From assembly GCA_963575745.1 (NCBI GenBank), contig CAUYUJ010000085.1:1-64000 (forward strand): a stretch of DNA of 64,000 bases, written 5' to 3'. Positions 1-64,000 of the stretch are shown here, piece by piece. Source of the stretch: Prorocentrum cordatum. Taxonomy: Eukaryota. Position 1 is the first letter of the stretch. Each line of letters starts with the position of its first letter. Below the pieces are notes generated by a model. That model did no database searches and had not been told where the DNA came from. It saw only the letters and a list, made by a program, of their open reading frames with translations. The position numbers and the translations under genes are program-made.

Positions 1-527
1 TCGCTGGTGGCGTCATTACCATTCGGCGAAGGGGCTTGTGTGTTTGATCTACGTTCGCGTGGCCACGTTTCGACACTAACCGTGGATAGTTTCTTGTCTC
101 AGTTATCTTGCTCCTCTTCCTTCTCCTGGTCCCTCTTCCTCGCGTCTCTCCGCCTCATCTCTCGTCCTCATCTCTCCTCCTCCCTCCTCCACCTACTCTT
201 CTGCCTGGTTCCCCCTCTTACTATTCAGCCGACTCTTCTTCCTAGTCTCACTTGCTCTGCCTGCTTAGTGTCTCTTGTCCCCCCCCACTCGTTCTCCTCC
301 TTTTCTCCGCCGCTCAGCCCCAGATGATAACTTCACGCGCTTCCTTCCCTAGATGAGGAGGGGCACTTGCAAGGGGGGCCAGTGCGGCGACATGACAATA
401 ATGATAACAAGGGGGCGGGGGCCGAGGGTGATGGGGATGATCAGCAGATGCATAAGGACGATTACAGGACGATTACTAACCAGACAGCAAATCCCGCCGA
501 TATGCCGCTGGCGCATCTGGGGTTACC

Positions 528-2973
528 TTAACCCTTGCGGCGCACTTCACGCTTTGGGCGCCTGGGGGCATTGGGGGTGCCATCGGGCCACACGGCATCA
601 CCCCTCGATGAGGGGACCTCCCAACGCCGAATTTTATTCAAGGCCTCTTGGCCTGCAGGGGTGGGGTGCCCTTTACACATGCCGACGAGGCCCGCCCCCA
701 GTCTACCACCCGTGGGGGTCTTCGAGCCTAGGCGCCCACACCTCCAACAAAAAATCTGGCCATACAATATTGCTGCATTGTGCGACTCATGCACCGCCTT
801 GTCCCCGATACTGCACCGAGGGGGGAGGCGCACAGGTAAACCTTGAGACTCTATGGTACTGGGGTCCTGGACATGCGCCACTGCGAAGCCAGTCCAACAT
901 AGAAAACTCCCCAGGGCCACTCTGGCAGTGGCAACACACCCAGGAGGGGCCGACCTTGGGGACCTGGTGCCCCGAAGACGCTTCAAGAGCCTTCCTTACG
1001 CGCCAGGCAGCGGGCGGCACACGGCAGTCCTTACGCGGGCGGCTCTGACGCTCGTAGTCGGCACAAGCGGACGCCGCGTTGACCATAGCCAGCCTCCTCT
1101 GGACCAACCACACTTTAAATTCAGCACGGGCTATATCTCTGACCTCTGGGTCAATTTCAGCTGAAACCTGCTCAACTCCTAGTTGGGCGAATTTGTCGGC
1201 AAGGTCATTGCCTCGGGAGACACAGGGGGTCTGGACCAGGGAGGCTAGCGAAACTCTATCTAGGTGCGAATTGCACTTACTGAGCATCACTCGTCGACCT
1301 TGAGCTTCGGAGAAGACCCTCTTCCACCAACCTCTGAGTTCTCCCGAGGTGTCCGAGGAACCGTGCCATCCGTCGTAAACGATCTGGCTGTCCGTGTAGA
1401 ACCAAAATGGAGGCGCGCGTCGCTGCTCGAAGCCGAGCCGCCCAGGAAGGCCAGCTTGCACTCGATGCGGTCCTCGAAGTTCACCGTGCCCTCGAACGCG
1501 ACGGCCGGCCCGTCCCAATCGATGTAGTACAGCAGGCAAGGCGTGCCCCACGAAGGCGGAGGCGGTACGGAATTCCACCACGTGGATGGTAGTAGCCCTC
1601 TTAGCCACAGCTCCAGGTTGGTCCCGTTAGTAATGTCTCGGACTGCTTCATCACATAGCTTGGCGCTCTGACGGATCCACGGGTGGTCCTGACCGCATGT
1701 GTGAGGGCAGCCCCAGACGCGGTGGGCCATCGTCTCTTTCTGGCCTGTCGCGCACCTGGTACATACTCCATCACACTCATAGCCTTCAGCACGGCAACGA
1801 TCTTCGGTCCAAACGGTATTGCAAATAAATGCTTCTAGCGCACCAGATTCACGATGTGACTCTGAACGTCTCATTCTCTGTAGGGTTCTGCTTGCTGTCG
1901 TGAGGTCTGGCGTAGAACTCCAGCCTCCTCCGTGGCGATCTCTGGCCGCCTGCTGCCACAGCTCCTTGATGCCGTCCGCCGTGATGATCGCCATGAGTTG
2001 GGTGGTGTCTTCATCTCCGAGTATGCAGTCTGACTGCTGAGATGGCGGCACTTTCCGACGGTCATTGTCTTCCTTTGGAGCTGGGACCTGACTTGGCACA
2101 TAGTTTTCAACTTTGGTTCCAGCTCCTCTTTGCTTATTTGTGTAAGAACCCATTCCAGCCAGAAACTGCTGTCCATCTGTGTTGTCCTCCACGTCTTGGA
2201 AGGGGTCGTGGTCGCCGTCCATGTTGGTCGCAGCCTGCTGTGGTTGGCCCTCTGGAAGTCGGTGGACTCTGCTACCTTGACCGTCCTGGCTACCGTCTGA
2301 AGGTGGCAGCTCACGGCTTGCATACATATTGTGCTGGTGCGGTTGCTGGGCCATCGTCCATTCATTTTCCTGCGCATCCGTCCACGTGTCTGGCTCAGGT
2401 AGCTGCCATCCTAGTTCAGAAAGTCCTTGGATAAGGGCCGCCATCGGCCCTGTCACCACGTTCCAACGTCCTCTAGGTCGTGCCCGCTGGAGTCGCTGCA
2501 CGGCTGCATGCCAACCTCCTCGTAGTTTGTCATGGTAATCTGGCCACCGCTTCCAACGCTTAATCCATTCTGCAACTTGGCGGCGGAGCCCAACAGCTTT
2601 GGGGTCCCTCCCGAAGTAATGCAACAGCATCACCACGGATGTACTCCTGCCGCCTGTCGTGTACCCGAGCATGTCTGCTGCTTCAGCTCTTGCACGTCGC
2701 ACCGCTGTTGGAGACTGGCCTATTGCAGGGACGTCATATGCTGACTTAGCACGGACATTGACTAAGTTGAGCGTGGCCAGCTTCCGTCTACGCTTGCCCG
2801 CCCCTTTGAAAACCCTGGCTCGGCGCATTCGTGCTCTGGCCGCTTTGCGTCTCTCCGTTGCCGTCGTGGTGCGCCTCTTGCGTCCTCTCGCCATGTCGAT
2901 GCCGAGGTCGCGTACGTACGAGGCTCCTTTGACTGTTGCCCCTAGTTGCCGAACCGCTTGCGAGACTGTTTTT
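528..2973 (-). pseudogene. LINE-A ORF2 C-terminal part (RDLGID, CCHC-like finger, partly deleted RNase H, terminal Cys clusters), frameshifted
   Basis: Motifs RDLGID, CTRC..ETMAHRVWGC, FLGGSA, FYTDSQ..NSH..GNDLADKFA, CCHC and CWRCG are spread over ORFs 1287..2894, 787..1608 and 528..986. Confidence 0.85.
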
Positions 2974-5713
2974 CAATACTTGGGTGGGATGCCATCACTG
3001 CCGACTTGTCCGACATCTCCAACTTGCTCTCAATGCATCCTTTGACCAACTCGACCGCAACAGTGGTCAGCTCGTGCTTGACCTGCTTGTACGAGCCGCC
3101 TGACCTCGCCGTGGCATCGTCCACATACTGTCTGGGAAGCGCTCGGGGTACCTGATGGTGAGCTCGCCCCAAAACTTCGTATAAGAAAGTCCTTGCACCA
3201 TTATTTGCATTGTTGCACCCTGATGCGATGCTGTTGCCAGGGATTATCGGTGGAGCGAATGCACCTCCTGCTCTGATCGCTCGCGGAGCGAGGTATACCA
3301 GACAATTGAGGTAGAGCTCCACGGGGGGAAAATCAAGCGTCAAAGCGCGATCAATCAAGATCGGGATGCTGATCGAATCGTAGAACTTTTTGATGTCCAA
3401 ATAGATTGAGCCCCACGCTTGCGTTCCATCCCAGGCACTGCTTTCGTCCATGGCCATGCTGAAGAGAGCTGCCTGGAGGGCTGACGACTGGGCCACCGCT
3501 GCATCCCAAAAGGCTGCCTTCTTGCTGCCCCACTCTGCCATAGTTGGTTGTCGGATTCGCCCCCAAAGTCGTATTGGTAAAGGTATCAAGCCGATCGGCC
3601 TCTCGTCTCCAGCTTTCAAGTTGGACCCTTTGCGTAGAAGTTCATACCAAATGTGTAACCATTGGTGCGGCCATGAAAGGCTTTGCTCACATCTGGTCAG
3701 CAAGACGGCCAATTCCTCTATGGCCTGGGGTGCCAACGCCTTCAGATGCTGCGCTTTCCACATGTCCGAACCTTGGCCTGAGGAATTGGGCGTCGTCCTG
3801 AGAGCTGCTTCCAATTGGTCCAAGGTGATGGGTTCACGCTCAGGAAGGTCTGCTTCAGCCCGTGAGCGCAGCTTCTGCATCTGTGCCTTGGTCTCGTTGT
3901 ACCCGTCGTGCTTGGTCCATCTTGCTTTCCATTGTCTGGCTCTCGTCTCCACCGCACTTTGCAAGTTGGCGATAACTCCACTGCTGTCGGGGTCGATGCA
4001 CAGCTCAGGGAGCGAGAGGGATTCGGGCCGCTTGAGATATCCATGAGCCTCCTTCATGTTGCCGTCCATGGCCTTCCTTGCCCAACGGTGGATGCTCTGC
4101 TTCGCTTTCTGCCAGGCTCGCTTGCCGTGTCGCTCGGCCCGCTGCGCCGCTTGAAGTATTGCTTCACTCCACAACTGATGGCCTGTGTCCAGCTCTGTCC
4201 TGCGAATAATATCCAAGGCCCAAGAGTCTTCTTTCTCATCTTGGCGTACACAGTTGAGGCTGGACGGTGGCAGTGGTGGGTACTCCAATGATTCGATGTG
4301 CGTCAATTGAGATCGTAACATTCCTCGAAGTTGCTGCTGCCGAGTAGAGCTCTTTGAAACTGCCAATTGCCGTAAGAGAGGTCCCATTTCCACCCAGCGG
4401 TCATGTCTGGCTTGTTCTGGTTCCTGCGCGCGGTGTTCACGCCGAGGGGCTACTGGGACCAAGCGGTACTTCACTGGCCGTCCTCGAACCGTTTTAACTT
4501 GGTCTTCTCTGTTGCACAAAATGGCCAGGGCATGGTCTGCTGCTTGTGCCCATCGAGTGTACTGCTCGCCCAACTGCACGCTGCTCGCTTCTGTTAACTG
4601 AAAAGCCAAACTGTCCACCGTGGTTTTGTCTGGGCTGAATGATTCACAATGTTCTGTCTGCCTTCGAATATCTTGCCATACATCGTCCGAGACCGTAGCC
4701 AATACCTCTCTGGAGTACGTCGGTTCAAGGAGCTTGTCGATGTCTGCTCGTTCTTGTTGGAGAGCTTGTTGTTCTTCCGTCAGGTCTGTGTCGTAGATTA
4801 TGTCATCCAACTCTGGTTGGTGCTCCGTAAGCTTTGCATGCTGCTCTCGGTCTCGCTGCTTCCTTTTGCTGCCTTTCTCGACGTGCACCGTGATGTATGG
4901 TACTTTGTGCTGCTCTGCCCTAACAGGAGACAAGATCTGCAACTTGGCTGGCTTCCTGGCGATACGGATGCGCAATCCAACATGAGGTCTCCACGGGACC
5001 TTCGGTACCGCCATGACACCACCCAAGAAAGGCCTGCATATTGGTGGGCAAATGACATAATCTAACATGCGGCCTCTGCCACTCGTACACGTCGCATCGA
5101 TGTTCGGGCAAACTGGGGTAACTTTGAGCTTCTTCGCCCACGTGGACTGCATGAACTCGTCTGGGGTAACCTTCCAGTCACCCACTGCCATCCACGGTGT
5201 AGAGATACTAGCCGTCAACTGTGTCAGCTGCTTCATCTTCGCTGCATTGGGCCCTGTCAGGCCCGGTCCGCTGTCGAGGTATACCACGAAGAGTGTGATA
5301 CGTATTCCTCCCTTCAAATCCCAGTGCACCACCGCAATGTCATTCAACTCCTTCTCGAAGGCGCTGCTCCCCTTGACGGTGGGCAGGTGCACTGCAGTCT
5401 GGAGGTGCGAGCGACGTAGCCAACATACTCCCCCATGGGTACCGTTTACTGATCGCCCCGTCTTCCTGGCTGCTGTCCAAGTGTACTGTGAATGCCAGCC
5501 GTCTGGTTGAAGCCGCTGGGCCTCGCTGGCTGCGCTCGTCCTCTGAAGGTGGTGTTCCACTAAGCCCACCATGTCGCATTTCGAACCCAATATGAAATCA
5601 CGAACTGACGCATTGTACTGCGAGATATTCGCCACGAATACATGTGAAACACGGGTCCTGCTCACCGCTGATGGGGTCCTGGAACGTGACCTTGCGCCGA
5701 GTGCTAGGAACAC
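2942..5713 (-). CDS. LINE-A ORF2, APE-like endonuclease + reverse transcriptase
   Basis: APE-like motifs VFVANISQ, GLVEHH, AVGDWK, MLDYVI, WRPHVG. RT motifs ERPIGLIP, YLDIKKFYDSI, IASGC, QYVDD. Confidence 0.9.
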   Translation of the reverse strand: MFLALGARSRSRTPSAVSRTRVSHVFVANISQYNASVRDFILGSKCDMVGLVEHHLQRTSAASEAQRLQPDGWHSQYTWTAARKTGRSVNGTHGGVCWLRRSHLQTAVHLPTVKGSSAFEKELNDIAVVHWDLKGGIRITLFVVYLDSGPGLTGPNAAKMKQLTQLTASISTPWMAVGDWKVTPDEFMQSTWAKKLKVTPVCPNIDATCTSGRGRMLDYVICPPICRPFLGGVMAVPKVPWRPHVGLRIRIARKPAKLQILSPVRAEQHKVPYITVHVEKGSKRKQRDREQHAKLTEHQPELDDIIYDTDLTEEQQALQQERADIDKLLEPTYSREVLATVSDDVWQDIRRQTEHCESFSPDKTTVDSLAFQLTEASSVQLGEQYTRWAQAADHALAILCNREDQVKTVRGRPVKYRLVPVAPRREHRAQEPEQARHDRWVEMGPLLRQLAVSKSSTRQQQLRGMLRSQLTHIESLEYPPLPPSSLNCVRQDEKEDSWALDIIRRTELDTGHQLWSEAILQAAQRAERHGKRAWQKAKQSIHRWARKAMDGNMKEAHGYLKRPESLSLPELCIDPDSSGVIANLQSAVETRARQWKARWTKHDGYNETKAQMQKLRSRAEADLPEREPITLDQLEAALRTTPNSSGQGSDMWKAQHLKALAPQAIEELAVLLTRCEQSLSWPHQWLHIWYELLRKGSNLKAGDERPIGLIPLPIRLWGRIRQPTMAEWGSKKAAFWDAAVAQSSALQAALFSMAMDESSAWDGTQAWGSIYLDIKKFYDSISIPILIDRALTLDFPPVELYLNCLVYLAPRAIRAGGAFAPPIIPGNSIASGCNNANNGARTFLYEVLGRAHHQVPRALPRQYVDDATARSGGSYKQVKHELTTVAVELVKGCIESKLEMSDKSAVMASHPSIEKQSRKRFGN

Positions 5714-6753
5714 GTCTTGGACTGCGTCTTTGCCGCCGCAACCGTCTTGCTCCTCTCGCGAATGCGTACTGTGGTCTCCAGGTACCTGTCCACCTCGTCA
5801 GGGTTCGTGAAGTCGCACGGCTTGGTCTGTTCTGCGGCTGGCTCCTCTTGGACTTCATCTTTGGCCTGGGTGCCCCCAACTGATGGTTGTCCTCCGTTGC
5901 CACGGCGCCTCTTGCACTCTTGAGCCTTGTCTGCGAACTTGCGGAGGTTCTCGGCGGCCTCCTTGCGGGCCTGGGTGGCCCCCTTCGCCGCTTCCAAGGT
6001 CTTCTGCGCTGCCGCGGCCGCTTCCTTGGCTGCCTCGTACTCTTTCTTTTCTGCTTCACCCAGGAATGCCAGCTCTTCACTGCTGAGCTCTGGGGCAGCT
6101 GCATCGTCATGGACTGTCGCTGCTGAAGGTGGTTGTCCTCTGTTCGCCTTCTCACGACACAAATCCACTTGTTGCTGAGCTTCTTTCTCGGCGATTTTGT
6201 TGTCAGCCAGCTTTTCCAGGATGTCTTTTTGTTCTTCTGCATTGCGTTGGAGTCGCCTGCGTAGCCTCTCTCCCGCCGTCGTGACCATACGGAGCGCCTG
6301 GGCTGCCGTTTCCAACTCCTCGAAAGGCTTGGGCGCTGGTGGCGGTGCTGGCTCGGGAACTCGTAACTGAGGGCACGCTCGCTCCAACAAATCCATCTGC
6401 TCCTTGGCGTTGCCGTCCTTGGCCGCTTTGCACTGATCTGCGAGGAGGGCGACCAGGGCCTGGGTCTGTGGATATGGCGGGGCTGTCTCCGTCGATATGC
6501 TTGACCACGTGGTTCCACACTTTGCGCACTTGGCCTTGTCAGCGACACGGTCAAAATAGATCCAACTGCTGCCGACAGGAGAGCAAGTGCTGCACACCAC
6601 AAAAGGCCTCCTCTTCCCGCCCTGGTACTCTTTCTTCGAACGTGAGTGCGATCGAGCTCTGCTAGCCGCTCGACCTCCTTCGTTCCAGGGCGGGCGCGTT
6701 CCTCCCATGTATGTCTCGTAGCCGTCGTCGTTCTGCTGCGACTTCTGCCACAC
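5704..6753 (-). CDS. LINE-A ORF1: zinc finger + coiled-coil protein
   Basis: Within ORF 5704..7146: CSTC..W..CAKC followed by long A/E/K helical segments. The N-terminal part of the track ORF is translated microsatellite. Start uncertain (GTG 6753 or ATG 6708). Confidence 0.7.
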   Translation of the reverse strand: MWQKSQQNDDGYETYMGGTRPPWNEGGRAASRARSHSRSKKEYQGGKRRPFVVCSTCSPVGSSWIYFDRVADKAKCAKCGTTWSSISTETAPPYPQTQALVALLADQCKAAKDGNAKEQMDLLERACPQLRVPEPAPPPAPKPFEELETAAQALRMVTTAGERLRRRLQRNAEEQKDILEKLADNKIAEKEAQQQVDLCREKANRGQPPSAATVHDDAAAPELSSEELAFLGEAEKKEYEAAKEAAAAAQKTLEAAKGATQARKEAAENLRKFADKAQECKRRRGNGGQPSVGGTQAKDEVQEEPAAEQTKPCDFTNPDEVDRYLETTVRIRERSKTVAAAKTQSKTCS

Positions 6754-7142
6754 CTTGAAGGTGCGCCCCTCAAGCCGCGAGCGCGCCTCGCCACCTGCCG
6801 CAGGGCAAGCAGGGCGGACGCGCGGCGCGCGCGCAACAGTGGGCCCGTTGGACCTGCTCCCCTGCAAACCTCTCGGGCCCAGATGCTTGAGAGCAGATGT
6901 ATAAGGAGGTGGAGTGGGACGAGGAGGAGGAGGAGGAGGAGGAGGAGGAGGAGATGGAGAAGGAGGAGGAGCAGGAGCAGGAGGAGGATGGGGGAGGAGG
7001 AGAGGGGGGAGAAGGAGGAGGGAGGAATGAGTTTGAGGAGGAGGAGCAGGAGAGAGCGGAGGATGGGGGGAGGATGAGGATAAGGAAGAGGAAACAAGGG
7101 GGGAGGGGGCGGGAGGAGGGGGATAAGGAGGAGCATGCGCAG

Positions 7143-7392
7143 CCAAACCATGATATTCACATGTTTTTTTTTATTTTTTTGGTCAGGGAAGCCACGAAAC
7201 CTTGCTATTCACAGTTTTTGTTTAAGTTTCTCTGGTTTTCAGAAGCTCCACAAGCTTGGCCAGAGGGGGGCGCGGGGGGGTTGTGGAGCTTCTGAAACCA
7301 AAAGAACAAAAAAACATGTGAATAGCATGGCTTCGTGGCTTCCCTGACCCCCCCCAAAAAAAAAAAAAAAACATGTGACTAGCATGGTTTGG
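7143..7392. repeat. Foldback / long inverted repeat (~110-bp arms, ~27-nt loop)
   Basis: ccaaaccatg..ggtcagggaagccacgaa..ttcagaagctccacaa pairs with ttgtggagcttctgaa..ttcgtggcttccctgacc..catggtttgg. Confidence 0.9.
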
Positions 7393-7565
7393 TGGCCACG
7401 CCCCGTTCCGCAAGCCTTCCTGGCCGCTCGATCGTCGCATCGCGGTTTTTGTTGAACGTCGGTTGACAAGAAAGAGGAGTCGAGTGAGAGAGGAGAGGTA
7501 GAGAGACAAAAACACGCAATGGGACAGGGGGGCGCTGGGGCGGGGCTTACGAATATATATAATAG

Positions 7566-7597
<32 letters not shown>

Positions 7598-7617
7598 GGA
7601 GATAGATAGAGAGAGAG

Positions 7618-7650
<33 letters not shown>

Positions 7651-7674
7651 AAACAAAAAAAAAAAAAAAAAAAA

Positions 7675-8130
7675 GACTTAGCCCTCAGCCCCCCCGGGAT
7701 CGCCAGACACTGTTTTTTATCGTGTCTGGAGCAAGGCACGTCATTCACAGCGGCAAATGATTAGCGCTCAGGCGCAACCCGGAGAGACTCCCATCAGCAA
7801 AAACGCGCACGGGAACTTAGACCTTCTGAGAGCGACCAGCCGACGAGGGGACAGGACGAGCAGGAGCGAAAAGGGGACGCGAGGCGAAAAAGGGAGAGGA
7901 GGGAGGGAGGACTTGAGCAGACACGTCGACGGCAGGCGTCGATGCGGCGAGCCCTCGGGGCAAAGACACGTCACTTCAGCTTGTCAAAAGCGAGCAGGGA
8001 CTTAGCCCTCAGCCCCCCTGGGATCGCCAGACACTGTTTCTATCGTGTCTGGAGCAGGCCCCGACAGCAACTACGGGCAAATGAGTTATCGCTTCAGGCG
8101 CACTCGGAGTCCATCACACCGGAAAAAAAA
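7675..8130. repeat. Diverged ~125-bp direct repeat pair (7675-7800 and 7999-8130) at the DIRS 3' end
   Basis: Both copies begin gacttagccctcagccccc..gggatcgccagacactgttt..tatcgtgtctggagca. Confidence 0.85.
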
Positions 8131-8281
8131 CAACCAATCAGCAACAACAACACGACCAAATCAACATCATCACAAAACACAAAAAATACAGGAAGACGAA
8201 TGGCCAGGATGGCCGAAACAAAACCTCAAACCTTAAACCTGTTCCAGAGCGTCGGAACCCTAAGAGATTCAGCAGCTTCTA

Positions 8282-8920
8282 TCATCGACGAGACACAGCT
8301 TTTGAGAGCGCTGGTGGATCGGAGGCGGCAATGGCGGTCCAGTGCTTTCCTCCTGGAGCCCTGCCAGCGAGCTCCTGATGCCGCAGGCAAGATCTGCTAC
8401 AAATTTTGCCGTTGGCGAGACACCAGCGCTGCAGCCACGAGAGACAACCTCCATTCCAGGAAACGATACGAGTGCACTTTTTCCACGGCGTCCCGAAGTG
8501 GCACTGATGAAAACGAGCGCTGGAGAAGTCAGAGCCACGCGTCAGGCGGCTCAGACGAGGAGCCATCCACATCAACGATCTGTCTGGTTTTCCAAGAGGG
8601 CTGGCACGCGAAAGCGTCTGCACACGTCGATGAGCCTGCAGGTGTCGAATAACGTGGCGTTACCCAGAGTCAGACGAGCACGCTGAGAGTCAGTGAGCAC
8701 GTCCAGGCCCATGGTGGCCTCTACGCTCCGCAGCGGTTGCCGAGGAAAACGCCGAGCACGAAGCCGGAGCTAATCCACCCCTTGATGAGACGCTCGACAC
8801 ACCGCACCAGTAAATCCCCATGAACACAATACTGAATGTCAATGGTAACGACGCCGTAGCCAGCAGCTCGAAACTTCTTTGAAATCCCTGCCGAGCCTGC
8901 GAACAGCTCCAAAAAGACGC
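8282..8920 (-). pseudogene. C5-cytosine-methyltransferase-like domain, frameshifted
   Basis: VFLELFAGSAGIS (motif I, FxGxG), VTIDI, GDL, FLGNRC (PC position). An alternative frame gives LGNATL..VPALLEN (EN motif), then HQCHFGTPWKKCT. Confidence 0.7.
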
Positions 8921-9149
8921 AGCGGCGCCGCCGCGTGGCCCCCTGCACGGCAACCTGGAGCTCATGCCGCAGCTGGCGCAAGATGCCAGCGGTAGTGCGG
9001 CTCAGCGGCGGCGAGCAGCCGGCCTTGCGCTGCCTGCGCTGGCTGGCCGCTTCCGCACCGCTCGGGCGGAGCTCAGGACGGCGAAACTCGGCGGACCAGC
9101 AGCAGCCGCCGTGGCCAAGCGCGCGATGTGCAGCTTTAGCGGGTCGGGC

Positions 9150-10290
9150 ACCTGGTCGATGATCCCCGCGCGGACGAAGCCGTTGCCCGCGAGCTCCTGG
9201 AAGCTCAGTTCCACGAGGGCCCCGAACAAGTAGGTGCTGTCCGGGACGAGGCCGATCTCGCGCAGCAGCTTGGACTCCTTGGCGTACCTGGCCATCGACG
9301 AGGCTGCCTTCCAGCGTTCTCGACGACGGACCTGCTCCATTGTCCTCCGATTGGACAGGAGGTCGTCCGACGCCCCGCCGCGCCTGAGGGAGTAGAGGTG
9401 AGGCCCGAGGCTGCCCAAGCCCAGCAGCGACACGGCCTGGACGAACACCTTGCGGAGATCCGCAGGGCTGAAAGCCCACAGTAGCTGCCCGGGCGGCGTC
9501 GCCTTCGAGAGCGCCTCGAGCAGCGGGTTGAGCCACGCGCCCAGGTCCACGAGCACCGACTCCTCGAAGAGGCCCGTCTTGCCCGGCTGGGCCTCCGCCA
9601 CGTCGTGGAGCAGGAGCCCCCACGCCTGGTAGGCGGGCCCCGCAATGGCGGAAGGAGCCACCAGATGCTGGGCCTTCGGCTCGACGCACTCGCACGGGCA
9701 GAGGTAGCACACTAAGGACACCATGATCCACAGCGCCATCCGCGACTGGCCGAGGGCCAGCATGACACCCGCGATCGCGAAAGTAGCCGATCGCGGCAGC
9801 GGGCAGCGTGTGAAGCTGGGCACCCGACGCTTCCATGCCACCGCCGCGCGCCAGCTCTGCAAAAGCCCCGACTTGCCAGCACGCCGCACCTCCGGCGACT
9901 GGCCGAGGGCCAGCATGACACCCGCGATCGCGAAAGTAGCCGATCGCGGCAGCGGGCAGCGTGTGAAGCTGGGCACCCGACGCTTCCATGCCACCGCCGC
10001 GCGCCAGCTCTGCAAAAGCCCCGACTTGCCAGCACGCCGCACCTCCGGCAAGAAGTGCGTCAGCGCCGCAAGCAGCTGGCTCCCCTCGGCCGCCGCCACG
10101 CCAGAGTGGAACTGGCTGTTGAGGAAAAGCAGCACGGCCAAGTCGAGCTCGCGGCGGGTGGCCCAGGAGATCTGGTGGAGGATGCGGTGATCCGTGAACT
10201 TGCGGCACGCCGAGCGGTAGAGCTCCTCGGTCGACTCCTTGATCGCCAGCTGCTCCAGCGAGGTGAGCCCGGTGACGGGCTTCCTGCCCT
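9150..10290 (-). pseudogene. Tyrosine recombinase of the DIRS-like element
   Basis: In ORF 9002..10642: YLCPCE (for YLRPxE), GKTG, YSLRRGGAS (HxLRH-type box), RERW...ARY with the catalytic Tyr. Confidence 0.85.
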
Positions 10291-10464
10291 GCAGCAGGCA
10301 CCGCGCCAGTGTGGCGCGAGTCTGCGACTGCCGACTGCGGCCCAAGGCCCCGGGAGCTCGCCGCGCCATCAGCTGTCGGACTGTCGGGGCCGCCTGTCTC
10401 GGCAGCTGGAGAAGGCTCAGCCCAGGCGCGCAGAGGGCGCGCGCCCGAGAACCACCCTCTGTGC

Positions 10465-12580
10465 CCACGTGAGAACGGGTCCGAGGGGTCGAGCTCTGAG
10501 GCGACCCACCGAACGTAGACCCGAGATCCCGCGGCCAGGCTGAGAGCTGCCAGCTTGTGAAGAGGCCCTCTAAGATGACGAGACCGCGCTCCCCCCCTGG
10601 TGGCCGCGAGGGCCAGGGGCAGGTTATCGACCAGAGCGACAATACGTTTACCGAAAGCCTGCGAACTCCGAAGAAAATGGCGAACTGCTAACACCAGTGC
10701 CTCCCCCTCGAGCTCCAAGATGTCGGGGCCCTCCGAGATCTGCACCGCGGCCACGCCAGCCCAAGACGAAGCCTCCAGAACATCTCCAGGAATCTCGTCG
10801 AAGACGGCCTCCGAAACGTTCAGGAAGGGGCCTCCAAGAGATGTGGAAGATGAAAAGCTGGGCAGAGGAGGTGACGAGGGGCAGAGGTGACGCAGCGCTC
10901 TTTCACGGGCTCGTGAACCACCCTCGACTCGACAGCGCCAACGCTCGGACTGACGCCCAAGCTCCGCGACACGGTCGGTCGGGAGCCGCCGCCGCACAAG
11001 CCCGAGCCCGAACTCGGATGCAACGGACGCGACCACCAGCCCATGCCAGCGAGCGAGCACGTCGGCCTGTAGAAGATGAAGCAGGCATCTCACGCGCCAC
11101 AGCTCCTCACGCACCGAGCGCCACAGCGCTAGAGCCTGGCTGCCGGCCTTGGCGGCGAACGCGTACGACGCCCTCAGCAGGCGCAGTGCTTCACGCTCGA
11201 GCAGCGCCGACCACGTGACATGGCCAAGCAACACCTTCATGAGCAGCCCGCTGCACTTGCCAACGCGGAGGAGCTTCTCGATCGACAGCCGCAGACGCCA
11301 CAAGCACTTGGGCCGGACTGCCAGGAAACGACCCTCCGAGAGGCTGAGCCCAAGGAACTCCGCGTCGTGGCTGGCCGGCTCCCGGTCGTGGACGACGAGT
11401 CCCAGCTTCTCGAGCTGGCAGCGCACGCTGTCGCAGTGGCGGCCCGTGCTGCTGGCCTCCGCACCCATCGCGAAGGAGTTGCCCACGTAGCCGGCGGCCA
11501 CGGGGGGCTCTCCATGCCGCGCCTGCCGCCCGGGCTGACCGTCCTCGATGAGGCTGCTCGCCGGGAAGCCGCCGAGGCTGATGCCGCGCCTATGGGCGCC
11601 CTGGCACAGGTGGAGGGCCCACGAGAAGCCCATGGGCAGCACGCGCAGACGCGGCGTGATCGGCTGCCCCGCACCAGCCGGCAAGTCGGAGACCCCGCCG
11701 TTCAGCGGCATCCCCGCGCCCAGGCTCGGCAAGGAGAAGCGCCCGACCATGTCAGGCGGAACCAGCATGTGAGAGAAAGCCGCCTCCAAGCCCCCCGAGG
11801 CGACGAAGACCTTCTCATCCGCCTCCAGCGCGCCAGGAAGCCGAAGGAGTACGCAAGCGCGTCGAAGGGGCAGACGCGAAATCACAGTTGATGACCCGCG
11901 TGTCGAAGATGATCCGAAGGCGTTCATCTTTGCGCTTGACGAAAAACAATCCGAGGTCGCCGCCGTGCCCACGCTTCCAAGTCAGCATCCCACGGCGCCA
12001 AGCCTCTCTCAGAAATGTAGCATATTCACGAACGTTGAGCTGCAGCACCGGGTCGACGCATGCGCCCCGAGGGCAAGCCTCCGCGCGGGGGCTCCGAGCA
12101 GCCTGAGACGGTCGTAGCACGCGCTCCTTCCAATCCCTACGCCACGAGGCGTCCACTTCACCAAGCAAGTCGGTCAACGGGATGGGCTTGCTGGAAGTGG
12201 AAGGCCAGGCGATCTTCTCGCCGTCGTAGGGAGCGACGGGCCCGCCACCACTGGTGGAGCCGGGCGCGCCTGACAGGAGCGCACTGAGGGCTCCCCGTCC
12301 AGAAAGGAGGTCTGCAGGAGGTTGCCCGACACGTCGATAGCAGCGGCGAACGTGATCCAGGGCCAGTCGCTGACCTGCATTGAGGCTGACGCCGGAGCTG
12401 AAACAAAACTGCCGCACAAGTCATTCAACGCGTCCGCGCCCTCGGCAGCCCAACGATCAACATGGGCAGCGCGAAGGCAGCGGCGGGCAACGCAGCGGCT
12501 GACAGGGACCCTGTCAAAAATGTCGGTCTCAAGCTCCAAGGCGGGCAGCGGGGAGAGGTCACGCTGGCGGGCCTCCTCCA
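10465..12580 (-). pseudogene. DIRS-type reverse transcriptase + RNase H, frameshifted, with catalytic substitutions
   Basis: RT: FFVKRKDERLRIIFDTRVIN, LPMGFSWA, YVGN (for YVDN), EFLGL. RNase H: SVASEFG, ILELEGEA, LVDN, RWVASELDPSDPFSR. Confidence 0.85.
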
Positions 12581-13536
12581 TGACCTGAGAGGAGCGGAGA
12601 GCACCGTGGGCTGGTGGCGTGGCGGGGGCGCCCACGATCCCCGCCGCGGGGCGATCGCGCATCGCCACCCTGCCCTCGCTGTCCCTTCTTGCCAAGCTTC
12701 ATGGCGGAGGGCATCGGGAGGGCTCGTTCCTCGCGCCTTGGCAAGCGCGGCCTCACGGGCCAGATGTGCGGCCGCGACGGACTGCAGCAGCAGGCAAACG
12801 CAGAGGTTCTGCTCCACGATCCCGACGTCCGACGGAGCTCAGCACGTAGGCTGGAAACGCTCCCCCTCCTCCTCCGCCGCCTCCTCCTCCTCCTCCGCCT
12901 CCTCCTCCTCCGCCTCCTCCTCCTCCTCCTCCTCCCAGAGGTGGGGCGGCGCGCGTCTGTCGCGATACGTTCTTCAGAACGTGGGCGCACACGCTGAGCT
13001 GGCACGCAACGTGTTGCCACTGACGCATGGAGCATTCCACGGGCGTAGCCAGACGGCTGAGGGCCTGCGATCATGTGAACGCCCTAGCGGAGACCCCCCC
13101 TGCATGTGCTGGTGAACCAGGGCGGCGCTGGTGAACCCGCCGCCGCAGGGCGGAGGCCGACGCATACCTTCCCCCCTCCCCCCTGCGCGCCGCGAGGGAG
13201 ATCACGACGGAGGGCTCTCGGCGACACGCTATGCCTTGCGAGTGGGTAGCGTGTCGCTGCGCTCCGCGTGCGGGAGGTGGGAAAGGCTCGCGACGTTGAC
13301 GCCTGGGGACTGGGACATGGATAGCGTGCCGCGCCGCAACGTTGTGGGCCAGAACCGCCGGAGCGACACGCCAAGCCAACGTTGCTGACCGTAGCGCCTT
13401 CGATAATGTGAATGTCACCGCCGAGCTTGAAAGTCGATGTCCCGCTGCTGCTAGTACTGCCCATGCGTCCTGTCTGTGCCACCACGCGGCCGAGGGCGCG
13501 GCCAATCTTTGCTCCGGCACTCTCGGCTGCAAGCAA

Positions 13537-13695
13537 GGAGTGGCCCTGGGTAGGATTGACCTTTGGTGCGCGGCTTGCGGAGGGCAGCAAGGGGACCAAA
13601 CACACCCGCGCAAGACGCTACTGTCGCACTGCACTCGGCGATCGGGAGACCCCAGTGCGCCCGCACCAAAGGTCACTCCGGCGAAGGGTCACTCC
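13537..13695. mobile_element. MITE-like element family 1, copy a (~33-bp imperfect TIRs)
   Basis: ggagtggccct..tgacctttggtgcg / cgcaccaaaggtca..agggtcactcc. Homologous to 40560-40720. Confidence 0.75.
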
Positions 13696-14889
13696 TACAT
13701 GTAGTCGACACTCTGGGAAGTAGAGCAGATTCTCGGAAGCCCTCTCGTGCCGTCAGGGCCCCATCCCTCTTGGAGGCCCCCTCCCTGGTGAACCCCCCGG
13801 GAGAGGCGAGCACATCGAAGATGGGGCGCCGAGACGTGGGGCCTCGCGGGCGGGGAGGCCCCGAACAGCGCAAGCTCAGCCTGGAAACCCTCTCCTCCTC
13901 CTCCTTCTACAATTACTCAGTATGAATACTACTCTCCCTCTTCCCCCGATGGCGGCCTGAAAGTATTCGACCCCCCCCCCCGCGTACTGTTTTTTAAACA
14001 CAGGATTCCCGGGAGTTGGGTTTTCGCCTGCGTTTTTTTCAAAATGCTGCTCTCGCTGAGGCGCCGGCTTCATTTCTGCTCCCGCATCGTTCCGAATCGT
14101 GCTCCCGCTGCAGCGTGGGCCTCATTTTCGGATCGGTGTTTGGCCTCCGTCGTTCAGGATGGCGTTCTCGCCCCAGCGCGGGCCTCTTTCTCGCGCGCCC
14201 ATCCGCCCGCCACCACCGCGCCCCACCACCACCAGCACCAGCATCAGCACCACCACCACCACAACCACCACCAGCACCACCACCAGCACCACCACCAGCA
14301 CTAGCACCACCACCACCACCACCACCACCACCACCACCACCACAACCACGCACACACGCACGCACGCACGCACGCGCACCACCACCCACTACGCACGCGC
14401 GCGCGGCGCCACAGGTCCGCTACGACACGCGTCCGCGGATAGAGAAAATCAGCGCCATGGTAAGGGATGGGAGGGAGGGGTAGGACGTCAGATATGACGC
14501 GAGCGCACCTAGCTTGCCCTTTCCCCCTCCCCCTCCCCCTCCTCCTCCTCCTCCTCCTCCTCCTCCGCCTCCTCCTCCTCCTCCTCCTCCTCCTCCTCCT
14601 CCTCCTCCTCCTCCTCCCTACGGCAACGGTGGTGGCGAGAACTGCCCATCGCTTCTGAGCCCGTTCGGCGTCCGAGCGCCGACCTGGCCACAGCATCAAG
14701 CCCACCTGGCCGCGGCCCTCGGCGGGCGGCCCTGCGAGGCGGGCTCGGACACCGCGCGGGCCCAGCAGGGGCCCTCGCCGAGATCCGAACCTGAGGGGGC
14801 CCAGGGACACACGAGCACATAGGCACACATCCCTGGATCCCCCAGATTCCCCCCCCTTGGTTCTGGACTTCCGCTTCCCATGTATAAGT

Positions 14890-15065
14890 TTACACACAAC
14901 TATAAGTGTGTTTATATACATATATATATATATATATATATGTATGTGTATATGTGTATATATACACATCTATATATGTATATATATGTATATATATATA
15001 TATATGTATGTATGTGTTTTTCCCACATGTTCCTGGGGATCGCCGTGTGTATATATATAGGTGTG
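14890..15065. repeat. (TA)n-rich microsatellite (similar tract at 59417-59593)
   Basis: Seen directly in the sequence. Confidence 0.95.
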
Positions 15066-15589
15066 TGTAATCCCACACGGTCCTGGGGATCGCCGTTTAC
15101 TTTTGCCTGTGTCTCTTGTTCACTCCTGACTCCTGACTCGCCAAAATTCACGGCCGCAGCCCTATAGATCCCATCTTATTCTGCGCCATGTGGAGCCGGA
15201 TCGATCTGTGAGGGCCCCCCGGGCCCGGAATCAGGCGACATCGCCCGTCGTCACAAAAATGCCGCGCCCAGGTCTCGAGGTCATGTCGGCGGCGAGCGAG
15301 GGAGGGAAATGAGTAGGAGAAAGCCTTCTCAGAAGGCGGCGGGACTTTTCAGAAGCCCTCGCGCCTTCTGAGAAGTTTCTCGTCTCTTCGGGGAAGGCTT
15401 CGAAAACTTCTCAGCAGGCCCAGGGACTTCTGAGAAGGCCAGCCCCTTCTCACGTCCCGCCCTCGCTCGCCGCCGATTGCGGGGCGCCAAGGGGGATTCA
15501 CGATGCAGTACATCGATGCGGACATGTGTTTTCCGGGCATTCGCGAGCAAGCACTTTGCGAGTAATGGAACGCGCTCGGTGAGTTATTT

Positions 15590-15796
15590 GGACGCCCAAG
15601 ACGGGTACGGAAGGAATTTGTACAATGCCCAACAGAACATGTTGTCCAAAATCGACAGCGGCCGCTGTTGGGCGGGCGGCATTTTGTCTTCAATGGACAA
15701 CGTCCGCGGCGGCGCGGACGGCGAGTCCTGTTCAAAATGAACAGGAACTGCTGTTGGGCATCGTACCCCTTCTTTCCGTACCCATGTCGATCGTCC
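15590..15796. mobile_element. MITE-like element family 2, copy a (207 bp)
   Basis: TIR gggtacggaagga..gtacaatgcccaacag / ctgttgggcatcgtac..tctttccgtaccc. Collinear with 58708-58914. Confidence 0.8.
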
Positions 15797-16629
15797 CGAA
15801 GTCTTGGGGTGCCCAGCGGGCCGGCGGCGGGGGGGCGGCGCCATCGGCCGCGCCCGGAAGAAGAAAAAAGGGCACAAACTGAAACTCTTGGCGCTCCGCG
15901 CGGATTTCTGGGATCTGCACTGGACCACCCGCCCCTGGCGCGCGGAGCGCGCCAAGGGGGCGGCGCCGGAGGCGCCGCCAGGGGGCGCGCAGCGCAGATC
16001 CAAGAAATCCGCGCGGAGCGTCAAAAGTGAAGGTTTATACCGATTTGTCTTCCTCGAGAGGGGGGGCGGCGCCATCGAACGAGGCTGGCCAGCGACAGTC
16101 GCCAAGGACGGGCCGAAGGGGCGAGGAGGCAAGGGCACCCTGGGGAAGGTTGCCCCTCCTTACTGCGCGGGTTGACTGTATGAGTGCCCAGCGGGCCGGC
16201 GGCGGGGGGGGCGGCGCCGTCGGCCGCGCCGTCGCCAGCGGCGGCCACGCCCGGCGCGGCAGCGCCCGCGGCCTCGCCAGCGCCGGCCTCGCTGGCTGCG
16301 ACCTCGGCGGCGGCGGCGCAGTTGATGTGGACCTTGTAGGACGGGGTCCAGGCGCCCTGCTGGGGGGGAAGCGCGGCGAGGGCGTCGACGACTCCAGAGT
16401 CGAAGCGTGAGGGACCCTGCATGAGGAACGGGGCCCCTTCCCTCTACAGGCTCAACGTCGATGCTCCCTGGCAAGCTTGAGGGGCACCTGAGCATAGCTG
16501 TGCGAAACACTGGAGGAACACTCAGGGCCTCCCCCCAGCGAAGAGGGCTCCTCCTTCCGCGGCGGCGACTGCACGAGAACAGCGAGGGGTGAGGATCGGG
16601 AACGAGGAGGGGGAGGCGGAAGGAGGGCT

Positions 16630-17903
16630 ACGACGGCCACGACGGCCACCACGGCCACGACGACGGCGAGGACGGGCGAGGACAACGACGACCACGACAA
16701 AGGCAACAACGAGAGGAGAACGGCGACGACGACAACGACGGTGACCACGACGAAGACGACGACGACGACGGCGACGACGGCAACGTCGATGGCGACGGCA
16801 GCGGCTGCGGATGCGACGGCGGACGACGCCGGCGGCGACGACGACGACGACGACGCAGGCGAAGTCGACGGCGACGGCGGCTGCGACGGAGGAGGAGGAC
16901 GTCGACGACGACAATGACGACGACGAAGACGACGACGACGACGACGACGACGACAACGACGACGACGACGGCGACGACGGCGACTGTGACGGCGACGGCG
17001 ATGACGACGAGCGACCAGTGACGAGTCATGGGTCCCTGGTGGCCCCCGAGGACCTCCTGAAGCCCCCCTGGGGACTTCCACTGGCCCGAAAGGAGCCAGC
17101 AAAAGGACGACGGCGACGGCGACAACAACGAGGACAGCGACGGCGACGACAACAAAGCCGACGACGGCGACGGTGATACGGGGACAGCGACGAAGACGAA
17201 ACCGACAACGACGACGACGGTGGCAGCGACGATAAGAACAACGTTCACCATAAATCTGATCCAACTGCCTGGCAAGTCCCGCCACCATGCCAGCCAAGCG
17301 TTATGGGCGGCGACTGTTCGAGGGGGAGAGGGAGGTCGACACGTATGAGACCCGTGTCTCCAGGCTTATCAGAGCCGTGAACAAGATGATGAGTAAGAGG
17401 ATGGTGGGGAGATAAACGTTGACTGCCGTCGCTGATAATGATGGTGATGATGCTGATGCTGTTGATGATGATGATGATGATGATATGATGATGATGGTGG
17501 TGATGATGCTGCTGATGCTGGTGAGGGTGAGGATTGTGATGATTATAATGATGATGGTGGTGATGATGACGCTGACGATGACGATGATGGCGATGAAGAT
17601 GATGGTGATGATGACGATGATGCTGATGATGATGATAATGGTGGTGGTGACGATGGGTATGCTGACGGTGACGATGCCGAGAGAAAGCCGATGGTGGTGA
17701 TGATGGTGATGATGGTTATGGTGGCGATGATGGTGATGATGGCGATGATGGTGGTGATGGTGATGGTGCTGATGGTGATGGTGATGATGGTGGTGGTGAT
17801 AATGATGGTGATGATGATGGTGATGATGATGACGACGATGATGATGGTGGCGGTTATGATGATGAGGCTGATGATGATGATGATGATGATGATCACCATC
17901 ATT

Positions 17904-17960
<57 letters not shown>

Positions 17961-18040
17961 GTCACCACCACCACCATCATCATCATACTCATCATCATTG
18001 CCAGCATCATCATCAGCAACATCATCAACAGCATCATCAT
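16630..18040. repeat. Degenerate trinucleotide tracts: (GAC)n, then (GAT)n switching to (CAT)n
   Basis: Seen directly; these tracts generate the poly-D/H/M/I pseudo-ORFs. Confidence 0.95.
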
Positions 18041-18044
18041 GGTG

Positions 18045-18530
18045 TGGGAAGTCTTGGGGCTGTCTGGGCCTCATGTGAGGCAGTCTTGAGGGTCCCTTGG
18101 GGGCGTCTTGGAGCCCTCTTGGCCGTGTGATGGGTGTCTGAGGGCCGTCGTGTGCCCGTCTTCGCGCCGTCTTGGGCCGTCCAAAGGCCTTCTTCTAAGG
18201 CCGTCTCAGGTCCAACGGGAGGCCTTCTTGAGCCGTCTTGGAGCCGTGTTGGATGTATATTGGGCTATCTTAGAGTCCTCGTGGGCCGCCTTGAGCTGAC
18301 GGCAGCCCGACAAGGAGAGAATGCGACAAAAACCATAGGGGGATCAATGACTTTGGCTTCTCAGGACCCCGTTGGAGGTCCTCTTGTGGCCGGTTTGGGC
18401 CCTCTTGAAGGCATCTTGGACCGTCTTGAAGCAATTTTTCGACCGCCTTGGGGCCATCTTGGGCCGCCTGTGAGGCATCGTGGGCCATCTTGGTGTCCTT
18501 GGTTGCCTGCCCGGGCCGTCTTGGAAACTC
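18045..18530 (-). repeat. CCAAGA-rich degenerate repeat module (reverse orientation)
   Basis: Recurrent tcttgg/gccatcttgg, the reverse complement of the modules at 24080-24700, 26700-27060, 27440-28550 and 38040-38580. Confidence 0.85.
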
Positions 18531-18979
18531 GGAATGCATACCCTTCGCGTTACCCAACCCTCCTGTCTTGGGTTTCATTTTGAACAGGGCACCGTGGTCT
18601 CCACCTCTCCCGCCTCCCCTCTCCTCCCTGCCTCCCTCCTCCTGCCGCCTGCGTCCGACTTTATCCCCGACCCTCCCGCACCTCTCCTCTCTCGTCTCCT
18701 CCTCTTCGTCCGCCTTCCTCCTCCTCCTCCTCCTCCTCCTCCTCCTCCTCCGCCTCCTCCTCCTCCTCCTCCTCCTCCTCCTGACCTCTCTTCCTCCTCC
18801 TCCTCCTCCTCCTCCCCCTCCTCCTGCTCCTCCTCCCCCTCCTCCTGCTCCTGCTTCTCCTCCTCCTTCTCCTCCCCCTCCTCCTCCTCCTGTTCCTCCT
18901 CCGGCTCCTCCCCGTCATGCTCCTTCTCCTCCTCCTCCTCCTCCTTCTCCTCCTCCTCCTAATCCTCCTCCTTGCTTCC

Positions 18980-19230
18980 CCTGGGCCTGCGAAGGGCGCA
19001 ACCGTCGCCACCTCCGTGGGCTCCTGGGAGGTCCAGCGGAGTGGAAGAGTACGCAGACCCAGCTGGGACCTCGCAATTCCACGGGGGCTGCGAAGTGCGC
19101 AACTGTCGCCATTTACGCGGGCTGCTGAGAGGCCCAGTGTAGTGGAGGAGTACGCAGACCCAGCCAGGACCTCGCAGCTCCCTGAGGGGTTTCCCTGAGG
19201 GGCTGCGAAGGGCGCAACTGTCGCCACATG
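18980..19230. repeat. Tandem repeat, ~2.3 units of ~100-115 bp
   Basis: ctgcgaag(g/t)gcgcaac(c/t)gtcgcca at ~18988, ~19088 and ~19203; gagtacgcagacccagc occurs twice. Confidence 0.85.
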
Positions 19231-19795
19231 TGTTTCCACTTTTAAGTGCTGTTCATACGGCGCCCTTTTGACTGCACTTGTTTGTTTGCTTGTGTTTTTT
19301 CCAGGTCGTGGCCGCAAAGTTCAGGCCCACACCTGGGAAACAGTCCATGGCTCAACTCCAGGCTCAGAAACACGCCTACGGGAACAGCGAAGGAGAGTCG
19401 CACACTCATGGCAAGCAGCCGTACGACTAGCGCTTGCCAATCACACACGGCGTCACCATGCACAGTCACAGGAAACACACTGCCCAAGCACTCGCCGTCA
19501 TCTTACAACTGGCGAGCAAGCAAGTGTGCGCGGCAGACCGTGGGACTGGCGCCTGCTGATGCTGGCCGCAGCGGCTGGGTGCCTGGCGAGCGGCAGACAC
19601 ACCCCACAAAAAGACAGTGCAAGCGCAGGGGGGCAGGGCTGAGAGGCTGACAGCCGAATGCGCCGTTGAAAACTGAATTCGTCGATATCGTCCTCCTCCG
19701 CCACAACACGCACCCATCCCACAAGCTCCTTCTTCCTCTCAGGAGACTGCTCCTCCTGCCTGGTGGCGTACCCCGAAGAGCGAGAGGCGCACGAG

Positions 19796-20860
19796 TCATG
19801 CATGAATGACACTCAGATCTGGGTTTGGATGAATCTGTCTCTCGCGCTGGTCTTGCTTATGCTTGTTATACAGCTGGAAGAACGCGTCGATGACATTGAT
19901 GGCCAAGATCAACGCAAACACCAGAGCAAATGCCCCATCCGAAGGCCTTGCTGCTGCAATGACTACCATGATCGAAAGAACGAACATATACATCCATTTC
20001 AGATACTCGCGGAACTTCCACCAAGTGACCCACGGGTGCAGGGGGTAGACGTCGTCATCCTTCACGTCTCGAAACGACGCTTCCAGACGAGACGGAAGTC
20101 TGGGAGTATCTTTGTCCCGTCTTGTCCAGAGCCATGCGGAGCTCTCATTGTTGTACTCCAAGAGTTTAGCATGAGCCACCCCGATAGCAGGGAAGTTAGT
20201 CAATGCCAGTGCCAAGACCTTGCCTGTGGCTATTTGGACATTCTCTGGATGCGCAGCTATCTGATTCCCTGGACTCCAAACGATACAACGCAATCTCTGC
20301 AAATACGCTGCACGACTAAGTCCATACGAGTGCACTCCAAATGTCGCGGGTATAACTGATACGATCAATCCGATGCGCTGACAGGATGAACCCCACTCGC
20401 CTCCGAGACCAACACCATCCATATACCTCGCAACCTCGTCTATGCACTCACTAGCTCCCTTCAATTCGCTGATATCTTCTTCGATGGTTTCCGATATATC
20501 AGCCCTCATGCTCCTCCCGACCGGCTGAGGTACAAGAATCAATACACCCTGCAAAAATATCGGCAGTGTTCTGAGTACCATGTCATTCAGCTTTTGGACA
20601 TACGTGGCCAACGAACGGTCTCTAACACCTTCCTTTGTCAACCTGGACATCGATATAAACATTCCTAGGTCGTAGTGGACACCCGATACGATGAAAAAGA
20701 AAGCCGAACTCATTACATAAAATGCATAATCCGCCGGCCCCATTGTGGGGCCATCAGGCTGCGAGGATTAGGCTGCAGCGCCCTGCGCCAATTTCAGTTG
20801 CCATTCTCCAATGGTACACTCCTGCTTCCTGTTTCCGACTGTAAGTTGTTCAAGTCCGCG
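19796..20860 (-). pseudogene. Multi-pass membrane protein coding segment (315-aa ORF 19796..20743, preceded in frame by TAA at 20768-20770)
   Basis: High-complexity, lower-GC ORF with hydrophobic helices (YAFYVMSSAFFFIV, WMYMFVLSIMVVIAAA, AFALVFALILAINVI). The same frame is open again upstream of the stop. Confidence 0.6.
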
Positions 20861-21043
20861 TGAGGGGGGGGAGCCGAAAACCACCCCGTTGCCACCCCCA
20901 AATCGCGTTGCCTGAATTCCTGGGGGGCCGTGGGACACATAAAAATACATGAGATTCGCGCTCCCGAGGCAATAATCCCTGGTAGACTCTGACACCTCGC
21001 GGCCGGCCCCGTCCAGGTCCAGGGGTGGGGGTAGGGGGAGGGG

Positions 21044-21564
21044 TAAACCCCTTCCCGAAAGGGAAGAAGGGCGGTGGAAGAGGAAACGCTCTAGACTACC
21101 AACGCCCAGAGGGCTGGTGTGATTACGCTGTGCTCGCGCCCCCGAGGTCACGATCCTATGCAAGTTACTCCACATTCTCTCCCCCGAAACCACGACCCCT
21201 TGCAACATACACCGTCTCCGCGTCCCCGAGGCCACGATCTCCCACAAATAACCCTACATTCGCGCCTCTGGGGGCCACGAGAATTACGCGACATTCGCTC
21301 TCCCGACGCCACGATCCTTCGTAAATTACTCCACGCTCGCGTCCCCGAGGCCACGATCCCTCGCAAATTGCGCTGCGTTCGCGTCCCCTTGTAAAACAAG
21401 CCATATTCGCACCCCCGAGGCCACGATCTTCCGCAATTTACATAATTAACTGTCGCGCCTCTGGGGCCACGATCCATAGTAAATCCCACCAGCCCTCTGG
21501 GCGTTGGTGGTCTAGAGCGTTTCCTCTTCCACCTCCCTTCTTCCTTTTTTCGGGAAAGGGTTTA
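21044..21564. mobile_element. Non-autonomous TIR element: ~77-bp TIRs around ~40-bp ccccgaggccacgatc tandem units
   Basis: taaacccc..ggtggaagaggaaacgctctagactaccaacgcccagagggctggtg is the reverse complement of 21487-21564 with few mismatches. Confidence 0.85.
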
Positions 21565-21654
21565 ACACTGTTCCCTACAAATCAAAGTGAGGGGGCCGAA
21601 CGGCCATTCACTGTCCTTGGGTGCGTGGCTGAAGTGGGTTTCCGCGGTGCGGAT

Positions 21655-21709
21655 TCTTGTTGTTGTTGGTTGTTGTTGTTTGTTGTTGTTGTTGTTGGTG
21701 GTGTTGTCG

Positions 21710-21746
<37 letters not shown>

Positions 21747-22620
21747 GGTTGTGGTTGTTGTTGTTGTCGTGTTCCTGTTGTTGTTGTTGTTGTTTGTTGC
21801 CGTCGTCCCACCCGCAACCCGCCCTGCGACCCACCCCGGGACCCACCCCGCGACCCACCCCGCGACCCATCCGCGACCCGCCCGCGACACCCCGCGACCC
21901 ACCCCGCGACCCACCCCGCGACCCGCATCCCACCCACCCGCGACCCACCCGCGACCCACCCGCGACCCACCCGCGACCCACCCCGCGACCCACCCCGCGA
22001 CCCACCCCGCGACCCACCCGCGACCCACCCGCGACCCACCCCGCGACCCGCCCGCGGCTCACCCCGCGGCCCACCCCCCGACCCACCCGCGACCCACCCG
22101 CGACCCACCCGCGACCCACCCGCGACCCACCCCGCGGCCCACCCCGCGACCCACCTTCGACCCAAACCACGTTCAAGGTACAAACCACCATTTTCGGCGC
22201 CTGCGGCGGGTTTTTTTCTTGCACTCCTTCCAGGTGGAGAGCCCGCGACCCACCCCACGACCAACCCGCGACCCAAACCACGTTCACGGTACAAAACACA
22301 TTTTTCGGCGCCTGCGGTGGGCATCTTTTGCATTCGTTTAGGGTGGAGAGCCCGCGGCCCACCCGCGACCACGTTCAGGGCACAAACCAAATTATTCGGC
22401 GCATGCGGCGGGCATCTATTGCATTCGTTCCCGGTGGAGAATCCGCGGCCCACCCGCGATCCAAACCGCGTTCAGTGTACAAACCCATTCTTTTGGCGCC
22501 TGCGGCGGGTTGCTTTTGCATTCTTCCAGGTGGAGGTGGAGAGCCCGCGACCCACCCGCGACCCAAACCACGTTCACTGAACAAACCAATGCCGCACAAG
22601 CGCGGCGGCGGATTGTTGCA
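21655..22620. repeat. (GTT)n, then an 11-12-bp (cccacccgcga)n minisatellite, then ~5 longer units (ccaaaccacgttca..ttcggcgcctgcggcgg..ggtggagagcccgcg)
   Basis: Seen directly in the sequence. Confidence 0.9.
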
Positions 22621-23840
22621 TGCCGTCTGAGCCCGCTACGACCTCTTCAAACCCCGCGCATCCTTACCAGCCCGTCCAGCAACTTTGCCCTGGCGAGTTG
22701 CCTTGATAAGAGAAGTCGGGGAGCACAAAGTGGACAAAAGGATTATGTTGCCGTTATATTGGGAAAGGAGGGGGCGGCAAGAGGAAAAAAACAGGGGACG
22801 AGGAGGACGCGGAAGAAGAGAGGATGCAAGGATAATGTGGAAAAATATGAGGAAAAGGAGCAGGAGGACGAGGAGGGGGAGGAAGGGGAGGAGGGGGAGG
22901 AGGAGGAGGACGAGGAGGGGGAGGAGGGGGAGGAGGGGGACGAGGATGATGATGGACGAGAATGGGAGGACGACGGTCGACGCCGATGAGGGGGAGGACG
23001 ACCATGGGAGGACGATGATGGAAGGACGAGGGGGGGAGAGGGAGGACGAGGAAGAAAAGGAGGAGGACGACGAGGTCGAGGAGGAGGATGACGATGACGA
23101 TGAGGACGAGGACGAGGACGAGGAGGAGGAGGAAAGCGCCATCGACAAGGAAGGTAATTAGGGGCCACGAGGTCCGCCGGCTCGACGACGCCCGCGTCGC
23201 CCGCGCCCGCCCCCTCACTCTTATCCGCAATGGCGGGGTGCTACGTAAACACCCCCTCCCCCAAGCGACTGGTAGCCAACCAGGAACCATGAGGACACCC
23301 TCCCACCATCCCTCCAAACAAAAACCATACAACACACACACACACTCTGCCTCCAAATTCGGAGCATGGGCAGCCAACCCGAGGCGGCCTCCCCCCTCCA
23401 TCCCTGACAACAACCTGTACAGATTACACTTGGCGGCGACGGCGGCTGCGGCGGTTGCGGCGGCGGCGGCGGCTTCGGCGGCTGCGGCGGCCGAGCTCCG
23501 CAGACCCGGGCGGAACCGGTCGCGCGGGCGGCGGCGCGGCGGCGGCGGCGGCGCTGCGGCGTCGGCTGGGCGGCGGGCGAGGCGGCGGTGGCGGCGGCGG
23601 CGGGCGGTGGCGGGGGGGGGGGGGGGGGGTTTTGGGGGGGGGGGGGGGTGGCGGCAGCGGCTTGCGGCGGCAGCGCTGTGGCCGCGCGGCGGCGATTTTT
23701 TTTTGGGGCAGCGTGGGGTGCGCGGCAGCGGAGGCGGCGGCGCTGCGGGCGCGCGGCTGCGGCGCGAGCGGCGGCCCGACGGCGGGAAGCCGGCGGCGGC
23801 GGCGCGGCGGCGCGGCGGCGGCGGCGGCGCGCGGGCAGCA

Positions 23841-23874
<34 letters not shown>

Positions 23875-24079
23875 TTATTGGCCCCAGTAGCTGCCCATTA
23901 CCTAAACGACTGCCTGAATATCTGAGCTCCGGGCTAGACAACGGTGCTACGTATGGTTGGGAGTGGCGTTGGACGAGGCGAGACGGCTTTGCGGTGAAGC
24001 GGCCCGCCTTGACCCCTCCCCCACCCCCACCCCTGGACCTGGACGAGGCCGGTCGCGAGGTGTCCGAAGGTACTTGTTC

Positions 24080-27000
24080 GCCCAAAACGGCCCCAAGCGG
24101 GCCTCAGAGAGCCCACGATGGCGTCCAAGATCGCTCAAGATAGCGCGAGATGCCTCGAGATGGCCCCCAAGATGCTCCAAGACGCCCCAAGACTGCTCCA
24201 AGACGGCTCTAAGTTGCCAAAAGAGCTCCCCAATGATGCCCCCAAGATGCCAAAGCCTTCCAAATTGAGATAATCAGTGTGTTTGGGTTTCTCGCCTTTT
24301 CGCTTCCGATGGCCATACGAAGCAGATAGCTCCAAGATGGCCCAAGAAAGCTCGAAGAGGGGCCCAAGGGAACCCAAGAGGGCTCCCGAGGGGAGAGGCT
24401 GATGAAGGGAGCCACATTATATGAGCGTTGTCGCTTCCGATGGCCATCCGAGGCCTCAAGATGGTTCCCAGATGGCCCAAGAGGGCTCCAAGAGCGCTCC
24501 TAAGGCTCCCAAGAGCGCTTCATGAGGGCCCGAGGGGGCGCCCAGGAGCCCCAGGAGGCCCCAACAGGCGTCCAAGAGGCGTCCAAGAGGCTCCCAAGAG
24601 ACCCCCAAGAAACCCCAAGAAACCCTGCGAGGCAACGGAAACGTTCCAAGAGGCGCCCGGGACCACCAAGAGGCCCCCAAGACGCTCCAGCAGGCCTCCA
24701 CTGGGGGACCCTTCCTCTGTGTGCTGCCCACATCCCTGATCGAGGCAAATCCTCTGAGCATCGTTTCTGGATGGGCTGGTAGGGTTACTTTTGTGTTGCC
24801 AGCCGCAGGCGAGCGCGCCGACGGCGTGTCAAGGTCCGGGCGGGCCGCGCGAGGTCCTAAATTACCTAGCAGGAGCAGGCCTACCGCCGCAACTCAGGCC
24901 GAAACCAGGAAGGGGCCGAGGGGGTGGGGGGCAGTGGGCTGCAGGTTGCCACTGGCCTCAAACGTGCACCGTGCTGGAAACGCGCTGCTGACTGCCAGGG
25001 GCTGCTGACTGCCGGGGGCTGCAGGCTGCCGTATGTGAGTTGAACTGCAAGGACTGGACAACCTCTGCAACTGAGAGGCTGCCAGGGTGGCCCGAACCGT
25101 AAGGCCTGACCCACCAAGTAAACGAACTGAGTGCGCGTGAATTGACCAACCGAAGTTGGAGCGCAGCCAAAATGGCGCGCAGTAGCACCAAAATGTGACC
25201 AGGGTGACGGCAGACAGGTGTACGGACTGCCCAAGATGCCCACAGTGGTCCAGCAGCAGGGCTGGTGGGGTTACTTTTTTTGATTAGCGGCCCGCAAGGA
25301 AAAGTCCACAGGGCGGGGTCACCGAGGCTGGGGCACAGCGCAAGATAAATAGCGCGAGAACGCGCGGACCATGCAAAACCACTGGGCCGATGCCAGCGGG
25401 GGAGAAGCTGCCACAGGTGGACAACCGAAGATTATTTGCAAAATCACTGGGCAGATGCAAGCGGGGGAGAAGCTGCCACCGGTGGACAACAAAAGAACAC
25501 AAGCCAGACCCGCAGGTGGGGAAACCTGGCCGGTGACCGGAAGAAAGAGCGCGAAACGGCAGGCGGCCACAAAGGGCGCGGCAGACAGGGGGGGGGGGAG
25601 GAAAGGAGAACAGGAGGCCTATAGCGCTGCGAACTCAATCACGTTGCACCCAGTGCGCAGACGCCATCGAGCATGGCGATCACTCCCGACATCAACAATG
25701 GGGGGAAGCCACTTGGCACACAGCAAGACTTCCACTGGTGAAGCACGAGGAAGGGCCTTCCAATAGCCTCTGCACCACCAGGGCGGTGACTAAAAACTCC
25801 TCACACAGGGCAGATGCCTGGGTGGGTTATTTTCAGCCGCCCCGCAGGCGCAGGAACCCACAAGGATGCCGCGGAACCAATGCGCATTGAAAACGTGCCC
25901 CCTCGAACCCCAAGGAGGTGGCACGCTCAGTGGCCAGAGCATCCACCAAAGTCAAAAAACAACAATCAGAAAAACCCCACCCCCCCCAAAAACTCAAAAA
26001 CAAAAATCAAAATCCAAATCACAGGGACCGAAAATAATAAGTGGGCGATGCCTAACGGCAAAACGGCCGGGTCCCCCGCGGGCCGGCAACGCGGCCAAGA
26101 CCTTGGGGGGATAAACTCAGTCGACCACACGGGCTACAGCCCACGATGGCTGGTGGGGTTACGCGAAGCGTCTAGAATTGAGCCACAGTTGCGCCCCCGA
26201 GGCAACGATCCTTCTTAAAATCATGCAGCAGTCACGTCCCCGAGGCCAGCAACCCTCGCAAAGTATGCGGCTCTTGCGCCGCCAGGGCAACAATTTCGCA
26301 AATTACTCGCTATTCGCGTCCCCGAGGCCTTTCACCCTTACAAATTGCGCAATTCTTGCGCCCCCGAGGCAAGACATCATCTTCAATTACTCAAGTCGTG
26401 CGTCCCCGAGGGGACAAACCCTTGTAAATTATACCAGGTTCGCGTCCCCGAAGCCAGATTCCTGAGCAAATTCCCAACATTCGCGCCCACGAGGCCACAA
26501 ACCCTCGCAAAGTGCTAGATAGTCGCGTCCCCGAAGCCAGAACCCCGTCGTATGTTACTCAATGTTCGCGCCCCCGAGGCCACAAACCCTAGCAAAGAGC
26601 TCAATGCTTGCGTCCCCGAGGCAACAAACTCTCACGAACTATGCAAGCAAGATGCGCGTCCACGTGGCCATAAACCTTCGCAAATTCGGAAATATTCGCA
26701 TTGCCGAGGCCAAGAATGTTCCAAGGCGCCCGAAGATGATTCCAAGACAGCCCAAAAGGGCCCGAAGCGGCCCCAAGACCGCCACAAGAGGCCTCCTGGG
26801 AGAGCCCCAGGAGGCCAACATCGTCGATATTACATACTGTGTTTGAATGAGTGTGGGGTTCTCGCATGTTCGGCTTCCCGACGCTCGAAGATGGCTTAAG
26901 AAGCTTCCAAGACAGCCGAAGACGCTTCCAAGAGGGCCCCAAGACGGCCCAAGATGGCTCCAAGATGGCCCAAGAAGCGTTCAGAGAAGCCCCGAGAAGC

Positions 27001-28550
27001 CCCCAGGAGGCCCCAAGAGGCCCCAAGAAGCGCCCAAGACGCGCCAAAGTGGCCTCAAGAGCTCCCTCTCAACCTCTTCCTCCGCCTCCTCCTGATCTTC
27101 CCCGCCATCCTCCCCCAAATGTTCCCTGAAGGGTTTCCACAACGGCTGGGGGAACACATGGTCCGATAGCTTGGGCTCTTGCCACAATGCTCGGCCACAT
27201 GGGCGATTCTAGAAGGCAAGGGGCGGCGGTGATTCGCAGTAGGCATCTTCGATCTGCCGCCCACTGTTGATTCATCACAGGGATGCCTGGCGTGCTGGAT
27301 CCTTTCGGTTTTGGTTTTGGTACTATTTCCACAAGCACTCTCCCCTGGGGTTCCGGCCCAGCCCGCTGGCCACCCGGAAGGACCTAAAAGTGATCGCAAG
27401 ACCGGGTTGCAAAGGGCTTTCTTCTCCATGCGGTTCCGAGATGGCCCACGATGGGCTCCAAGACGGCTACGATGGCCCTCGAGTTTGTCAAAATGGTCCA
27501 AGATGACCTCCAAGACGCCCCGACAAGGCTCACGTTGCCTCCAAGTCCGCCCAAGAAGCTTCGAAAACGGTCCAAGCGGGCCCAAAGAGGCCCCCCAAGA
27601 GGCCCCCAAGACGGCCCAAGAGGCCTCCAAGAGGGCCTCCAGGAAGGCCCGAAGAGGCCAAGTTCATTGATTGCCCTTAGGTCTCAGGTGCTTAAAGGAT
27701 GTTGGCATTTGCTCTTGTTAGGCGTGCCGACGGCCCGAGACGGCCCAAGAGCTCCAAAAGATCGCCCCAAGGCCACCAAGATCGGCCAAGAGGCACCAAG
27801 AAAGACGCCCCAGAAACGCCTCAGAGGCCAAGACCGCCCCAGGAAGGGCTCCAAGACGGGCCGATAGACGTCATTGAATTGAGGGCACATGAAAAGTATG
27901 GTGTGCACAAGAGTATGAGAAGAGGAAGGGAGAGTGGGAGGTGTTATAACAGTGGAACACATGGAGAGGGGCCTGTCATCCAAGGATTAAAGGAAGACGT
28001 CCCTGAAGCGCCCCAAGAGCGGGCCCCCCAGTCTGCCCGCAGATGCCCCCAAGTCCGACGGCGCCAGACGGCCACACAAAAAGGAAAACATATATAACGA
28101 AGAAAAAAAATCAATCACAAAAACTTGCCAGTACCACACGTAACAGGATACTTCCCCGACAAATACATCAGACCAACCAGACCGCCCCAAGATGGCCCAA
28201 GATGGCCAAGACGCGCCCCTGCAGCCCAGATGCCACCCCAGTCACTTCCCACAGCCCTCCGAGAGGTCCTCCAGGAGGCCCCGACGAGGCCAACATCACT
28301 GATGCCCCCCAGGTTGTTGAAGGATTGTGGCAATTGCTCTCGCTATGCCTTCCGACGGCCCAAGAGGGCCCTAGAGGCCACCAACATCGCCCCAGAGCGC
28401 CCAAGAGGCCCCCAAGATGGCCCCAGAACGGCCCATGTTGCCCCCAAGACGGCCCCAAGAGGGCCCAAAGACGGCCCAAGTGGCCTCCAACACGCCCAAG
28501 AAAGTCCCCAAGACGGCCCTGGAGCATTCCAAAAGGGCTCCTAGTCGACA
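24080..28550 (+). repeat. Composite repeat block: CCAAGA-rich modules, ccccgaggc tandem array (26190-26720), 65-bp tandem duplication (25371/25436)
   Basis: Recurrent ggcccaaga/ctccaaga; near-duplicate MQNHWADASGGEAATGGQ frames 65 nt apart. Confidence 0.8.
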
Positions 28551-28555
28551 CAGAC

Positions 28556-29141
28556 TGCTATGGCCCCGCTAGACCCACTGCCCTGAGATCTGCTCTCCTC
28601 CCCTCTATATCTCTATTGTTCTCTCTCTCTCTCGTTCTCTCTTTCTTTTTTTCTTTATTTCTCTCTCTCTCTCTCTCTCTCTTTTTCTCTCTCGAAATGG
28701 CAACGCGTTGGTATCACTGATGCTGGTGGCAAGCGCGAGGGTGCTCGCGCGATTGTGATGAAAGGGAGCTGTTACGGTTGCGGGCCAGCTTGCAATCCTG
28801 CGCCTCGCAGGCGCACGCCAGGAGTCCAGCGACAGTGCGTCGCTGCAAAGGCTTGCGCCAAGTGCCAAGACGTGTTCGGTAGCAACGTCTTGGGAAAACT
28901 TGAAAATACATGATGAGACCCTGGGGCCTGAGGGCTCTACGAGGGCTCTTGGGGATACCACTCAGCATGGCTAGGCTGCAAACGAAGTTTGGAACACGAT
29001 GCCCCGTGAAACGCGGATATGTGTAAACGGGGGCGCCCAGTGAGCCCAGACATGCACGCAGGTGAAAGCTCACACTCGGCCTCCAGAGGCCATCTGCCGC
29101 AAGAAGGCTCTAGTCAGGCAGGCTCCGGGCTGCGAGTTACA
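28556..29141 (-). repeat. 3' LTR
   Basis: Shares ccactgccctgagat, gctgttacggttgcgggccagct, acacgatg..ccgtgaaacgcggatat and ggctctagtcaggcaggctc with 37235-38022; TG...CA ends. Confidence 0.85.
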
Positions 29142-29489
29142 TGCCCAAACATAGGAATCGATGTTGCGACATCGAGGCGCGCCGCTGACCCCTGCATTCA
29201 CTGAAAGCACAAAGCGGGGGCGCGGTCTTACCGAACCCCGCAAGGCCACGTGTCCGGCAGGGCACAACTGCTCGCAGGGATTGTCGCGGGCGAAGTAGAC
29301 GAAGACCTCCAGCATCGCATCTCCGTCATCATCGGACACGGGTTTGCCATGGTCGAGCTTGTCCATGCCTGCGGTCTGGCATTTCCTGGCACTGCGTTGG
29401 AAAGGATCACCCACCAATCTCCAGCGCTGCCCTGCTCTGAAAAAACTTGGTCCAACCGTCGGCTAGCACAGCGTAGTTGCTGTGGACCC

Positions 29490-30900
29490 ACCGCATATGG
29501 AGGGCCGTCAGCTCCAATTGCTGTCGGATGTCAAGACACTCGATCTTCGTTGTTTCATCGCGCAGCCCAAGGCCAGCCGACTCACACTTCTCGATCGCGC
29601 AATAGCCCGATGTCCCGCTTCAGGCTGAGATGGCATCGTTTTCGCGCTGCTCGGAAGTCCACTGGGCCGCACACTAGCTTGCGTATGCAAAACCGCGGGT
29701 TGCTGATCTCGTCCAAAGTCCCAGTCATCATCTGGACCTCCGAAATCTCACTGCTTCTGGCCACGCGAAGCAACTTGCAGGATCTGTATGAAATAGGCGC
29801 CGCAGTCTCCGCCGAACCGCTGAGTAAGGACAACGGGGCCAGAACGGTTGTCCGCCTTGGGACTCGCCGGTCGCTCTCACTGCCCAGGCCGCGTCACCCC
29901 AGCCAACCGCGGCGATCTGGTCGACGGCCGGAATGAGCGCGACCACGTCGGCAGTGTTGCGCATGGTGCAGATCAGCGCGTTAATCGTCTGGATGGTTGA
30001 GACCGCGGCCGTCGGAGTCCTGGCATGGAGCAAAGATACTTATGCACTGAACCACGGGGCCGACTGCTGCGCGCGCCATCCGAGTGCACCAAGTCGGCCT
30101 CGCAGGCCCGATCGCTCCTTACCCGAACCCCCCCCCGTGGGTCTTCGGCCACGTCGTACCTTGTTGGGTTCCACGTTCAGGCTGTAGTTGTCCTGAGCGG
30201 GGCTGCAACTGAAATCGTCTGACTGTCGGATACTGATGCCGCGCTGGACGAAGGCGCGGCTCTCCCAGGGCGTCCACTCTTCTGGATATCCTTACGCTTC
30301 TCGTGGGAGGCCAGGCTCGTCTGGTCAGCAGCGATCATCATATCATCGACGCGTAGGATTACCATGCCAACCAGCTTGTCAACGTCGCAGAAAACCCAGA
30401 AGCAGGGCTCGCACTGAGCAGCCTCCAGCTCGAGCTTCTTGAGCGCGTCTAGGAAGTGGAGCCACCACTTGCGAAGAGCGTGTAAGAATCCGCACACTGG
30501 CTTGAACAACTGCAAGGCCCGGTAGTCGTCCACGCCGAATGCCTGGCGGACATATCCCGGAGGGGCCGCGTAGAGATTACTCTTCTCCTTGTCGGCCTCC
30601 CCCTGGAGGAAGGCCGTCACTGCGTCTGCTTTCTTCAGCTTCCACTTGCGTCAGGCTGCCATGGCCAATAGAAAATGACGCGCCCGTCGCGAAGCGACGG
30701 GGGGCTCCGTCTGGAGGCGGAGCAAGCCGGGGTCGATGAAGCCGAGCATGACCAGTCTAGCCGCGCCTCGGAAAACGCCGCCTTGCCCCAAGCCAAGCCT
30801 CGTTCCAAGTCGAGCCTTGGCCCAGCAAGCCGGGGTCGACGAAGTCGAGCCGTGTTCCAGGTCGGCACGAAGCGGCAGCGAAGGAGGAGCGCTCCTGCTG
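29490..30900 (-). pseudogene. Copia RT + RNase H remnants
   Basis: RT: ARLVMLGFIDP, TAFLQG, LFKPVCGF..RKW, EPC, LRVDD. RNase H: KLLRVARSSEISEVQ. Confidence 0.85.
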
Positions 30901-31849
30901 AGCCTCGAGTAGCAGCTTCTTCTCCTCTGCGGTCGCCTTCTGGATGGAGACCCCCACTCGGCCCTCGCGGGCCTCAGATGCCACGAAGTTGCTGGGGTCG
31001 CACATGTACGCCATGAGCGCGTGCTCGCATTTGAAGGGGATGTCCAGAACGATGAGCTCATTATCCTCCTTGGCCTCATCGCACTACTGGGCGCTGTAAG
31101 CGCGCGCGTAGTCCCCGTAGAAATCTCCCTCCTGCAAGAAGTACAAGAAAGCCACCAGGGTGGTAGCGTCGACCAGTTGCGTCCTGACAGGTGGCCCTGG
31201 CGACCCCGGGGCTTGCCGATGACGCTTGTTGTTGGCATCAGGCGCCGTCGCCTCTTTCAGGTCCTCCTCGTCCGTGTCCACGGTAATACGGCGCCGGGAA
31301 GCGCGACCCCCCTGGTCGTCTATTGGAGGGGCCTCCACGATGATCTCTTCTTCAGGCACTCCAGCTTTTTCGCCGGGCTGACGAAGGCCCGGTGGAACCT
31401 CTGGCGTTGCTGGATGGATAACAAGGTCTGGATCCGCGCTCGCGGCGAGCCAAGGGCTTCCCTTACGTCGCACCCTCCTAGGCAGTTTCGGCCCGAATAT
31501 AAGAAGTCCTTCGAGTCCAGTAGTGGCCGAAGGCAAGCTGCCACCTCCGCCACCTCCTGGCCCAAGGCGCTGAGGTTCTCCCGGGGGGGGGGGCCGTAGA
31601 TCGTTGTCCTCGTCGATTGCCCAAGGCCCGCTCGGATTGCCCGCGAGGGCGCGGGCGCTGACCGACTCGCCGTCGCCCGTTGCAAGGTCCTCGCCTGTCG
31701 GCGGGGGCCCGTTGGACAGGTCAATCATCTCGTTGGCGTCGAGATGCTTCTGGACCTCTCCAAAGGCCCATGTCCCAGGATGCTCGCGGCGCGAGCGCAG
31801 GGGATCCATCGCCTCCTCCGACGGGGTGGCCGGTCGAAGCTGCTCTGGA

Positions 31850-32900
31850 GCCACCAGGTAGGAGGCGACCAGCCAACGCGATGTTGACCAAGGCCCCTGG
31901 CAGGCCAGGTCGATATCCAGAGCTCGCAGGCTCGCGACTCAGAACTGGCCCAGGGCCGCACCAGTGGCATCGCCCCAATATGGAGCGAGACTGCCCTTTC
32001 TTCCGCCGGGCTCCTGGTGGGAGCCGCCTGCGCACGAAGACCAGGTCACCAGTCTCGTACTTTCTGAAGGACCTGGACCTAGGCGCCTCGGCTCGCTCGT
32101 CGCGGTCCGAAAAATTCCGCCTGGATGTGTGCCAGTCTCGACAGTCGTCGTACTTGAGCGTCTCTGCTGAAGGTGCCGTCCAACAGTTCGGTGCTGACGA
32201 GAGGCAGGTTGCGCGGCTCGTCGGACAAGTTGACGGCGGTGCCCGTCGGCGTCCGACCCGCGCACCGTTGAAGCGGGCTGAAACCGTCGATCCGGATCAG
32301 GTCGTTCCTCGCCGCGGTCTCGCCAGTCGGCACCTTGGCAGAGACCGTCTCAGCCAAGGCGTCGAGTGCCTCCTTGAAAGCCTCGGTCGCGCGCTCGATC
32401 TTGCCGATCCGCCAGCGGGCGTCGGCGGCTAAGGAGAGGCAGTAGTTGCCCAGACCCTCGGCCCACTCCCGGGTCGCGGCGCATGGCCTTTGGGCGCCCC
32501 ATCCAGGGGAAGCCACTTTTTAGCGAAGATATGTCGGGGGGTCTCCTGCGCGCACTTGTCGAGTCTGTCCTGGAGCCCCCCTCTCGTCGATCAGCCTCGC
32601 GTAGAGGATGCCGGAGCCAGCGCCAAGGACCGACAGCGCCATCGCGCTCGCGTTCGTACCGCGTCGGGTCCACGAGATGGCCTCGACGAGCACTTCGTGA
32701 CCGTTCTGGGGCTGCTCGACCGATGACGCAGGGGGCCGCGTCGTGGGTCGGTGAGCATCGTAGATGCCGCACTTAAAGTTCAGGGCCAACAGCAGCACCT
32801 TTGGTCTAGCGCCTCGATCTCGACGGTATCGAAGTAGGTGAGCCCGAGGTAGGTGTCCAAGGTTGGCATGGATCAACCTGACGTCGCTCCCGAGCTTATG
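31850..32900 (-). pseudogene. Copia integrase remnant
   Basis: IHANLGHLPR..RGA..NFKC (HHCC finger); core fragments GKIERA..FK and ARNDLIRIDGFSPLQ. Confidence 0.75.
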
Positions 32901-35249
32901 GATCGTCTCGTTGGCGAGGTCGTGGATGCCTCTGCCGTCCTTCCGTCGTCGATCGGCAGGCGGCTGCCGCGTGGCAGCCAGGCAGTGGCAGCGCACAACC
33001 TCATCCTCGAAGTAGTTGGGGTTCTAGCTCTTCGTCAGAGCTCCGAGGGTCTTGCAGCGCAGCGTCTTAGGGTAGTTTCCCGGCGCATCCTTGCGCGGGC
33101 TGCTCTCGATCTCCTTGTGATAATGGTCTCCGCGGCACTGCGCGGGCTGGAGAGTAATCCAGATCCCCTTGTCCTTCGTCTGGAACTTCCAGCGCTTCCT
33201 CATGAGCCCCCCAGCATTTGGAGCTCCGAGTCCACGCGAGAAGCCGTCAACAATGACCTTGGATGGGAGTGCGCTGCGAAGACCCTTCCAGCAGGTCCTC
33301 TGCCGCGAACGGTCGTCGTGGGAGTGCTCTGCGAGGGCCAAGCCGCGCGCGTTTAGAGCCCGATGTTCGCGTGCCATTACTTAAGATCACGTGGCGCTTA
33401 GCCCTCTTCTTGCGAAGGTAGCTATCCTGCTGCTCGTTGCGCTGGTTGACGTGCTGCGTAATCGACCAAGGCCCGTCCGCAGGGTGGAGCGCTGACGCAG
33501 ATCTCTGGGCGCTTCTCGCCAAGTAGGAACTTCGCCTTGCGATCGCTCGCAACGGTAGCCTTTCTTGTTGCACACCTGGCCAAGGTTCGAGCCCAGGTGG
33601 GCGCGGGCCTCCACCGCCGCCAAGCGGCCGGAAGACGCGAGGGAGCACATGGCCCCGAACAGAGCCGATATTGTCGAGCGGGCAGCTGCCCAGATAGCCC
33701 GACGCCGATGACCCGTCAAAGGGCGGCTGCCGTCGCCGAGCCAGCGCGTCCCCCTGCACCGCGCGTCGCCCAGGCCTCCTGAGTCGCGCGCGCTCGGCGG
33801 CGCCACCCGCGGGGCCTCACCTTCGCGATTGGCTCGCGCATTGCGACGCCCCCTCTGCAAGCAACGAGGGCGCTGGCACTCCTGAGCGCAATGGGCCGCG
33901 ATGGCCGGCTCCGCGACTGCGGAAGCCGCCTCCATCTCTTTGATCTCCACCCCCTTCTTGATCTTGATCGCCGGGGCCGCCGCCCCGCGCTGCTCGATTA
34001 CGGGCGCGATGGCGCGGTCGATCACCTCCTCCTTGTTCCCTGCATGGACCAGCCCCCAGCTCCTGCGCAGGGGCCTGAGGTGGTTGGGCATCGTGACGAT
34101 GCTGCGCTGCTCGCGAATCTGCTCCGAGCTGAGCGCCGCCGACGCAGTCAGCTCCGCAACTTGGTCAAGAAATCTGACTTTGCGCTCTCGATGGCGTCGC
34201 GCAACTTCCTGTTCTGCTGGATCGGCGCGGCCGAGGCGGCCGACTCCTTTGCCTCCCGGCGCGACGGACTGCGAGTCTCGAGCTTCGCCTGATGTCCAAG
34301 CTCCGCCGGTCAGGTCGGGCACCGAGTGGGCAGCAGCTGCACCAGCAGGTCGACGCTGCCCAGCTTCCACTTCTCGAGATACACTGTCTTCAAGAAGGTC
34401 TCTAGCATGAGTCGCGCCGGCGGCGCGTCGCCCTCGATAGCAGCTTCTCGCAGACCCACATCTCCCAGAAAGGTAGGTGCTCCAGTAAGAACATCTCCGA
34501 CAGCCGCGTCATGTCCCTGCCCTGCTCTGGGCCCGCAGGTGGCAGCCCCCCCCGCGCCCGCGGCTCCATCTCCTCGTTGTCTCTCCACTTGCTGGCCCTC
34601 TGCTTTGAAGCATATCGTCTCGCGGTTGAGGCTCGCGCAGAGATGGGAGATATGAAGACTGCTGAGAACTGAGCTCCTCGCTCGACTCGTTTGCGCCGAA
34701 ACTGGCGATGGAACATGATGGCGCCGCGGCCCGGTGCTTGATCAGCGCGGGGACCTCGGGAACGACCTCAGGAGGTTGACCAGGCCATGGCCTTTAGCGG
34801 GCCGGAGTTGGTGACAATGATGCCTGGGGAGCAGGTAAAAATCATGTCGCCGCAGGCGCGGGCAATGATGACATGCCCGCGGGCGCGGGCAACGACGATG
34901 TCCCCGCAGCTGTAGGCGCTGACGATGCCCCTGTGGCTGCGGGCAACGATGTCCGGGGGCCTGGCGGGGCCCCAATTGCGGGGGTCTCATCTGGGAGCGC
35001 TTGGGGGGCATCGGCAGGAGCACCTGGGCGTTCGCTGTCAATCGGCTGCTTGTTCTCGCATTTTCCCTCCTGCACCGGAGCAGTCTCGGGCGTCGGGGGC
35101 GCGCGCCCCCAGCTGAGGATGGCCACGAAGCGGCAAGTCGGCATGCGATGCAAGTGGCTGCGCAGGGTGGCCGCTCGGAAGGGCGAGCAGCCGCGCTCGG
35201 CGCCCGAGCTTCTCGAAGTAAGCAGCGCGCGCCGCGCAGTCGATCGCGG

Positions 35250-37175
35250 CTCCCGGGCGGCTCGAGACACCACCCCAACTCAGCAGCGGAGCGTCGGCGC
35301 CCAGGATGTCGGTCTCGAGCTCGCCCTCCGCGCCGGCTATCTCCAGCGGAAAGGTGGCCTTGCCGTTGCAGGTCTCGGAGTTGACGTCGCCGAAGATTTA
35401 AGGTTGACTTCTGGCCGACGATAATATTGACGTTCCTGCCTGTCTGCTCATAGACGGTGCCTGGCAGCTTCTCGGCGGCCTATATGCCCGCGATGCTGGA
35501 GGCAGCGCCGATGTCCAGAATGCCGGAGCCCTCGGAGCCAGACTGCTTCACGCCCGTGCGCATCCACTCTTCGCCCTGCTCCAAGGTCACCCAGACGGGC
35601 GAGGTCACCAGACGATCAGAACGCGGATCCCGGTCGAGGTATCGTAGATCGCCTCGTCGCGCCCGGTCAGATGGGCCCCCATCTCCGCGCCTCGCTGAGC
35701 GCTGAAGAAGTCGAAGCTCGAGAAAGCCTTCTTCGGTCGATCTCGACCCCCTCGGCTGCCGGCGGATGAAACTCGGTCTCGGTGGTCTTTCGTATTACCT
35801 CCACATTTCAAGCGCAGGCCCTTCTATGCGGGACGCGAGCGGTCACTACTCTTGGAACTCGGTCGATCACGTCGCTGTCCGTCGACGCGCCCTCGCCCCG
35901 TGGAAAACCAAGAGCCTCGGGATGCCATTCGAGGTCCATGGGGCTTCTCGTCGCGCGGGCTGCGCATCCACTGGGAAGGAAGTCCTCGCCGTCTTCACTC
36001 GACGAAGCAGGTCCCGAGCCTGCTCGAACCAAAAAAACAATAAAAAAAAGAAAAAAAGCAAAAAAAAAAAACAACGACAAAATAAGGAAAAAAAAAAAAA
36101 AAACAAAAAAAAAAAAAAAAAAAAAAAAACCAAAAATAAAAATAATAAAAAAAAAAAAAAAAACCAAAAAAAGCTGCGCTGCTGAGCTGCGAAGGCGGTC
36201 TCGGCCTCCTCTATCGCTGGGTAGAGGGGCTCCTCGGGATCTTTGGATCTTCCTCCGGCTGGGTATCGTAGGACGTGTTCGAATCGTCGTAGTAGCCATA
36301 GCCATGCTGAACTTCATCTTCGTCATCTTCCTGATCCCCGCCGGCCCGGACCCTGCCACGATCCGGGCGGCAGTGATCTTTGCCCTGGTTATTGTCGCGA
36401 TTCGTCGAGTCGCCATCTGGCCAGGATACTCGAAACTGCTCCGAAGCTCTCGCAGTCGAGGTTACCCTCCACAACACTGATCACTGCTGCACGCTCGGTC
36501 GGGGACAGTCTGGATCTTTGCAGCAGTAACCACCCACGGAGCTGGTCGATGGGGAACCGCCCGGTTAAAATCGGTTCCGAAATCGGCATGCTCCAGAATT
36601 TCCTGGAGCCCCGTCCTGATGAAGCTCCAGAGCTTGAGGTTCAGCTCTCTCGCTTTGTCGGCAGGAGTCCTCGGGGCCCTCGAGCAAGATCTCATGGAGG
36701 AATCAATGCATCTCTGTGTAGACGTCGTTCCAATCCGTCGCCCGTTTGGCGAGACGCTGATGTCTCTGTTTCTCGAAATATTCGGTGGCAAATCCGTTGA
36801 CCAAGTCGTGATAGGTTTCGTAATCGCGGCGGACAAAGGACGGCATAACAAGAGTCGCGTCGTAGATCGAATACCAATCTGGCCAAATACTTCCCAGCGT
36901 CCTGGATGGGCTGCGCTCCGAGCATTGCGCGGACGTGTCTGGGCAACTCAATGGCGCCATCGTCCTTCTAGATGCGGTCCCAATCAACGTGCATGGCGGC
37001 CTGTCTAGCTCGTCGCCCGAGTCGTCTCCAGAGTCTGTGGCCGAACACATTTCGTTTGTCACGCCTGGTCCCGCGGATAGAGGCCTTGGCGTCTCGCTCG
37101 TAATCGCTCACCTTGGTGAAGTCTCCGTTCCACTCCAATACAATGTCATCTCCAATGCTGCGTTTCGCCATTGTG
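35250..37175 (-). pseudogene. Copia gag + aspartic protease remnants
   Basis: VLEWNGDF..GHRLWRRLG, QLRGWLLLQRSRLSPTERAAV, degenerate knuckle KCGG..DH, protease GILDIGA at ~35505-35525. Confidence 0.65.
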
Positions 37176-37221
37176 TCGTAGCACGCTGTGCTCCGTGAAT
37201 ATGTTGCCCATGGAGCTTCAC

Positions 37222-37234
37222 AGCTCCGCAACCA
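37222..37234 (-). promoter_or_regulatory. Primer-binding site TGGTTGCGGAGCT
   Basis: TGG (complement of tRNA CCA) lies immediately inside the 5' LTR. Confidence 0.7.
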
Positions 37235-38022
37235 TGCAATGGCGCTGCTAGAACCACTGCCCTGAGATGAATCCCTGGATATTGGTCTCTCTCTTCTCTC
37301 TCTCTCTCTCGCCTCTCGAGGTTTCGATAACACTGATGTTGGTGTCGGGGATGTACGGGCAATGGGAAGCACGAGGCTGCTCGCGCGATGGTGATGAAAA
37401 GGGGCTGTTACGGTTGCGGGCCAGCTCGCAATCCTGCGCGTCACAGGCGCGCACCATGAATCCAGCGACTACTCTGTCGCTCAAAGGCTTGAAACCAAGG
37501 CGTTTCAAAAGAAACGAGCTGGGGACACCTTGAACAATCGTGGGGATGAGCCTCTGGGGCCCGATGGCTCTACCCCGCCCGGGGGGAGACCATCAAAGAA
37601 AAAATCAAAAAAAAATCAAAAAAAAAATAGAAGAAAGAAAAAAAAAAAACATAAAGAGCAAGCAAACAAATAAAAAAAAAATGACGAGAAATAAAAAAAC
37701 AGAAAAAACCAAAACCAAAAAAAAAAAAAATAATTGAAAAAAAAAAAAAAAACAAAAAAACAAAATCAAAAAAAACTTAAGAGAAAGCAAAACTAAATAA
37801 AAAAAAAAAAACAAAAAGAAAAAAATGAGTATGAGTGCATGACCTAACTACACACACACGGAATTCGAAACACGATGCGCCGTGAAACGCGGATATATGT
37901 AAACCGGGGTCCCTTGTGAACGCAGACATGTATGCAGGTGTAAGCTCACACTCGGCATCTAGAGGCCATCTGTTGTGTAGTAAGGAGGCTCTAGTCAGGC
38001 AGGCTCTGGGCTGTACGTTGCA
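37235..38022 (-). repeat. 5' LTR (contains an extra ~230-nt A-rich stretch)
   Basis: Homologous to 28556-29141; TG...CA ends. Confidence 0.85.
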
Positions 38023-39159
38023 CAGCGAGGCCCCCGAAACACTTCCCGACGGAACCAGACGGGCCAGGAGCCCACCAAGACGGCCCCAAATGGCTCTAAG
38101 ATGGCCCAAGACGGCTCCCAAGAGGCCTCCAAAACGGCCCACGAGGCTCTCCAGGAAGGCCCGAAGATGCCAAATGCATCGATTTCCCTCCGGTTTTCGG
38201 GAGATATGTTTGCTTCGGTCGGCCTTCCGACGGCCCGAGACGGCCCAAGAGCCCCGAAAGATCGCCCAAGAGGCCTCCAGGACGGCCCCAGAACAGCCCA
38301 AGAAGCCTCCAAGACGGCCCCAAGAGGGCCGCAGAAGGCCCAAAAGGCCTCCAAGACGCCCAAGATGGCCTCAAAGACGTCCCTCGAGTCAAGTCGGCCC
38401 AGAAAAGCCCCAAAGACGGCTTCCGACGGCGTCGGACGTGCCAGGAATGCCCTGAGACCCCGAGAAGCCCCCAAAGGCCCTCAAAATGCACAACGAGGCC
38501 CCCCAAGATGCCTCCAAGAGGCTCTCAGGAAACTCCCAGGAGGAGGCGCCAAGAGTGCCCCCAGAGGCTCCCAAGATGCTTCCTCCTCCTCCTCCTGCTC
38601 CTCCTCCTCCTCCTCCTCCTCCTCCTCCCCTCCTCCTCCTTCTATTCTTCCTCCTCCTCCTCCTCCTCCTCCTTCTATCCTCCTCCTTCTGCTCCTCCTC
38701 CTCCTCCTTCTCCTCCTCCTCCTGATCTTCCCCGCCGTCCTCCCCGACGTGTTCCCCGAAGGGTTCCCCCACCTGTTGGGGGAACAAATGGCCTGGTGTG
38801 TTGGCAGAGCACTGGCCACAACGCTCAGACGCATGGGCGATTCCAAGCCGCTTGCTCCCCCAAGCGTTCCCCGAAGGCTTTCCCTACCGACTCGGGGAAC
38901 AATTGGCCCGATAGCTTGGCCAAGCTCTAGCCCAGCTGTCGGCCACATCAGCGCTTCCACAAGGGCAGGGCGCGGCGGCGATTCGCCGTGCGCGTCGTCG
39001 ATAACGCCAACGTCTCAATACGCGCTGATGGTTCCAATCCGCCCCCGCATGATGTTCGCAGATGCGCCGAGACAGCGCCGAGACGCACCGACGCGACCCT
39101 GATCTACCCCATTAGGATAGAGAGGGGGCCGGCGGCAGGGGGCGAAGCCCTTACGAATA

Positions 39160-41069
39160 AGACATGAGCCGTGCAATCAGCCATGAGGCTGCATATCCAA
39201 GCTCAATTCCGTGGGGGTGGACCACTTCGACCTCGCAATATTTAGAATCGTGTGACATCATGCCGGGGAATCCAGAGACTATGCCCTGCCCAACAAGTTG
39301 CAGAGTGTAGAAGTTCAACTTGAGGATGATCAATACAACCAGGGCGTAAAACTTCTGCTTCAGAAAACCATATTGCCAGCAGTCTCATCTGCTGGCGCCT
39401 CTTCCAACCGCTTCTGCCGATCGTACAAAGGAGATGCAACGTCGGTCGTGCACCATACGAACTGGACATATGTTGCAGAAAAGGCAAACGACAGAATAGG
39501 CAGACCACGCGGCAGGATTGCATGCCACGGGCCAATCCAAGCATGCACGAACCCACTTAAGAATCGGACGGAACAGCTCGAACGCTGGGGATACGATGCT
39601 CATGACCGCGAAATCGCCCTTCATGCCCTGCATGACCGCATACACTGGCGGAGAATCACTTGAGTCGCGCTGGGAGGGAAGCAGATCAAATCCACTCTCG
39701 ATCAGCATTGCGTCCACCAAGAACTGGACGTAGACTCCAACACTTATCACGGTGGCAATTACAAGAAGAGCCACTGTCCGATAAGTCCACTTGACGAATG
39801 GGTGCCTCAAGAACTGCCACAGCTTCCCCTCGTACTTCACGGCAGGAACTTGACCTCCTGAGACTCTTGTTTCATTCGTAGCTCGCTCTGCGACGGACTC
39901 CATCAGTGTGAGGAGCATGAAGAATAGCGACATCATCAACAAACCGAACAGATAAGTGATTAGGAAGGTGACCGCCGCAAACAAGATAATAATGAAAGTC
40001 AGCATTGTGAATGATACAATTCCCCACCACAAGATGCAATATCCAACGATGTTGAATGGATGTTCACTGTCTCCCGCGGCCTTGCCACCGTGCAACAACA
40101 TATACGGGAAATGTGCGATGCGAACTGCGAGGCTGCTCAACATCTCGGTTTTACATACTTTGTGGGCCAAAATACATAGTACCGTAGATACCAGAGGGGC
40201 CACAGCAAGGAATGGGACAAGCCACACAACCATCACCGTCATGAAGGCGTAAATGAACATCTCGAATCCTCGGGCTTCGATGGGCGGCTCAGCGGCCCGC
40301 ACGGCATCGGCCTCCGACGTGCGGCAAATCTTCCACCCTGTAGATTCGACGCCGTCGTCAGAGCTCCACAGGATCGCCCCGGTTGCCACGACGTCCTGCG
40401 GGCCCCGCGAGAAGTGGCCCGAATAGCGCTTCCCGTTCACGGTGAGGACGTCGTAGTTCCTCTCGCTGCGGAAGCGGATGGCGCTGACGCTCTCCTGCGC
40501 CCACGGGTTCACGGAGATCTCGCAGCTCTGCTGGCCACCGTACCTCGGCTACACGCAGGAGAGCGACCCTGGGCAAGAGTGACCTGTGGTGCGCGGCCCA
40601 GTGTGGGGGGCCCTTCGGGGACACCGCCGGGCGCGCAGGCCGCTGCTGTCGCATCGTGCTTGGCGATCGGGGTGCCCCACTGGGCCCGCACCAGAGGTCA
40701 CTCCAGCGAAGGGTCACTCTGACACGTCGTTCATTTCTCATCGTGCTCGTTTCTGCTTGTGCTCGTGTCTCTGCTTGTTCCTGGCCCCCTGGTGGCCAGG
40801 AAGAGGCCCAGGACAGAGGCATCAGACATGAGAGGATCCTGGCCTCCTAAGATACCCCCGAGAGGCCTCCCGAAGAAGCAGACGTGAGCAACGTATGCGC
40901 GTGCAGCCGCGCACCGTCCCGGGTAGTTCGGGCTCTGCACGCAGGCCCCGACCTGCTCGCACGGCCCCCGCACCGCCGCGACCCACGAGGCGGCGGCCGC
41001 CGGGCCGCGGAGGAGGGCGGCCGCCGCCCAGGCCCAGGGGCGGCACGGCCACGGCGCGGCCCGCCGCAT
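39160..41069 (-). pseudogene. Signal peptide + CUB-like domain + multi-TM protein; exon 41069-40915, intron 40914-40544, exon 40543-~39160 with apparent frameshifts near 39545 and 39365
   Basis: Splicing GT..AG|G yields CVQSPNYPGRYGGQQSCEISV..RFRSERNYDVLTVNG..YSG..WSSDDGVESTGWKIC (CUB signature), followed by several hydrophobic helices. It could be an intact gene with sequencing indels. Confidence 0.8.
40560..40720. mobile_element. MITE-like element family 1, copy b, inside the CUB-gene intron
   Basis: gagtgacctgtggtgcg / cgcaccagaggtcactc TIRs. Internal ctgtcgca..ggcgatcggg is shared with copy a. Confidence 0.75.
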
Positions 41070-42163
41070 CACGGCGGGGGGGCGGCGGGCCAAAGGGCTG
41101 GAGCCGGGCGCCCTTTCGGTCTGCACTTCTGGGGTGCTCTTCTGGTTCGTCGCGCTGCCCTGTTCGTGTGCAGCATCTGCTGTGCTCGTCTCGCTGCCCC
41201 CTGCCCTTGCCGCCGCGGCCCTCTTGTTTCAAGTGTTCTTGGGCGCTTGTCCTACAGCAGCGCCGCTCTGTGCCCATTTTTCGGGTGGCTGTCATTGCCC
41301 TCGCTGCTGCGCGCATCTGATTTCACTTCTGGCCGCTTCTGCGCACTGCGGCTCTTTCAACATGTTCGCCTGTATTGGGCAGTCTTGGGTATAGCCACTA
41401 CGTGTGTAGAAAGGGTTGGGTACGTTCCTGGGTAATTTCACGGAGGTTCGTCGCTTGGGAGGCCTTGGGGCGCGTGGCAGCAGCGCCAGGGTGTCTGGAA
41501 CGTACGCGATCCTCGAGCGGGAGCTTGGGATGACGGGTCTAGGAGGTGGCAGCCCTGCGGGAACTGCGCAATCCTCGACCGGGTGCGCATGGAATGAGGG
41601 ATCAGGCATTAGCCGTCATGCGGAAGTACGCGTGGAATGGGGGTTCAGGCATGAGCTGCCATGCGGGAAGTTTACCATCCTCGAGCGGGCAAACGTGGAG
41701 AGGGGGGGTAGGGACTCCATGCGGGAAGTGCACCCATCCTCGAGCGGGCACGAGGGAAGTGGCCTCGGTGAGTTGGGGGGGTATGCGCGCACGAGGTCCG
41801 CTGGTAGAGGAGGGGCGGCCCCTCGCTAGAGTCCAAGAACCCTAGCAGGTAGACGCTGACATTCTTCCAAGCCTCGACGTGCACAAGGCACGGTGGCGGG
41901 CGTCTCGGAGGTTCGCGCTCTCCCAGGCGCGCGGAGCGGGCCAGGGGTGGCGCCGGGTCTGGGAATTTCAAGTTTATTATGTGTTGTTTTTGTTTAGTTT
42001 TATGTTTTAATTTATTTTTTTTTTTTTTTTTTTGTTTATTTTATTTTTTTTATTTTTTTTATAAAGGTGTTTTTTAGTTTTTTTTTTTTTGTTCTTTTTT
42101 TTTTGGGGCCCAAGGCCGATCCAAGAGATCCGCGCGGACCTCCGGGAAAGTATGCATGTGTTT

Positions 42164-42317
42164 TAGGTCGGGCATGTCCTCCTACAGGCGGACTGTGGAC
42201 GAAAAATCAAAAACTCGAACATATCCAGCACAGATTCAAAATAGTCACACAAACGTCCCCCGACTATGCTTTGACTATTCTTGAATATTCCTCCTGTAGA
42301 GGGACATGCCCGACTTA
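42164..42317. mobile_element. MITE family 3 with ~23-bp TIRs and flanking TA; truncated relative at 56237-56352
   Basis: TA|ggtcgggcatgtcctcctacagg ... cctgtagagggacatgcccgact|TA. Confidence 0.8.
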
Positions 42318-44150
42318 CGTGTTCCTCTGACGTCGTCTCTGCTCGTCGTCTCTGCTCTTGGGGCAGGGGTCCTCCCTTGCTTGTCGACGTCGCTTGCCTT
42401 TGTCTCGGCCGCACGTGGCGCGCACGTCTCTCTGAGAGCCGGCGCTGCGCTGCGAAATACTTGGCACCTCCTCCTCCTCCTCCTCCTCCTCCTCCTCCTC
42501 CTCCTCCTCCTCCTCCTCCCCCTCCTCCCCCTCCTCCTCCTCCTCCTCCTCCTCCTCCTCCTCCTCCGACTACTCCGCCCCCTCCTCCTCGACCTCCTCC
42601 TCCTCCTTCCTCTCCTCCTCCCGTACCTACTCCCCCCTCCTCCTCCCCTCATCCGTCCTCCTCCTCCTCCCTCCTCCTCCTCCTCCTCTTCCTCCTTCTC
42701 CCCCTCCTCCCGACTACTCCTCCCCGTCCTCCTCGACTCCTCCCCCTCTTCCTCCCTACCCCCCCGCCCTCCCTCCTCCTCCTCCTCCTCATTCTCCTCC
42801 TCCTCCTGCCTCCTCCTCCTCCTCCTCCTCGTCCTCCCTCTTCCTCCCCCTCTTCCTACCTCTCCTCCTCCTCCTCCTCCGCCTCCTCCTCCTTCTCCTC
42901 TCTCCTCCTCCTCTTCTTCCTCCTCCTCCTCCTCCTCCTCCTCCTCCTCCTCCCCCTCCCCCTCCGCAGCAGCAGCAGCGTCCTTCTTCGAGCGGGATCG
43001 AGCTGCGAGGGCCCGGGGCCCACACACCGGGCGGAAGCGCCCTTGTTCTGGCAAGAAGTGCAACGCCGAGAGCTCAAGGCCTGCGGAAGGAGCCGATCTC
43101 TATATACGCACGGACGCGTCTTCTGGCCCCGCACTGAAGCTCGCACAGGAAAGCGGGTCGGGGCGTCTACGGGATACTGGTGCATACATTTTGTCGATGC
43201 TTCCCTTACCCCGACGTCGTCCCAAACCCTCACAGGAAGTCGTGGGATTGAAGAACAACCCGCGATCCCCAGACCCCCGACTTCATGATTTCTCCATGAC
43301 GTCAACCTCCAGAGGTCTTGACCCATTGCCAGGCACCGTTGTTGCATCCTGAGTCGTCTTTTCACGGTTCCGAGGCCCAGTAAGGGCCCCCAGATGCCGA
43401 AAATGGCGAAGAAACACCCGTCGTGCTTTGTTTCATGACTCGAGGGGGTCTGGGTCACAGGGCAGGATGTTCTTCCAGACAAGGCACTTCCACTTTCATT
43501 CGCTCGGAAGAGGAGTAGGCAGGAGGAGCCTGAAGATGGAGGAGAACGAGTATGCTGGGGAGGGTAGGTAGGAGGAAGAGGCAGGTAGAGGCGGAGGAGG
43601 AGGAGGAGGATGAGGAGGAGGAGGAGGACGTGGAGGAGGACGTGGAGGAGGACGAGGAGGAGCGCAACGGCGGCGCGCAACGCGCCGACGAAGACGACGC
43701 CGAAAATGGCGGCGGCGCCGGCGGCGCCGGCGGCCGGCGGGCAGCCGAGGCCCGCCGTGGCCGCTTGGGCGGCGCCGCGCGGCCACAGCTGGGGGCGCCG
43801 TGCTCCCGGCCCCAGTTGGGAACCCGGGCCCCCGTCATCCCTCCCGAACCTTCTCCTCCTCCTCCTCCTCCTCCTCCTCCTCCTCCTCCTCCTCCTTCTC
43901 GTCCAGGCTGCCATTTGGGCTCCCACGCGCGCGGGGGCGCGCGGGGGGGGCGTCCATCTGGCCCCAGACGCCGGCGGCCCGCGGCGATTGCGGGCGCTGG
44001 TGCACCTCGACGACGGCTGGCCGCTCGCCTCGACGGCGCTCGCCGTCGCCAGCCTGGCACAGGCGGCAGCGGCGGCGCCGCGCGGAGGCTCGCCAGGTCC
44101 TTCGCGTCGCGGAGGCCCGCAGGACGCTGGCTGGCCACCACGGCGAGGCC

Positions 44151-45155
44151 ACGGCGCAGGACGAGGCGGCCCATGGAGCCCCTTGGCGCACAGCTCAGGG
44201 GCGTGGCGGCGGTGGCCCTGTGTGGGCATGCGCGGCCACGCGGGCGTGCGGGTTCGCCAACAACTTCGCGACCCGCGAGACCTGCTGGGCCTGCGGCCTC
44301 GACCGCCAGGGCCGGCCTACGGGAGCCAAGGGGGCCCGCCAGCCCACCAGGCCGCGCTCGGCGTCCAGGCCTCGCTCGCTGGGCGCTGGCGGCGGTCGCC
44401 ATCTTCGCGGCGCTCCTCCTGGGGCTGGCGGCGGGGGCACCGCGGAGTCCAACGCGGTGGCCAAGTGCCGTAAGGCCCTCAAGGCGCTGCGCAGCATCTA
44501 TGACGAAGAGCACTCCCTCGTCGTGGCTGCCAAGGCCGAGCTCAGCCAGGCCGAAGCACAAGAGCGGGCTCACCTGGCGCCTGCCGACGTGCTCCGCTCG
44601 GCGCTGGACAGGCAGGCAGCGCGTGAAGAGGGGCGTGCAAAGCTCCAGACGGAGGTCGACGCCCTGGCAGCCCAACTCAACTCGGCCACCGACAGGCTGG
44701 ACCGCGTCAAGCTGCAGCTTGTGGAGTCCAACGAGGAGGTGGCGCAGGCCCAGCTGGCCAATGCGGCACATACCGCACCCCTGGGCGGCGATGCGGCATC
44801 TTCGGTGGCGGCGCTTCAGCAACTTCTCCAGACAGCCCACAACTCCATCCAGCAGGGCCAGGACCGCAACATCGTGGGCGGTGCCATCCTGGAGCAGCTG
44901 GTGGGACACGTGCGCACGCCGGGGGACGCAATGCCGAGGCCGTCTCCGCCAGGCCAGACGGCGATGGAGGTTGAGGCCTTTCGCACCGCGGGCGGGCAGC
45001 CCGCTGGCGTCGGCGCCCACACAGCAGCAGTCACAGCAGCCGCAGCGCCTGCAGCACCAGGCGCAGCACGTGCACCAGCAGCACCACCAGTCGCAGCAGC
45101 ACCGACGCCAGCAGGAGCAGCAGCGGCAGCGCGGGAGTTTGCGGGCACCACGTAG
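44151..45155 (+). CDS. LINE-B ORF1: RanBP2-like zinc finger + coiled coil
   Basis: WACAATRACGFANNFATRETCWACG followed by heptad-like helices. No upstream in-frame ATG; an in-frame ACG lies in GCC-ACG-GCG context at 44151. Confidence 0.7.
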   Translation, partial: TAQDEAAHGAPWRTAQGRGGGGPVWACAATRACGFANNFATRETCWACGLDRQGRPTGAKGARQPTRPRSASRPRSLGAGGGRHLRGAPPGAGGGGTAESNAVAKCRKALKALRSIYDEEHSLVVAAKAELSQAEAQERAHLAPADVLRSALDRQAAREEGRAKLQTEVDALAAQLNSATDRLDRVKLQLVESNEEVAQAQLANAAHTAPLGGDAASSVAALQQLLQTAHNSIQQGQDRNIVGGAILEQLVGHVRTPGDAMPRPSPPGQTAMEVEAFRTAGGQPAGVGAHTAAVTAAAAPAAPGAARAPAAPPVAAAPTPAGAAAAAREFAGTT

Positions 45156-45186
45156 ACGAGCCACGCGCCGCAGGGCGCGCACCAGC

Positions 45187-48100
45187 ATGGGGGCTGTCAC
45201 ATTCAATGGGTATTGCTGGCGATCGTGCCAGCAGTTTTGGCAGAATGGAAAAAAAGGTGAAGGAAAAAAAGAAAGTACTAAAAAAAGAGAAAAGACAAAA
45301 AAAAAAAAGAAAAAAGAAAAAAAAAAAAAAAAAAAAAAAAAACAACAAAGATAAAAAAAGAAGACCAAAACGAAAAAAAGAAAGATAATAAAAAACAAAA
45401 AAAAAAAAAAACACAGATGCGCTGGTGGTAACGGCTCAGGAACTTCGACATGATGGCGAAGCGTTGGATCAGGCGCGAACATGGGCGACGAGAAATGGAT
45501 GGCAGCCATTCAGTCCGTGCAGGCGCCTGGCTTCCAAGCTGCCGAGCGCGGGCGTGGGGATCTTTGTCAGGGCGCATGTATCCACTACTCTTCTTAGTGG
45601 TGCTGGGGGCGTTACGGATGGGTTCGAGATCGTGCGTTCGTGGGCGGTGGCAGTACACGTACATGCTGGGATCAAGGGAGGCTTCATCGTCGGGTCGGCG
45701 TACATGGAGTCGGTCCCAGACCCCGACTTTCTCACCGCTAACTATCAGAAGCTCATGCGCATCGCGGAGAGCATGCGCTACTTCTCCGCCCCTTTCATTT
45801 TCGCAGGTGACTGGAACACGGAGCCTGCCAACATGGAGGTGCTGGGCTTCTTGCAGATCATGCCTGCCATTGCGGTGGCCACTCAAACGTCGGGCACTTG
45901 TCGTTCGGCAAAGACGGGCACTTACAGCACCATCGACTACTGGCTGGCCTCACCTGACTTTGCGAAGGCTTGTGGCGCCCCCTACGTGCTCGACTCTTGG
46001 GTCCCGAGGCCCCACTATCCTGTGCGCATGGATCTCGACGCGAAGCCCAGGGCGCACATGCAGATGCACCTGAAGGCGCCCAAGCCTTTCCCCAAGCAGG
46101 CGCCGCGGTGCTCACGGGCCAGTCCCTTGTATGGGCCGCCCAAATTGCAACCCTACCTGGACGTGGTCAGGCAAGATGCGGATCTGGGACAACCTGAAGA
46201 TGGTGATCAGGCACAGCGGCGGCTCGACGGCCTCCACGCCAACTTCATCTCGTTCGTGGAGCAGGACCTCTGCCACATCAACCAGGTGGACGTGCAGGAT
46301 CGCGAGAAGTATTGTGGTAGAGCGGAAGCTCCTGCATATGTCTGGCGTCCAGCGGGAGGGCCCATCCTCAAAGGGGCTCCAGCAGCTGGCCCCGAAGCCC
46401 GCTGCATGCGCAACGTGACCTTCGCGCTGCAAGACCTGGCCGCTCAACTTGAAAGGGCAGAGCCAACAGGTCATCTTTCGCCAGCTACCACATCGGCTTC
46501 GACTTACTCAGGCGTCGTCGGCATCGCGGGCTCCAGCTCTCAGTTGAAGTTTGATGCTGGCATGGCTGCGCAGCGGACGGCGCCACGTGATCGTGACAAG
46601 GATGCAGTTTCTCGCGTGACATCTACATATTCAGGTGACGCCAACGACTCGGGCTCCAGCTCTCATTTGAAGATTGCAGTCGGCATGGCTGAGAAGCGGG
46701 CATCACCACGGCATCGAGCAAGGACAGCAGCTTCCCTTGGGAATTCTACTCATTCAGGCGACGTCGGCGGCTCGGGCTCCAGCGCTAATTTAAAGTTTGT
46801 CGCTGGCATGGCTGAGCAGCAGGCGGAGCCACATGGACACGACGAAGGGCCAGATCGAGGAGGGCTTCGCGACGAGAGAGGGCACGACGATCAAGACCAA
46901 GGCGATCGGGAGGGACCTACCCCACCGAGGCGTCGGGGTCCAGGTCTTATTGGGCCCAACTGGGCGCGCATCACGAGGGCTCTTCGGCCAGGTCATCGTC
47001 AGGACATCCACGCGACGGAGGGCGTGGTGCTGTTCGAGTGGGCTTGGCCTGTTCTACGTTATGCGTGCAGACTGGAGGCCTCACAGTACATCATGTTTGT
47101 CAAAGCTCTCGCCCTGACCTTCGAAGGCCATGCCAAGGTTCTCGAGCAGCAGGCAGCCAACAAGAGGGCCAAGAGCTTTCACAAGTGGGCCCAGGACGCG
47201 CTGATCACAGGCGCCTCCCCAGTCTCCGGCATGACCAAGCTGAAGGGGCGGGCGCGCAATGAGGTAGACAGGTTCGGTATTCGCTCAGCGCTTCCTCAAG
47301 CAGTAGCAGACAGCCAGATGGACATGTGGAATGACATATGGCAAGGTACAAAGGTCTCCAAAGCTGCGGATAAGGACATCATCTTCAAGGACGTGGGCAG
47401 CATCACCTGTGCCGTCAGCCTCGGCGACAACGAGTTCGACGTCGAGCACATTGCAGACAGCCAGGACGACCTGGTGAAGCTCATCCGCACCCTACCATGC
47501 GAGGCCATGCAGGTACCCACGATCGATGACGTACGGCGTGCTTCGAGATCCTTTGCGTGGAAGACGGGACTTGGTGCTGACGCAATGCCTCCACGAGCGT
47601 ACTCTCTTTTGGTCGACGACGCCGTGGCCATGCTCGTGTACCTTCTATGGGCTGCGGAGGCCTGGGGGCGATGGCCCACCACCATCATGGCCATTCACGT
47701 GATGTTGTTGGCGAAGCCCCAAGGCGGCTTCAGGCCGATAGCCTTGCTGCCGTCCATCTACAGGGTGTACACCAAGATCAGGATCACCCACGTGCGCAGG
47801 TGGGCGGCCAACCACACGCGTCCTTACCTCGCGCTGGGCTCAGGACGATCTACGATAGATGTGGGTGCGCGCACAATGGTCTACGCAGAGGCAGCCGACG
47901 CAAGAGACCAGGACGCCATCATCACAGCCCCGATGGACATCAGCAAGTGCTTCGACAGGCTCAAGTGGATCAAGAACATCGAGGCCGCCAAACACGTTGG
48001 GTTTCCGCTCAGCGTCCTGCGCAGTGTCCTGGCCATGTATGCCGCTCCGAGGCGCATTCGATGGGGGACGAACTTCTCATATGCCGTCAGGGCCTCGCAA

Positions 48101-51034
48101 GGGGCCCTACCTGGCTGCTCGGTGGCAATGCATTTGTTGCAACTGATCATGATCCTGCCCTTCGATATTTATCAGGCGTCGATCACGCAGATACCGCGCA
48201 CCCTGGACATCTATGCAGATGATATCACGCTTCAGATCATGATGAAGGCGAATGAGATTGTCCAGGCAACTCAGGCGGCTATCGGCAGGTTGGCGGTGGT
48301 CCTCCAAGCACTTGAGCTTCCCATCGCCAAAGACAAGGCTAAGATCCTGGGGCAGCGGAGGACATCGCAGCGCAAGTGGTTCGAGGAGTTTCTCAGTATG
48401 GCTTTCAGGTGGTCAACAAGCTGAGCGTCCTTGGCCTGGAATGTCGTGCATGGGGCTCGTCTGACCTACATGGAGATCCACAAGCGCGTCCGGAAAATCA
48501 AGGAGCGGATCCCGAGGTTCAGGAAGCTCAAAGGCATGGCGAAGCTGGCCAAGCGGATCGCTCGGCCATGCTTGGCGCCTGGCATGACCTACGGCCCCCA
48601 TGCGGTGGGGGCCCCGCCAGCCACGGTAGCCATGATGACGAACGTGGTCCGCACAGGCTGGAGCAAGACACCCACGGCTTCATCCACATGGCTTGCATCG
48701 CTCTTGGAAGAAGGTCCCAACCAGATGCCTGATGCGATGGCGGCCGTGGAGCCCATCTTCACTTGGGCGCAGTTGGTGCTCGACCAGAAGATCCCCATGG
48801 ACACGATCGAGCGCGCGTGGAAGATTCAGTCGGCAGCTTTGGCATCGGCATCGGCCCCATGGAGCTCCATCGCGGGACCTGCAGGCGCCGTCACCCTCAA
48901 CCTTAGGCGTCTGGGCTGGAGGGCGCATTCAGCCACGCATTGGGAGACGGGAAACGGCATCACGCTGAAGCTGGACGAGGTTGCACCCAAGTGGGTGCGC
49001 ACGATGGCGAGACGCAGCTACAGATCGGTGAAGTGGGAGGAGTGGGCATCCAAAGTGGAACATGCAGCTGAACACCCACCTGCCCCACGCGACCCGCGAG
49101 GTTACTGGATCGAGCCGATCGCAGCCATGATGCACGCACCTCCTGAGGCGTCTACTTGGAACTTGCAGCCCAAGGCCAGAGGCGCCCTCAGGTCCACCAT
49201 CATTGGAGCGCAATGGTCACAACAGCGCCTCTACACCATAGGCTACGCGGACTCTCAGATGTGCCAGTATTGCGGGGACGTTGTTGGCGATTTACACCAC
49301 AGATTTTGGAAGTGCCCCCGTTGTGCAGATACGAGGACAGCTGCTGTGGATGATTTGATAGTGGACATGGTTAAGGAGGCTTCCCCTAATGACCCCTTCT
49401 ACACCAGGGCGCTGCTTCCTCGAGCAGTACTCCCAGATATTCCGCCACCCCTGGACACGCAGAGGTGGTGGTACTGCATGGGAGGCCAGACCATGGACAT
49501 CACAGGAGAAGTGTCCACTGATGGATCGGCCAGGTCACCATTATATTGGCCTGAGGCGAGCCGTGCAGGATGGGGCATTGCCATCTTAGCAGGCAGGCGC
49601 CTTCGTGGCATGGCCTTCGGCCCCTTGCCAGGGCCCCAGCAGACAGCGCAGCGGGGCGAGATCTATGCCGTGCTCCAGGTGCTCAAGCACGGTCACCTCC
49701 CGCTGCACATCAAGACCGACTGCCTGGGCCTCGTAGAGTCGCTGGCGTTCGGCAAGGAGCATTGCACGCACGTGAGGAGGGACAATGCAGACCTGCGGCG
49801 GCAGCTCTGGCATGCGATCGAGGATTTGGGCGGGCTCAGCGAAGACCTGCAGATCACGTGGGTCGAGGGCCATCAGACGTCCCTGGAGGCAGGCGACAGC
49901 ATCGACAAGGTTGGGAATGACTTCGCGGACGCGGCCGCCAAGACGGGCACGGCGCTCCACGGCTTCCCCGAGGACGCCTACGAGGAACACAAGCGGCTGC
50001 TCAAGGCGGTCAGGCAGGTCGCTGCCTGGATAGGCAGCTGCCAGGTGGACATCGGCGTCGGCGACCAGCTCGACAGGGTCGCCACCGTGGGCAAGAAGGC
50101 TCGCCGCGGCGGGCGCGTTCAGCCAGCTCGGGCGCAGTCGGCTGGACCAGACGGCCTCTGCGGCCGCGAGCAGAGTAAAAGACACCAGGTAGTAGCGGCA
50201 GGCCGCGGCTGGCGCTGCATGCACTGCCCTCGATTTGCCAGATCGCGTAGGGGCCTCGAGAGGCTCAGGAGGGAGGTTTGCCCAGCCAGAGGAGGAGGAC
50301 GTCTGGAGGGCGGGGCGTCATCGTCTCACAGGGATGTTAGACCTCGGGTCACCTCCCCCCCGCCTCCTCCTCCTCCTCCTCTCGTGGAGCCTCCTTCCCC
50401 CTCGGTCCTCCCCTCGCTCGAGCGTGAGCGCCGTTCTGGATCGGTCGGGGGCGCTCCCCAAGGGCTTGCTGGGACTCCAGAGGCCCACCCCTCTCCTCCT
50501 CCCTCGCTTCGACCTCCCTCGCCTCACCTCGCCTCGCCTCCCCCTTCCTCGCCGCCGCCGCCGACCCCCGTCGCACCTCGTCCGAGGGTCAGGTTCGCGG
50601 AGGTCCTGGAGGGACCTGAGCGGCCCCAGGAGGCCATAAGGGGCGCGGTGGGTGCGGCGACCTCGCGGGGCGTGAAGCGAGCGTGGAAGGGCACGCCGCC
50701 GTCCAGAGCGGACGCGGTGGTGCCCAGAGCCCCGTTGCCACGCTCGGGGGAGGTCCCTCCCGCGAGCGCTCGGGGCCATGTCCTGTATCTGTCTGGGGAC
50801 CTGGTGGAGTGCAGCAAGTGTGGGGCGTTCTCGGCCAGAACGGCGCGCACGCAATTGTTTTGGGATTGTGACCCAGAGGCTGCCCTTAAAGATAATCCCC
50901 AGCGAAAGTGGAGACGGGACAACTTTATGAAGGGCACCCACCCAAAGGGGGGGAAGGCCCCACCCATTCCGACCCCCCGCAGGCTCGAGGTCACGGACTC
51001 GGCGGTCCAGTGGCTCGGCCTGCTTTCCATATAG
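45187..51034 (+). pseudogene. LINE-B ORF2: APE endonuclease, RT, CCHC finger, RNase H, C-terminal Cys clusters; interrupted by an A-rich tract (45248-45412) and frameshifts at ~48350-48450
   Basis: APE: TFNG, AQE, FAGDWN, TIDY, RPHYPV. RT: FRPIALLP, DISKCFD, GALPGC, YADD. Finger: CQYC..HHRFWKC. RNase H: TDGS, QRGE, TDC, WVEGH, GNDFAD. Confidence 0.9.
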
Positions 51035-53094
51035 TAGTTTCTGCTAACTCGTTTAGCTTTGATCCGTCCTCGGTCGTTTCGGTCCCTGGCCCCCGATCCT
51101 GGGCGTTTTCCGTCGGGACCTCTCGTCGCGGCCGTGATGCTTCGGCTGGGCCAATGCGCCCTGGGGCCCGAAATCGCTCTGTGCTCGATTGCGCGTTTCT
51201 CACCTTTTCCTGCCCCCTGTTCCGTCCCGAATCCGACTCGGCGCGTCGCTCCATGGGCTCGCGACTCCTCCTTCTCGTCCTCCTCCTCCTCCTTCTCGTC
51301 CTCCTCCTCCTCCTCCTCCTTCTCCTTCTTGTCCTCCTCCGCCCTCCTCCTCCTCCGCCCTCCTCCTCCTCCTCCTCCTCCTCCTCCTCCTCCTCCTTCC
51401 CCAGGCCCCCGACGTGATGAGTGTTTCATAACGTCGACCCCCGGGCACCTCGCCCGTTCCCTTGGGGCCGGTGTTCCATCCCGAGTCGCTCTCTTGGACG
51501 GCCCCGGGGCCCGGCGTGAGGGCCCCTTCGGAGGCCGAGGAAGGGCGAGAAGCCGCCCGTCGTGACTGGTTCATGACTCCGTGGGGTCTCCTCCAGGAGA
51601 ACAGGGGGCAGCGAAATCCAGGGAGACTTCATGGCTCTGGCCATGATACCTGCCCCGCCCCAGTCATCACCCACCCCCCTCTTGGCCGCCCCCGGAGGGA
51701 GCGGACACGCGACCACCGCTGCGGACAAAGCTTTGGCCTAGCAAAGACCAGGTGGGCGATGCCATGGCCTCTAAAGACTAGCTACACAGGCATAAACTGT
51801 TGAGGGTCCGCTCGGATCTCTTGGATCGGCGCTGGACACCCCCCCTCCATGGCGTGCCGACACAAGAAATGCGCGCGGACCTCCAAAACTTTATCCTTAC
51901 TCCCGCACCAGCGGATGCCTTCGGGCATCTTACAGTGGGGGCCCGACCATCGGAAACATTCCACAAGAAACCCAACCCTGAGACCCCAGGACGTCCAGCG
52001 ACTTGGCGTGGGAACGGCACGCTTTCCATGGCAAAACCATCGAGACCTAAAAAGCCCAGGGCACCCTGGAGGCAAGCAGGGTAATCCTTGGCATGGGGCT
52101 CTAAGGAATTCTATGGATTCCCTGCGGAATTCCCATGGACTCCTGGGAATCCCCTGGGGGTCCCATGGGAGTTCCCATGGCAAGCTGCACTTCTCTCCTA
52201 GGGCAACTCCGGGCGCTCCGGTGCCGCTCTGGACGGCGTGTGACCGCCGCGCGTCGCCGCAGTAGCCGCCGCCGGGCCCGGGCGGCGGTCTGGCCAGCTC
52301 GGCGCCGCCCGCCGCCGCGTTGCAAGCGCACTGGATCGCTCTGGTTCGCACTGGTCTGCACTGCGTCGATCGCGTTGCATCGCTCTGCACTGCCTTCGCG
52401 TTGCTCTGCATGAAGCGTTGCCTCGCGCTGCGTTGCGTGCGTTGCGTTGCTGCGTGTCCTTGTGCTGTCTTGCTCCGCCCTGCTATGCATGGCTGTGCAC
52501 TGCTCCCTAGTGCTTTGCATTGCGTTGCATTGATTTGCAGTGCTGTGCCCAACACAGATTACACCACATGTATTGCACCATCTAGATTGCACCACAGTGA
52601 TTGCCCCACCTAGATTGCACCGCATACGTTGCAAGGCATCACTGTTTGGGGTCCTCACTGGCTAACATGTGTACTATGTGTTGCTCGTCGAGATTAGTCA
52701 GACATTGGCAAGATGAAGACGATTCAGGACCGACATGACTCCGGGATCTCTGAGAGCTGGCGGGCCTTCTGATGTTGCAGAGCGTTCCAGAACGTTCTGA
52801 AAGCGTTCCAGGCCACTCTGAAGCACTTTACCTGCATCCAACGGGGGGCGTCCAAGCGAGGGGTTCGCAAATCATGGCCCGAAGCACGTGCGCTGCCCAG
52901 GGGGGGGGAGGGGCACGGGACGCATTGCGAGAAGAGGAGGAGGGCATGAAATCCGGGGAGACACCTGCCCCCGGCCGCGATACCCCCCCCAAATCATCAC
53001 CGCCCTCTTGGCTTGGATGCCAATTCTTGGAACCTTCCTGGAGACATTCGCTCCACTCGTGCGTCGAAGATGCGTCGAACGTCCGTCGATTTGA

Positions 53095-53180
53095 GTCGAC
53101 CCTGAGTCGAACCTGAGCCGAACCTGAGCCGAACCTGAGCCGAACCTGAGTCGAACTTGCGTCGAACTTGAATCGAACTA
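53095..53180. repeat. 10-bp tandem repeat (gaacctgagc-like)
   Basis: Seen directly in the sequence. Confidence 0.8.
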
Positions 53181-56100
53181 GTGCCGACCAGCTCCGTTAG
53201 GTGGGCCCCAGGAAGGTCCCCAGAACGAGCACCTAACTCGGCCGCCCCCGACGGGCGCTCTGAAGCGACCCACCTCCCCCCGAGGCCTGCCCCACAGACC
53301 CCTCAGGTTGCTCGGGAGCACCGGCCGAGGAGCCCCCCAGTTCATCCCCCCCCCTCCCCCGAAGGGCGCTCGGAAACGATCCCTGCCCTCCCCCACAGGC
53401 ACCTCTGGGTGCTCGGGATCACGGCTCCCCACGCCAAGGACCCCCCCCTCAGGTCGGTCATCCCCCCCCCCTCTTCCCAGACCCCGACGCCACGAGTTGT
53501 TTCTCACGACGACCCCCAGGAGTGTCGAACCATTCCCCGGGACCGGCTTTTCATCTTGAGTCGTCTTCTCACGGCCCCGAGGCCCGGCGAGAGCCCACAG
53601 AGGCCGAACGTAGCGAGAGGATCCTCCCTCCGCGCCTCCTCTCCATGGCTCGAGGGGCCCGGGTCCGAGGCCCGCGCCACAGATCGGGGGCGCGCAAACA
53701 TGGATCAGCGATCCATGGCCTTGGCGCGCAGTCGCCAACTCCATGGATCGGGGGAGGTGCCCTCCCCCAAATGCGGCCAGCGCCGCCTCGCTCGGCGGCG
53801 GAAATCCGCGACTCCCATGGGAACGGGCCCCGTCGCTAACTCATGCCCTCTTCATTCATGTTTGCGATCGCCTGAACAGGCCCATCAAAGGATGTTCTAA
53901 AAGAACCATTTTGTGGCCTGCCCAACATGTTTTTAGAACATGTCTGGCTGGGGCTGTCTTGGTTCAGCAGGTCGGACTTATACGTTCTGAGAACACCGCT
54001 TCTCTTCTTAAGAACACATTATGGGGCTCTAAAAACATGTCTTTGGAGTCCCGAAACGGTGCGGTGACAGACCGTGCGGTGACCTCGAAATCCCACGAGA
54101 CCTCACCGCACGGTCCGTCACCGCACGGTCTTGGGAACCCGGAGGCCCCTGTCGCCCGAGACGTCCTCGGAGAACGGCCCGAGTCCCAAAGCCGTGCGGT
54201 GACCCCGAATCCCCACCGAGTCACCGCACGGCGTGGTCACCACCCCGTCTGGGGACCCCCGACAATCTCGTGGTCGGCGTGTGGGAATGCCGGGACGGTC
54301 GGCCCCTGCTCCACTCCGGGTGCTATCGGGAGCACGGCTCCCCCCGGCCGAGCGGCCCCGGCCCTGAGCATCGCTGCACCGATCCCCCTCCGCTGGCCGA
54401 TCCCCCACCCCCCCGGGTAGGGGGGGTCTGGGTCGTGCTCTTCGGGCTCCGACGAGGGGTGCACCCCCCACTGGGGTGGTACTTTGGCGGGGGCCTCGAA
54501 GGGGATGGAGATGGGGATGGGGATCGGTTATACGCCCAGACATGCGACGTCCTGAGTTTCCCACGACGGCGCCCCCTGGAAGTCCCGACCCCGTCCCCGG
54601 GACCGGTCTTTCATCCTGAGTCGTTTTTGGACGGTCTCAGGGGACCGGCGAGGGCCGCCGAGGGTCGAAACTAGTGAAAAACCCCCCGTCCTGATTCTCT
54701 TTTACGACGCGAGCACGTCTGGGAACGATACCGAGACCCAGCCGGGGAAGGGCGGCGCGCGCCCCGCGCGCCTCCCGCTCGGCCTCCTGCGGTTCCAGCC
54801 GCGCGCCGGGCAGCCAGCGCTGCAGGGCCGCCGCCCCGCCCTCGGGCGCCGCCGCCGCCGCCGCCAGCGGCCTCGGCGTCGCCGTCGCCGCGGTCGTCGA
54901 GGTCGTGGGAAGTTGCGAGGGGCCCTGGTGCGGGCACACAGGTCAAGAGACACGAGTCCCAGGATGCCCCAGGTCTTCCAATATCTTCTGGGTGTTCGTC
55001 CGTTCCCCCCCCCACTTCCCACATGTTTTCCCATGACTTCCTGGGGGTCGACGATTCATTGGCTGTGTTTTTTGTCCACTCCTGAGAGTGGTCATGGGCG
55101 TGGGCGTGGTCGTGGTCGTGGTCGTGGTCGTCGCCGCTGCCGCTGGCGTCGTCGTCGTCGCTGGTGCCGCCGTCGCCAGCGGTGTCGGCGTCGCTGTTAC
55201 GGTGTCGACGTTGTCGTCATCGCCGTCGTCGTCGTCGGCGTCGCTCTCGTCGTCGTCGTCGCCGCCGCCGCCACCGTCGTCGTCGTCGTCGTCGGCGGCG
55301 TCGTCGTCGTCGGCGTCGTCGGCTTCGCCGCCGCTGGTGTCGTCAACGTCGTCGTCGTCGGCGTCGCTCTGGTCTGGGTGGTCGAGGTCGTCGCCGTGGG
55401 CACGGTTGTGGTCGTTGCCGCCGTCCACCTCTCAATCCTCCTGCTCCGCGTCATCGTCCTCCTCCTCCTTTTCTTTCTCCAGTGGTAACAACCATGTGCG
55501 TGTCTCTCGAAGTTCCTTCTTCCCCTCGTCCTCCTCTCACCTCCCCTCCCCATTCCCCCTCCTCTCCCTCCTCCCTCTGCTCTTCACCCTACAGCCCTAC
55601 AGCTTCTTCATGCCCTCCCTCCCTCCCTCCCTCCCTCCCTCCCTCCCTCCTCCTGGCCCTCCTCCTGGCCCTCCTCCTGCGCTGCTGGCTTCTCACTCCT
55701 CCGCCCTCCTCCTGCGCCTCTCCTCCTCCTCGCCCCTGCGCCGACGAGCTCCCCGGGGACAGCCGACGGGCCTGCAGGGGCCCCACTGGCGCGGAGGAGG
55801 GAGACACGGAGGGAGGGAGGGAGGGCGGGGGGAACTTGATTTCCGGGGATGGACAAAAGGACCCTTGGGAGGAGGAGGAGGAGGAGGTGGAGACGGAGGA
55901 GGAGGATCGAGGAGGATCGAGGAGGATCGAGGAGGAGGAGGAGGAGTAGGAGGAGGAGTAGGAGCAAAACTCCATCTGGGGAAAGCAACTCCGGGGGGCC
56001 AGACCCGGGGCTGGACCCGGCGGGCGCAGGCCTGCAAAAGAAGCGCGGCCGCGACGCCCTCTCGAGGACGGCACGAGTGCCCCGCGCAGGCAGCCGCTGC

Positions 56101-58707
56101 AGGGCGCGGGCTCCACCAAAGCCTCCACGGTTTCCTCGGGCTGCACCCCTGCGGAACGCGGGGGCTCGGAGCCGAGCGACCCCCCCCCCGCCGTGACAAA
56201 AACTGCAGCGCCGGGACCTCAGGGAAAGCCGAGGCTTAGGTCGGGCATGTCCCCCTACAGGCAGATTTTGGACGAAAAAAATACCCCCAAAACATACCCC
56301 AAAATGATCAAAAATAGTCAAAACATCGCCCCCCGACTATTTTTAACTACTCAACGCCATGGGCCGCGGCGCGCGGCGGGAAGCCCTCCCGCCGGGAGGC
56401 CGCGGCTGGCCGCGGCCGCAGCGGGCGCGCCAATTGAGGCGCCGCTCCGCCGAGGCGCGGCCGCCGCGCCCCACAGCGAGGCGCGGCCGCGTCCGCGCCC
56501 CGCCGAGGGCGCGCCGAGGAGCCCTGCCGCAGAGGCGGCAGGCAGCCTCGGCCGGGCCCAACGGACCTCGCAGGCCCCGCGCGGCAGGGCGCAGTTCCTC
56601 CTCCTCCTCCTCCTCCTCCTCCTCCTCCTCCTCCTCCTCCTCCTCCTCCTCCTCCTCCTCCTCCTCCTCCTCCTCCTCACTCCCCCCCTTCCTTCCTCCT
56701 CCTCCTCCCTCCTCCCTCCTCCTTCTCCTCCCTCCTCAAAATCGTTCTCCTTCGCCCCCTCCTCCGATCTACTCCCCCTCCCTCCTCCACTCCTCCTCCC
56801 CCTCCTCCGCCTCCTCCTCCTCCTCCTCCTCCTCCTCCTCCACCTCCTCCTCCTCCTCCTCCTATCCCCCTCCTCCTTCCTTCCCCCTCCTCCTACTCCT
56901 TCCGTCCAAACCCTTCCTTCGCCTACTCCTCACTCCTCCTCTCCTCCTCCTCCTCCTCCTCCTCCTCCTCCTCCTCCACCACCTCCCCCTCCCCCTCCTC
57001 CTCCTCCTCCTCCTCCTCCTCCTCCTCCTCTTCCTCCTCCTCTGGCGTGATTTGTTGCGCGATGCTGCATTGTTTTAGCTGGGACCGACCGTCCCGGCAT
57101 TCCTATAGGCCTAGCAGGAAATGTTCTTAGAACCCGAACATGTTCTAGGAGCAAAATCAATCCTCTTAGAACATTCACCCGATGTGTTATAACAGGACAG
57201 CCTAAGCCAGGAATGTTCTGAGAACACTTCGCGCAAGCCACAAAAGGTTCTCAGAACATCCTCTGGTGGACCTAGCAGGCGAGCCAGGACGCTTCCGCCA
57301 CTGCCTGAGTTTTGTTGGTGCAGCGTCGGATCTCAGGGCCTGTCCCGGCCCCTGTCGGCGACCTTCTGAACCCGGGTCAATCCAGACCCGGGTCAGCAGG
57401 AAACTAACAACTGCAGTGCAGGAACAAAAAAAAACATGCAACGCAGGTCCTCGCAAACCCGGGTCAGCCAGCAGGCGCGGCCGCCCCGCGGCCACGAGCG
57501 GCTCGCGGACCCGGGTCGGCCAGAGGGGGTCCTCGCAGGATCCTGCAGGATCCGGCGCTCTGGCTGACCCCAGTCTGCGTCGACCCCCGCCTCGAGGCTC
57601 CCGACCCTGGCGGGCGGAGGCGGACACGACGGCGGCCGCTCGATCCATCCTGGGCCTCCGCGGGCCCTCGCCCGGCCTCGGGGCCGCCCGACCCAGAGGC
57701 GCCTCGGGGCGGAGAGCCGCAGATGCTCCAAAGAGAAGCCACACGCGCTATACAACAACTGAGCGAACGAATCCTCCTCCTCGATCCTCCTCCTCGATCC
57801 TCCTCCTCGATCCTCCTCCTCGATCCTCCTCTTCGATCCTCCTCCTCCTCCTCCTCCTCTTTTTACATGGGGGCCTCCCATACCATCTTGCCGGCTCTTG
57901 CGAGCCGACGCTCATCGGCGTCGAATCGACGCTCATCGACGCCAAATCGTCGACGTCATGGGAAGCGTCGATGCTGAGTCGTCGACGCTGCATCTCGGGC
58001 GGTCGACGTGATGGGAAACTATCAGGACGTCGGGGTCGGGGGGCGGGGGGCGGGGGGGCGAAGCGCCGGCGCGGCGGGCGGCAGCAGGGGCGCGCAGCCG
58101 GAGTGTGCTCGTGTGTCGTGTGTTGTGTGTTGTGTGCTATGTTGTGTGCTATGTGTTGTGTGTGTGTGTGTCAATGAGAATGGAGGGGGAGAAGGAGAAC
58201 GGAGGAGGAGAAGGAGAATGGTCGAGCCTGTGGAGGCCTCCGAATATGGGGAGAAGGAGAACGGAGGAGGAGAAGGAGAAGGAGAAGGAGGAGGAAAGGA
58301 TGAAGAACAGGAGGACGGAATGAGCAGCGAGGACAGTGACCACGGGGGGGCAGGAGGGGGACGAGAGCAGGGCGAGGGTTCGGCGGCAACTCATGGGAGC
58401 CTCCCATACCATCTTGTCGGCTCTGGCGAATCGACGCTCAACGATGCAAAATCGCTGCAAATCGACGCGAACCGACGCAACATCGGCGCTATCTTAACGA
58501 ATCCCAGACGCCAATCGACGCGAATCAACGCTGAATGCGGAATTATGAGGGTCGACCAGGCCCCCATGAATTCTGCTGCAGTGGAGGCTGGTCCGCAGTG
58601 GTGCGGGAATGTCGTGCCTTCCATCGACACGAAACATCGAAGCCCAAGAAGCCCTCGAGGCAAGCAGGGTGTTTCTTGGCATGGTGCTCCACTGTACCGA
58701 ACGATTT

Positions 58708-58914
58708 GGACGCCCGAAATGGGCACGGAAAACATGGGTACAATGCCCAACAACAAATGCTGTCCCAAACCAACAGCGGCCGCTGTTGGGCAGGCTGCCT
58801 TCTGTCTCAAATGGACACAGGCCGCGGCGGCGCGGACAGCGAGTCCTCTTCAAAATGAACAGGGACTGCTGTTGGGCATTGTACCCATTCTTTCCGTGCC
58901 AATCTCGTTCGTGC
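58708..58914. mobile_element. MITE-like element family 2, copy b (207 bp)
   Basis: gcacggaaaacatgggtacaatgcccaaca / tgttgggcattgtacccattctttccgtgc. Confidence 0.8.
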
Positions 58915-59629
58915 AGAAACGAGCAGGAGCAGGGGGGACGCGAGAACGGAGGAGGAGGGCCAGAGGCGGAGAGACCACGACCACGGAGGAGGGGGATGGG
59001 GCAGCAGCAGGGGGGGCGACGCGCACGGAGCAGCAGGGGCAGGGGGGGAGGAGGGGAAGGGGAGAAGGTCCTCCTTATCCCCCTGGTCCCTCCTCCTCCT
59101 CCTCCTCCAGCTCCAGTTCCTCCTCCTCCTCCTCCTCCTCCTCCTCCTCCTCCTCCAGCTCCAGCTCCTCCTCCTCCTCCTCCTCCTCCTCCTCCTCCTC
59201 CTCCTCCTCCTGCTCCTCCTGCTTCTCCCGCTCCTCCGGGCAGCAGGGGCGGCAGCAAAAGCAGGGGCAGGGAGAGGATGCAGAGGGGGAGGAACGCAGG
59301 AGGAGCGGCAGGAAGAGCCAGGATGTATCGCCACTGGGCAGCGCTTCGCCGATCCCGATACCCAGCGGCGTGGCCTAGGCCCCCCACCCCTCGGGCCGAT
59401 GTGCCCCCCTAGATGGGATATATATATATACATATATACACATATATATATATTCATATATATATATATATAAATAAATAATATATATATATATATATGT
59501 ATATTTATGAATATATATATATATACATATATGTATATATACATGCATATATAAATATATATATATATATATATATGTGTTCATATATATATGTGCTCAG
59601 CCCCACCCCAGCACCCCCCCCAGGGCCCG

Positions 59630-60140
59630 TCATCCTCATCATCATCCCCATCGCATTTCTCCTCATCCTCATCCGCATGATTCTGAGGATCAGGATGCGG
59701 AGGAGGATGATGATGTTGATGATGAAGATGATGATGAGGAGGAGGAGGAGGGCGGGGATGATGATAAGGCGGAGGGGGCGGATAATGTTGAGGATGCGGA
59801 TGAGGATGAGGATGATGATGATGATGGTGATGACGAGGAGGAGGGGGATGATGATGATGATGATGACGATGACGATGATGATGATGATGATGATGGTGAT
59901 GATGATGGTGGTGGTGATAATGATGATGATGCTGATGATGATGATGATGATGATGATGCGGAGAATGGCAATAATGATGCTGACGATGATGATGATGAGC
60001 AACATGAGAATGATGAGGTGGATGATGCGGAGGGGGATGATGATGATGTGGATGATGAAGATAAGGAGGAAGGAGGAGGAGACGGAGGAGGATGCGGAGA
60101 AGGATGTGGAGGATTATGCGGAGGAGGAGGATGGGGGGGA
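59630..60140. repeat. (CAT)/(GAT)/(GGA) microsatellite block at the 3' end of LINE-A copy 2
   Basis: Seen directly in the sequence. Confidence 0.9.
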
Positions 60141-60146
60141 GCTTAT

Positions 60147-63100
60147 TCGCTGGTGGCGTCATTACCATTCGGCGAAGGGGCTCGTGTGTTTGATCTACGT
60201 TCGTGTGGCCACGTTTCGACACTAACCGTGGATAGTTTCTTGTCTCAGTTATCTTGCTCCTCTTCCTTCTCCTGGTCCCTCGTCCTCGCGTCTCTCCGCC
60301 TCATCTCTCGTCCTCATCTCTCCTCCTCCCTCCTCCACCTACTCTTCTGCCTGGTTCCCCCTCTTACTATTCAGCCGACTCTTCTTCCTAGTCTCACTTG
60401 CTCTGCCTGCGTAGTGTCTCTTGTCCCTCCCCACTCGTTCTCCTCCTTTTCTCCGCCGCTCAGCCCCAGATGATAACTTCACGCGCTTCCTTCCCTAGAT
60501 GAGGAGGGGCACTTGCAAGGGGGGCCAGTGCGGCGACATGACAATAATGATAACAAGGGGGCGGGGGCCGAGGGTGATGGGGGTGATCAGCAGATGCATA
60601 AGGACGATTACAGGACGATTACTAACCAGACAGCAAATCCCGCCGATATGCCGCTGGCGCATCTGGGGTTACCTTAACCCTTGCGGCGCACTTCACGCTT
60701 TGGGCGCCTGGGGGCATTGGGGGTGCCATCGGGCCACACGGCATCACCCCTCGATGAGGGGACCTCCCAACGCCGAATTTTATTCAAGGCCTCTTGGCCT
60801 GCAGGGGTGGGGTGCCCTTTACACATGCCGACGAGGCCCGCCCCCAGTCTACCACCCGTGGGGGTCTTCGAGCCTAGGCGCCCACACCTCCAACAAAAAA
60901 TCTGGCCATACAATATTGCTGCATTGTGCGACTCACGCACCGCCTTGTCCCCGATACTGCACCGAGGGGGGAGGCGCACAGGTAAACCTTGAGACTCTAC
61001 TCTATGGTACTGGGGTCCTGGACATGCGCCACTGCGAAGCCAGTCCAACATAGAAAACTCCCCAGGGCCACTCTGGCAGTGGCAACACACCCAGGAGGGG
61101 CCGACCTTGGGGACCTGGTGCCCCGAAGACGCTACAAGAGCCTTCCTTACGCGCCAGGCAGCGGGCGGCACACGGCAGTCCTTACGCGGGCGGCTCTTAC
61201 GCTCGTAGTCGGCACAAGCGGACGCCGCGTTGACCATAGCCAGCCCCCTCTGGACCAACCACACTTTAAATTCAGCACGGGCTATATCTCTGACCTCTGG
61301 GTCAATTTCAGCTGAAACCTGCTCAACTCCTAGTTGGGCGAATTTGTCGGCAAGGTCATTGCCTCGGGAGACACAGGGGGTCTGGACCAGGGAGGCTAGC
61401 GAAACTCTATCTAGGTGCGAATTGCACTTACTGAGCATCACTCGTCGACCTTGAGCTTCGGAGAAGACCCTCTTCCACCAACCTCTGAGTTCTCCCGAGG
61501 TGTCCGAGGAACCGTGCCATCCGTCGTAAACGATCTGGCTGTCCGTGTAGAACCAAAATGGAGGCGCGCGTCGCTGCTCGAAGCCGAGCCGCCCAGGAAG
61601 GCCAGCTTGCACTCGATGCGGTCCTCGAAGTTCACCGCGCCCTCGAACGCGACGGCCGGCCCGTCCCAATCGATGTAGTACAGCAGGCAAGGCGTGCCCC
61701 ACGAAGGCGGAGGCGGTACGGAATTCCACGTGGATGGTAGTAGCCCTCTTAGCCACAGCTCCAGGTTGGTCCCGTTAGTAATGTCTCGGACTGCTTCATC
61801 ACATAGCTTGGCGCTCTGACGGATCCACGGGTGGTCCTGACCGCATGTGTGAGGGCAGCCCCAGACGCGGTGGGCCATCGTCTCTTTCTGGCCTGTCGCG
61901 CACCTGGTACATACTCCATCACACTCATAGCCTTCAGCACGGCAACGATCTTCGGTCCAAACGGTATTGCAAATAAATGCTTCTAGCGCACCAGATTCAC
62001 GATGTGACTCTGAACGTCTCATTCTCTGTAGGGTTCTGCTTGCTGTCGTGAGGTCTGGCGTAGAACTCCAGCCTCCTCCGTGGCGATCTCTGGCCGCCTG
62101 CTGCCACAGCTCCTTGATGCCGTCCGCCGTGATGATCGCCATGAGTTGGGTGGTGTCTTCATCTCCGAGTATGCAGTCTGACTGCTGAGATGGCGGCACT
62201 TTCCGACGGTCATTGTCTTCCTTTGGAGCTGGGACCTGACTTGGCACATAGTTTTCAACTTTGGTTCCAGCTCCTCTTTGCTTATTTGTGTAAGAACCCA
62301 TTCCAGCCAGAAACTGCTGTCCATCTGTGTTGTCCTCCACGTCTTGGAAGGGGTCGTGGTCGCCGTCCATGTTGGTCGCAGCCTGCTGTGGTTGGCCCTC
62401 TGGAAGTCGGTGGACTCTGCTACCTTGACCGTCCTGGCTACCGTCTGAAGGTGGCAGCTCACGGCTTGCATACATATTGTGCTGGTGCGGTTGCTGGGCC
62501 ATCGTCCATTCATTTTCCTGCGCATCCGCCCACGTGTCTGGCTCAGGTAGCTGCCATCCTAGTTCAGAAAGTCCTTGGATAAGGGCCGCCATCGGCCCTG
62601 TCACAACGTTCCAACGTCCTCTAGGTCGTGCCCGCTGGAGTCGCTGTACGGCTGCATGCCAACCTCCTCGTAGTTTGTCATGGTAATCTGGCCACCGCTT
62701 CCAACGCTTAATCCATTCTGCAACTTGGCGGCGGAGCCCAACAGCTTTGGGGTCCCTCCCGAAGTAATGCAACAGCATCACCACGGATGTACTCCAGCCG
62801 CCTGTCGTGTACCCGAGCATGTCTGCTGCTTCAGCTCTTGCACGTCGCACCGCTGTTGGAGACTGTCCTATTGCAGGGACGTCATATGCTGACTTAGCAC
62901 GGACATTGACTAAGTTGAGCGTGGCCAGCTTCCGTCTACGCTTGCCCGCCCCTTTGAAAACCCTGGCTCGGCGTATTCGTGCTCTGGCCGCTTTGCGTCT
63001 CTCCGTTGCCGTCGTGGTGCGCCTCTTGCGTCCTCTCGCCACGTCGATGCCGAGGTCGCGTACGTACGAGGCTCCTTTGACTGTTGCCCCTAGTTGCCGA

Positions 63101-64000
63101 ACCGCTTGCGAGACTGTTTTTCAATACTTGGGTGGGATGCCATCACTGCCGACTTGTCCGACATCTCCAACTTGCTCTCAATGCATCCTTTGACCAACTC
63201 GACCGCAACAGTGGTCAGCTCGTGCTTGACCTGCTTGTACGAGCCGCCTGACCTCGCCGTGGCATCGTCCACATACTGTCTGGGAAGCGCTCGGGGTACC
63301 TGATGGTAAGCTCGTCCCAAAACTTCGTATAAGAAAGTCCTTGCACCATTATTTGCATTGTTGCACCCTGATGCGATGCTGTTGCCAGGGATTATCGGTG
63401 GAGCGAATGCACCTCCTGCTCTGATCGCTCGCGGAGCGAGGTATACCAGACAATTGAGGTAGAGCTCCACGGGGGGAAAATCAAGCGTCAAAGCGCGACC
63501 AATCAAGATCGGGATGCTGATCGAATCGTAGAACTTTTTGATGTCCAAATAGATTGAGCCCCACGCTTGCGTTCCATCCCAGGCACTGCTTTCGTCCATG
63601 GCCATGCTGAAGAGAGCTGCCTGGAGGGCTGACGACTGGGCCACCGGTGCATCCCAAAAGGCTGCCTTCTTGCTGCCCCACTCTGCCATAGTTGGTTGTC
63701 GGATTCGCCCCCAAAGTCGCATTGGTAAAAGTATCAAGCCGATCGGCCTCTCGTCTCCAGCTTTCAAGTTGGATCCTTTGCGTAGAAGTTCATACCAAAT
63801 GTGTAACCATTGGTGCGGCCATGAAAGGCTTTGCTCACATCTGGTCAGCAAGACGGCCAATTCCTCTTTGGCCTGGGGTGCCAACGCCTTCAGATGCTGC
63901 GCTTTCCACATGTCCGAACCTTGGCCTGAGGAATTGGGCGTCGTCCTGAGAGCTGCTTCCAATTGGTCCAAGGTGATGGGTTCACGCTCAGGAAGGTCTG
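60147..64000 (-). mobile_element. LINE family A, copy 2 (near-identical to 1-3852); continues past the window end
   Basis: Direct match at offset ~60146-60148. ORFs 63090..63971, 61438..63042 and 60674..61756 mirror copy 1. Confidence 0.95.

Follow-up and report, generated by a model that had tools for sequence, protein, structure and literature searches.

Retrotransposon-borne DNA methyltransferases have been described as SymbioDIRS-Dnmt3, SymbioLINE-Dnmt and KnitGypsy-Dnmt3 (de Mendoza et al. 2018, PMC5890265). According to the available text of that paper, SymbioDIRS-Dnmt3 lies in Pol and methylates CG in yeast, with no CG depletion, while Copia 'lacks any DNMT domain', the search profile being PF00145; no other class of retrotransposon is as abundant in the genomes of Symbiodinium. 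Symbiodinium copia was described with integrase, reverse transcriptase (RT) and RNase H only in the part of PMC5776459 that is available. One sentence in the available text of PMC12344493 places DNMT3 members in 'LTR Copia and DIRS' elements, citing de Mendoza 2018; it concerns Dnmt3 and not the copia domain analysed here, and its cited source, in its available text, reports Gypsy and DIRS. The EpiLTRs and DAM-LTRs (bioRxiv 10.64898/2026.05.21.726589, partial text) share with the present element that they are LTR retrotransposons with prokaryotic- or viral-type methyltransferases, but they are Ty3/Gypsy-like, come from green algae and Euglena, and carry a DNMT that is sister to DNMT4, whereas the host here is copia. 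The same partial text names SymbioDIRS, SymbioLINE, Gypsy and EpiLTR cases and no copia case. Nothing on the copia domain was found in the available parts of PMC9998398, PMC10449503 and PMC11453091, and no description of a copia methylase-fold domain was found in searches of the main text of openly available full-text papers.

The window, a stretch of 64,000 nucleotides from Prorocentrum cordatum, carries a Ty1/copia element with gag, protease, integrase, RT and RNase H between decayed LTRs. NCBI labels the nearest proteins in the database Prorocentrum cordatum, and a dinoflagellate host is accordingly assumed. The order protease, integrase, RT, RNase H and an RT of RVT_2 type were both found. 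The features are as follows.

37235..38022, minus strand, 5' LTR, decayed, ending in CCATTGCA, then the primer-site-like TGGTTGCGGAGC
36226..37150, minus strand, gag region (tblastn)
35134..35608, minus strand, protease region with DIGA motif, end of the gag-protease ORF
33861..34666, minus strand, remnant of an overlapping ORF that uses a second frame of the Pol linker; the intact ORF has 361 aa
33030..33625, minus strand, remnant of the C5-methyltransferase-fold domain (alignment to intact copy L025; 4 indels)
33582..33614, minus strand, motif I position with altered SAM loop, VEARAHLGSNL (VEACTHEDSNL in intact copies)
33479..33493, minus strand, motif IV SAPPC with the predicted catalytic Cys, then a 4-nt insertion
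33321..33332, minus strand, motif VI position, AEHS with the conserved Glu (AEQP in intact copies)
33189..33197, minus strand, motif VIII position, K-x-W replacing R-x-R
33069..33137, minus strand, C...H..H and Y-P motifs, end of the domain
32226..32900, minus strand, integrase, directly downstream of the domain (own integrase profile, E 3.5e-45)
30169..30907, minus strand, RT of copia type, frameshifted (RVT_2, E 1.5e-23 in intact copy L034)
29416..29850, minus strand, RNase H region (tblastn of intact Pol)
28556..29141, minus strand, 3' LTR, decayed, 75-82% identical to the 5' LTR
8282..8920, minus strand, short C5-methylase-fold domain of a DIRS-like element, broken here and intact elsewhere, with ELFAG and ENP kept

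Positions 33650-33003 aligned with the intact sister domain L025 at E 9e-53 (tblastn), the next unrelated match in the window being only at E 0.46. The peptides quoted in the preliminary description were recovered on the minus strand within 33030-33640, in two frames; 'LHPAD', quoted there, is out-of-frame text, and the true PC motif is SAPPC in the neighbouring frame at 33493-33479. The domain had been placed between protease and integrase, and it does adjoin the integrase (which starts at 32900), but it lies about 1.5 kb from the protease end (35134), with a dual-coding linker between the two. A 44-nt deletion at 33543 removed residues 36-51, the motif II-III region, and it is joined by the 4-nt insertion at 33479, 3' of the Cys codon, a 7-nt deletion near 33382, a 1-nt deletion near 33370 and a stop codon near 33023 immediately beyond the domain. 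The copy is old, as its LTRs are only 75-82% alike, and it is dead, while intact relatives exist elsewhere in the genome. The segment has 41 DNA matches there, itself included; six are near-identical copies with the same breaks, and the others have 68-74% identity and are in many cases intact. When L025 was the query, the domain was free of stops in 28 of the 30 best matches, so the refuting condition that the segment be missing from other family members does not hold.

The six copies at 99-100% identity were considered as a sign of recent activity, a reading that was rejected because they share breaks and flanks and lie inside a large duplicated block. Decayed copia and DIRS copies recur together with their flanks at 99% identity (window 28188-38597; G000:C85, C1521, C2506, C5651 and C6038), and in C85, C1521 and C2506 the recurrences are approximately 60 kb apart, which indicates a large block duplicated tandemly or segmentally.

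Intact copies were found in 9 of 18 fetched stretches of 6-10 kb, each with a 685-aa gag-protease ORF and a Pol ORF of 2062-2133 aa in which linker, methylase-fold domain, integrase, RT and RNase H follow one another in one open frame. The LTRs of intact copies are 487-535 bp long, about 488 bp in this family, with TG...CA ends and 94-100% identity, and an exact 5-bp target duplication was present in 8 of 9 family-A copies with resolved ends. These findings show that the family is Ty1/copia with young members. No RNA holder of the element was listed, a result without bearing on its expression. In all nine of these copies the flanks (L034-L045) are low-complexity DNA with C-runs or G-runs, and two copies share one site; this is possibly a target preference of family A. 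Two family-A copies, L031 and L032, stand head to tail 7.4 kb apart at G000:C15567 104400-124399, with 99% shared sequence.

Gag-protease and Pol are in the same frame with one stop between them in L034 (2805-2807), L085 (2786-2788) and L167 (3030-3032). The stop is TAG followed by GGG in all seven family-A copies inspected and TGA followed by GGG in L085, and a single in-frame stop after the protease suggests stop-codon readthrough. In other families (L080, L163, L164), gag-protease-Pol is one uninterrupted ORF. The Pol linker ahead of the methylase domain is dual-coding (L034 3262-4344, L080 3239-4171, L085 3027-4199, window 33861-34666). Purifying selection acts on the overlapping ORF (311-391 aa) when it is read in its own frame, with median dN/dS of 0.30, 0.36 and 0.53, and the Pol frame is open throughout with dN/dS of 0.8-1.2; for the family of the window element the values are 0.30 in the own frame compared to 1.2 in the Pol frame. 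No likeness among the linker ORFs of the three families was evident by eye. The family-A linker ORF gave a weak, sub-threshold SAP-like match in Pfam and no match in the ESM Atlas.

In young sister copies with LTRs, the intact domain is approximately 215 aa long and shares one open reading frame with integrase, RT and RNase H. An AlphaFold model built from 85 sequences reached pLDDT 93.8 and pTM 0.90. Among the matches listed by Foldseek against the PDB, 33 of 34 rows were C5 methyltransferases, DNMT3, Dnmt2, DNMT1 and MET1 among them, with a best E of 1e-4. In the VIA comparison, which covered folds within Foldseek's top 1000, all 50 rows were C5 methyltransferases and the alignment spanned motif I to the last helix, with Z 12.5, 186 aligned residues and rmsd 4.1 for DNMT3A and Z 11.5, 190 aligned residues and rmsd 3.9 for M.HhaI; TM-scores of the structural matches were moderate (0.4-0.58). 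The domain is thus predicted to have a cytosine-C5 methyltransferase fold, which upholds, on the modelled intact copies, both the proposed cytosine-methyltransferase-like domain in a copia element and the expected Rossmann/C5-MTase similarity. The 185-190 residues aligned with M.HhaI and with the catalytic domain of DNMT3A/3B run from motif I to the last helix at 9-14% identity, but the copia domain is without the large target-recognition domain, FxGxG and R-x-R.

A PF00145 match was not found in the intact domain or in long relatives. The domain sequence had no match in Pfam or the PDB, as a single sequence or as a profile, and the intact domain had no Pfam family at E 1; PF00145 was detected in 0 of 31 long relatives at E 0.01 and was not among the 25 families listed, of 45, for 85 members. 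Across the 1.84 billion representatives searched, relatives formed 1662 clusters at E 0.001. The clusters found in the ESM Atlas carried no names, a viral PF00145 cluster at 0.88 serving as a lead.

The best viral model matches were methylase-like proteins of 210-218 aa (Foldseek, E 9e-9 to 3e-6), including those of phage P087 and Tetraselmis virus 1. These short viral methylases (PHROG 757, Lactococcus phage P087 C3U2K5, Tetraselmis virus 1 A0A2P0VN45) are the best structural matches for the copia and DIRS domains alike. They share with the copia domain a size of 210-240 aa, the motif order, C-x-x-G before K-[PA]-T and C...H before the closing helix. They are stand-alone proteins, methylases by annotation, that keep ELFAG, the motif II Asp and ENP, whereas fusion in Pol, K-x-W, Y-P and a changed loop set the copia domain apart. 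The copia profile matched the stand-alone PHROG 757-type protein P0256 at 94% probability (HHalign); direct PHROG 757 matches were weak for the copia domain (L169 E 0.0024, L163 E 0.025, L025 none) and clear for the DIRS-type domain (E 1e-6). The HHalign and Foldseek matches point to a probable kinship of the copia domain with this viral class, and a viral origin is likely. No match to the DIRS-type or copia domain was found in GenBank phages (tblastn), and a scan of viral contigs found no relative of the domain.

The DIRS domain of the window had been pointed out for its parallel order of motifs at 8282-8920, and that parallel reflects true homology: HHalign gave 94% and 98% for the copia profile against the DIRS domain in its intact form. 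The first structural matches of the DIRS model are the same three viral proteins as those of the copia domain. The DIRS-type methylase, with at least 150 matches listed among 11,319 candidates (L108, L110 and L189-L204 among the examples), sits at the C-terminal end of the RT ORF with ELFAG, PC and ENP intact. It matched PF00145 at E 0.71 only and is not of Dnmt3 type. A DIRS identity of the carrier elements is suggested by weak RVT_1 matches and a recombinase motif. The copia and DIRS domains are homologous and both probably of the short viral type; neither belongs to the Dnmt3 or LINE types that have been published, so that the window DIRS domain differs from SymbioDIRS-Dnmt3. From its sequence, the DIRS-type methylase may represent an undescribed DIRS methylase class and be the better candidate for an active enzyme. 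The claim that two retroelement classes carry their own DNA-marking enzyme stands in so far as homologous domains occur in copia and DIRS; the marking role is one that we infer, because the copia SAM-binding loop is non-canonical.

The domain was covered by 109 of 169 proteins, and 96 rows were left after removal of close copies, the motifs being named after those of M.HhaI. The motif I Glu (E14), the motif IV Cys (C72) and the motif VI Glu (E124) were invariant (96/96 rows), as were G152, C188 and Y209, at approximately 30% identity; K168 was found in 98%, H194 in 97%, W170, W132 and S21 in 96% and D44 in 93% of the rows. A few single copies in other copia branches deviate at the motif IV Cys or the motif VI Glu. 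Conservation of catalytic and cofactor-position residues at this level of identity indicates that both sites are held. The preliminary description had asked for PC and ENP/ENV in intact copies; the Cys and Glu are there in every row, but the Pro preceding the Cys was found in 68% and motif VI reads AEQP. C...H..H together with the Cys of DGC is a possible metal site, as judged from the motifs.

In the sub-lineage of the window element the FxGxG SAM loop is replaced by C-[CAT]-x-x-D-S, within a new conserved motif that reads in full E-x-C-[CAT]-x-x-D-S-x-L; at position 16, 79% of the 96 rows have Cys and 16% have Ala, and none has Phe. Motif II has R-x-G instead of an acidic residue, and motif VIII is K-x-W (K 98%, W 96%) rather than R-x-R. 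Near-canonical loops occur in other copia branches (ELFAG in P0242, EVYAG in L180, QLFCG in L161), next to further forms such as ELFSPP and ELFTW. ELFAG, the motif II Asp and ENP are all retained in the DIRS and viral domains, which have K-x-T in place of R-x-R. In the methylase tree 19 of the 26 copia rows, those with the altered loop, form a derived group (support 89/97). On the predicted model, the catalytic-domain fold with motifs in canonical order is that of the PF00145 class, and the domain would act like a retrotransposon-borne C5 methyltransferase, yet it departs from the canonical family in the motif I FxGxG, the motif II acid, the motif VIII R-x-R and the Pfam score.

The median pairwise dN/dS of the domain was 0.05, 0.09 and 0.09 in three families (12, 10 and 6 copies), compared to 0.06, 0.08 and 0.09 for RT and 0.03, 0.08 and 0.06 for integrase in the same families; the pairs are non-independent, and the pattern repeats in each family. 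The domain is therefore under purifying selection equal to that on RT and near that on integrase. The 14 carrier families and the 6 non-carriers hardly differed in CpG observed/expected (0.95 and 0.94, p 0.55), the carriers showing no depletion, and the ratio of CpG to non-CpG transitions was not higher in carriers (1.07-1.52) than in non-carriers (1.50-1.74). The CpG test is weak, since the published active DIRS enzyme likewise left no CG depletion. Small differences in GC, GG and CT dinucleotides between carriers and non-carriers are distrusted because the families are related and 32 tests were made.

The domain was found by profile search in 25 of 40 copia elements chosen by RT among 150 listed RVT_2 matches for variety and long frames, the window family excluded, and it was upstream of RT every time. 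The other 15 were without it, also with filters off, and one of these, L172, ends at integrase. Non-carriers also have long open frames and near-identical copies, so that the domain seems unnecessary for mobility. Among the best 150 representatives, integrase followed the domain in 45 of 50 proteins with at least 200 aa beyond it, at a distance of 23-95 aa in 42 of the 45, and RT was downstream in all seven of sufficient length. A Durusdinium trenchii protein (CAK9061435.1) has the domain, integrase and part of RT in that order, which extends the domain to coral symbionts. The carrier polyprotein P0239, whose cluster has 473 members, additionally contains a dUTPase domain (Pfam E 1e-13).

In an RT tree of 52 rows (46 carriers and 6 non-carriers, near-copies merged at 80%), whose database rows were chosen by the domain, a single change accounts for the carrier label (support 77/83, 80% of bootstrap trees) and carriers occupy one side. 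Judged from these sequences, one old capture of the domain, common to a large copia clade, is likely. The capture by a copia lineage that had been proposed is thus retained as to a domain in Pol, and moved back in time and beyond this lineage. L166 and L169 group with L150/L160 in the RT tree (100/98) and with the altered-loop clade in the methylase tree, which may reflect an exchange of the domain among copia lineages. DIRS comes out as a single clade (100/100) in the methylase tree, and the branching at its base among DIRS, L163/L164 and the other copia gives no direction of transfer between DIRS and copia.

Compared with the systems described earlier (PMC5890265, available text), the element shares a C5-methyltransferase domain on a dinoflagellate retrotransposon and RT-like purifying selection with SymbioDIRS-Dnmt3, SymbioLINE-Dnmt and KnitGypsy-Dnmt3, and a position in Pol with the DIRS and Gypsy cases. 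It differs by its Ty1/copia host and by a short, non-Dnmt3 domain that is invisible to PF00145 and has an altered motif I in the sub-lineage. The copia host and the lack of a PF00145 match place it outside SymbioDIRS-Dnmt3 and SymbioLINE-Dnmt.

The window holds a dead copy of a compact domain with a predicted C5-methyltransferase fold, and we consider it slightly better than an even chance that the domain, in intact elements, methylates cytosines in the element's new DNA copy. As part of Pol, the domain would be packaged into the particle with RT and integrase and would meet the cDNA there. The invariant Cys would attack cytosine C6, assisted by the invariant Glu, with SAM bound in a remodelled pocket; the substrate would be the cDNA or the integration site, and the new copy would enter a heavily methylated genome already marked. 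An enzymatic role is suggested by the invariant catalytic residues, the held cofactor-side residues and the RT-level selection. On the model and by analogy, methyl transfer in the altered-loop sub-lineage is likely, and is placed no higher because the FxGxG SAM loop is replaced. The total of approximately 215 aa, without a target-recognition domain of the usual size, is a point against methylation, and for the short viral class a full-text literature search found no biochemical data.

The Cys could still attack pyrimidine C6 in another chemistry, with a different cofactor or by SAM-free deamination or hydroxymethyl addition or removal, which we regard as unlikely. C5 methyltransferases have SAM-free side reactions, and the Cys and Glu stayed invariant while the cofactor loop became a new conserved motif, with R-x-G at motif II, in a derived clade (19 rows, support 89/97) that has no CpG footprint. 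Against this, conservation of the motif I Glu, motif III Asp and closing helix is the same as in relatives that use SAM, and the differences in the loop between copia branches (FAG, YAG, FCG, FSPP, FTW, CC) look like tolerant-loop drift. Such chemistry, if true, would be relevant in genomes rich in 5-hydroxymethyluracil. That the main dinoflagellate copia clade has a SAM-loop-swapped enzyme writing or erasing a non-5mC pyrimidine mark on element DNA is equally doubtful, and if true would give abundant transposons a base-modifying chemistry of their own.

Somewhat less probable is a non-catalytic role, in which the domain would flip out or clamp a cytosine and hold the integration complex at particular DNA. 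Its position 23-95 aa ahead of integrase in 42 of 45 proteins, the altered SAM loop and the C or G runs flanking all nine resolved family-A copies, two of which share one site, would fit. Insertion is steered by chromodomains and reportedly by an arthropod copia MBD (PMC6673714), which would be a precedent, but a nucleophile Cys invariant at approximately 30% identity is unexpected of a pure binder; DNMT3L has lost its catalytic motif. An SAM-dependent, Dnmt2-like RNA methyltransferase with the primer tRNA or the genomic RNA of the element as its substrate in the particle is quite improbable: the nearest relatives are stand-alone proteins of DNA viruses annotated as DNA methyltransferases, and VIA was led by DNMT3 and M.HhaI with Dnmt2 in 0 of 50 rows, against Dnmt2 structures at Foldseek ranks 5, 9 and 10, no DNA footprint, and RNA methylation having been raised for SymbioLINE-Dnmt by de Mendoza et al. 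(PMC5890265, in its available text). Chance resemblance or a neutral passenger in a decayed element, suggested by the dead window copy and the absence of a Pfam or PDB sequence match, is hardly credible and is refuted by the whole-domain structural match in VIA and dN/dS <0.1, beside a chain of profile matches to PHROG 757-type methylases.

The domain as modelled is well supported in fold and selection, and cytosine methylation is its putative function by analogy. Copia was the DNMT-free contrast in the available text of the paper that defined retrotransposon DNMTs (PMC5890265). If many copia and some DIRS-like elements carry a Pfam-invisible methylase fold, dinoflagellate DNMT counts are too low, the contrast needs redoing, and the domain would be a new candidate source for the unusual dinoflagellate methylome. 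Intact copies offer a small domain to which the published assay of methylation in yeast can be applied directly, and the natural series of loop variants could show how far a SAM pocket can drift.
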